From Octopus vulgaris (Eukaryota), in assembly GCA_951406725.2 (NCBI GenBank), contig OX597814.1:19716001-19780000 (forward strand): DNA of 64,000 bases. Direction: 5' to 3'. This document shows positions 1 through 64,000 of this stretch, one piece after another; positions within the stretch are counted from its first letter, which is position 1; the number at the start of each line of letters is the position of its first letter. Below the pieces are notes generated by a model. It worked only from the letters and a program-made list of their open reading frames with translations. It had not been told where the DNA came from and made no database searches. Made by a program: the position numbers and the translations under genes.

Positions 1-293
1 GCTAATTATACAGGGTGGATGGTTGGAAGAGGTATGGATGTATTTGGTAGTTTCTTCTGGTTTCCTATACGGGTAGTGAAGGTGCTTATTCAAATCTAAC
101 GTAACATCTAAGAAGTTTACTATTTTAGTGTTGGTCATGAATTCTAGTTTAAGATTGAAGGATTTGAAAAAAAGCCTGATCTTTTTCCTAATTCTTTCTA
201 GTTTACTCCTATTGTTGGTGGGGTATATGAAGAGAGCGTCGTCTCTGTATAGACCCCCCTGAAGATCTGGTACCTCGGAGAAGGTATATATAC
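1..293 (-). mobile_element. Penelope-like (Naiad-type) reverse transcriptase fragment, running off the window edge
   Basis: Manual minus-strand translation is open: GGLYRDDALFIY...IVNFLDVTLDLNKHLHYPYRKPEETTKYIHTSSNHPPCII. It aligns by eye with the 26331-27719 protein ([24 protein letters not shown]). The 5' end abuts a (TA)n tract. Not in the ORF track. Confidence 0.85.
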
Positions 294-348
294 ATATGTA
301 GGCATATATCCTCACTCTTTGCATATATAGATAGATAGATATGTATAC

Positions 349-391
<43 letters not shown>

Positions 392-394
<3 letters not shown>

Positions 395-2031
395 CCACTC
401 CTTGAAAAGGATGGCACACTCACAGGAAATCCAATGAGGGTAAGTGAAATACACTAAATGAGCAATTCAAGAGTATTTTCACGCCACCCCTAGGGCATTT
501 TCGAGGCAGCAATCCAACTGACTTCTTTACCACTGCAGATATAAAATCGGAGGCACCAATGATTGATTACATCAATATAAAGGAAGACGATGTAATAAAG
601 GCTATCGATGAAATGAAAACAAACTCAGCTACTAGCCCAGATGGATTCCCAGCAATCCTTCTAAAAGTATGTAAGAGAGTCCTAGCAAGACCACTGCAGT
701 TCCTCTTTTAGAGCTTCCTTGCAACTGGCAAACTTCCAAGAAAATTGAAGGAAGGTAAAATATGCCCTATTCATAAAGGAGGTAGCAGAGTGGAGGTCAA
801 GAACTACAGACCTATCTCTCTCACCTCACACATCAGCAAGGTCATGGAACGAATAGTCAGAAGGAAACTAATCACATTCCTTGAAGAAAATGACTTGCTG
901 CCTGACACTCAACATGGTTTCCGACCAGGAAGAAGCTGCTTAACTCAGCTCCTACAACACTATGACTGGGTGCTGAAACGACTGCTCAACCACTCAAATG
1001 TGGAAGTGATATATCTCGACTTTGCAAAGGCCTTTGATAAAGTCGATCATGGAATGCTATGTCACAAACTGCGTGATCTTGGCATAGTTGGAAAGTTTGG
1101 AAAGTGGCTTCATGACTTTCTGAAGGATAGAAATCACATGGTAGTAGCCAATGGGGCCACTTCCACTAACACGCAAATAGTGAGCGGTGTTCCGCAGGGC
1201 ACTGTTTTGGGACCCCTACTTTTCATAATGGCCCTCTCAGACATGCCCTCAGCCACGCAGAGAGCCACGATCACAAGTTATGCAGATGATACAAAAGTTT
1301 CACAGGCAATACAGAACCCTGAGGACACTAAGCACCTGCAATGTGAGCTGGACAAAATATACAAGTGGGCTGAAAAGAATAGCATGCAGTTCAATGTTGA
1401 AAAGTTTCAAGCTCTATGCTATCAGCACGCAAAACTAAATGCAATACCCAATGAATACACTGGACCTGGAAGGACTGCAATTCCAGAGGCACAATCAGTG
1501 CGAGACCTGGGTATTTACATGAGTGATGATGTAACCTTTCATGTGCATGTTGCTAAATTGGCAATGAAATGTAGGCGGCTGACCAGATGGATTCTTAGAA
1601 CCTTCAGAACAAGAGACCAGGAAACCATGATGGTCCTCTTGAGGACACTTGTCCTAAGCCATTTTGACTATTGCTCTCAGCCATGGTCACCATCTAGTGT
1701 CAAGTTAATCACAGAACTTGAGGCGATCCAACGAAGCTACACGAAGAAGATAGCCTCTGTGCAGCATATAAGCTATTGGGAAAGACTGAAGAGATTGAGA
1801 CTCTATTCCTTAGAGCGTAGGCGAGAAAGATATGCCATAATATACATATGGAAGATCCTAGAAGGACTTGTCCCAAACTTTGGCATCAAGAGTTACACAA
1901 ATGCCAGAACTGGGCGCCACTGCATAGTGCCAAGGACTCCAAATTTGCCATCAAGATGTAGGACAAGATACTGTGATAGCCTGGGCTTCCGAGGCCCACA
2001 GCTCTTCAATATCCACAGCTCTTCAATTTAA
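392..2031 (+). mobile_element. CR1-group LINE ORF2 (RT) fragment, truncated at both ends, disabled
   Basis: ORF 745-2031 has NYRPISLTS, QHGFRPGRSC, YLDFAKAFDKVDH, SGVPQGTVLGP, YADD and VRDLGI. Upstream homology (LNEQFKSIFT, SPDGFP) is broken by a frameshift near 452 and a TAG at 708. It starts at a (TA)n tract. Confidence 0.93.
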
Positions 2032-2394
2032 AAAATTAAAATTAATATTTAACATCATAATCGATTTTGATATAATCATAATCGTTAAGTTTTAAGTTTC
2101 TAGTTTGATAATAGTGTTTATTATAAGTAAAATTATTATATTATTTATATCTTAAAAATATTGTTTAAATATTTCTGATTATTTTTAAAATATTTCAATT
2201 AACCTGAAGATTGACTGTAACCATAATTCGAATTATTAATTGAATTTAAATTATTGTTATTCGAATTGGTACAGCCATGAAACGATCGTAGTGTTTTACT
2301 CTTTATCTTTTATTAAACTTTTAATACTTTTGATATTTATATAAAAAAATTAATAAATAAATTAATTAATAAATAAAATAATATATAAATATAA

Positions 2395-2469
<75 letters not shown>

Positions 2470-2712
2470 ATATTTTTGTATATATATATTTAAAATTTAT
2501 AAGTTTAAATTAAGTAAATAATTTTTAAATTTTTAACTTCTATATTTTTAAATTAATTTATGTATTGGCTTATGTTTTTCACTGTTTGATTTGCCTAATA
2601 GAGGTTTTATCTCTAATTTAATATAATATAATATAATATATTTATACTATAAAATTGGATTTAATCCTAAATCTAATTTTTCCCTGTAAGTTTGGATTTA
2701 TTCCCTAATATT
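2032..2712 (+). mobile_element. Penelope pLTR-like remnant with HHR, interrupted by (TA)n
   Basis: AT-rich and contains the HHR at 2201-2292. Its terminal motif (aaaattggatttaatcctaaatctaatttttccctgtaagtttggatttattccctaata) recurs inverted at about 62626-62690. Confidence 0.6.
2201..2292 (+). ncRNA. Type I hammerhead ribozyme motif with long stem II
   Basis: CTGAAGA (2204-2210); stem II TGACTGTAACCA/AATTCGAAT...ATTCGAATT/GGTACAGCCA; GAAA; palindromic stem III CGATCG; GUA triplet. Stem I is weak (2 bp). Confidence 0.65.
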
Positions 2713-2717
2713 ATTAT

Positions 2718-2754
<37 letters not shown>

Positions 2755-2862
2755 CATACATACATACATACATACATACATACATACATACATACATACA
2801 TACATTCAAGGGTCAACGAAACTCTCGATGCCTGAGTCACTCCGTTCCTTCTGCTGAATACT

Positions 2863-2938
<76 letters not shown>

Positions 2939-3355
2939 ACACCAGACGTGTGAAAATATGCTGCTTGATTTTATTTTCAAGTGTCTCTCCGCTATAACTA
3001 TAATTCATTGGCAAAATCGTTAGAATATCATAGAAAATGGTTTACTGTATTTGTTCAGCTCTTCGTGCTCTGAGTTCAAATCCAGTCAAAGTCAGCTTTG
3101 GCCTTTCATCTTTTAGTGGCCAATGAAATACAAACCTGCCGACTTACACTTTCACTCCAAGTTTCAGTCGTCCCTCTACATATGTTAGACAAAGTATTAG
3201 TGCCCCACACACGAGTTATTATTGCTATACACACCAGTTATTACACCTTACTTAGTTCTCTGTTAATTGCTTTGCGCAAAAGAAATATATTTGAAAATAC
3301 CTAGGAGTGTATGTGTGAGTGAATGTATGTACGTACTAGTGTGTGTGTTGGTGTG

Positions 3356-3423
<68 letters not shown>

Positions 3424-3440
3424 CAGATAGACAGACAGAC

Positions 3441-3505
<65 letters not shown>

Positions 3506-5009
3506 TACCGCACTCTCTTTACTTCCTCTTCGAATAATGAACCAGTTTTCTTCTCAAATAACATTATTTTTTATATTCACAATCATCCATTTTTCATTTC
3601 GCTATTCCAAACGAAGGACTTGATGTTATATTATATTCTGTTCAGGCGAAAAGCTAAATAATATTAGTATTTTTACTGTTTAAGGAAATGACTTGAATAC
3701 TTGTTATATATTTTTTGAGTCACTTTTGCCAGTTTGTGTTTTGATACAACGCACGTAATGACCCACGCTATTAAGAGTCGAAAGATTTAAATATGTTTGC
3801 ATATTTCTCGTATTTTATTTCCTCATTGTATTCTTGTTTCTTGACTACACTGAGGCTATTCCGCTTCTTTGTCTTAATACTCGCCTGTTTTTGCCGCACC
3901 TTTCCCTCCTAGTATTTCCATTGAAGATATGAACACAATTGAAGTTAAAGATGTTATTCTAACATGCCGAAATTGACATGATCTCAAGATCGAGCGCTGA
4001 TGAAGAGAGCTTTCTGTTCATTCCTTTATGAATTTTCGTTGTTCGCTGTGTTTATTTTTTCCAGTTTGGTCACTAACACATTCAGTATTTTGCTCATTTA
4101 TATATGTAAGTATACACAGTATATAGTAAAAAAACTTTTATACGTAATTTATATATGTGTGTGTGCGTGTGTGTAACACACAGTAACATTTGTTTTCAGG
4201 TAACTAACGTGCTAAATATATTCAAATCAACAATATATTGTGCTATATATAGCACAATGTAAGCGATGGTACACAGCAAAACAAGTCAAGGCATAGACAT
4301 AAAAAATGATATAGTTATTTGTCCTCAAGGCATATACCACCTGCGTGTTTCCTTTAACAATTTTCATCAGCCCAGCAAGGTGACTGTATTAAATAATATC
4401 TTCCTTATATAGAAATGTTGATGTTCGAACAAAATGTCATTAATACAAACTTGAACCGACGAGAAAACAAGACTGCCCGAAAGTCGTGCTTTCAAATATC
4501 TGCATATATATATAAAACTTCACAAAATCGACTTAACACAATGGAATTGAAAATTTAAAGCTAGGATAGAAGCTGTTATGAATAATAAATATTTCTGAAA
4601 CAATATCGTGCTGTATTTCCGTGCAAATGCTTTCAAAAGTGTTAAAATAAATATAATCTTTAACAATAGATGTCAAAATTAAAATCAACATATATACATT
4701 GAAATGAATATACATTTATCTATCCAGATGTACATACGTTTCACTAAAATGCCCGTCGGTGACGCAGGAAAATCAAACAAAAAATTTACGCATATCTATT
4801 GGCTTTCTCAAAATAGACTATTGCAAAATGGAACTGAAGTAAAGTGAAACTTTGCTCAAAGATCAGTTTCGTGTAATATATATTGTCCCTTTCTAAATGC
4901 CTCCAATATTTATTCTGGTTTCTAACCTTTCATCTTCCTTTAGTGTCCCGTCTTGCATTTATTTTTTGTTATAAATACAATACTTAATTCCTTTTCACTT
5001 GTTCAATGC

Positions 5010-5040
5010 TTCTGATGAAGGACTAAATCCGAAACGTTAA
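5010..5040 (+). ncRNA. Minimal hammerhead ribozyme motif
   Basis: CTGATGA-A-GGA-CTAAA-TCC-GAAA-CG-T-T. Minimal palindromic stem III (ACGT) and weak stem I. Confidence 0.55.
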
Positions 5041-5090
5041 TAGACTTTCTTTCCCACGTGTAGCTATGTGTTTAATATATTCGCATGTTC

Positions 5091-5137
<47 letters not shown>

Positions 5138-5343
5138 AATGTCTGTCAGTATGCATGTAAGAATGTGTGTGTGCGTGCGTGCGTGCGTGTGAGTGTATGC
5201 GCGCGCGCATAATAATATATGAAATATCGGAAATGTGAAACTTTCCCCAGTGAAGTTTCCAAGTTACAATAAATAAGATAAAGTTATACATTACATACTG
5301 ATTACAATTGTTTATACGAAACGCATGTGCGTATGCGCATACA

Positions 5344-5394
<51 letters not shown>

Positions 5395-5428
5395 TTTTAT
5401 ACACGCATGTATGCATATGTATGTGTGG

Positions 5429-5466
<38 letters not shown>

Positions 5467-5555
5467 ATCCGTGCGTAAGTGCACATGTGCAAATATATAT
5501 TTAGGTATATTTGGTGAATGTATGTATGGATATATCTTCCCGTGCGTGAATGTAT

Positions 5556-5586
<31 letters not shown>

Positions 5587-6442
5587 CACACACAATCTCA
5601 GTCACACGCACAGGCATGTTAACGTGAACATAATTACTTAAATGCACACAAGCAAACGATGTGTGATTGAAAGTGAGTGAGTGAGTGAATGAGTGAGTGA
5701 GTGAATGAGTGAGTGAGTGAGAGAGTGAGTGAGAGAGAGAGACAGAGAGAGGGGGAGAAATAACGAGCGAATAAGAAATCCTGTGTTGCAGTGTCATGGT
5801 GTGTTGCTATTAGTATACCATGAACTGGGGGAGAAAAAAGAGAAAAACAACCAACAGAGGGAGCAGCAAGAACAACTGCATCAAAAACAAAGATAACACC
5901 ATCGCTACAGCATACAAGCCATATTGATCGAAGTTAAGGGATCGCATCACCTGAATCTATAAGTCTGGTGGGAGAGAGCTGATGGCAGGGAAAGGAGAAG
6001 AGGGGAGACGAAATGGAACGACGAGAAAATAGGAGAGAAAATAGAAGATAGGAGAGTAAGGGTTATAAAGCAAAGCAAAACAAAAAAAAAAAGTAGATAT
6101 TTACTTCGCCATCAACAGTAACTATCATCATCATCATGATCGCCATCAGAAGCAGCAGTGTAAAACACTACGAGCTTTATGCTTGTCTCTATCTCTATAT
6201 AGCGTCGCCGAGAATTCTTTTCGAGCTATTTGAACGTGATACCCTGAAGACAAACGTGATTTTCACGGACATAGCTGTAACCGTTTGGTGGCGAGGAAAG
6301 CTTTTTCTCTTTGATGAAACCAACAACGTTAAGACAGCGACACATTCACCTATACACGCACACAGCATCACATTCATGCACACACACACACATATACATA
6401 CATGCATGCACACGTACATACATACACACACACACATATATA

Positions 6443-6505
<63 letters not shown>

Positions 6506-6658
6506 GCAAATTTACATATATATACATATATATATATATACATATGTGCATACATTTCCACACTTACACCACACACACACACACATATATGTCTATGTGT
6601 GTGTGTGTATTCTTTTATGAAAGTACTTGTTCAGTCAATAACACACACTAAACATACA

Positions 6659-6697
<39 letters not shown>

Positions 6698-6744
6698 GCA
6701 TACTTATGTATATATGTATATATATATATATATATATATACATT

Positions 6745-6799
<55 letters not shown>

Positions 6800-6924
6800 G
6801 TATATGCGTACACATACATGCTAGTGAATATTTGTAAGTATGTACATATATAGACGTGGTTATATGTGTGTATATGCGCGTATTCATATGCGTGAATGTG
6901 CTGCGTATGTGTTGCGCTCGCACG

Positions 6925-7000
<76 letters not shown>

Positions 7001-7229
7001 TACGTACACAAATTTGCGATTTCGGTGAAATGAGACCTTTCCTGTTCTTCAAAAGCTGGAACTCTTGCTTCCAGGCATTTTCGTAAAATTCTTTTACCCA
7101 ATATCTCTATAGCTAGAAGTCAACGCGGGTGACTGCATGATTCGGCAGAATAAGTTATACATCTTTACACTCACGAATACACAGACACAGACACAGACAC
7201 ATACACAAACACACACACACACACACATA

Positions 7230-7389
<160 letters not shown>

Positions 7390-7471
7390 CATATATACAG
7401 CTACACACGCACCACATCCCACACACACATACACATACATATATATATGTATATATATATATATATATATC

Positions 7472-7515
<44 letters not shown>

Positions 7516-8688
7516 ATACTATAATACCATACTATATACATAGGTGTGAATGTGCATTATAATTATGTGTGTGTGTGTTTGTGAATGAGTGTAATGTGTC
7601 GGGTTGAGGGTATTATTTTCTCAGGAGATATGAAAATAGTTTTGCAGCCGGGTCTTTAATGTTGCAACTGCAACTTGGGTACAAACATGCATAACGTAAT
7701 AATTAGCCATGCATATATGTTCTTAAAATGTTTTACATGGTTAGACAACGTTGTTCAAAGGAATATACACCCAACGACATTGATTTGTATTCGTCTTCCT
7801 ACTCCGCTGGGTTTTTAAAAGGTTATGATTTTCTCACAGAAGTTAAAGGCCGAGTCCCGGGCTTGGTTGAATACCAGCTATGTGAAAATGGATTTCTCTC
7901 GGTCGAGACGATGGCTATTCTGTTGCTCGATCAAATAAAGTACTTGTATAAGCATCTGAACATTCAATAGACCTTTTTTTTTATAGTTATGCGACTCATA
8001 AGGCCTGCTACCCGGTTTACTTGGCGTATAAGAGATCGAGATTACAGCATAGTCTTCTGAACGGGATGCTGGTCCGTTTCAGAGTTCAAGGCCAATAGTT
8101 CTGAGGTGAGAGCCAAGTCGTCCAAAGTACCTGGACGGGTACTTTATTTTATCAACCCCAAAGGGATGAAAGGCAAAGTTGACCACAGTGGTATTTGATC
8201 TCAGAACTGGAAGAGATGCCGCTTAGCCGCTTGTCCCACATGCTAACGATTCTGCTGGTTCCCTGTCTTTTATGTACTCTCAACGTGATTATCAGAATCA
8301 GTTTGACAGCAAACTTTCATACGTCGGGTGTCTGTCAACCCAATTTCTTTTACGTGGCTTGGATCGACTGGATATTATGGTAAATGAAATCTATCGAAGA
8401 ACGCAATCAGTAGGATCTAATCCAGGTTCTCGTAGCTGTGAAATGAAATTGCTAACCAATCAGCCATACTGCGGACACTTAAGAGCTTGGTGGTGGTATT
8501 GAATCGAATAGCGGTGTATATCTACCACTTTAGATTGAAAATATTCCGTCTCACCTTTATTCTTGATGACCGAGAAATGCATGAGGACTTCGATGTTATA
8601 GAATTTTGCAATTTATTTTGAAGATTTTTACAAGTAATTCTTGATATAAATATTATGATAACTGTTTCTAATCTAGGCATGAGACTAA

Positions 8689-9420
8689 GGCGACGAGCTG
8701 GCAGAAACGTTAGCACGCCGGGCGAAATGCTTAGCGGCATTTCGTCTGCCACTACGTTCTGAGTTCAAATTCCGCCGAGGTCGACTTTGCCTTTCATCCT
8801 TTCGGGGTCGATTAAATAAGTACCAGTTATGCACTGGGGTTGATGTAATCGACTTAATCCGTTTGTCTGTTCTTGTTTGTCCTCTCTGTGTTTAGCCCCT
8901 TGTGGGTAGTAAAGAAATAGGTATTTCGTCTGCCACTACGTTCTGAGTTCAAATTCCGCCGAGGTCGACTTTGCCTTTCATCCTTTCGGGGTCGATTAAA
9001 TAAGTACCAGTTACGCACTGGGGTCGATATACGCACTGGGGTCGACTTAATCTGTTTGTTTGTCCTTGTTTGTCTCCTCTGTGTGTAGCCCCTTATGGGC
9101 AATAAAGAAATAAGGAACGTTAGTACGCTAGGCGAAATGCTTTGCGTCATTTCTTTCGGCTCTTTATGTTCTGAGTTCAAATTCCGCCGAGATCGGCTTT
9201 GCCTTTCATCCTTTCGGGGTCGATAAATTAAATTCCAGTTTCGTACTGGGGTCGATCTAATCGACTGGCCCCTTCCCCCAAAATTTCGGGCCTTGTGCCT
9301 TGAGTATGCCGGACAAAATGCTTTGTGTCATTTCTTTCGGCCCTTTACGTTCTGAGTTCAATAGCTGGTGGGGTCGACTTTGCCTTTTATTCTATTACAC
9401 TCAATAAAATATGTAATTGA
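8689..9420 (+). mobile_element. SINE family A (tRNA-like head, MetaSINE-like core), tandem multimer
   Basis: Head ggcg(a/g)cgagctggcagaaacgttagc, B-box-like gagttcaaattcc, core gcctttcatcctttcggggtcgataaataagtaccag, repeated about four times. Other copies lie at about 3020-3130, 8110-8255(-), 9960-10110(-), 17903-18115, 33675-33770, 37330-37590(-) and 37610-38030. Confidence 0.85.
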
Positions 9421-9429
9421 CATATGGGT

Positions 9430-9875
9430 ACTTGCTCCTGCGAATTGTTTAACTCTGTTGGACGGCTGGTCTATCTTCTAAATTGGATTCACTCTCTCAT
9501 CGTCATCGTGTGGCTTCCTTGTATCATTTCTATGAGTATTTTCATGGACATTGTTCAGCTGAGCTCTCTTCTCTGGTTCCTCCTTTAAGAACTTATCAGC
9601 GATCAACTAGACTTGCTTCCAGTTCTCATCAGTATACTGTGCAACCTCCTAAGTGTCGTAAAGCACTTTACGGTTCCAGTTTCTTCCCTCGCAACTCTGA
9701 ACTTTGGAATTCCTTTCCACAGTCTAGTTTTCTTCTTCAATAAGACCTCCAGTCTTTTAAGTCAAATGCACATCGTCACCTATTGACTTCTGTCTAGTGT
9801 CCATTTTATTCTAGTGGCTCTTACGTTTTCAGTGGTCTAAGGACCTTGTAACGAGCGAATGCTTAAAAAAAAAAA
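9430..9875 (+). mobile_element. 3' end of a LINE (CR1/L2/Jockey group), 5'-truncated
   Basis: The C-terminal LINE-like peptide LDSLSHRHRVASLYHFY...SFFPRNSELWNSFP is followed by a short 3' UTR and an A-tail at 9865-9875. Confidence 0.75.
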
Positions 9876-10145
9876 TCAAAATTGCTAAGCGAAAGAATTC
9901 AGTCACGAGGCCAGTAGATTTCAGGAAGAGGAGGAGGAGGAGGAGCTAAGTTTATAACATCGACCCCAGTATTCGGCTGCTACTTTATGTTATCGACTCC
10001 AAAAGGATGAAAGGTTAAGGTGATCTCGGTGGGAATTGAACTTAGAACGTATAGAGCAAGAATATTGCAAAGAATTTTACGAGAGCTCTAAGGATTTGAT
10101 TAATCTACCACTCAGTCAATAATAATGTATTATCGGAAATGATGT

Positions 10146-10800
10146 CGAGGGACAATGGCTTAGTGGCTAGGGTGTTGCACTCACGATCAGGTGATCGTGG
10201 TTTCCATTCCTGGACCAGGTGGGGTGTTGTGTTCTTGAGCAAGACACTGCATCTCAGTTTGCTTTGCGATCATTTCAGTGCACCTGTTCAGGCAACGTCA
10301 ATTTTATAGAGGGGTTGAGCTAATGTGGAAGCACTCCGTCGGTTACGACGACGAGGGTTCCGGTTGATCCGAATCAACGGAACAGCCTGCTCGTGAAATT
10401 AACGTGTAAGTGGCTGAGCACTCCACAGACACGTGTACCCTTAACGTAGTTCTCGAGGATATTCAGCGTGACACAGAGAGTGACAAGGCCGGCCCTTTGA
10501 AATACAGGTACAACAGAAACAGGAAGTAAGAGTAAGAGAAAGTTGTGGTGAAAGAGTACAGCAGGGATCACCACCATCCCCTGCCGGAGACTCGTGGAGC
10601 TTTTAGGTGCTTTCGCTCAATAAGCACTCACAACGCCCGGTCTGGGAATCGAAACCGCGATCATATGACCGCGAGTCCGCTTCCCTAACCACTGGGCCAT
10701 TGCGCCTCCACTGAGCTAATGTACAGCATATATATATATATCTGATCATTATAACTGAATCATTTGTGCAGGTTGTTCCTCCAGAAATTGCAGAACCTTC
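10146..10800 (+). mobile_element. Older tRNA-derived SINE interrupted by a nested SINE
   Basis: tRNA-like head (tggcttagtggctagggtg...gtttccattcc). The sequence resumes after the 10327-10711 insertion. Confidence 0.6.
10327..10711 (-). mobile_element. SINE family C, full-length, with 11-bp TSD
   Basis: TSD tgagctaatgt at 10316-10326 and 10712-10722, with a tRNA-like head. Homologues lie at 34545-34885(+) and 53185-53475(+); related heads at about 12330 and 55330-55430(-). Confidence 0.88.
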
Positions 10801-11001
10801 TTTAACTGACTACGAGAAACTATTATAATCGAAATCTAGGCTATCGGCACGCAATAAGAAATTCAATGATAGCTCTTTTTGAACGTGACCGCTGGATTTT
10901 CCAGAAATAGCTGCTAAATCTGCTTCGAATTACCCGCTTCTTCCTTAGATACTGTTGCTGAGTTCACGGTTTCTCGGATAAAGGAAAGATAATCACAATT
11001 A

Positions 11002-12289
11002 TCAGGTCATCCCATAAGTTCTGTCCGATTTTACCTTTTTTTAAAATTGAATGAAATTTAATGGTATTTCAGAATGTCTAATCGAATTGAAAATTATTTT
11101 TATGCATTGTGTACATTTAAACTTATTAAATGTTATTTTACAGAATAATAGAATTAAAATTTCTTTGATTAAAACCCTTTCTAACATGGAAGTATCCAAA
11201 GAGCATTTGAGGCACATAATGCTTTATGAGTACAAAAAAGGAAACTCTGCAACCGAAGCGACTCGTAGCATACACTCAGTTAATGGGAAAGAATGCTTGA
11301 ATGAAAGAACTTGCAGAAGATGGTTTGCAAAATTCAAAAGTGGAGATTTCAGCCTTGAAGATGAAGATCGAACAGGACGTCCAGTTGAGTTTGATGGTAA
11401 GCTTCTTAAGGCACTACTTGAAGAAAATCCTGCATTATCAGTTGAAGAATTGGCAAAAAAGCTTAGTTCAAGCCATACAACTGTTCATCGTCATCTTCAA
11501 CAACTTGGAAAGGTTCCTAAACTTGGAAAATGGGTGCCTCCGGAATTGTCCGAAAGCGACCGCAAATCCCGAGTTGACATCTGCTCTTCTCTCCATTCTC
11601 GCGAACCCATTTCACTCTTTTTCAATAGACTTGTGACTGGTGACAATAAATGGATCTTCTATCGAAATGCTAAACGTCGTAAACACTGGCTTGGTAAAAG
11701 GGAAAAAGCTCAACCACAACCGAGAAGGGAACTCCATGGGGAAAAGGTTCTTCTCTCTATCTGGTGGGATTGCAAAGGAGTAATTCACTTTGAATTGTTA
11801 CCACCTAATGCAACAATCAATACTCAAGTCTATTGTCAGCAATTAGAGCGTTTGAACCAAGCTTTGAAGAAAAAAAGATCCGCTTTAGAGAATCGAAAAG
11901 GAGTGATGTTTCATCAGGACAAAGCGCGACCCCACACTGCAAAAATCACATCACAGAAGATCGAAGAGCTTAGTCTGGAAAAAATTCCTCATCCACCTTA
12001 TTCTCCTGACCTTGATCCTTCAGACTACTATTTGTTTCGTAGTTTACATAATCATTTGGGGGACATAAATTTTGCAAGCCAGGTGGAGGTCGAAACTGAC
12101 ATTTCAGAGTACTTCGCTCTGAAACCAAAATAGTTTTACATTGATGGGATTAAAGAAGCTTATAAACAGATGGAAGGAAGTCATAGATAATCAGGGAAAG
12201 AGCATTGATGATTAAATTTCAATTAAATATATCTGTGATCACTTGTTTTCTTTATTCAAAATTCGGACAGAACTTATGGGATGACCTGA
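11002..12289 (+). mobile_element. Full-length mariner transposon (1288 bp)
   Basis: Perfect 27-bp TIRs TCAGGTCATCCCATAAGTTCTGTCCGA, TA TSD on both sides, internal transposase. Confidence 0.97.
11186..12214 (+). pseudogene. Mariner D,D34D transposase, C-terminally disrupted
   Basis: MEVSKEHLRH..., WVPPEL, VTGDNKW, HQDKARPH, HPPYSPDLDPSDY. Premature TAG at 12131-12133, then FYIDGIK / frameshift / KLINRWKEVIDNQGK. Confidence 0.92.
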
Positions 12290-14978
12290 TAGCATACTAT
12301 TGACCATAATTCTCTTCAATTTTGAAGGCCCATGGCTCACTGGTTAGAGCGTTAGGCCGGACCGGGCTGTGTTCTCGAGTAATACACTTTATTTCACGTT
12401 ACTCCTGCTCTCTCTGCTGTAGAAATGAGTAGCGATGTCACTGGTGCCAAACTGTATCAGCCTTTGCCTTTCCCTTGGATAAAATCGGTGGCGTGGGTAG
12501 GAGAGGCCGCTATGCATGGGTGACCGCTGGTCTCCTATAAACAATCTTGACTGGACTTGTGCCCCGGAGGGTAACTTTCTAGGTGCAATTCTATGGTCAT
12601 TCATGACAGAAAGAGCTCATTACCCTTTCTCTTCAATTAAAATTGACCAGTATCCACCACAAAATTTTCGACTATTGTTTATTTTTCAGAAATTTAAGAT
12701 TTTTCATCTACATATTTCTCAGTTAATTGACCCCAAAATATTTTTGTTATCCCAAAAATTAAACACTAAGTTAACCCCGCTCGCTGGAATTGTAACATAT
12801 TAGATAATGTAATCCAGATATTTCTAAAACGTGAGATTTTCATGACTAGATTGTCTATGATCATAGATCTAATCGATTAGGGATCACTTGAAATTAAACA
12901 AAAAGCAATAAGCATTTCTCAATACAGGAACTTGCTGTCCTGCGGTATCTCGTTTCATTCCTACCATTTCAAAAATGTTGTGGAATTCTTCAAAAAATTT
13001 TGTAAGTAAAATAAGTTTGCTTGGTTGGAGTATGGAATGAAAACATATAATGTTTCAGAACCAAGACCTCAGGTGGGGTGGTCATGAAGTGATCAGTAGA
13101 AGTGGATAAGTAAAATATGTACATCTAGAAAGTGGAAGAGGATGTAATTTCAATGAATGAGGGATATAGAAAGTGAGGTGTTGCCCTGTGAGAGAGGAGA
13201 GGTGGGAGTAGAATTCTGCGTTTTACCTTCAGAATTCTAAACTCATTTTGCATAATTATGTAATTACATATTTTTATCCATTCAAAAACACGTAAAAACT
13301 GTTAAACTCCCTTTCGATTTAATCATTGAGGTGTTAAAAGTTTCGTTGCACCACTGCTACTTGCTTGCTGGCGTAGTTCCACTGCAACTGTTTGAACGTT
13401 AGTTAAGGGCAAGTCCATAAAAACCTCAGTCGTTTTTCTTTTCAAACTTCAAGCATATGGGTCTGTTGTATGTATCCTTGTTACAGTTCTCCTCTTGTAA
13501 AAATAAGTACAGCTCGAAACATGATTAACCCACACACGCATACACACACTAGTTATATCCACAAACTCACAGAAATAGCAAAAGCAGATTTGATCGAATT
13601 TCAAACTGACCTCATCACAACGAAGCATCTGACTATTCTAATCAAGTTCGCACATATTTCATAAAGTCACTTTTAAAAATCTATAAATCAAATCCGTAAG
13701 ACATTTATGAGAAACTTCTACAATTTCATATTCTAAGTATCACATATGATCCTATGACCTCATCGTCAACCCATACAGTCCAATTTCGTTTAACTAATGT
13801 TTGTTCGTTACCGTGCTGTTTTGTGTTACTTAGTAACATTCTGAAAAGTCTGTCTAAAACATTTAATAACAATCATACGACCTGTTAAAAATAGCTGCAG
13901 AATCTTCCTCAAATCACGTCTTACTGTCTTTAAAACAAAGATGGAATGCTTTGCATAATGTACGTCCTGATATGATAAAAGAAATCGGAATATCACAGCT
14001 GGAACCCGTACAGTCGCATTGAAATGTGGCTACCCAACAACGAAAACTTAATCAAAGTAGAAACTCTTATAAATCTCTTGCACCTGAGTAAAATATTAAA
14101 GGAACCAGTGGGTAAGCCTCTTTGTAGTCGCTATATGTATTAAAACTAGCAGTTAAATCTCCCACAAAACATATCCGATTCTATCTTTAAATAATGAAGA
14201 AGCCATAAGATAATATGAAAGAAAAGAAGACTAGAATGCCTTTTATTATAGATTTCCTTAAATCAGCTCTAACCAGGAATTATAGGACAGCAAGAAAAGG
14301 AAGCCTCAAAGCATCTCCATTTTCCTCAATGTTGAAGAAATTTGTATTAGGCAGAAGTAGCCTGAAGAACTTTCAGTATTGTATAGTTGAATCGTTTCGA
14401 AGTGAAGCCTTGTTTTAATTCGGTAAGAGAAAATTTGTACTCACCACTGGGAAGTAGTTAGCACCGCTCTCTCCAAATTTGCAGGACACCAAGTCAGAAA
14501 GATCTACACGCCCACGTGCTACATACTACAGGTGACACTAGCAATCATGTAGTTATCCTATGCAATCCAGTTTTGTTTAAGGTCGAGGATTTGTTACCAA
14601 AGGAAAACAAAAGGCCTATTAAAAGACAGCTTTTAATCTAGTTCTCTGCACTATAAATTTAACGAGATCAACAACTATATATATATAGTTTTAACGAGAT
14701 CAACAATTATATATATATATATAGTTTTATATATATATATATAGCTTTGATATTGGGCACAAGAATGTTGGTTAACCATGGCTCAGATATAAGGACAAGC
14801 TGAAGATTAACCTCTTAGAAATAAAGATATCTCACAACAAACACCTTTGAGCGAACAGCCTTGGAGCTAACAAAATGGATATCGTTGTGTCACCAGCATG
14901 AACAGACTTCGGGGTGCAAGGCAAAGGAGAAAAGTGGCACTAGTACTGACTTGTAATTCTCATACACAATAGAGCAGA

Positions 14979-15505
14979 CAGGATGGACAATTTTGGAAAA
15001 TTCACAAAATCATTAATTTTAGGCTGCAAACTAATTTTATTGACATCAATGTGTTCATACTGAATTAGCATTTGTCAAAATCAAGTGTGAAAGCATCATC
15101 CATTATATTGTGTCCGTTTTCATTGATGCATTTCTGAAGGCGTTCTTGGAAGTTGGCCTCCACTCTCTCCAGTATTGCTCGGTCGATTTGGGCCACTTTC
15201 ACGCGAATAGCTTCCTTCAAATCGTCCAGTGTACGGGGCTTATGCACATAGACACGTGCTTTGCGGTTTCCCCACAAGAAATAATCATACATGGAGAAAT
15301 CAGGGGGCTGAGGGGGCGAAAGGATATCAGCAAACCTGGAAATGAGGCAGTCGCCGAAGAGAGGGCGAAGAACGTCCATTGATGCTCTGGCTGTGTGAGC
15401 CGTTGCCCAGTCCTACTAAAACCACACCCGTCGAAAAGACATACGTTTTCGTCGTAATTCAGGCACAAAGAAGTTGTTTATCATCTTGATGTAACACTCA
15501 GAGTA
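14979..15505 (-). mobile_element. Tc1/mariner-superfamily transposase 3' fragment (rosa/DD41D-like)
   Basis: WF*QDWATAHTA...SPPQPPDFSMYDYFLWG...VYVHKPRTLDDLKEAI...RLQKCINENG, degenerate. Confidence 0.75.
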
Positions 15506-15597
15506 ATACTAATAAATATCTGTAAATATAAAACCAGCCAGATTTCTGAGTAACTCATTTCTTCTAATATATAATACCTGCACATCATCTCCAAACC

Positions 15598-15647
<50 letters not shown>

Positions 15648-15701
15648 ATATTTATATATATATATACATACATACATATATATATATACATACATACATA
15701 A

Positions 15702-15773
<72 letters not shown>

Positions 15774-15811
15774 ATATATACATACATATATATATATACA
15801 TACATACATAA

Positions 15812-15872
<61 letters not shown>

Positions 15873-15877
<5 letters not shown>

Positions 15878-16340
15878 TGCGTCCAAAAAGTATCCGGGGT
15901 TTTTTTCCCTGCCAAAGCTAATGCCACGTGGACAAAATCCTCTGGGTGTAAGTTGACACCACTGTCTCTGCGATGCGGGAAAACTTTCGCGCCAGTACGC
16001 CGCGTCTGTTCGAACCTGTAACGCCTAGAATGTCGTAATCGCTCATCGGATTTTCGTTTTCATCGAATGCATCGAGCACAGATATTATGTGAATCTTTGT
16101 CAAAAGGTTGGTGATACTCAAGCTCAAAGAATCCAGAAGATTCAACAGGCCTTTGGCGATGATGCCATGGACAAAACGCTGACGCAGGCCATCCACAAGC
16201 CAAGATGAGGAGTCGATTGATAAGGTCGGGCTAGTAGTCATGGAAGACCGTCGTGTAACAATCCAGGAAATTACTCACGAAATGGGAACAAGCACAAGAT
16301 CAGTTCATTCTGTTTTAAGGTAAGAATTATGTATGCGAAC
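15873..16340 (+). mobile_element. Mariner 5' fragment
   Basis: TIR-like tcagatgcgtccaaaaagtatccgg after TA. Degenerate N-terminal and HTH coding remnants (EHRYYVNLCQKVG..., EDRRVTIQEITHEMGTS). Confidence 0.7.
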
Positions 16341-17214
16341 CGATGAGAGAGAGAGAGAGCATCTATAACTTGACTTGCTAGAAATAGGAATAGAGATATA
16401 CAAGTTTTCGTAATATCTTAAACAAGGAAGGGCATATTGGACAATGTAGTGTTGTCCGTTTCAAATATATTCTTGCTACCAAAGGCGTTCTATTATTAAC
16501 TACTCCGTACCACTTCTGTGTCTCATTTACAGTTCCTTCAAGGCAAATTTCAATGTCTGTTCTATTCCTCTACAGAATAAAATCATAAACACGATTCAAT
16601 TCTCTCTTACTGTTTCCTATTCGACTTTTCAGAGAGAAAGTCATTGGTTATATAATTTTTTCTGACGATGTCTATAATGCCGAGAAACACTGGGTATTTC
16701 TCCACAAGTATTGTAGATCATTTTTTATCCCAGTCTATTAAATTTTATCCTCCTGTGTTCTTTTTTTTTCCTCTTCAAGCCCGTTCTATTCTATTTTCCA
16801 TCCATTATTCTCGTCCTCGTATTATCGATAGCGTCGTTGAGGTACAGTCTTCCTTGGGATTTTATAAAGAAGCAATCGTCATTACAGTACGAGGCTGCTG
16901 GACTATCAAGCGTGACCAATTGAGACTACGGATATTATCCAACCATTCCGTTCTTGTTCAGCTCGAGGTGTTCTGCCTATAGGCAGATTCATCGGTTGAA
17001 GAATCTGCTTGTTGGCGGATTCTTCGGCTTGAAGAATCCGTCTTGCAATTCTTTACTCTGACATTCTGGTCACATAGCCGTAGTATCGGACTTGTGACTT
17101 TTCAATGCGGAGAAATACCCAGTGTTTCTCGGCTTTATAGACATCGCCAGAAAAAATTTGATACAAAGCTGTCAGTGACAACTTTAAATTAGCATTCAAT
17201 TTTATATCGTATTG

Positions 17215-17340
17215 TATTGTATTGTATAATATTGTATTATATTATATTATATTATATTATATTATATTATATTATATTATATTATATTATATTATATTAT
17301 ATTATATCATATGATATTATATTATATTATATCATATTAT
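17215..17340. repeat. (ATATT)n pentanucleotide microsatellite
   Basis: Direct observation. It continues at 18115-18172, with a degenerate (ATTCT)-like tract at about 18380-18770. Confidence 0.9.
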
Positions 17341-17341
17341 A

Positions 17342-17893
17342 CGAGCAAAACGTCCCCCGTTCAATGGACGGTGCTGAGTTGTCAAACATTTAAACCAAAT
17401 TTTCTCAAAACAACTTGTTCGCCCGTCCCATAGGCCTCCCCTTTGAGAAACACTGATTTAACCTTAAATTTGAGACACCAGCAAAAGAAGAAATAAAGAC
17501 AGACTTTTTTCTATTCCAATGAAAAACGATTTTATTCACACAAATATGCAACCGAAGAGTTTAAAGTACCAGTAATGATAAGGCTGTTGACTGGGAGAAC
17601 ACAAACATGGTTTAAACAGTAAGCTTGGAAGGAAAGAAACGTGCCTTTAAGCAGAACAAAAACAACAAAAAATAGAAGGTGCAGTTATGTACAGGTTGAG
17701 GGAAGAAAAAAGGACAAAAACGACTTTATCGATCGCATTCTCACCTGGAATCGATTTTTGTAATTTTTTCAAGACTTATACACGCCCTGATACCGTCGGT
17801 ATCTACGTATAAAATTTGAGCGCAATCGGATGGAGGATGCCCGAGATCCTAGAAGACACACACAGACAGACAGAACGGATTTTATACGATAGA
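17342..17893 (-). mobile_element. Non-autonomous Helitron
   Basis: On the minus strand: A|TC start, (TGTC)n near the 5' end, 3' hairpin ccgtccattgaacgg, then CTCG|T (degenerate CTAG). Confidence 0.6.
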
Positions 17894-19257
17894 TTATACT
17901 AAAGCGGTGAGTTAGCAGAATCGTTAACATGCCGGTAAAATGCTCAGCAACATTTCTTCCGGCTTTGCGTTCTGAGTTCAATTGCAGTCGCAGTCGACTT
18001 TATCTTTCATGCTCTCGGGGTCGATGAAGTAAGTACCAGTTGCACACTGGGGTGGATGTAATTGACTTAGTCCCTCCCCTAAAATTTCAGGTCTTGTGCC
18101 TATGATATAAAGGATTATATTATATTATATTATATTATATTATATTATATTATATTATATTATATTATATTATAATAGTTTTCAGTATATCATACTTAAT
18201 GTAAATGCATTGTTGAAAGGCAATCTACTGCGCCATTCATCAAGAGATAACAACATGTCCCTAAAAACTGATATCTCTGGACGAATACTGTAATAAATTG
18301 CTCTTCAACGATGTATTAAGATCAAATATGATACATAGATGGCTATTAATTTAATTCTGTCCCTATTGCATATAACGGATGTTATATTATATCATATAAT
18401 ATTATATCCTAACATGTTATATCAAATCATATTATATTGCATTACATTATATTATATATACTAAAATATTCTATGGTAAGCTGTTTCATTCTTATAATCT
18501 CCTAATCTATTTTATGATATCCCATTCTATCCTATTCTGTCTTCTATTCCATTCTATCCTCTCCGATTCTATCCTATTCAGGTCTATATAATCCTAATGT
18601 ATTCTCTTCTACTCTGATATAGTATTTTCTCTCCTAATCTCTCTTCTATTCTATCATTTCCTTTTACATACTAATACAGTCTGTTATAATTTATCATATC
18701 TTATTCTATTCTACTCTTTTCCATTCAGTTTTGTTCTACCCTATTCTGTTGTGTTCTGTTGTATTCCATCCTTTATTCGAGAATATAAACATACATGCTT
18801 CTCTTGTGAAATTGCCACGTCAAGATTTGGAATCTTGGTTAACAGCCCAAACTAACATACTTGGAGAAGACTACAATGACATCGCCTCATTTAACCCTCT
18901 ACTTACCGTTTTCCAGCTACATCGTATCCCTGCAAGACATATACAGAATGTACATATTTATGTAATGTAACGGCTCTCTTACTTTCCTCATCTCCACCGT
19001 TCAGCTATTCAAATAAATCTGAAAGTTACGTCATAATCTCTTTATACAGAAGAATGGTGAGTTCCAAAATGATTGGTGGACTCGGTGTGAGAGGTAAATA
19101 AACTCTAAACTTCTAAGTCTTTTAGACATATATCCAATTGGCAGCAATTGTAAAAGCGATACCAATAATTCTCTCTTCTTCACTTTCTCTCTCTGTCTCT
19201 CTCTTCTTCACTCTTTCTCTTCTTCTCTTTCACTCTGTCTCTTTCTCTCACATTTTC

Positions 19258-19312
<55 letters not shown>

Positions 19313-19449
19313 GTCTATCTATTTATCAATCTATTTCTCTCTTTCTCACTCTCTCTCTCCGCCCATCTTTATATATCTATCTATCTGTCTATCTTTATAT
19401 ATCTATCTATATATCTATATATATCTATCATCTTTATCTATCTATCTAG

Positions 19450-19571
<122 letters not shown>

Positions 19572-19911
19572 GTCTGCCTGCCTCACAATCCAGATCAGAT
19601 TCTGTATTGTTTTGCTTCTGTTTCTGCTTTTCATTCCTGCCCTAAGTAGAAATTATCATAAACGTTTATTGATCTTATCAAAATTTTCTCATAATTTTAC
19701 GAGACATGAATCTGTGATGCTTATACATCTACGTACAAGAGCAACAAAAATTTATTCAAAATATTACATGTCTCGCTGCGGTCAACTTCACTTTTCATTT
19801 AGTACTGACGCCAATTTAACCGACTAACAACCGTCACAAAAATATCAGGCCTTGTTAGAGGCTTGGCAAATAAAACTAGGTGAGATGATAAAATCAGTAG
19901 AGCGTCGGACT

Positions 19912-21540
19912 ACGAGGTCAGTAAATAAAGTAATAAGACTAATCTCATAGCATTTGATCTGGCCATACTACGGGGTTCCTCTTTACGGTGTTACCAGATC
20001 AACGTCCCCTATAACTTCAGTTCAAGCAGCAACCACATGGTTTTAACGCGTGAACAGTGAGTGCACGTTTTACGAAGTGGTTTTGTTTTGTGTGTCCTGA
20101 AAATGAGCGAGTACAGTTACGAGCAACCCCTAACGACCAAGTTTTGTTTCAAACTCGGACACAGCGCCACTGAAACTTGGGCAAGATTTCAACTGGCTTA
20201 CAGGAAGACTACTTTTTCAAGAGCAGAGGTTTTCAAGTGGTTCAAAGCATTTTAGAAGTTCGAGAATCCGTTGAAGATGACCCTCGTTCAGGACGGCCAT
20301 CAACTTCAAGAAATGACGAAAATGTAGAATTAATCAGAGACTTCCTGTGATCTGCCGTCGGTTAACCTCAGAGAGATTGCAGAGAAGCTGAATTTGAACC
20401 ACATTACTGTTCATCACGTTTAGACCCACCAGTCAAGTTTAGACTCAAAAATCTCACTGCTAAGCAAAAAGGCTACAGGAAAGAAGTGTGCTTTGGTCTT
20501 CTCGAACGGATTGAAAATGACCCAGGTAGTATTGTGTATAGTTGGGGTGGCAATGACTAGCTCAATTCGCTGGTTACCACATTTGTTGCCAAAGATGAAT
20601 GTGGATTATTTTCAGATTCTTGCTCAGTTTCTTTCTCCTAATAGATTCTCTAAACTTTCTCCAAACTCAAAAACCAGCTACTATGATTTTCTGCGCCGAT
20701 CGCTGGCTTTGAACTTCTTAGAACTTAGAGAAGAATTATTACGCCATTCTATGAACTAAGCCTTTGTTTCAGTGTCATAAAGATACGACCATATTTAATT
20801 TCATTTCACTAGGTCGGGGATGGAGACGTATCTTCATTGACCTCAAGCACTTCCAAAACATCAGAGCAGTCTTTCAACATTCTTTCCTTTAAATCAGATG
20901 TCAGTAGCCAAGTTGACACTTTTAATCTGCAACTTTTAATCTCGGAAAGAAAGAAGTTACACGGGCTCATGTCAGGCGAATACGGAGGCTGAAGGACAAC
21001 AGGGATGCTTTTCCGTGCTCCGAACCCTGTAATCGAAGGCGCCGTGTGACAAAGCGCATTGTCGTGATGCAGCATCCAGATATCTTTTGATGTTTGGCCT
21101 CACGCGAGCAACCCGTTTCCTCAGCCTTTCAAAAACCTTACGGTAAAAATGCTGATTGACCTTGAGGCATGGATTCTTTATAGACGACTCAGATTTACTC
21201 GTTTTCGTTATTTTTTGGCTGCGGTGAGTTTGCAGTTCGCCACTTCTAACTTTTGCGTTTTTTTTCGGTGTCGTATTCAAAAATCCATGATTCCTCACCC
21301 ATTTTTCATGCATTTTCCGATATCCAAGGTTTTCCAATGCCTATAATTCCTTTCGATCATAGTCCAGTTGTGCTACAATCTCGAGGATCGTGTCTGCACC
21401 AATCAATTCGTCCTATTCACTGGCAATTCGCATCAAAGGTTGCAGTCGATGATCTCCCACTATAGGGTTCATTTTCAACGCTGGTTTCCCCTTAATTAGG
21501 TTCTTCAAATATCTTTATCCACTTACGCACAAAAATAATC
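19912..21540. mobile_element. Cluster of rearranged mariner fragments (+ 19912-20525; - 20530-21540)
   Basis: TIR-like tacgaggtcagtaaataaag and MSEYSYEQ...KFCFKLGHSATET...VFKWFKAF...EDDPRSGRP on +. LHHDNALCHT...QPPYSPDMSPCNFF and YLYDTETK on -. Confidence 0.8.
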
Positions 21541-21764
21541 CCGTCGTTGTATGTGTGTATGAGTACGTGTCTTTGTGTTTGTCTCCCAACAACATTGGAC
21601 AACCGATGTTGATTTGTTTACGGCCCCGTAAACCAAGCGGTTCTGCAAGAGAGGCTGTTAAGATAAGTACCAGATTTTAACAAAAAACTACTGGGATGGA
21701 TTTGCTCGGCTAAACTCTGGAAGGCAGTGTCTCAATATATGAAACAAATAAAGGATAAAAGACC

Positions 21765-21846
<82 letters not shown>

Positions 21847-21945
21847 AGACATACATATAAGTCTATGCTTACAACCATGCATACATACATGTATATCTAT
21901 TAATCTATGTGTATGTATTTATGTGTTAATGGATGTATATATACG

Positions 21946-23207
21946 TACAAGAGTAAGTCAAAGATTATACGTACTCTTGCTTCTGAAATTTATTAAAAGA
22001 AAACCAAGGGTTGAACAGTTACATCATTTTCCGATAAAGTCTCCTTGCATATCGTTGCATTTCTTCCAACGGTTCACAAGCTTGCTTATTCCATCGGTGT
22101 AAAACATATTTTTGGTTGGTCACGCAACCATTTAAGCACCATTTCTCGCGCTTCTTTGTCCGTAGCAAATCAACGACCTCGTAAAGGATGTGTGAGTGGT
22201 CAAAAGAGATGACAGTTGGCAAGGACGAGATCTGGACTGTATGCAGAATGTTTCAGCAACTCGAAACCTAATTTTTCAATGGCCTCAACCATGTGGGTAG
22301 CCACATATGGACATGCGTTGGCCTGCAGTAATAACATTTGTTTTGACAATAGACTTCTGTGTTTAGTGTGAATTGTTGGTTTTGGTTTGTTGGCCAGCAT
22401 TTCACTGTAGCCTACACTGGTAACGCCAAACCTCTTTTCTAGGTAATGCTCCAGTATAGGCCCATTTGCATCCCCCCCCCCCAAACGGTTATCATCGCTT
22501 TTTCTGTGAAGGTTGAATTCTGAATTTCCTTTTCGCTGGCGATACCGGGTGTTTCCACTCCATACTCTACCTTTTGGATTCTGGCTCAAAGTGATGTATC
22601 CAAATATCTTCTATGACTTCTCTCTCAGAAAACACGCTTTGCTTTCATTGAATGTCGATTAAGCCTTGACAGCTCTCCACACGAATGCGCTTATGCGCTT
22701 CGGTAAGCTCTCTTGGCGCCCATTTGTACAGACTTTACGGAAAGGAAGCTTGTTGTGGATTATTTCGTATGCAGAACCATGACAAATTTGCAGCGAACAT
22801 ACTGCAAATGGTCACTAGTCGGTTCACCAGAACCATCTCTCGAGATTGTTGAATCTTCACATCAGTGGTGAAGGTTGACGGATGTCCTCCCATTTTTTCG
22901 TACTTCCCCCTGCCTAGCCATTTAAAAAATTCCCGATCCACTCATACGCGGTAGCAAGCCGTACCCGTATTGTATTAAAACCTGCGATGAATTTCAGCCC
23001 CTGACACAACTTCAGAACTGAGAAATCGGGCAATTGATCTTTGTTTCTTCCTTAGTGCACACTGCCAGCAGAACACCCACGCTTAGTCTATAACACAAGA
23101 AGGAAAACTGGAACGATCAAGGTCTAACCTCTGTTACGTAGTCATAAGAGTACCAACTTTTATTCACACTTTAACGAAAGTGTGATTAATTTTTGATTTC
23201 TCCTAGT
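21946..23207 (-). mobile_element. Degenerate near-full-length mariner
   Basis: Diverged TIR-like ends about 1.26 kb apart. Peptides GPILEHYLEK, LLLQANACPY, LKHSAYSPDLV..CHLF and LVNRWKKC. Confidence 0.8.
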
Positions 23208-23261
23208 AACAATATATGCATATATACTTGCATACAATATATATATATATATATATATATA

Positions 23262-23741
23262 TTAGAGGGAAACCACTATGTGGACACCCTCACCCTCATT
23301 TGAAATTTAAAATTAAATTAATAAGTTCTCTAACCGGCAAAGGCCGCTGTAATAAAATATTATCTGCAGCATCAGTTTTTCCGGTAATTTACCGCGTCAA
23401 AACGAGGATATTTGAAATAGTAGCCACGAGTGTAATGGGTAGGACTGTTTTACAAGTCTGACTTTGTGTGGACGTCCTAGTATGCAATTCTGCAATATAT
23501 ATTCACCTTGGACGGTCGTACCGATGATCTACGGACAATTACGAAAGTTACGTAAGATTACGTAATTTGTTGACAGTGATATATGTATAGAATAATCCAT
23601 ATTTTCATTACTTTTTCTTTTGTCTTGCTCGATTACGTTTTGGTTGTTTTGCTAAATTTTTCTTGAGAACATTTCTTAGTGGTGAGACCGTAGCGGATCT
23701 ATTTCTAGCATTTGGGTGTCCACATAGTGGTTTCCCTCTAA
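23262..23741. mobile_element. 480-bp element with perfect 28-bp terminal inverted repeats in a (TA)n tract
   Basis: ttagagggaaaccactatgtggacaccc...gggtgtccacatagtggtttccctctaa. A related terminal motif occurs at 29421-29457(-) and 29926-29985(+). Either a MITE or a fold-back pLTR remnant. Confidence 0.75.
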
Positions 23742-23857
23742 TATATATATATATATAGATAATATAATTTTACTGAACCTTCAGGTTTTTTATGCTAGAC
23801 CACTGGTGTGAAATCGATGTTAATTAAATTAATATCTAATTTCTCACCCTCATTTGA

Positions 23858-23935
<78 letters not shown>

Positions 23936-24025
23936 TTGAAATTTATAGATAAACAAAAGATGAAGACAGGTGTATGGACAACAAGCAGGTGTATTAGTTT
24001 GACGCTCGGGTACATGAAAAAGTAT

Positions 24026-24058
24026 TTTACGTTTCGAGCCTACGCTCTTCAACAGAAA
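24026..24058 (-). ncRNA. Minimal hammerhead motif, one core substitution
   Basis: Minus strand TTT-CTGTTGA-A-GAGC-GTAG-GCTC-GAAA-CG-T-A-AAA (A6>U). Confidence 0.55.
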
Positions 24059-24410
24059 GGAATAAGAGTAAATAAACAGAGAAAGATTGAAAAGAAAAAA
24101 AAAACGAGAGAGAACGAAATATATATAGTTTAATGTTGCATTAAAATAATATCAGTAAAAACGTACTCCATCCAGTGAGAGATAAATATTATTTAATGTG
24201 CACGGTGTAAAGATAAGTCCCACTAATAGTTTCTTGCTGAGAAGACACGCAACTAGGTAGGTTTTCTTAACGTACTTTATGTCTCCAAGCAATATTCAGG
24301 CTTTGAGTACATGGTCTGTTCTATTTGAAAATCAGGACGCAGGTACATGAAAAATCACGAGAAAAAACGAGCAAGTTGATGCAAAATTCAGAAGAGTGTG
24401 TGTGTGTGTA

Positions 24411-24472
<62 letters not shown>

Positions 24473-24574
24473 AATTATTATTATTATCATAATTATTATT
24501 AATTTTATCATTATTATTATTATTATTATCATTATTATTATTATAAATTATTATTATTATTATTATTATTATAA

Positions 24575-24652
<78 letters not shown>

Positions 24653-24653
24653 A

Positions 24654-24728
<75 letters not shown>

Positions 24729-24744
24729 GTTATTATTATTACTT

Positions 24745-25224
24745 TTTTTTTCTTCTTTCAAATTTGCTTCCATTTCTTGCCGAGTGTCTTCCCGACTCCT
24801 AGGGCAAAGAAACTCATAGTATACATTGGTAGGCCATTAAACCAAACTCAATAGTTCGTTCATTTTTTTTTTTTAAGTTAAATTAAAATACATGAGCAGC
24901 AACAGTTCTCACATCGACAATGCTCTTCTCAATACGTGTGATGTACCAGTTAAGACAATCTTTTGCACTTCTTGCAGGGATGGTAAGCCAGGGATCATTC
25001 TCATATAATTTTCGGTTCCCTTCTTGATCATTCCTAGTGCTCCTACGATCACTGGTATTGTAACCGCCTTGAGATGCCACATTTTCTCAATTTCAATGAG
25101 TAGGTCTTTATATTTTCTGAGCTTGTCAAACTCTTTCGCTGAGATATTATGATCACAGGGGATGCTCATGTCGATCAATAAGCAAACTTTATTGTTTTGG
25201 TCTTTCACAACAATATCTGGTTTA

Positions 25225-25229
<5 letters not shown>
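24745..25229 (-). mobile_element. R4/Dong-like non-LTR retrotransposon 3' end (restriction-like endonuclease domain) inside (AAT)n
   Basis: KPDIVVKD...LLIDMSIP...EFDKLRKYKDL...IPVIVGALG matches the PD..D..K..KY motif of RLE elements. (AAT)n flanks both sides. Confidence 0.85.
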
Positions 25230-25303
<74 letters not shown>

Positions 25304-25426
25304 TATTATTATTATTATTAAGCAAGTAACTTGATCTGAAATCGTTTGCTGAAGCAAAAACAACTGCAGCGTTGAAGGTGTTTAGAAGCCATTTGAAAAA
25401 ACATAAAGCCGTTAGATTAACTTCAG

Positions 25427-25573
25427 CATTTAAATTTAATTTGCTTCAAAATATTTTCTTCGCTTTGAAACCGCGACCTATTCAATAACAAAACTTCAGC
25501 ACGAACTTTCGTCAGTGAACAGGTCGCGGTTTCAAAGCGACAAAAATATTTTGACACAGATTAAATTTAAATG
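25427..25573. repeat. Imperfect palindrome / fold-back element
   Basis: Arms of about 65 bp including aaaatatttt..cgctttgaaaccgcgacct / aggtcgcggtttcaaagcg..aaaatatttt. Confidence 0.8.
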
Positions 25574-25600
25574 AATCTAATAATTCCACCGTGCAATTGT

Positions 25601-25656
<56 letters not shown>

Positions 25657-26209
25657 TCAAAATAACCAACAAGGCTATACAGAGGTAATGCAGTACGATC
25701 GTTTCATGCGACTCCATTTAATTGAACATTTAATTGAATTATATGGATGATACCATACTAAATTCTGGTGCCTTTAACTTAAGTACCATATTCATCTGAA
25801 TCTAAATTTTACTGAATTTTGGCATCGTCTGGTTTTCTGTCCTTGTTTCGTATACAATCGATTCTTTTTCCAAGAAATCTAATGCTCGTAGCTTAGTTTT
25901 TCCTTGGAGCTGGCCGGATCGGAGCGATACCAGGATTAATCAGGCGAAATTGCTAAGATTATCCGGTTCCCAACTGAAGATTAGAGGCTTCGAATGACCC
26001 GTCTGTTTTTTTGTGTCGTCTCTTTGTGTGTTTTGCGTATTTGTCCCCTTTTGTAATTTTTATATATAATTTTTATACATATATTATTGCGGAGTAACGT
26101 ACCCCTTTCTTCTATATATATATATACATATACACACACATATATATATATACATATACATATACATATATAAACATATATACATATAATATATATATAT
26201 ATATATATC

Positions 26210-26267
<58 letters not shown>

Positions 26268-26330
26268 TATGCATATACATATTTAAACATATATACATAT
26301 AATATATATATATATCTACATATATATATA

Positions 26331-27719
26331 TTTACACAATTCGATATTGTTGATTTTTATGCCTCTATCTCTAAAGAACTGCTAGATAAAGCCCTAATCT
26401 TCGCTAGTGACTTCATAGAAATTAGTACCAATGATAAGGATATAATCTTCCATGCTAGAAAGACATTACTTTTCAGTGAGAATGCAAAGTGGGTAAAAAA
26501 CACCGACACGGAGGGCGCTTTCGATGTGAGCATGGGTTCATATGATGGGGCAGGCATCTGTGATCTAATTGGACTCTTTCTCCTAGATACCTTCAGTAAG
26601 ACATTCCCTAACGTACATTTCGCCATCTACAAAGATGATGCCCTCGCCTTAACAGCTAATACAAATGGACCAGCACAAGATCGTTTTAGGAAGGATATTA
26701 TCCAGTTAATGAAACACTTCGGACTTAGTATAACTATAGACACTAACCTGACGGTTGTCAATTTCTTAGACGTTTCCTTAGATCTTAATAATAATATTTA
26801 TAAGCCTTATAGGAAGCCCAATGATAGACTAAGTTATATTAATGTAGGTTCATGCCATCCCCCTATAGTATTCAAAAATTTAGTTAAAAATATTAGTAAG
26901 AGGATTTCTAGCCTCTCATCTAATGAGGACATCTTCAATAGCGTTGCCCCAGTTTATAATAAAGCTTTAAAAGATAGTGGTTTTAGCGAAAAAATAAAAT
27001 ATACACCTATCACCAGCCCAACAATAAGGAAAAGGAATAATAGAAATAGGAAGGTCATCTGGTTTACGCCCCCTTACTCACCCGAGGTGGCCTTCAATAT
27101 AGGTAAATATTTCCTAGCACTGATAGATAGACATTTTCCAGTTAACCATGCTTATAGGAAACTCTTCAATAGACACAATTTAAAAATTAGTTTTAGTTCA
27201 ACTACCAATTTTAAAAACATAATCAATCATAACATACAAAAAACACAAGAAGAAAACAGCTGTTCATGCAGGAATAAAGAATTGTGCCCGCTAAATGGAG
27301 CTTGCATGTCCAAGACCATCATATATGAAGCTACCGTAAACTCTATAACCACTAAAGACACCGTTTTGACGAAGAAATACGTGGGCCTGACAGAGGGTAA
27401 TTTCAAGGCCAGGTTCAATAACCACACTTTGAGCTTTAGGCACTGGAACAAAAGAAAAGCGACACAATTATCCAATCATATTTGGTCTTTAAGAGATAAA
27501 GGTGTCGATTATAACATACAATGGAAGATTTTGGCCAGATGTAAGCCCTATACTAACGGCAGCGGAAGGTGCGGTTTATGCGACATGGAGAGATGGCTTA
27601 TCTGGAAAAGCAGCTTAGACCCTACCACATGTCTAAATACAAGGACAGAACTTTTCGGATCATGCCCACATGTGACTAAATTTCTGTTACGTTTTTGGTC
27701 CCCTAAAGAAAACGGATAG
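26331..27719 (+). CDS. Penelope RT + GIY-YIG endonuclease (N-terminally truncated; frame open from 26331)
   Basis: [53 protein letters not shown] (CxCx5C linker), IIYEATV...[30 protein letters not shown]. Confidence 0.9.
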
Positions 27720-27913
27720 AACATGCTTTCTGTGTTATGTCCCAAGAAGATTTTATATATTTTTATATATTTTTATATATTTTTATGTATTTTTATATAA
27801 TTTTTATGACGAAAAATGCGAGCGATGTATAAGTACGCAGGCAAAGCAGAGTTATAACAGAGTAATTTCCCTTCATTTTTAACGGTATTTTTTCATAACG
27901 TTTTCAAATAGCC

Positions 27914-27976
27914 AGATAACCGAAGAGATGGTGTTGTGGATTTCCACTTCGGCATCTGAAACTCAGAGTTTTATCT
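27914..27976 (+). ncRNA. Type I hammerhead ribozyme motif in the Penelope pLTR
   Basis: Stem I AGATAA/TTATCT; core CCGAAGA; stem II GATG..GTGGA/TCCAC..CATC; GAAA; stem III CTC-A-GAG; GUU triplet. Confidence 0.75.
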
Positions 27977-28083
27977 TGACTACCGAGTAATGTAACATAT
28001 TGTATAGATAATTTCCTCTATTTACATAATATGAGGTCTCAGGTGGGTCTCTTTCTTTCTTTTGTTATCTTACCGTTTTATCA

Positions 28084-28143
<60 letters not shown>

Positions 28144-28265
28144 TTGTATACCTGTATAAAAATACTACAAACTGGGACAAGAACGCAAAACATTTAGGGG
28201 ACGATACAAAAAAACACGGACGGGATATTCGAAGCCTTCAATCTTCAGTCAAGAACCGGATCATC

Positions 28266-28313
<48 letters not shown>

Positions 28314-28874
28314 TATCTATACCGTGCATTTCAAAACTCATCTACAGTTATCAGTCACCAAATGCTGTCATACAGCAAGAATAGTCTTCTTTACAGGATA
28401 TAGCCCCGGAGATCCGTTAACGTAAAGGCCTTGTGGGAGTGGATTTGGTAGACGGAAACTGAACAAGCCCAATTGTATATATATATAGTATACAGCTGAT
28501 ATGTGTGTGTGTTGCTGAGTTGTTCCCCTAGCATTGCTTGACAACCGATGCTGGTGTGATTCCGTCCTCGTCACTTTTTCGGCAAAAAGAGAGCGATAGA
28601 ATAAGTACCGGGCTTTTACAAAAAGAGAATAAGTCCTCGGGGTCGAGTTGCACGACTAAAGGCGGTGCCTGGTACGCAGTCAACTGACTGAAACAAGTAA
28701 AAGAGTAAAAGAGTATATTTGTGTGCAAGTGTTTAGTGTGTGTGCAACCATTTATAAGAATGTATGTATATATATGTAGGGATATTTATTTATTTACAAC
28801 ATTAACAGCTGTTACTAATGCACAGAAACAATTGTTGTAATTTGACTAAAGCCTGATCATTCTATCTCCTTATT

Positions 28875-28925
<51 letters not shown>

Positions 28926-28976
28926 GTTACCATTGTTATTTTATCTTCTCCTCCTCCTCCTCCTTCTCCCTTGCTG

Positions 28977-29027
<51 letters not shown>

Positions 29028-29587
29028 TTACTTCTTCTACTATTACTACTACTACCACTGGTGCTGCTGTTGCTTACTACAGTCTTTGATGTATGCTGCA
29101 ACTGTATATATATAGACATACATATATGTGTGTGTATATATGTGTGTGTGCGTATATACCCTATATATATATATGTATATATATATGTGTGCATATATAT
29201 ATATATGTATGTTTATGTGTATGTATGTACGAGTGCATGTATATGCGTGTGTGTGTGTGTGTGCATACGTATGTAAGTGTGTATAGATCCTTACATGTAT
29301 ACATGCATACATATGCATACATAGTAACATACATATATTCACACATGCATTTACGAAAACACATAAACACACACACACACACAGATACACACGCAGACGC
29401 ATACATACATACACGCATATAGCTGTCCACATATGGCTGGTTTTGAGCCCTTAATATACACATGTATTAGAATTTTCTCTGATTTCTCAGGACTTTTTAT
29501 GCTAGGTTATCCATTGGTTTTGAAATGATATTAATTAAATTAATATTCAATTCATTGGATGAGTATATATACATATATATATATATG

Positions 29588-29651
<64 letters not shown>

Positions 29652-29665
29652 ATAAAGTATATATA

Positions 29666-29728
<63 letters not shown>

Positions 29729-30585
29729 ATATATATTTATATACATATATGTGTATGCAGCATACATACATACATACATACATACATACATACATACATA
29801 CATACATACATAGATATATATAGTAGTAGTAGTATATAGGTGTGTGTGTGTATATATGTATGTATGTATGTATGCATACACACACACATATACATGCATA
29901 TATATATTCATATATATACACATGTGTATATTAAGGGCTAAAAAGCCAATTATGTGGACAGCCATATGCTAGAAATAGATCACTCCATGATCAAACTACA
30001 AAGAAAGAATGTTCTCTAGGGAATACATGTGTATATTAATGTGCATACATAAATACATATATATATAAATATGCATACATACATACATACATGCATACAT
30101 GCATACATTCATTCATACATACATACATATTCATACATACATACATACATACATACATGCAGGGTGAATGTATGTTTGATTAAAGGTATATGTGTGTATA
30201 TTGTAGCGTGAGTGTTAGCGAGTAGATAGAGACTACTAGGTAGTGGTATATATGGTGGTGATATATATATAGTATGGTGGGTGGTATATATATATATTGT
30301 ATAATTAGTGGCGGTCGTAGTAAAATAAATGGCGGTACTTTGCCACATACTGAACTTGCTAGAAATAGCAGCCCCAAAAAGGTGGTTTTTTGCCATTTCC
30401 ACTACTTAAAGAAAATTTCTCTCAGATAATACGTCGTCTCAATGGTGTTGGCGGTAGCAGCAGTATATATATATATATATATATATGATATACGGTGATG
30501 TACATATATACATCTATCTAGTGCTATCTATGGTATGGCGTGATCTAGTATATATATATATATAACATGCACATATATATATATA

Positions 30586-30719
30586 TGGTGGTGGTGGAGG
30601 TGGTGGTGGTGGTGGTGGCGGTGGCGGTGGCAGTGGCGGTGGCGGTGGTGGTGGTGGTGGAGGTGGTGGTCTATCTATCTATCTATCTATCTATCTGGCT
30701 ATCTATCTATCTATCTATC

Positions 30720-30770
<51 letters not shown>

Positions 30771-31006
30771 AGGTATATGGTGGTGGTGGTGGTGGCGGTG
30801 GCGGTGGCGGTAACCAACTGGCGGTGGTGGTCCGTGGTGGAGGTGGTGGTGGTGGCATCTGGTGGTGGCAATTGGTCTGTGGTGGTGGTAGCCTCGGTGC
30901 CGACCAATGCCTGGTGAGTGGAGGTGGTGGTGGTGGTGGTGGTGGCGGTGGAAACGGTGAAAGCAGTGGTGGTGGTGGTGGTGGTGGTGGTGGCGGTGGC
31001 GGTGGC

Positions 31007-31038
<32 letters not shown>

Positions 31039-31148
31039 TATATGTGGTGGTGGTGGTGGCGGTGGTGGTGGTGGCGGTGGTGGTGGTGGCGGTGGTGGTG
31101 GTGGTGGTGGTGGTCAACGGTGGCGGTGGTGGTGGTGGTGGTGGTGGT
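30586..31148. repeat. (GGT/GGC)n trinucleotide repeat region
   Basis: Direct observation. The Gly/Val/Thr-rich ORFs here are artefacts. Confidence 0.9.
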
Positions 31149-31163
31149 CTGTGTGTGTGTGTA

Positions 31164-31197
<34 letters not shown>

Positions 31198-31417
31198 TGC
31201 GTGTGTACGTACGTGTGTGTCTGTGCCTGAATCTGTGTGTATATATGTGTAAGGAAGGAAATGAGGGAGAGAGAAAGAATATGGTTGTTTGCGCGTGTGC
31301 GTGTGTGTATGTGTGTGTGTGTGTGTGCGTGTTTGTGTCTGTGTGCATATCTGTGTGTGTCTATGTGTGTGTACCTGTGTTATATACTCACATGGAAATG
31401 AGAGAAAACATGGACGC

Positions 31418-31490
<73 letters not shown>

Positions 31491-31939
31491 CGTGTGTGTG
31501 TCGTGCGTGTGTATAGGCGCACTCTCGTGTGTCTGTACATGTGCGTGTGTGTTTGTACGTGCGTGTGTCTATGAGAGAGTGATGTGCGTTTGTGTGTGCG
31601 TATGTGCGTGTGTGTGTGAGAGAGAGAGAGGTAGACAGCCAGAAAAAGAGAGAGACAGGCAGAGAAATGGAGACAGACAGAGAGAGGGAGAGAGACTGCA
31701 ATAGAGAGCATATGTGCGTGAGCATCAATTAGAGTGAAAACGAGAGAGTAAAGACATGAGTGAGAGAGAGAGAGAGAGAGAGAGTTGGAGGGAGAAAAGT
31801 TTCTCTCAGAGAAAATAAGAGAAACACAAATAAAAGAGAAAGAGAGAGAGAGAGAGAGAGGAACGGAAAGAGAGAGAGTGAGAGAGTTGGAGAGAGAAAA
31901 GTTTCTCGGAGAAAATAAGAGAAACACAAATAAAAAGAG

Positions 31940-31975
<36 letters not shown>

Positions 31976-32047
31976 TGGAAAGAGAGAGAGTGAGAGAGAG
32001 ATGGGGAAGGAAAGATGAATTGACAGGAGACAAAAACGGTGCGTCGT

Positions 32048-32123
32048 TCATTGCTCACTACTCAGTGCACACTGCTCACTGCACATTGCACACTGCAAAA
32101 GGATAGCAAAACAGAAGGTAAGT
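32048..32123 (+). promoter_or_regulatory. Candidate TSS and short non-coding first exon with consensus donor
   Basis: Inr-like TCATT (32048) and TCAGT (32062) lie downstream of long (GA)n tracts. AAG|GTAAGT at 32117/32118, in a unique-sequence island. Confidence 0.35.
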
Positions 32124-32416
32124 GGCCTGTGATTTAAAGCGGCTGGCTGCGTCATCGTAAGAAAACAGATGGACGTTGATAGAGGCGCTGAATTATTGCC
32201 TAACCAACCGTTTCTCAATACGTATAGTCACTCCCACCCTTCCCTTTGCTACTCCCACAACTGCGCTTACTACTACTGCTGCTTCCCGCGCCCATACATT
32301 TCTACTTTCACTATCGCTGCTCCTGCTGCTTCCGCGCCCATACATTTCTACTTTCACTATCGCTGCTCCTGCTGCTTAAACCACCACATTCGTTCTCTCT
32401 TTTCTATCTATCTCTT

Positions 32417-32454
<38 letters not shown>

Positions 32455-32659
32455 ACTTCTCTCGCTCTCCTTCTCTCTCTTCTCTATCTCTCCCCCTCCC
32501 CCCTCTCTCTTCTCTATCTCTCCCCCTCCCTCCTCTCTCTCATTGTATATGTTACACACACACGTACATACCTACATACATATTTCACTTGCTTCCACAC
32601 TGTCTCTTTCGTTCGCTATCTTCTCACTCTCTCTCCCTTTCTCTCTCTCTTTCTGCATA

Positions 32660-32697
<38 letters not shown>

Positions 32698-33136
32698 TTA
32701 TATACTAACATCATTTCATCATCATCATCACTTTTCTACTCATGCTGAAAATAGCAGCCATTACTCTGACTCTTTATAATTTTACAACCTTAAGTCAATC
32801 TTAAGTCCGAAACACAGGTAGACAATCTAGTTTATCTAATCCCCTCTCTATAAAGCTGTTCAATGTTCATTCTCACTCACTTTTTGACTCTTTCTCACTC
32901 TCTGTCTGACTCGCTCCCAGCAAAGAAGGACATTGTGGAAGACAATTTAAATGCTAGAAATAGCAGCAAAACAACTCCTTAGAAATATCTATCTATTTTA
33001 ACAATATCTATCTATATATATTTATCTATCTATCTGTCTGTCTCTCACTTATTCTGTGTGTGTATGTAAGATGCAAGTACTTTTGCATTTATATTTCCGT
33101 ATACTTGTTTACATTCATACTTACATTTACACACAC

Positions 33137-33220
<84 letters not shown>

Positions 33221-33225
33221 ACATA

Positions 33226-33272
<47 letters not shown>

Positions 33273-33502
33273 CATGTACATATAGATATGTGTATATATA
33301 TATACGCACACATACATATATATGTATACATATATACGACGGGCTTTTTTCAGTTTCCGTCTACCAAATCCACTCACAAAGCTTTGGTCGGCTTGAGGCT
33401 ATAGCTGAAGACACTTGCCCAAGGTGCCACGCAGTGGAAATGAACCCGGAACAATGTGGTTGGTAAGCAAGATACGTACCACACAGTCACTAATATATAT
33501 AT

Positions 33503-33534
<32 letters not shown>

Positions 33535-33555
33535 CACGCACATATATACATATTT

Positions 33556-33665
<110 letters not shown>

Positions 33666-33997
33666 GTGTGTGTATTCCGTCTGTTTACGTTCAGATTCTA
33701 CCGAGGCTAACTTTGCTTTTCATCCATTCGGGTTGGATAAATATAGTACCAGTTCTATGCTGGAGTCGATTCTAACCCCCCTACCCCCGTACACACACAC
33801 ACACACACACACACACATACGCACTTTCTTTTGCTCTCTCGCTCGCTCTTTCATTGGAAAGAAAACGGCTGTTGTCGAACTTAATTCAAACGTGTATTTA
33901 TATATTGTCAAATCAAAATAAATTCTAAATATATTCTATGTGCATTTTCAATTTCTTTTCTCCTAGAACACACATACACACACACACACATATATGT

Positions 33998-34167
33998 TCG
34001 AGGTGGGCTCAAAAGTTCCTGACTGTTTAATAGAAAATTAATTATGATTTTATTTAACATATTCCACTTTCACAATCACACACTTATTGCAGTGGTCCTT
34101 CAGTAGGCCTCCAACTTGGCATTTTGAGATACCCTTTAAACCAGGAACTTTACAATTCCTCCTCGTA
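33998..34167. mobile_element. Mariner-derived MITE
   Basis: Degenerate TIRs cgagg...aaaagttcctg / caggaacttt...cctcgta. Confidence 0.55.
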
Positions 34168-34294
34168 TATATACCTACATATACATATCCATATATAAAC
34201 ACATATACATATATAACAGCCATGTACATATAAGTGTTGTTATATATACGTGTTTATAAATATATATCTGTATAGATATATATATGTATGTATC

Positions 34295-34338
<44 letters not shown>

Positions 34339-34435
34339 CATTTATATATACATGTATATACATGTATATATACATATATATATATACATATATATATACA
34401 TATATATATACATGTATATATACATGTATATATAC

Positions 34436-34486
<51 letters not shown>

Positions 34487-34928
34487 TGAGATATATATAT
34501 ATATATATATATATACGCAAGTGAGTTTATATGTGTGGGGGGGGGGCGCAATGACCCAGTGGTTAAGGCAGCGGACTCGCTGTTATAGGATCGCGGTTTC
34601 GATTCCGTGACCGGGCGTTGTTAGTGTTTATTGAGCGAAAGCACCTAAGAGGCTCCGGCAGGGGGTGGTGGCGAACCCTGCAGTATTCTTTCACCAAAAG
34701 TTTCTCTCACACTTTCTTCCTGTTGTACCTATATTTCAAAGAGCCAGCCTTGTCACACTCCGTGTCACGCTGAATCTCCCCGAGAACTACGTTAAGGGTA
34801 CACGTGGCTGTGGAGTGGTTAGGCACTTGCATGTTAATTTCACGGGCAGGCTGCTCCGTTGATCGGATAAGTTCGAACCTTCGTCGTCGTACCCTTCGCA
34901 GTACCACGATATATATATATATTTATAT

Positions 34929-35004
<76 letters not shown>

Positions 35005-35229
35005 CTTTATTTTAAGCAGCAGAAAATTCCACAAAATCTGTTACTCTGAGTTTCTCGTTGCCGTTCATCAGACAGTTTTTGCTAGCAAAAACTGTCTGAT
35101 GAACGGCAACGAAAACTCAAATAACAGATTTTGTTGAATTTTCTGCTGCTTAAAATAAAGCATATTACTCTACCACTGGTATTTGAGTACTCTTTTTTCC
35201 ACCTTGTTTCACATTTATGTGTTTACTCC

Positions 35230-35231
<2 letters not shown>
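35005..35231. mobile_element. Fold-back HHR element in (TA)n
   Basis: Spacerless palindrome 35005-35160 centred on GCT|AGC, plus a 70-bp unpaired tail. Confidence 0.85.
35038..35075 (-). ncRNA. Minimal type I hammerhead ribozyme
   Basis: CTGT-CTGATGA-A-CG-GCAA-CG-A-GAAA-CTC-A-GAG-T-A-ACAG. The mirror copy at about 35092-35127(+) is degenerate. Confidence 0.75.
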
Positions 35232-35285
<54 letters not shown>

Positions 35286-35342
35286 TACATACATACATAT
35301 ATACATATATATATATACATATATATATATATGTGTGTGTGT

Positions 35343-35390
<48 letters not shown>

Positions 35391-35531
35391 ATATATATTT
35401 ATATATATATATATATATATATATGTATGCGTCCTGTACTCACGTATAATTATTTATATATGCATGTATATATACATGTAGATGTAGGTACGTACATATA
35501 TGTTTGTATGTATGCATATATTTTTATTTAT

Positions 35532-35616
<85 letters not shown>

Positions 35617-35699
35617 AGATATAGATATATACGTTTATCTAATCGTTTCGCAAGGCTCCTGGTGTGAAATTGTGTGTTGAAATAGATACTTTTCTTTTT

Positions 35700-36040
35700 C
35701 GGGATGGTCATTTTATTTATTTATTTATTTATTTGACAAATAAACACACACACACTATATATATATTTTTTCCTCTTTTCCTTCACTTGCTTATTACTAT
35801 TCTTATTCTATTATATTAGCGCTTGTCCATTGTCCAGAGATCTTTCATCCCTCATCTTCTTAGAAGAACAGAATGGAGTAAGTGGTGCAAGAACACACAC
35901 GCAAACGAAAAGTGTCGCTGAAGAGGTTACAGATGTAACCTCTTCAGATTAGTGAAGAAAACGGGGGGGGGGGTATAAATATATACAGTGCGTGTGTTTA
36001 TTTGGCAAAAAGTAAATGAATAAATAGAATGACCATCCCA
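35700..36040. repeat. Degenerate fold-back element with internal perfect hairpin
   Basis: Arms gggatggtcatt..aaataaacacac / gtgtgtttattt..aatgaccatccc. Hairpin CTGAAGAGGTTACA-GA-TGTAACCTCTTCAG at 35918-35947. Confidence 0.65.
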
Positions 36041-36075
36041 AAATACAATATACATACATATATATATATAGAGAG

Positions 36076-36144
<69 letters not shown>

Positions 36145-36182
36145 TATATGTACATATATATGTATGTATATATATATGTATG

Positions 36183-36230
<48 letters not shown>

Positions 36231-36277
36231 CATGTATGTATGTATGTATGTATGTATGTATGTATGTATGTATGTAT

Positions 36278-36524
36278 ATAGGGAGCAAAAATGCTGGAGA
36301 ATGAGTATACACTACGTGGCAAAATTATGGAGTGAAAATATGTAGAAAGCATATATAAAAGGGGAAGAGAAATGCTTTCATTTCACATAGTTTTTATATC
36401 TTTTTATAAAAGATTACCATCCATAAAATATGCACATATATTTTTTTATAAAAAGATATTAAAACTTTGTGAAATGAAGGCATTTCTCGTCCCTTTTTTA
36501 TATATGCTTTCTTCATATTTACAC

Positions 36525-36525
<1 letters not shown>
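36278..36525. repeat. Fold-back element within microsatellite
   Basis: Imperfect inverted arms of about 85 bp (36328-36413 / 36443-36525) plus a 50-bp tail. Confidence 0.75.
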
Positions 36526-36578
<53 letters not shown>

Positions 36579-36596
36579 CGTACATACATACATACA

Positions 36597-36691
<95 letters not shown>

Positions 36692-36925
36692 GTGTATGTA
36701 TGTATATGTACCTATATGCTTAATCTAGGCTTACCTGTTGATGAAGACCTCACCTAGCAAATTTTTTTATTTGCTTAAAAAATGTCTGAAACCATGGTCC
36801 AGGAGATAGATGGTAAATATTTTATTTTTCATTCCCTTGGGCTTTTATCACTAATAGTGGTTTGAAATCCTATGATGGATACCTTCTATGTGTTTAAATG
36901 TACACTGTATATATATATATATATA

Positions 36926-37092
36926 GGCAAAATTAATACAGGTCACAAAGTGACAGAAGGTATTCACTAGCATCACTATTGCTAGAAATAAAAGTCAAGG
37001 TAACTTCTTGAGTTGTTTTAACTCTTATTTCTAGCAATAGTGGTACCAGCCAGTACCCTCTGTCACTTTTGAGACCACTATTAATTTTGCCT
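36926..37092. mobile_element. Palindromic MITE-like element
   Basis: aggcaaaattaata...tattaattttgcct termini; inner arms cactattgctagaaataa / ttatttctagcaatagtg. Confidence 0.7.
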
Positions 37093-37131
37093 TAACGTTC
37101 AAATCACTAATAAGCCACCCTTACAATTTGT

Positions 37132-37251
<120 letters not shown>

Positions 37252-38596
37252 GTGCGCGCGTGCGTGTGTGATAAATTTTGTGTCTCCCTACAAACAATAT
37301 CATTTCAGTTAAAGGTACAAGACTCGAAATTTTGATCGTGTCGATGGGGTCTGGTTGATTATAGTGCTCAACTGGTACTTAATTTCTCAACCCCAAAAGG
37401 ATGAGAGACGAAGTCGGCCTCGTCGAAATTTGAACTGAAAATGTAAGCACAAACGACGCCTCATCGATGGGATTTAGTTGGTTACGGTGTTCAACTGGTA
37501 CTTAATTTATGGACCCAAGAAGGATGAAAGGCAAATATTGACCTCGGCGAAATTTGAACTCAGAACGGACGGAATGCCGCTAAGCATTGTGCTACAAGGT
37601 TTCTTTCTGCCACGCCGGACGAAATGCACAGCGATATTTCGTCTGCCGTTACGGTCTGATTTCAAATTTCGCAGAGGTTGACTTTGCCTTTCATCCTTTC
37701 GGGGTCGATTAAATAAGTACCAGTTACGCATGGCGTCGATGTAATCGACTTAATCCCTTTGTCTGTGCTTGTTTGTCCTCTCTGTGTTTATCCCCCTGTG
37801 GGCAATAAAGAAATAAATGTCGATGTAGTGACAGTAAAGAAATAGATATTTCGTCTGCCGTTACGGTCTGATTTCAAATTCTATCGAGGTCGACTTTACC
37901 TTTCACATTTCAGGGTCGATTAAATAAGTACCAGTTACGCACTAGGGTCGATGTAATCGACTTAATCCCTTTGTCTGTGCTTGTTTGTCGCCTCTATGTT
38001 TATCCCCCTGTGGGCAATAAAGAAATAAATGTCGATGTAGTGGTGTTCGTCCTCTGTTAGAGTGCGGAAGTTTCCAAAATACAGCATCCAATATGGCCTT
38101 GGTTTCAGCACAAACTTACTCTGAGTTGAGCAAACAATAATACAATGTCACCATCACCGCCACCCCCACCCCCCACTACTACACCACTGCCTCTATCTTC
38201 TATAAGCCAGTCCCACCATGGACATCATGAGTATTATATGCACCTTATGAATCATTTTCTTTAGTCAGTATTCGTCTTTGCCGTCTCCTACTTCTTCTTC
38301 TTCATCATAATGGTCGTCATCATGATCATCATTTTCTAGTCTCTTTCATCTTTCTTTTTTTCCTTTATTTTATTCTTTTCTTCTAATGCTTCACAATATT
38401 TTCTTTCTTTTTTTCTACTTTCATCTATTTCGTTACTTACCTGTTTCTTTTTTCTTTCTTTTTTTCATCCTCAAATTCCTCGCCTCCTCCTCATCATCAT
38501 CATCATTATCATCTATTACAATTACTACTGCGGCTGGTCATGCTTTTTCTGCTACTACTACTACTACTACTTCTACTACTACCTCTAATACCACTA

Positions 38597-38889
38597 CTTT
38601 TATTTTTTAACCCCTTCCTCTAAAATTCTCCTCTCCAAACGATTATCTTTACTTTCCTCTGCTGCCATTTTAGTCCACGTCTTCACCCATCCTTTCACAT
38701 CCCATCTCTTCTACTACCCCTTCCTTCAAGTCGCCCTCTCGCCTTTTATTTTTTAACCCCCTCCTCTAAAATTCTCCTCTCCAGACGATTATCTTTACTT
38801 TCCTCTGCTGCCATTTTAGTCCACGTCTTCACCCATCCTTTCACATCCCACCTCTACTACTACCCCTTCCTTCAAGTCGCCCTCTCGCC
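38597..38889 (+). repeat. Tandem duplication, about 146-bp unit x2
   Basis: Near-identical direct copies with a few substitutions. Confidence 0.9.
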
Positions 38890-39412
38890 CATCGTCCGTA
38901 CATACGTTAAATGTAGTGAGACAACCGTACCGACAAACAGGCGTACATAACGTCAGTCTCGCTACTTTTCTTCAGTTATCTTATTCATCACTCTCCTTTC
39001 GTTTCATCACAGATGATTCTCCTGTCACCGAGTCAAATTCCATTCTTTTTGTCTTTTATTTTTTCTTGTTCCTGTTTTATTATTCCTAACGTCCTTCTGT
39101 CGAACCAACCAGCGATCTATCAATACATCTATCTGTCCGTCATATCATCCATCTATCTAAACATCCCTTTAACGAACTAACCAACCATCTATCTACTCGT
39201 CCAGCAATCCGTCCATCCAAACATCTAGTTAGATAATCAGTTGGTCACGTAACCAGCCAGCAAAACTACCAGCCAACCGTCCATCTGTCCAACCAATCTA
39301 GTCAACCTTCTTGCATTCCATCGAACCATCCATCCAGCCATCAAACTATCCACTCAACCATCCAAGCATCCATGCAATCATCTAACCATCCATCTATATA
39401 TGCATGTATAAA

Positions 39413-39642
39413 GGCGGCGAGCTGGCAGAAACGTTAGCACGCCGGGCGAAATGCGTGGCCGTATTTCGTCTGCCGTTACGTTCTGAGTTCAAATTCCGCC
39501 GAGGTCGACTTTGCATTTCATCCTTTCGGGGTCGATAAATTAAGTACCAGTTGCGCACTGGGGTCGATGTAATCGACTTAATCCCTTTGTCTGTCTTTGT
39601 TTGTCCTCTCTGTGTTTAGCCCCTTGTGGGTAGTAAAGAAAT
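39413..39642 (+). mobile_element. SINE family A monomer
   Basis: Near-identical to 8689-8920. Confidence 0.85.
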
Positions 39643-40620
39643 ATATATATGCATGTATGTATCCAAACAGGCGTGGCTGAATGGTAAGATGTTTGTTTCG
39701 CAGTCATATGGTTCCGGGTTCAACCCACTGAATGGCATCTTGGGTGTCTTCTACTATAACCTTGGACGGATCAAAGCCTTGTGTGTGGATTTAGTAGACA
39801 GAAACTATAAGAAGCTCATGGTGTATGTGTGTGTATCTTTGTGGGTGTTTGTACGTGTTTGTCCCCCAATACCACTTGACAACCGGTGTAGGCGTGTTTA
39901 CTTACATGTAACCCGGCGTTTCGGCTAAAGACACCGATAAAATAAGTCCTGGGGTCGATTCATTCGCCTAAAAATCCTTTTAGGCAGTGCCCCAGCATGG
40001 CTACAGTCGAATGGCTGGAGTAAATAAATGATAAAAAAAAAATAAAGACCCATCTCTCTTTTCTGCACCCATCGATCTACGTTTTCTTTCAACTATCCAT
40101 CAGTCAATTCGGCCATCATTCTTCAGTCCAACCATCCAGCCATTTATGACTCTGTCGACTTGACCAGCCTATAAACCATTCAAAGATAAACCCACCCATC
40201 CACCCATCCGACCAGTCAAGCACTCATTCATTCACCTACCTATCCTTTCAACCAGCTTTTCATCCAAACCAATTCTTATTCATTTTCATTCATTTCTTTA
40301 TTCATTCATTCACTCTTGCTTTCGTTCATTTTTACTTTTCGTTCTTTCATTTCCCCTCCTCTTTTCCTGCAGGTACTTGATAACACGATGATGCCAAAGT
40401 TTGTCCATTTTCAAGAGAAGTTGTTATTAGTTTAATTTTGAAGTCTTCTTTGGAAAGAAACAATGCAGTTATTAATAAAGAGTTTTGAAATAACTGCATG
40501 CTTGATTTCACAGCTCTAGCATCACTCCTTCATAGTCAGCCTAAGAACTTTTCAGCTCGCACTTGTTGCACACACAGAGCGAATAAATTAGACTGCTCGC
40601 GCGCGTGTGTATGTGGAAGG

Positions 40621-40681
<61 letters not shown>

Positions 40682-40911
40682 ACAGAGCGGCAGAAACAGA
40701 GAACATAGTACATGAATAGAGAGAGATACTAGTACAGACGAAGAGAAATGACACACACAAACAACTATGTCTGCATGAAAGTCCTTGATGTCTAAACCAT
40801 TTTTTTTTTTTGTTTTTTGGCAGGTACTTGATAACACCCATTTTCACGAGAAGTCCCTACTAGTTACTTTTGCAGTTTTCTTTGAACAGTCAGGCGTCAG
40901 TTTACCTGAAA

Positions 40912-41612
40912 ACTAGAAAAGCACTCGGAGAGCGCAGGCCTCCTCCGCCAAGCAGCTCATTTCCACCCATATACACGCATTCTGAAAATTGCCCAATTTC
41001 CGAAACCAGTGCCGACTTTTGTTTGGGAAATTCGGCAATATAACGTCCTTCGCGGGTTCAAAAAAAATAGCACAGCCATATGATTTTAAAAAAAAAAACC
41101 TTTAAAAACAGGAATCATCTGAAGCAGTTATAATAATACATCAATGACAACAGCAAGCTAGTTTCACAGCGGCGGTGAAGGGAGCAAAGCCTGAGATTTT
41201 TTATTCGATCCTAATAGTCAAGGTTTGTCATGTCATCCTCCGCAGACCTCCGCCGCGCAGTTCATTTTAAGATAGATACGCGAGTAAAATTACTAATAGA
41301 GAAACGAAAATAAACTTTGGAAACAGCAACGCCACCATAGTGGAAGCGATGAACGTGTTTTCAAGGGAGATAATCAAAAAGTGAAACGTTGTAATACTTC
41401 ACGTAAAGTAAATAACACATGAAAAATCCTTCAAGAATCCATAAAAATTCACGAATCACTACCAAAATGTCGTCATCTGTTCCTTGTGTCATTACCAACT
41501 TTTTCTGTAAGTTTCATCAAATACGATTCTTAACTTTGTGAGTTATTTTGCACACAGACGGACAAACCCACGTCGATGAAAACATAACCTCCTTCGTTGG
41601 CGAAGGCAATAA
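40912..41612 (-). mobile_element. Non-autonomous Helentron/Helitron2-like (HINE/DINE-type) element
   Basis: Minus-strand 5' ttattgccttcgccaacgaaggaggttatgtttt...gtccgtctgtgtg and 3' ggcggagg..gcgctctccgagtgcttttctagtt. It has subterminal inverted repeats and a T-rich target, and interrupts a duplicated segment. Confidence 0.65.
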
Positions 41613-41720
41613 ACAATGCAGTTATTATTAAGAAATTTTGAAATTACTGCATGCATGATTTCACAGCTCTAGTCTATTAACTTTTCAGCCCACACAGAGC
41701 GCGCGAATTAGTGTGCGTAA

Positions 41721-42112
41721 GGCGGCGAGCTGGCAGAAACGTTAGCACGCCGGGCGAAATGCGTAGCCGTATTTCGTCTGCCGTTGCGTTCTGAGTTCAA
41801 ATTCCGCAGAGGTCGACTTTGCCTTTCATCCTTTCGGGGTCGATTAAATAAATACCAGTTACGTACTGGGGTCGATATAACCGACTTAATCCGCTTGTCC
41901 TTGTTTGTTCTCTCTGTGTTTAGCCCCTTGTGGGCAGTAAAGAAATATGTATTTCGTCTATCGTTACGTACTGAGTTCAAATTCCGCCGTGGTCGACTTT
42001 GCCTTTCATCCTTTCGGGGGTCGATAAATTAAGTACCATTTGCGTACTGAGGTCGATCTAATCGACTGGCCTCCTTCCTAGAAATGTTGGGCCTTATGTC
42101 TAGAGTAGAAAA
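41721..42112 (+). mobile_element. SINE family A dimer
   Basis: Head plus duplicated core, same layout as 8689-9420. Confidence 0.85.
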
Positions 42113-42122
42113 TAATTTGTGC

Positions 42123-42168
<46 letters not shown>

Positions 42169-42171
42169 AAA

Positions 42172-42325
42172 TGAGCAAATCGAAAATCAAAGCACATGTT
42201 CATTAGCTTTCTTCGACAGCAGTGGAGTCATCCATAAAGAATTCGTGCCTCAAAGACAGGCGGTCAGTCAGCTTTTTTTTTACTGTGAAGCTCGTGAAAG
42301 GTTGCGGAAAAGAGTTGCTTGCGTG
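42172..42325 (+). mobile_element. Internal mariner fragment
   Basis: AFFDSSGVIHKEFVP...YCEARERLRKRV. Confidence 0.7.
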
Positions 42326-42458
42326 TACCACTAACAAGGAAAACAGATGATGGAAAATGAGGCGCTGCGTTGGAACTATGTTTGAAAGTGGTGAGTTTTT
42401 AGCGGGCCTATAGAGATTGTCAGGGTTTATTACTGGGGGAATAAACCAGTGTTCGTGT

Positions 42459-42548
<90 letters not shown>

Positions 42549-42549
<1 letters not shown>

Positions 42550-42826
42550 TGCTTCTTTATTGGCCACACAGAGCTGAACACAGAGGGGACAAAATACAAA
42601 GTAGAGCTTTTCTTTTTGGGAAGGAAAGAAAAAAAGAGTGGGGGAGGGGTAGAATTTCTATCAAAAGGGATCGTGGTAATAGAAGAAAAAAAACGATTAA
42701 TAAGGGTCGTGTATCACAGAAGTGTCATTGTGTAAAATGGGAAACATATTACGTTAATCCGTGGAAAGAAAAGTCTACGGTAAAGACCACGGTAACCTCG
42801 TGCAAAAAACACATTACACTAACTGA
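42549..42826 (-). mobile_element. Retroelement 3' UTR fragment inserted in (GATA)n
   Basis: Ends ...ggccAATAAAgaagcat-(atct)n on the minus strand, with (GATA)n on both sides. Confidence 0.55.
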
Positions 42827-42827
42827 C

Positions 42828-42914
<87 letters not shown>

Positions 42915-43448
42915 TTGGTAGAATAAATCATTATTTCAACCAGGATATTCTGGGTAGCTGTATTTACAAGATTTGTGTTTTTTTCATTTCAAGATTATAT
43001 ATACATATATATATGCGTAAATGTATTTATGTGCACATACACATATATATATATTTCAATATGTACATGCGCACAAATAAACTCATGCTCAAATGCACAC
43101 ATGCACAGAGACGCACACACACACACACACACACACGCACATACACACAAATAAACAAACAAACAAACGGACAAACAAAACACACACACAGAGATTAAAT
43201 CGTGCCGGAGGCACCCTTGCCTTTCATCTTCTTGCGATCGATAAAAAGAAAAAAAAAACATATCAACCTTGAAACTTTGACAGCGGATTGGTAGAACTGT
43301 TCGAGAGTCAAGCAAGATGCCAGATCTAACAAATCACGCCCTTTTGTCTGATACAATGCGCTTTATAAATTGTGAATATTAGATGATCAAAACTAATTTT
43401 GATCCGAATTAACAATTGTATAATCAGCACCATAATTAGCAAAAATTC

Positions 43449-44101
<653 letters not shown>

Positions 44102-44104
<3 letters not shown>

Positions 44105-44975
44105 GTGGTCTGATCAATAAGTATCCGGACTATTGCCGTTGTAACGAAGCTAAAGAACGCAGAGTAAAGCTGCTTGGCACATATTGACCTTGAGCACTGC
44201 TTTGTAGGTGCACTAAATTTTAACGTTTTACCTCACTTACACCGTTTACAGCAGTGCTTGGATGCTTCGAAGTAACGTGTGTAGCGTGTGTTCGACACAT
44301 TGACCATGACAGCGAAGGTTGAGCAGATAATCTGCATCAAATTTTGCCAAATGCTTGGCGCTACCTTCTCAAAGGCGTACGCAATGTTTTCAAGAAGTTT
44401 TCATCGTTCTTGATACGATGAAGCTTTTGTGCAACAGAAACTTCGAGCATCATTTTGGTCAGCTGAAAGCAGTTTTAGCACAAAATTGGAAGATCGTGTC
44501 GCACACAAGTCTTCAGTGAACTGAACCATAACTAATCTGAACATCCTCTGATAATTCACGGACAGAGATTCGACGAATTCCCCTCACAGCTGCACGAATA
44601 TATGCGATGTTTTTTTTTCTCAATTCTGCTGGTTGCAGAACTGACTCAGAACGTTCATCACTATCGACATTTTTTTCGGCCATCTTGTAAACGTCTGAAT
44701 CACTCGTACACTTGTGTGCGGCTCATACGCTCCTCTCCATACATATTCTCCGACTTTGCGTAGGCTTCTGAGCAGGTATCATCATGACAACGATCACACG
44801 TTACACACTTTATTTCCAAGCACTGATGTAAACAACAGAAATGACCTAGAACGTGAAGACTCAGTGCACATGCACAGCAAATGTCATGGTCAATCTGTAA
44901 CAAGCGGCTTCACTCTGCGTGCTTTAGCTTCGTTACTATGGCAACAGAACGGATATTTATTGATCAGAGATTGTC
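44102..44975. mobile_element. Mariner-derived fold-back element built from two 5' ends
   Basis: Both ends read tctgatcaataa(g/a)tatccg...gtaacgaagctaaag..cgcagagt. Inverted homology extends about 280 bp into transposase N-terminal coding sequence. Confidence 0.75.
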
Positions 44976-45000
44976 TGTGTGTGTGTATATATATATATAT

Positions 45001-45752
45001 AAACTTAGATAAACTTAGATATGTTTCGACCAAAGATTGGTTCAGGCCATGTCCAACTTAATAGCACCACCTGATAGGATTATTCGAATCCTGTTTAAGT
45101 CAAGTTTTGTTCAAGTAGTGAGTTCTTGTTGGGTGAGTTGTATCCAATTATGGGTGGCTTATCTGGTATTCTTTGAAGGAATCTATCCAGACTCCGTTTA
45201 AAATGGATGGGATCCTTTTTCTCTTTGATCTCCCACGGGACAATGTTAAACAGGCAGGGCCTGTTGAGGAAAAGAAATTGTGTTGCAGTGTACATGTATA
45301 TTGTGATCTTGAATTGGGCAGAGGACGTATGGCCCGTGGTCCCAGTCTTGGATGAACCTTGAAGCTAATGTTAAGGTCGTTTGGGCAAAGTCGGCGGTAT
45401 ATTCTCCACATCGTACAAATAATGTACCGCTCACGGCGACGCTGGAGAGAGTAAAGTTTCAAGGCTTTAAGGCGATCCCAATAATCGAGAGCAGCCATGC
45501 CTTCAATTCGTTTAGTGAGTGCCCTCTGGGGTGACTCAATTCTGGAGATGTTTTGTCTTGTATGGGGAGACCACAGTGGGCAGCAGTATTCAAGGTGTGG
45601 CCGTACAAAGGAGGAAAAAAGTGGTATGATGACACCTTGTTCTCTGGACCGGAAAGTTCTTAAGATCCAGGAACTCATCCTACGAGCTATATCGACCTTC
45701 TTGTTGATGTGTGCACTCCAACTGAGATCGTCATCAACAATTACACCCAGGT

Positions 45753-45758
<6 letters not shown>
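45001..45758 (-). mobile_element. CR1-group LINE 3' fragment
   Basis: IRDLGVIVDDDLSW...WILRTF...VRPHLEYCCPLWSPH...LKLYSLQRRRERY, with a frameshift near 45235. 3' tail is (atctaagttt)2; 5' truncation is at (TA)n. Confidence 0.9.
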
Positions 45759-45829
<71 letters not shown>

Positions 45830-45844
45830 AAATATATATATATA

Positions 45845-46120
45845 TCAATTAAAATTAAGGATGAATCTATATAGGATTTTATCAAGTAGCTAGCGTGTAA
45901 AAACCAATTTAGGTAAAAATGAATACAAAGTATATAATTTTATAAATATAATTATAAACTTATAGTAAGGGCAATTACGAGGTAATGCCAAACGTTAGAA
46001 GAAGACGCCAAATGGTTCATATATACACAGCGCGTGTGTATATGTAATAAAGCGCGTGGCATTACATCGTAATTGCCCTTATAATTTTATAATTGTATCT
46101 ATAAAACTATATACTTTGTT
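45845..46120. repeat. Degenerate fold-back element in (TA)n
   Basis: Arms acaaagtatata..taagggcaattacga.gtaatgcca (45925-45990) / tggcattac.tcgtaattgccctta..tatatactttgt (46057-46119), plus a tail. Confidence 0.7.
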
Positions 46121-46129
46121 TGTATATAT

Positions 46130-46243
<114 letters not shown>

Positions 46244-46400
46244 GACGGGCTTCTTTCAGTTTTCCTCTACCGTATCCACTCATACAGCTTTAGTCAGCCC
46301 GAGACTATAGTAGAAAACGCTTGCCCAAGGTGCCACGCATTGCGACTGAACCCGGAACCATGTGGTTGATAAACAAGTTACTTACCACACAGCTACTCCT

Positions 46401-46470
<70 letters not shown>

Positions 46471-46622
46471 CAGTACTTGGAGAAGAAGAACAGAACGAAA
46501 CGAACGAATCGAATCGAATCGACGCGAGGGCGCTGTCATACAATAGTGTAATAAATAAAATATATGCATACATACATACATATATATACGTGAGTTCAGG
46601 ACACCACAAATAGACGTAGAAC

Positions 46623-46722
46623 NNNNNNNNNNNNNNNNNNNNNNNNNNNNNNNNNNNNNNNNNNNNNNNNNNNNNNNNNNNNNNNNNNNNNNNNNNNNNN
46701 NNNNNNNNNNNNNNNNNNNNNN
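46623..46722. other. 100-N assembly gap with duplicated flanks
   Basis: 46265-46622 is repeated at 46723-47080. Confidence 0.95.
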
Positions 46723-46858
46723 CTCTACCGTATCCACTCATACAGCTTTAGTCAGCCCGAGACTATAGTAGAAAACGCTTGCCCAAGGTGCCACGCATTG
46801 CGACTGAACCCGGAACCATGTGGTTGATAAACAAGTTACTTACCACACAGCTACTCCT

Positions 46859-46928
<70 letters not shown>

Positions 46929-47367
46929 CAGTACTTGGAGAAGAAGAACAGAACGAAACGAACGAATCGAATCGAATCGACGCGAGGGCGCTGTCATACA
47001 ATAGTGTAATAAATAAAATATATGCATACATACATACATATATATACGTGAGTTCAGGACACCACAAATAGACGTAGAACTCAACGAGAAACGAAAACGG
47101 AAAAACAAGCATGGAACAAACCATTTTTTTACAACAGAAAAACAGAGTACAAGACAAACTACACAAGGAAAAATCTCCTTCATCAGCTGTCCCTAGTTCA
47201 ATGAAAAATTTCCCAACTTCCATGGGTTCATCTTAAATTTCGAAGGTAGGACAGAACACGACTCGTCAAACTAATCCTTCCTGCGAGAGAATTAAATAAA
47301 ATTACTTCGCAGAGGGGTAAAAACAAAGAAAGAAAAAATTTTTTTTCTTTTTTCTTTTGCCCTTACT

Positions 47368-47430
<63 letters not shown>

Positions 47431-47772
47431 TACTAGGTAAGATCTACAAAAATGTACTCCATCTAGTAACAGATAAATCATTTAATGTACGCATTATAAA
47501 GATGAGAGCTACTAACAGCTTCTGGTTTTGGAAGAACCTGTCTCTACCAAATCCACTGAAAGGCTTTGATCGACCGAGGCCATAGTAGAAGACACTTTCA
47601 GAAGGTGCCACGCAGTGGGGCCGAGCCCGCGACTATGTGGTTAGTAAGCAAGTGACTTACCACAAAGCCACTCCTGCGCCTATATACATGTATTTAAAAT
47701 ACATGTATTTAAACATATGATTGATTGATTCTAGTTTCAGCTCACGAGCTGTGGCCGTGCTGGGGCACATAG

Positions 47773-47833
<61 letters not shown>

Positions 47834-48217
47834 TGTGTGTATGTAAGTATACACACTCACCACACACACACAAACAAACACATACACATACGCATATACG
47901 TGTGTGCTTGCTGTGAAAAACGGAGGGACGGTATGCATGCATGTGTGTGTGTGTGTGTGTGTGTCTGTCTGTCTCTTTGTCTGTCTGTCTGTCTGTATTC
48001 GTATATACGCCTGACTAATAACTGTATAAACTATGTGTATTATAAACACGTTTCTAATATAAAAATATTTTCTATTCAATCATCAAACTTTTGTCATTTC
48101 TCTTTTGTCATCTCCCTCACTCACACACATACACACACACACACACACTCTCTCCTTCCTGCTCTCTCTCTCTCTCCTCCACGCTCACTCTCTCCCTCCC
48201 GCTCTTTCTCCCTCCCG

Positions 48218-48249
<32 letters not shown>

Positions 48250-48407
48250 CTCTATCTATCTATCTGTCTCTCTGTCTGTCTTTCTCTATCTTTCGGTCTC
48301 TATATATGTATGTTTATGTAAATTTATGCATACAGGTATGGATATGTATACACACACACACACACAAACACATAGATATATATATATATATCTTCCACTT
48401 CCCTCTT

Positions 48408-48457
<50 letters not shown>

Positions 48458-48878
48458 TGAATGCTAAGACTTTCTCTCATTGTAACTTTCATCTTTATAT
48501 GCTAATTTATAATTCTCTTTTTCATTTTGTTGTTTAATTTATTTCCTGCTTCGCATTTAATACATACATACATAGTCACACACACACATACACACATACA
48601 TACATACATACATACATACATACATGCATACATACACACACACATACATACATACATACATACATACATACATACATACATACATACATACATACATACA
48701 TACATACATACATACATACATACATACATACATACATACATACATACATACATACATACATACATACATACATACATACATACATACATACATACGTACA
48801 TACATACATACACACATACATACATACATACATACATACACACATACATACATACATACACATACATACATACATACA

Positions 48879-48912
<34 letters not shown>

Positions 48913-48953
48913 CATACACACACACATACATACATACATACATACACACATAC

Positions 48954-48984
<31 letters not shown>

Positions 48985-49562
48985 CATGTACATATGCATG
49001 CACGTGTGTATGTATATGCATCAATGTTTGCATATATACGTGTTTATATGAATGTGCACATGTGTGTACGTTGGGCGTTTTCTAGTTTGAAGCGTTTTCT
49101 CCTCAGCATAAAACGTCTTCGCTGGAAGATGCTTCGTTGGAATATGCAGCTTTTTTTTTGTATTTTACGTGGTGGGATTAAATGAAAGGAGAAAAAAAGT
49201 GATTGTGAAAAAGTGTAGTTTATTTATTTGCTTATTTATCGCAAGAACCATCTTCGGAGGAAAGTGTTTATTACTTTGTATTTTGAATAGAAATGTAAAA
49301 AAAAATTGAGAGGGACGCACACACATGCACAAACACATACACACGCATGCACAGATGCATATATATTTATACTTATACTAATATGTATTATATGCACGTC
49401 AATACATATATATGTATATACATGCATATATATTGACATATATATAATACATATATGTGTGTGTGTTTATGTATTTATATATATGCATATATGTAAACAT
49501 ATGCATATGTATATATATATATGTGTGTGTGTGTGTGTATGTCTATATATACATACGCATAA

Positions 49563-49711
<149 letters not shown>

Positions 49712-50354
49712 TAAAGATATATGTATATGAATATATATATTAATATTTACATATATATAGAGAGAGATATGTACACACGCACGTATATATCTAAATGTAT
49801 GGATTTGCATACATATACATGTGTGTGTGTATAAGTGTATATATGCGTGTGTGTGTGTGTGTGTGTGTGTGTACGTACATATACGACTCTTAGGCATCAT
49901 AAACATTCATAATGTTCATTTCAAATGATGTATAGACGTATATGTGTGTGTGTATGTGTGTGAGCATGTGCGCGAGCGTGCGTGCGCGTCTGTGTGTGTG
50001 TGTTTTGTATTAAGAATTTATAATGATTTCGAAGGCTCTGCTTTGCTGTTGTGCAAGACGATGTAATGAAAGTAAATATGTGGCGATTATTCCGATTTAA
50101 CTATTGAAACATAAACAAAAATAGATGCAAATGCCTTTTTTAAATAAATGTTTTACAAGATATATTTATGCATATGCGCATGTGTGCAAAATGCATAAAT
50201 ATTTGTCTGCAATAAAAATCGAAATATTAAACAAGCTGTTTATTGAATATTCAAATAAAAGTATGAAACGTAAATATGAAGGATTTCTGTCCGGCTTGAG
50301 GAAAGTTATGTTGTGTTTAATAAATAAACCATCAATCAAAGGGATAATGCTCTG

Positions 50355-50416
<62 letters not shown>

Positions 50417-50505
50417 CAAACACATACAGACAGACACACACACACACACAAACACACACATATATATATATATATATACACGCATATATATACAAACATA
50501 TAATA

Positions 50506-50593
<88 letters not shown>

Positions 50594-50800
50594 GACAAAT
50601 ACATAACAAAAACACCAGGACTTACAAACACATATAACATACAGAAAATTGCACTACTAGGCACTACACACATCCTACGCAGAACACTTTCCATACAATA
50701 ACCATCAGAGCATCACAACAAATCACAGCACATACCCAAGGCACACAGAGCTGCGCTCGGTAGTGAAGTGAAAGCACGCTATAAAAAATAAAACTACTGA
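50594..50800 (+). mobile_element. R4/Dong-like 3' terminal fragment inside (AAT)n
   Basis: DKYITKTPGLTNTYNIQKIALLGTTHILRRTLSIQ* is homologous to ..IPGLPSLQEVQKIVLTGTSHVLRRALSM* of the 24745-25229 element. Confidence 0.8.
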
Positions 50801-50821
50801 ATAATAATAATAATAATAATG

Positions 50822-50891
<70 letters not shown>

Positions 50892-51135
50892 GGAATATTC
50901 CAAACTTACAGGGAAAAATTCAATTTAGTATTTCGTTTTTGGATTTAGTTTACAAGATTCTTTATATGAGTTCGTGTGTTGATGCATATTCTGTTGTGTC
51001 TGGGGAGAGTCATTTTCTTTTTGTGCCTTATAATGTAACACACTCACCGGTAAAATTTTAGGAAAATAAAAATAAGAAATAAGTTCAATTTAGTAAATAT
51101 AGTAAAAATATTGTAAAAAGTAAGCAACGTTTTGG

Positions 51136-51190
51136 AACATGAAGAATTTGTACCGGATTTTTGAAAATATAGCCACGAAACACGTGTAGT
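51136..51190 (+). ncRNA. Degenerate hammerhead motif in pLTR remnant
   Basis: ATGAAGA...GAAA-CACGTG-T-A-GT. C3 is mutated and stem II decayed. Confidence 0.4.
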
Positions 51191-51384
51191 CTTTTTACCA
51201 ATTATATACTATTTATTTATTATTTTGTATTATTTACTTAATTATTGGTATATGTTTTATCGTATATTTAATTTTTTTTCTATATGGTATAATTTAATTA
51301 TATCAATATTATTTCATTGTTGAATTGCTACTTGGTGGTCCTTCTCTAATTTATATACTTATACATACACACACACACACACAC

Positions 51385-51440
<56 letters not shown>

Positions 51441-51780
51441 GTGTGTGTGTGTGTGTGTGCGTGTGTAAAATTGTTTGCTTCTTTGTTTTAAGACCACAGG
51501 ACCATACTGGAGCTCTGCCTTCAAGCATTTTAGTTATGCAAATCGAACCTAGTACTTCTTGCGTTTTCTTTTTGAAGTGCTGTACCTATTCAATGGGTTT
51601 CTTTAGCTGACTGCTTGCTTACAAGGACGTAAACAAACCAACGCTGGTTTTCAAACGGTGATTACAAACACAGAGAAAAACATGCACACACATACACACA
51701 CACATACACACATGTATCAGGCAGACTACCACAGAGTCTACTAAATTCACTCACAAGGTATTGATATATTGTATTATATT

Positions 51781-53050
51781 ATCAGACTGAGTAAAAAAGT
51801 AAGCAACGTTCTGAAAGATAAAATTCATCACAATATATTTCAACAATGCGGAAATTTTATTCATCAAAGTACTATTACAATCAACACATTTTTGCCAACG
51901 AGTTACAAGTTTGTTTATTCTGGTAACATTAAAATCTGGAGTTCTGGAGCTGATGAACTCTTTGAACGCACTTTCAGCATCGGTTTGATTTTTGAATTCC
52001 TTCTTTCGCGGGAAATCATTAAGGTGCTTGAAAAAGTGGTAGTCATTAGGATAAAGGTTTGGACAATAAACTGAGTGGGGAAGAACTTCGTAACCAAGTT
52101 CCGTCAACTTCTGGAGTCATCATTAGATATCTTTATATATAAAAGTGAAGTTGTGTGTCTGTCTCCTACGATTTAGATTCCTAACTACTCCCACATTTTG
52201 CGGTGCAGTTTAACCAAAACCGGGTATCTTATAGTCGTGATTCATATCGAGCCCTTCTGGGTATTAGCGCGCGTCTACGATGAGTCTACGATTTTAAAAA
52301 TAATTTACCATGATTTTTTCCATTTTATTGCATTTTCGCTATTATATAAGGGAAGTAACTCTCTAAAAATGTCTACGGTGAGTCAACGATTTAAAAAAGA
52401 ATTTACCATCATTTTTTTCCATTTTTAATCCATTTTTTTTGCTATTTTTTGGCTATAACTCTCTAAAAATGCTTATATAGTTATTTCCCTTACAAACCCG
52501 AGCAACGCCGGGCGATACTGCTAGTAATATATATTATACTATATATATATTGGTGGCCGAGCATTGTCATGAAGAATGATTGGCCCTCTTCTCTTGACCA
52601 GTTTTTCGTTCATTTTGGCAATTTCATGGCAATATGTTTCTGCAGTAATGGTTTTTCCGGGTTTAAGAAGTTATAGTGGATGAGTCCAGCAGTACAACAC
52701 CACCAAACAGTCACCATTACCTTCTTTTTGAAGAACTAGGGTTTAGGGAAGGTTTTCGGTGCTTCATTTTGGTCCAACCACTGTGAAGAATGTTTTTCGT
52801 TATTGTACAGAATCCACTTTTCATCGCAAGTTGCAATACAGTCGAGAAATGGATCTGTCTAGTTAGAGAAAGGAAGTGATGAGCAAATTTCATATCTGTG
52901 CATTTTCTGACTTTCATTTAAGTCGTGTGGTACCCATTTGTCGAGCTTTTTTGACATTCGCCACAGAAACCGGGAAACCGGGCCCATGAGCCTGGCTAGG
53001 CTTGAAAAGGGCGGAAAGAAGAAGAAGCATTCATAACTTTTTCAATGGCG
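51781..53050 (-). mobile_element. Degenerate mariner interrupted by a Helitron
   Basis: ATCDEKWILY, IILHDNARP, LGYEVLPHSVYCPNLYPNDYHFFKHL...INKLVTRWQKCVD; TIR-like end at 51781. Confidence 0.85.
52130..52524 (+). mobile_element. Non-autonomous Helitron (395 bp)
   Basis: A|TC 5' end, 3' hairpin CCCG-AGCAACGC-CGGG, CTAG|T end, no TSD, and an internal direct repeat. Confidence 0.85.
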
Positions 53051-54151
53051 TTTATTTCAGAACAGATGTAAACAGAGTTTTGTAGTTTGTTTACTAAGAG
53101 CACAGAACTTCGCTGTTCTTCGGGGATGCAAGAAAGCTACTATCTCTTCTACAAGGCTCACTCGTTTTTGTTGGCTTGTATGAAAGCGCGCGGCTTAGTG
53201 GTTAGGCGTATTCGGATCGCGATCGTGATGTGTCCTCAAGCAAAATACTTTATTTCACGCTGCTCCAGAACACTACGATGGCAAAAATGATTAGTACTTC
53301 ATATATTTAAAAGGGCCAGCCTTGTCACATTCTGTTTCACATTGAATCTCCCTGAGAACTGCGTTAAGAGTACGCATATGGAGTTCTCAGTCGCTTGCAC
53401 GTTAGTTTCACGAACAAGCTGTTCCGTTGATCAGATCAACTGAAACGCTCGTCGTCGTAACCGACGGAGTGCCATTTAGTTGGCCTATAGTAATTCTTTA
53501 TTTAACGACTTGTCTCAATTGAATAAAGTGGCCATCAACAGTTTCTCGTCAGAAAGACGTTGGCATCAGAAAGTTTGCTGCATCGAAAGTTGCCAAAGAA
53601 TAAGTCACCCCTGGACAACGGCCAAAATGCTAATCACCAATACTTTAGGAATTTATATTACTGTACTGTTGCCATGCTCAGTATACTTTCCAAACTCTTC
53701 CGTTGTTGGCTGCCAGTAAACATTTTAGCTAAATGACCAAATTCATCTGTAATCTGCATTAGCGCTGTCTGTCTGCTTTACAATGGTTGTTACTGAATAT
53801 CTTTTGCCCCTCTCACACACAATTACTAAATGTGCGCGCGTGTGTGCGTGTCAGCGTGCGTAAGTGACTGTGGCTTTCTCATGTTTATTATAAACAGGGG
53901 CTACTTCTACGAATCACTGTTTCATTTAATTTGCCTTTTGTTGACAGTATGCATGTGACTTTGGAAGAATAAAAAATATGTATTCATGCTAGTATCTGCA
54001 TTGCATGTGTATATGGGTATATGTGCTTGATTGAACGTCTCTCCCTCTCCCTTTCTCTCTCCTTATATATATATAGAGTACATTTAAACACATAAGGAAT
54101 CCACTCGTGGAATTCAACACGTTAGAAAGAACAGCTAGGTTCCATAACCAC

Positions 54152-54195
<44 letters not shown>

Positions 54196-54570
54196 CATAA
54201 GGGACTAAAGCCATCTGAATATGGCTAGGGACAGGGCAGGGTGGTGGGGGTGTTACTGTTGCATTTAGCCCCAGGCGAACATCGACGTCACCAGAAAGGC
54301 TCGACACCGTCACGGTGCCCTAAACCTGCAAAGGGAGGTAATTCCCCGATGAAGCGGAAACCACACACCACCCCCACCACCCTGCCCTGTCCCTAGCCAT
54401 ATTCAGATGGCTTTAGTCCCTTATGTTATCGAGCAGTTACTGTCTATATCCCTTTTAGAGAATTATTATTGCTTTCGAACAGATTTTCGAAATCAGCAAA
54501 TGTATTTTGCTTGAAAATCTATATAAGAAATCCTGCATAGTGAGAATTCGTCGAGGAAGCGGAGGCCTAC

Positions 54571-54616
54571 CACACGCCGATGATAGGCAATACACCTTGA
54601 AACCATGGTCCGTGTG
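54571..54616 (+). ncRNA. Type I hammerhead ribozyme, copy 1 (predicted cleavage after C54610)
   Basis: CACACG-CCGATGA-T-AGG-CAATACA-CCT-T-GAAA-CCATGG-T-C-CGTGTG. Stem I extends via GAAGCGGA/TCCGCTTC and AATTC/GAATT. Confidence 0.8.
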
Positions 54617-54929
54617 TGGTTTCCGCTTCATCGGGGAATTACCTCCCTTTGCAGGTTTAGGGCACCGTGACGGTGTCGAGCCTTTCTGGTGACGTCGATG
54701 TTCGCCTGGGGCTAAATGCAACAGTAACACCCCCACCACCCTGCCCTGTCCCTAGCCATATTCAGATGGCTTTAGTCCCTTATGTTATCGAGCAGTTACT
54801 GTCTATATCCCTTTTAGAGAATTATTATTGCTTTCGAACAGATTTTCGAAATCAGCAAATGTATTTTGCTTGAAAATCTATATAAGAAATCCTGCATAGT
54901 GAGAATTCGTCGAGGAAGCGGAGGCCTAC

Positions 54930-54975
54930 CACACGCCGATGATAGGCAATACACCTTGAAACCATGGTCCGTGTG
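54930..54975 (+). ncRNA. Type I hammerhead ribozyme, copy 2 (predicted cleavage after C54969)
   Basis: Identical to copy 1, 359 bp downstream. Confidence 0.8.
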
Positions 54976-55443
54976 TGGTTTCCGCTTCATCGGGGAATTA
55001 CCTCCATTTGCAGGTTTAGGGCACCGTGACGGTGTCGAGCCTTTCTGGTGACGTCGATGTTCGCCTGGGGCTAAATGCAACAGTAACACCCCCACCACCC
55101 TGCCCTGTCCCTAGCCATATTCAGATGGCTTTAGTCCCTTATGTTATCGAGCAGTTACTGTCTATATCCCTTTTAGAGAATTATTATTGCTATATATATA
55201 TATATGTACATATATTTTATAAAATAAAAAAAATAAATGTTCCTTCTCGAGCCATGCCAGACTCATAAGGTCCGGTTTCCCGGTTTCAGTGGCGTACAAA
55301 TTCCCCACCTGGACGGGACGTGAGAATGAATTGTTTTGTTCAAGAACACAACGCATCGCCCGGTCCAGGAATCGAAACCACAACCTTACGATCATGAGTG
55401 CAACACCCTAACCACCAAGCCACGCGTCTCTACTATGTATGTG

Positions 55444-55536
<93 letters not shown>

Positions 55537-55717
55537 AATGAAGATATAAGCGCACGAGTGGCTGTGTGGTAAGAAGCTTGCTTACCAACTACATGGTTCC
55601 GGGTTCAGTCCCACTGCATGGTACCTTGGGCAAGTGTCTTCTAGTATAGTCTCGGGCCGACCAAAGCTTTGTGAGTGGATTTGGTATTGGTAGACGGAAA
55701 CTGAAAGAAACCTGTCG

Positions 55718-55762
<45 letters not shown>

Positions 55763-56018
55763 ATATATGTGTGTGTATATATATATGTGTGTGCGTGTGC
55801 GTGTGTATGTGTGTGTTTGTGTGTCTGTGTGTGCTCCTCCACCACCATCGCTTGACAACCGATGTTCGTGTGTTTACGTTTCCGTAACTTTGCGGTTCGA
55901 GACCAATAGAATAAGTACTAGGCTTACAAAGAATAAGACTTGGGGTCGACTTGTTCGACTAAAAGCGGTGCTCCAGCATGGCCACAGTCAAATAACTGTA
56001 ACACATAAAAGAATAAAA

Positions 56019-56059
<41 letters not shown>

Positions 56060-56173
56060 TGTGATCACTGTGACCGACCAGGCTATCAGATGTTGTTACA
56101 CATCGCTGGTCACAATGCGCTTCGCATTGTTTTAGCCTTCAAATGACGCCACCCCGCTGGCTAAGCGAGCAGG

Positions 56174-56214
<41 letters not shown>

Positions 56215-56399
56215 ACACACACACACGCACACGCACACACGCACACCAACACACACACCCAACACGTAAATTTATACACATATGTATATGTTTATATTTT
56301 CTTATATAACTATACATACATACGTGCATACATGTATATGTGTGTATGATCGAAGAGAAGTATTTCGTACACAATGTAGAAATTGAGTATTTTATTAGC

Positions 56400-57240
56400 G
56401 ACTGCAGCTTCTTGAACCATAATGTCTAATTTCACGTTTCCTATTGTTCATGAGACTGACGAAAATAGCAGTCGGACAATATGTAAGAGAATATGTTTGA
56501 AAATAATTTTGAGATATGAATGGCTAACAGGACATTGACATTTGATTAGTTACCAAAAAGCCTTTGTAAAATGCATCACATTGTCCACATTTAAAACTCG
56601 TGATATTCTCCTTTATTTAGTACCACGTGCGAAAGTGCGATGTTTGCACACTTTTAATATCAAGTGTTCAGGGAAAGTACTTTTGTTAGTGAAGTGTTAA
56701 TGCTGAAAAATATGTAATTCTTTTTTAAATATTGACCAACTTTCACTGTACGAAAAATCAGTTTTGTAACAAATAACCTAACTGGAAATTTCTCAGTAAA
56801 TATCTGCAAGATTGAAATGTCTAAAGAACTAATTTGTTTAACTTATCAACAGTAACTTTTCTAACGCTCAAAACCACTCTATGCATGTTAAGCAAAGATA
56901 AACTTTGTATCATACGATAGCATTCTCATACAACATGCACGACAGACAATTGACAAATATAGAAACGACCTAACAGGAAAATTCGGGTGATTTGATTTAA
57001 GTTTCACCATTAGCAACAACCTGTCTGTCTAGACATTGCGCTAGATTTGATTACAGGCAAACATAACTCTTAAAGAAAGGTAAATAGGAAGCTATATGCA
57101 TACTCTCCAACTATGATCAAGAATTTTATAGAGGACATAAATCAAAAAGTTTCCTTCTTATTCTCGGAGATATTTCCAATAAAGCCACTCCGATTGGAGT
57201 AATTATATCCATTAGATCCGTGATTATACCATCATTTTTT
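56400..57240 (+). mobile_element. Highly degenerate Penelope-like RT remnant
   Basis: DKYRNDLTGKFG*FDLSFTISNNLSV..LDIALDLITGKHNS*RK aligns by eye with [46 protein letters not shown]. Boundaries are approximate. Confidence 0.55.
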
Positions 57241-57824
57241 CCCCAACTGCATTGTATCTAGGTCTACGTTATTTAATGTAACATTCCATTACTAGAACGG
57301 GAGGATGTGATTCGAAGGATAATTGGCAACTATTTTAAGTACATCAGACGACCATGAGGGCTTTAATAATTAGTATGCCATGAACTAGTATCAATTCTGT
57401 CGACTTTTAGCCCCTTTTCCTGGTTAGAAATTACTGTATATTGAGCCGGGATGAGAAATCGATATTTGTAGATATATCGCAAAAACATAACTGGTGGTTG
57501 ATGAGGATGATGGATATGACGATGTGGCGGGAACTGAAAAGAAGGTGAAGGGAGGAGGAGGAGGTGGAGGAGGAGGAGGAGGAGGAGGAGAAGGAGGAGG
57601 AGGTGAAGGAGGAGGAGGTGGAGGTGGAGGAGAAAGAAGGCGGAAAAGGAGAATAGTGATGAGCAGAACGAATGTGAGAGAGAAGAGGTGAGATGATGAC
57701 AAGGAGGCGATGGAGGGCGATGACGGGGATGATGATGATGACGACGATGAAGCCGATGACGACGACAGTGGCGAAGACGATGACGATGACGATGACGACG
57801 ACGAAGATCATGATCATGATCTAT

Positions 57825-57862
<38 letters not shown>

Positions 57863-58088
57863 GTCAGTGGCGACGATGACGCCAATAACTACGGCAACGA
57901 GGGCAACGTCAATGACGACGACAACGATGACAACGAATAGCATATAAAATAAACATATAAAAGAAAACCAGTCATCCCTCAACAACAACAAAAATAAATA
58001 AATAAATAAAATAAAAAATATATATAAATTCGAGAAAAAAAAGAAATGGTAAATAAATCATGAAATATAGAAGAAGAAAAAAAACCCC

Positions 58089-58868
58089 ACACGCACACAT
58101 ATACACACATATCCACACAAACGTATACACACGCACACATATACACACATATCCACACAAACGTATACACACGCACGCATATACACACATATCCACACAA
58201 ACGTATACACACGCACACATATACACACATATCCACACAAACGTATACACACGCACACACATATACACACATATCCACACAAACGTATACACACGCAGAC
58301 ATATACACACATATCCACACAAACGTATACACACGCACACATATACACACATATCCACACAAACGTATACACACGCACACACATATACACACATATCCAC
58401 ACAAACGTATACACACGCACACATATACACACATATCCACACAAACGTATACACACGCACACATATACACACATATCCACACAAACGTATACACACGCAC
58501 ACATATACACACATATCCACACAAACGTATACACACGCACACACATATACACACATATCCACACAAACGTATACACACGCACACATATACACACATATCC
58601 ACACAAACGTATACACACGCACACATATACACACATATCCACACAAACGTATACACACGCACACATATACACACATATCCACACAAACGTATACACACGC
58701 ACACACATATACACACATATCCACACAAACGTATACACACGCACACATATACACACATATCCACACAAACGTATACACACGCACACACATATACACACAT
58801 ATCCACACAAACGTATACACACGCACACATATACACACATATCCACACAAACGTATACACACGCACAA
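58089..58868. repeat. 40/42-bp minisatellite, about 19 copies
   Basis: Unit acacgcacac(ac)atatacacacatatccacacaaacgtatac, highly homogeneous. Confidence 0.95.
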
Positions 58869-61800
58869 ACACACACACATCTAAATAAACATATACACGC
58901 ACGCAAACGCTGAAGACTTATAATAAACAAGAATTGTAGCTGGAACGTCGTTGAGTGGCAGCTCTGTTTGCAGGTGAGACACGCAGATAAAGTGTGCATA
59001 TCGTCTCTATGTACCAAAACAGCATTTCTCTCCTCTTCCATATATGCACATAATAAGAAGCAGATGTGTTGTAGATTTTATGCAAAAGTAATTCTAGTGT
59101 AAATCGGAGATGATCTTGTTTCTTCTTTTTTATTTGTGTGTGTGTATGTTGTGTAATATTTGTTTTTTATATTTTTTAAAACTTATTTGTTTGTGTATTG
59201 GTTTCGTGTGTTTGTTTGTTTGTTTGCTTATGTTTGTTTGTTTTTTTTTTTGTTGTTGTTTGTTTGGTTCGTTTTTGTGGAAGGTCTTTTTTTTTGTCTT
59301 TTTTATGCTTTTCTTTTGGAGTTTGTATTATTGTATCTATTCGTTTTCAGTGCATGCAATAGCGACTATTCTATACTTAAGGCTTGCACATTGTCGACAA
59401 ACAAACGGTGTGTGTGCAGTGTATGTTCCTTTATGCGTGCATGTGTCTATGTGTATGTGTGTGTTTTCTTTTTGTATGTGTGTGTGTGTGTTGTGCGTTG
59501 TGTGTCTGTCTGAGATAGGGATTGCTTCGATGTATGTATAAGAGGTGCGTGAATGTGTGTATAATGTGCATAAAGTGTTTATATAGATATTCGCGTAGAA
59601 GTAAACACAAACGCTGGAGAATACATACATTCACGCAAATACACAGACACACATTCACACAAATGCGCATAACACACACACACACACACATTTATATATA
59701 TATATACAGAGAGAAAGAGAGAGACATGTGTGTTTGTGTATATAGGGGGTGTACACGCATATTCAATTGATTTCATTTCAGTTTATTTTATAGAAGCAAA
59801 TATATGAGGACAGATTCCTATATACACAAAAGAGCACATACCAGAACATACACATATAACTATGAGCTGGAAACAACGAGAACGCCTCTAAGTGTTCGAT
59901 CGACCTTGTAGAAATAGCAACCAAATCACCCTTGAACTGTCTTTATAAGTCATATTAATCACCCCTGAATTGACTATATAAGTCATGTTTAAAAAAAAAG
60001 CGACATTGAATAATGTTGTCTTATATACACATGTATAGAAATACAAATTTCTCACGACTGCGGCTGCTGGTTTTTAAGGTATGCCTGATCAGAGAGCCTA
60101 GGCTAAGCTACTTTGATTATAAATATGTATTTTTTAACATATCCTACAGATTGGGATAAGCAACGGCAACATCAATAACTCTCCAAGACTAAACAACGAC
60201 GAGGATGACGACGACGATGGAGAGGATGGTGATGACGATGACGATGATGACGATGATGATGATCATGATCATGATCATCATCATCATCATCATGATATAT
60301 TCTGTTATTGATTATAATGTCGCAAGACGTTAAAGACAGCGCAAAAACCGAAATGCTCCCATCCAAAAACTAAAAATATCGGCGATTTACAGCATTTGAA
60401 CATGCCATATCCACAATAACAATAAGGAAACATTAATTGAATAGCAAGAAACAAGACGAGCAATAGAGAACAGCATATTAACAAAAGAAAGGAACCTCAA
60501 AATCGGAGTGGGACCCGCGTAACGTGATTCGAGACTCCCCAAACAAAACTCCCGGACTACTCTGACACCCTAAAGTCAACCTACAGCGGCATAGTTAGAA
60601 CGAGTTCATTTTGTCATGTCATTTTCTCCACCTTTCACAAAATTTAGTGGAGGGTAGATCCTCCCTCTTCATCCTTACTTTCTTCCACAAGCGGAACATA
60701 AAGAATTTAATGAGGGTTAAGCCTCATTAAGTGTGTTAAGGAAAATTCGGGTGATTTGATTTAAGTTTCACCATTAGCAACAACCTGTCTGTCTAGACAT
60801 TGCGCTAGATTTGATTACAGGCAAACATAACTCTTAAACTCTTGAGAGGAAAAGTGCCGTCCTCTAGCAACTTTCGTCGTCATAGCCACCAGGCAAAGAA
60901 AGACTACGCGATTTCCTTTGGAAAACACATGTCAAATGTCAGAATAGATTTACCTAATGATCTGAGCAGTTTGACATGTATCAAGATCATGACAGTAGCT
61001 TCGCAAACGTCTTCACACACTGGCTTCCTGAGTCTTAATTTGAAGAAGATAATCTTTGAAGGACCGTGAGCGTGATTCTAAACGGTTCCAGTTGGTTGTC
61101 ACCAACTTTGTTTACTGAACACATGCCCCTGTACATTGTAGCTCTGAAGATAGGTCTGTAACTAACGGCGCTTAAGTATTCCCCAGCTAGCAGAGGTCGA
61201 CTCTATTAAATGCTGTAAACTTGCCTAAATTGTTCAGAACCCCACTGAAGCCAGATCTAATTTGGACAAACTATATGATGTGTCACATGAAGTGGATGTT
61301 GTTGTGGATAGACTAGGAAGATATTACACAGGTTTGAGTGTCTCCACATAAACCACCAATAACATCACCAGCCATTTAACGTTCACTTTTGCTAAAAACT
61401 CTGGTTTTCACTTTCGCTAAAAACTTTGGTTTAGCATTTCTGAGTCTAAAATTACCTGTTATGGACCCGTGATTGTCTCCCATCACTATTTTTTGACCCC
61501 TGTGGATTTGTGTACGTCTCGAGGATTTAGTGGTTTGGCAAATCAATAAGAATCAGACTAAAAAGAAAATACTGGGCTTGATATGGTCGACCTGATCTTC
61601 CAAGATGCTATCCCAGCATGGCTGCAGTCCAATGACTAAAACTAGTTGAAGATAAAAGATAAAAGAACTCTTCATTTACTGTTACCCTCTCATTGTTAAT
61701 TCTTTCTTTGCAATAACCCATTCAGTGATGCTGGTACACCAATTAAAAAGAGGTTTTATTGTATCCAAAAAATGGCTACTTTATAGTTCTTAAATTTCGT

Positions 61801-62794
61801 GCAGTGGGTGGGGTTGTTTCTGAGAGAGTAGATTTTACTTTGCATTAGAATTCCATTTAAAATAACTTCCTGTGTCATACTAGAGACATTAGCCTGTTTT
61901 CTAGTGGAATAAAACAAGGCTTATATTAAACTCCTGTTGAACTGCAGCTAGGATAGTTTTAGCATTCAATATAGAACTCAGCATATATCCATATGTATGT
62001 TTCGATATCGATTTCTAGATGAAGTGATATAGATAAGACATATAGGACGAGATAAATGAAATTAACGCTATAACGTCGGTCGTGACAGAAGTACCGATCA
62101 GAAGGCTGCTAGTGTAACTCACTGAAATATCTCTTCACCGTTTAGGAAGCCTAGGCCAGCAAAAGATTTATATTCTGAACATAACCAGAACATATTTCTG
62201 ATGACGAGATAAAATCCGTTGACATTTCAATCAGTAAGTGAGCACCGTGCCTCTACAACCAGCTTCATTGCCGCTACGTTAGTTTATATATCAGGAATGT
62301 AAGAAAAAGAAAATATCTCTATGGATACAATATTTTCCGGAAAATTTCGTTTCAAAACCATTCCAGATTACTGATTTTTGCGAACCTGGGGTAGTCACAC
62401 TCTAAATTCAATAAATATTATTTAAGGATGTGTGGGTGCAGGTGTGGCTGTGTAGTAAGAAGTTTGCTTCTCAATTGCATGGTTCAGAGTTCAGTCCCAC
62501 TACGTGACACCTTGGTCAAGTGTCTTCTACAATAACCTCGGGCCGACCAAAGCGTTGTGGGTGGGTTTGGTAGACGGAAACTGAATGAAGCCCGTTGTAT
62601 ATATATATATATATAATAATAAATATTAGGGAATAAATCCAAATTTACAGGGAAAAATCAGATTTAGGATTGAATCCAATTTTATAGTAAAATATTATAT
62701 AATATTAATTAGAGACAAAACCACTATTTTGCAAATCAAACAAGGAAAGACTTAATCAATACATAAAAAAATTTAATATAAAGTAAATAAATCG

Positions 62795-62838
62795 CCACTA
62801 CAATTGTTTCCTGTCTTAAAATGACATTCATCAGGTGG
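62795..62838 (-). ncRNA. Type I hammerhead ribozyme (left arm)
   Basis: CCAC-CTGATGA-A-TGTC-ATTTTAA-GACA-G-GAAA-CAATTG-T-A-GTGG. Confidence 0.8.
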
Positions 62839-62862
62839 ATTTCATATCTTCTATTCAGAAAT

Positions 62863-62906
62863 CCACCTGATGAATGTCATTTGAAGACAGGAAACAATTG
62901 TAGTGG
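62863..62906 (+). ncRNA. Type I hammerhead ribozyme (right arm)
   Basis: CCAC-CTGATGA-A-TGTC-ATTTGAA-GACA-G-GAAA-CAATTG-T-A-GTGG. Confidence 0.8.
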
Positions 62907-62992
62907 CGATTTATTTACTTTATATTAAATTTTTTTATGTATTGATTAAGTCTTTCCTTGTTTGATTTGCAAAATAGTGGTTTTGTCTCTAA

Positions 62993-63063
<71 letters not shown>

Positions 63064-63332
63064 TGTATGTATGTATGTATGTATGTATGTATGTATATTT
63101 ATATGTGTTTGTGTGTGTTTTTGTTCCCCAACACCGCTTGACAAACAGTGGTGAAGTGTTTATGTCCAGTTAACTTAACGGTTTGGCAAAAGAGACCAGA
63201 ATAATAAGTACCAGGCTTAGAAAAAAAGAAGAAAAAAGGCTGTCGTTGATTCGATCAACTAAGAAAATTCTCCAAGGTGATACCCTAGCATGGCCGCAGT
63301 CTAATGACAAAAGCAAAAGTTAGAACGATTAA

Positions 63333-63393
<61 letters not shown>

Positions 63394-64000
63394 CAGGGGT
63401 TGGACAAAATAATGGAATCACCTTAAAATTTCAAACAAATTTATTCTAATATGGGGTATAACTACCTTTGGCAGTAATTACAGCTTGAATTCTACAAGTT
63501 ATGGACTCGTACAAAGTTTCAATTGTTTCCAAAGGAATTTTTGTACATTCTTCAGCTAAAACAGTCTCCAGTTCCTCTAGTGATAATGGTGGAGGTTATC
63601 AACTCCTTACTTGTTTTTCTAAAATGTACCATAAATGTTCAATAATATTGAGATCTGGGAACTGTGGTGGCCAGATAAGATATTCAACTTCACTAGAATG
63701 TTGCTCGTGCTATCTATTCAGTAACAACTTTAGATGTATGAATTGATGCGTTATCATCCTGAAAGATTGCGTTTCCCTCTGGAAACAGTTCTGCAACAAG
63801 AGGACGAATTTGATCCAGATAAAATGCTTAAATAGTCTTGACTATTAATTCTGCCATGAAGGAAAACCATTGGGCCAGCGGATTTTTAAGATATAACCCC
63901 ACCACCACCACCACCCCACCCCCGATCATCACAGATCCTCCTCCATGTTTAACAGCTGGAAGAAGGCAGTCTTGATTAAATGCTTCTTTTGGCGGTCTCT
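63394..64000 (-). mobile_element. Tc1-like (DD34E) transposon, 3' part, disabled
   Basis: TA-CAGGGGTTGGACAAAATAATGG terminus; FQDDNASIH...WPPQFPDLNIIEHLW...RIQAVITAKGSYTPY*. Confidence 0.9.

Follow-up and report, generated by a model that had tools for sequence, protein, structure and literature searches.

A hammerhead-bearing retrozyme of Octopus vulgaris with Penelope-type insertion marks and chance-level breaks at its predicted cut site

The window analysed here, a 64,000-nt stretch of Octopus vulgaris DNA, contains at positions 54192-55191 an insertion of a 359-nt non-LTR retrozyme, of which at least 525 insertions reside in (AT)n microsatellites. We consider it probable (approximately 0.8) that this hammerhead-bearing repeat entered (AT)n as two head-to-head arms starting from both of its fixed 3' ends, likely through a trans-acting Penelope-like reverse transcriptase/endonuclease, and that the stop of the inverted arm beside the predicted ribozyme cut is likely due to chance. 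The octopus element is a further non-LTR retrozyme with Penelope-type insertion marks. Its hundreds of near-identical insertions make open steps of Penelope integration countable, including the use of one template for both arms, the matched stops of short arms, and the formation of arrays, which apparently takes place at insertion.

Architecture of the insertion

Both outer ends of the insertion adjoin (AT)n, on the left at 54152-54191, where the element boundary is ambiguous by a few AT letters, and on the right at 55192-55205. Unit positions are counted from 54611 (position 1), the base right after the GUC of the predicted cut. The inverted arm (54192-54368, minus strand) runs from unit position 178, the family's short 3' end, down to position 2, 1 nt from the predicted hammerhead cut. 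The direct arm (54369-55191, plus strand, 823 nt) starts at unit position 118 and passes two predicted hammerheads before reaching the long 3' end of the family at 222. It is an array of 2.3 copies with a period of 359, in which a single mismatch separates the units (54647 versus 55006), and it contains one full retrozyme unit from cut site to cut site (54611-54969, plus strand). Since one arm stops short of the cut and the other extends beyond it (crossing the predicted cut site twice, intact), the insertion belongs to a mixed class. The terminal 44 nt of the direct arm (55148-55191, plus strand; unit 179-222) are present at one outer end only and represent a "tail", which is a hallmark of Penelope-like elements (compare PMC11167929 and PMC8557442).

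Sequence comparison within the window bore out the arrangement given by the first-pass annotation, as 54192-54368 and 54612-54788 are exact reverse complements of each other (177 nt, 100%), the inner end of the former lies one nucleotide from the predicted 5' end at 54611, and the direct array does start at another unit position. The CA-rich microhomology that had been proposed for the arm junction, however, was not recovered: the junction is blunt with an overlap of 0 nt, and CAC merely occurs on both sides.

Two other repeats were observed in the window. A separate near-perfect inverted repeat of 148 nt with a 14-nt spacer (62696-63005) ends at an (AT)n run and might have been inserted as a short palindrome by a different Penelope-type family. 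In addition, an exact 100-nt direct repeat is found at 56975-57074 and 60739-60838, 3764 nt apart.

Family and sampling

The assembly searched consists of 2.8 Gb in 227 contigs. A search with the full unit delivered 279 matches from 40 of the 586 candidates scored. Because such a search favors long arms, insertions were instead sampled by their outer end, and the 178 end joined to (AT)n gave 525 exact matches genome-wide. The discovery set comprises 90 of the 100 loci listed among these 525 matches (three biased-fetch loci and the last seven were omitted), leaving 89 loci with 161 arms after removal of the window. The hold-out set was taken from 100 loci listed among 108 matches and holds 78 loci with 137 arms, composed of 18 of 30 automatic loci (12 duplicated discovery places) and 60 of 70 others. 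The 39 loci from the full-unit search were excluded from the statistics, except for L055 and L043, which re-entered via the hold-out listing. Counts were made per insertion, using the first break from each anchored end, and the pooled data amount to 167 insertions and 298 arms, excluding the window.

Of these 167 other insertions, 131 have two arms, and their outer ends lie at fixed unit positions, namely 178 and about 222. The second arm ends exactly at 222 in 104 of the 131 and at 219 in eight, and although the 222 ends were not selected for their target, nearly all of them adjoin (AT)n. Arm lengths range from 24 nt to more than 5 kb. Judged by the 525 end matches and these arm lengths, the family forms dispersed copies from monomers to multimers, apparently without an LTR/PBS/PPT layout, and the tandem unit is short (within about 150-450 nt), non-coding, and equipped with one predicted type I hammerhead, as is characteristic of retrozymes. 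The family also combines two fixed 3' ends (with the tail on one side), a head-to-head 5'-truncated inverted copy, and a (TA)n target; of these, the one-sided tail, the inverted copy in head-to-head orientation, and the target type have been described as insertion marks of Penelope-like elements (PMC8557442, PMC3846280). No ORF attached to the unit was detected by tblastn in loci L031-L278, and the element is non-autonomous.

Apparent clusters of breaks at positions 53, 81, 87, and 288 proved to be artefacts of a second subfamily and disappeared when natural variant units were included. L032:645-874 holds a diverged relative of the unit, in which the hairpin upstream of 178 and stem III are kept while the core and stem I differ. 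It may represent an older family and could help to locate the recognition element of the reverse transcriptase (RT).

The predicted hammerhead

The predicted type I hammerhead at 54569-54620 (plus strand, predicted cut 54610/54611) is repeated at 54928-54979 (plus strand, predicted cut 54969/54970). Its assignment is based on pattern, fold, and covariation within the family, and no hammerhead family of Rfam was matched, either at the gathering threshold or with E values up to 10. The core consists of CCGAUGA (54577-54583) and GAAA (54599-54602), accompanied by a 2-bp stem III with a palindromic loop. In the main subfamily, all type I core elements (C3 U4 G A N G8 A, GAAA, NUH, and three stems) are present with the exception of U4, which is replaced by C (U4C). 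Among the sampled copies, in which the hammerhead pattern occurs once per unit, the core is of the C3-C4-G8 type in 121 loci, of the U3-U4-G8 type in approximately 20, and of the U3-U4-A8 type in approximately 11. Furthermore, the stem III loop takes the form of one or the other of two palindromes, and paired changes are seen in stem I of the most divergent copies. This covariation of core and stems suggests that the predicted hammerhead fold is under selection.

Contigs of four sequencing runs (presumed to be RNA) have no power to show RNA ends and were excluded from the evidence. They cross the predicted cut site, and one of them has a loose end, presumably adapter-like, at 54550 rather than 54611.

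A covariation of U3 with A8 is known from hammerheads of Penelope-like elements (PMC4209133), and the U4C change lowered activity in vitro, yet supported a viroid in vivo (PMC3088659). Flanking DNA also contains unrelated patterns of type I hammerheads, one of the U3-A8 type and one canonical (L031:3166-3219 and L218:255-307, both on the minus strand), suggesting further ribozyme-bearing families in the same genome.

One template, two classes of insertions

Insertions were classified as short/short when both arms stop before the cut and as long/long when both extend beyond it. In 117 simple loci, the two arms of an insertion differed at 3 of 468 diagnostic sites (0.6%) in the short/short class and at 21 of 1739 (1.2%) in the long/long class, versus approximately 24% between insertions; in five long/long loci, the arms differ at two or more diagnostic sites. 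Some rare variants occur in all units of both arms (9/9 in L104, 7/7 and 6/6 in L106, and 7/7 in L216), a pattern expected of a circle or of a homogeneous source array. The majority of rare variants are confined to a single unit, as from later mutation, and a few (L123, L213) are present in some units. Both arms carry the same haplotype and are therefore likely copies of one RNA template, which supports twin priming.

Simple two-armed insertions (n = 110) comprise 48 short/short and 47 long/long cases but only 15 mixed ones (odds ratio 42, p 2e-15), and this split was replicated. The short near-palindromes end mostly 14-80 nt downstream of the cut. Their two ends are matched (Spearman 0.70), which makes the palindromes near-perfect, with 29 of the 48 pairs lying within 15 nt versus 13 expected by permutation, and the arm that started at 222 ends further 3' in 35 cases, further 5' in nine, and level in four. 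At the junctions of all 131 two-armed insertions, the arms overlap by 0 nt in 36, by 1-2 nt in 58, and by at least 3 nt in 37, counts that are somewhat inflated by variant-tolerant extension. Palindromic inverted junctions in Penelope-like elements have earlier been read as self-priming (PMC3846280).

Inner ends are scattered over the unit but not uniformly. First-pass ends concentrate at positions 14-66 and are densest at a near-palindromic GC-rich hairpin (unit 51-67; 54661-54677, plus strand). This zone was found post hoc in the discovery set and fixed before the hold-out test, and first-pass stops in it were 5.9 times as frequent as elsewhere in the discovery set and 4.4 times as frequent in the hold-out set (p 9e-10). 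Arms started at 178 and those started at 222 share this zone (position p 0.52, length p 7e-9), which shows only a weak excess on later passes (1.4 times, p 0.18). A simple length effect behind the pile-up is ruled out, as the zone tracks sequence and not arm length. A later-pass excess at 179-222, seen post hoc in discovery (2.45 times), did not replicate in hold-out (0.84 times).

The class split and the stop zone could be a broad trace of the ribozyme. Short near-palindromes would then derive from cut linear monomers and long arrays from ligated circles, with a twin-priming Penelope enzyme using one RNA per insertion; cDNA on a monomer would be blocked at position 1 and subsequently lose approximately 10-80 nt in joining or fold-back. 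The scarcity of mixed insertions fits this reading, as does a replicated stop excess that is independent of the start site and fades on later passes. However, only two first-pass ends fall within positions 1-13, so trimming would nearly always have to exceed 10 nt, and three near-symmetric pairs cross the cut (L117, L230, L263). When 42 near-symmetric pairs were picked by hand, their distribution followed a single smooth hump (mean 51, SD 32, Shapiro p 0.22). Moreover, the zone overlaps both the near-palindromic hairpin and the 3' foot of a long rod predicted for the unit, in which positions 1-45 pair with 281-325, and any template could stall the RT there on the first pass. Finally, the class of an insertion is not associated with subfamily or core type (p 0.36), the class ratio showing no difference between subfamilies with unlike cores. 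We regard the explanation as possible but doubtful. Were it true, the U4C hammerhead would have left its in vivo footprint in the two-class split rather than in the junction of the window.

Arm ends at the predicted cut

The first-pass annotation had interpreted the junction in the window as RT run-off at a ribozyme-generated 5' end, joined to a second cDNA primed from the opposite strand, and had taken it as indirect in vivo evidence of cleavage, which a sharp peak of breakpoints between GTC and C across the genomic copies would support. Such a peak is absent. Arm ends at most 2 nt from the cut, with microhomology allowed, number 2 of 161 in the discovery set (L083, L111) and 0 of 137 in the hold-out set. 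The pooled count (2 of 298) compares with a mean of 5.6 per 5-nt window, 92% of 5-nt windows hold at least two arm ends, i.e., the count at the cut or more, and the 95% interval still allows up to 2.4% of arms to end at the cut. Reading across the cut is frequent, as 155 of the 298 arms cross it at least once, with 258 read-throughs in the sample, and the site is passed intact 1473 times genome-wide.

The same picture was obtained from genome-wide break patterns, which covered positions 359 and 1-4, required an exact match of 24-26 nt, and missed the most divergent subfamily; every match was inspected. True breaks account for three of four matches at position 359, one of four at position 1, five of 15 at position 2 (window included), four of 14 at position 3, and six of six at position 4, where several involve complementarity over 5-7 nt (in one case within stem I); the remaining matches are substitutions or small indels. 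At the sample mean stop rate of 0.0027/nt, approximately four breaks per position are expected, and positions 359-2 together contain nine breaks versus 11.9 expected. With uniform ends, about 1.7% of two-armed insertions would come within 1 nt of the cut and about 2.8% within 2 nt, or about 8-13 of an estimated 935 arms, and the observed near-cut counts are similar in size. Two further ends near the cut fall outside the sample counts: L040, from the biased full-unit fetch, ends at the site and entered the genome-wide count at position 359, and an internal segment of L249 ends at position 2.

Since arms end at the cut no more often than elsewhere, the junction in the window is no evidence of ribozyme cutting. 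The stop of its inverted arm is at chance level, and a coincidence of this kind is what several hundred insertions yield by chance. The part of the earlier interpretation that stood is the joining of two cDNAs, as the arms are opposite-strand copies from opposite flanks of the target in 131 of 167 insertions and carry one haplotype; the run-off itself was not supported. We found no prior breakpoint census of a retrozyme in the literature searched (main texts, mostly of open-access papers).

For this particular insertion, a true run-off at a ribozyme-cut 5' end, with one base lost in joining and a rare 5'-cut linear multimer as template, is unlikely. The observed arrangement could come from a linear trimer with a single cut, at its 5' end, if the 178-arm ran off in unit 1 and the 222-arm started in unit 3, and such an origin would agree with an arm end 1 nt from the cut, a blunt junction, the five genome-wide ends at position 2 (plus that in L249), and a predicted core that covaries like those of working hammerheads. 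Nevertheless, positions 359-3 show no excess over expectation or over position 4, position 1 itself has a single break, and the hold-out set contributes none. The partner arm, which across the family is a copy of the same RNA, crosses two cut sites intact. As a population signal, run-off is thus largely refuted, and the population gives no ground to favor a 5'-cut trimer.

An inversion after insertion or in the assembly (DNA-level fold-back, gene conversion, or mis-assembly of tandem repeats) is highly improbable because, error-prone as tandem and inverted repeats are in assemblies (PMC8557442), a DNA rearrangement would not recreate the fixed 178 end in (AT)n at which the inverted arm exactly starts, a start shared with 131 other two-armed insertions whose inner junctions differ.

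Two observations concern joining at or near the cut. L324 and L333 carry small internal deletions or replacements at the predicted cut in otherwise continuous arms, which could reflect repair of cut RNA or plain microhomology deletion. L276 and L278 are independent insertions with swapped arms, and in both the inner junction connects unit positions 4 and 340, pointing to joining driven by sequence.

Proposed mechanism

In the reading we prefer, that of twin priming by a Penelope-type enzyme, the protein would act in trans, nicking the (AT)n target on both strands. The 3'-OH at each nick would then prime cDNA synthesis at one of two internal sites of the same RNA, 44 nt apart; such two-site priming at 178 and 222 is suggested by the fixed ends, the shared haplotype, and the PAc Poseidon assay (PMC11167929). 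The template would be a circle or an uncut multimer, because arms extend over many units. The two cDNAs would stop at scattered sites and be joined via microhomology of 0-5 nt or by fold-back. Short matched arms may arise when one cDNA folds back or when a trailing RT hits a leading RT stalled at the foot of the long stem. As the arrays are bounded on both sides by precise Penelope-type ends, tandem formation at insertion is suggested.

Candidate enzyme partners

A young Penelope-like family with RT and GIY-YIG domains was found in the genome (L309:275-4182, G000:C1:37062500-37068500; also L310-L318). It has a tandem unit of approximately 4.96 kb with an intact ORF, and many copies are identical over the 134 amino acids searched. 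A 557-codon frame without a Pfam match overlaps the 775-codon RT/EN frame, and a T-TTT-TTA heptamer at 1870-1876 is in a register that fits a -1 frameshift; a frameshifted ORF1 has been mentioned for some Penelope-like elements (PMC8557442). The family uses the same (AT)n target and has the same tail and inverted-arm habit as the retrozyme, with a tail of approximately 32-36 nt instead of 44, and no clear hammerhead was seen in it. The family (L309-L320), the one young RT/GIY-YIG family compared, showed no similarity to the 359-nt unit, and no autonomous partner sharing sequence with the unit was found in this comparison. This result and the shorter tail count against the proposed mechanism. 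It was also observed that in L062:2-1934 and L092:367-1510 the (AT)n run that carries the retrozyme directly follows the 3' end of other Penelope-like copies, as expected from a target common to both.

Comparison with known systems

The octopus family resembles the metazoan non-LTR retrozymes described in PMC7229834 in its non-coding tandem unit of approximately 360 nt (350-390 nt in mussel) with one type I hammerhead (predicted for the octopus) per unit and in its dispersed monomers to multimers, for which a circular RNA template yielding tandem cDNA was proposed there. Inverted arms, two fixed 3' ends, and a microsatellite target are features of the octopus family that the available text of PMC7229834 does not describe, and the dominant U4C core is likewise unlike the elements reported there. 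Cleavage and circles were demonstrated by experiment for those elements, whereas the octopus family is known from sequence alone.

With EN+ Penelope-like elements of the Neptune/Naiad type (PMC8557442, PMC3846280), the family has in common partial tandems, a 5'-truncated head-to-head inverted copy, a tail at one end, a (TA)n target, and palindromes at the junctions. It differs from them by having no ORF and a tail of 44 nt versus the 30-40 nt described. A purified Penelope-like protein, PAc Poseidon, nicks and extends both target strands in vitro and starts reverse transcription at two internal sites on its RNA, the distance between which equals the tail (PMC11167929). This protein prefers uncut RNA, none of the RNA-seq reads started at the ribozyme cut, and the cut was dispensable (PMC11167929). 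The octopus family is similar in its two start sites and tail, in its AT-rich target, and in that the cut forms no boundary, but PAc Poseidon is autonomous and was tested in vitro, while the octopus family is non-autonomous and known from genomic breakpoints (PMC11167929). The flat profile at the cut agrees with the in vitro work, according to which ribozyme cleavage is dispensable for insertion.

Animal retrozymes have been concluded to be non-autonomous derivatives of Penelope-like elements from co-distribution and pLTR phylogeny (bioRxiv 10.64898/2026.07.22.740005). Local amplification is suggested there, in a main text from which the term "tail" is absent, whereas the octopus arrays suggest that tandems are made at insertion. 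In the octopus family, an animal retrozyme is linked to the Penelope-type machinery through mechanism, i.e., through the tail, the inverted arm, and the (AT)n target, and not through phylogeny.
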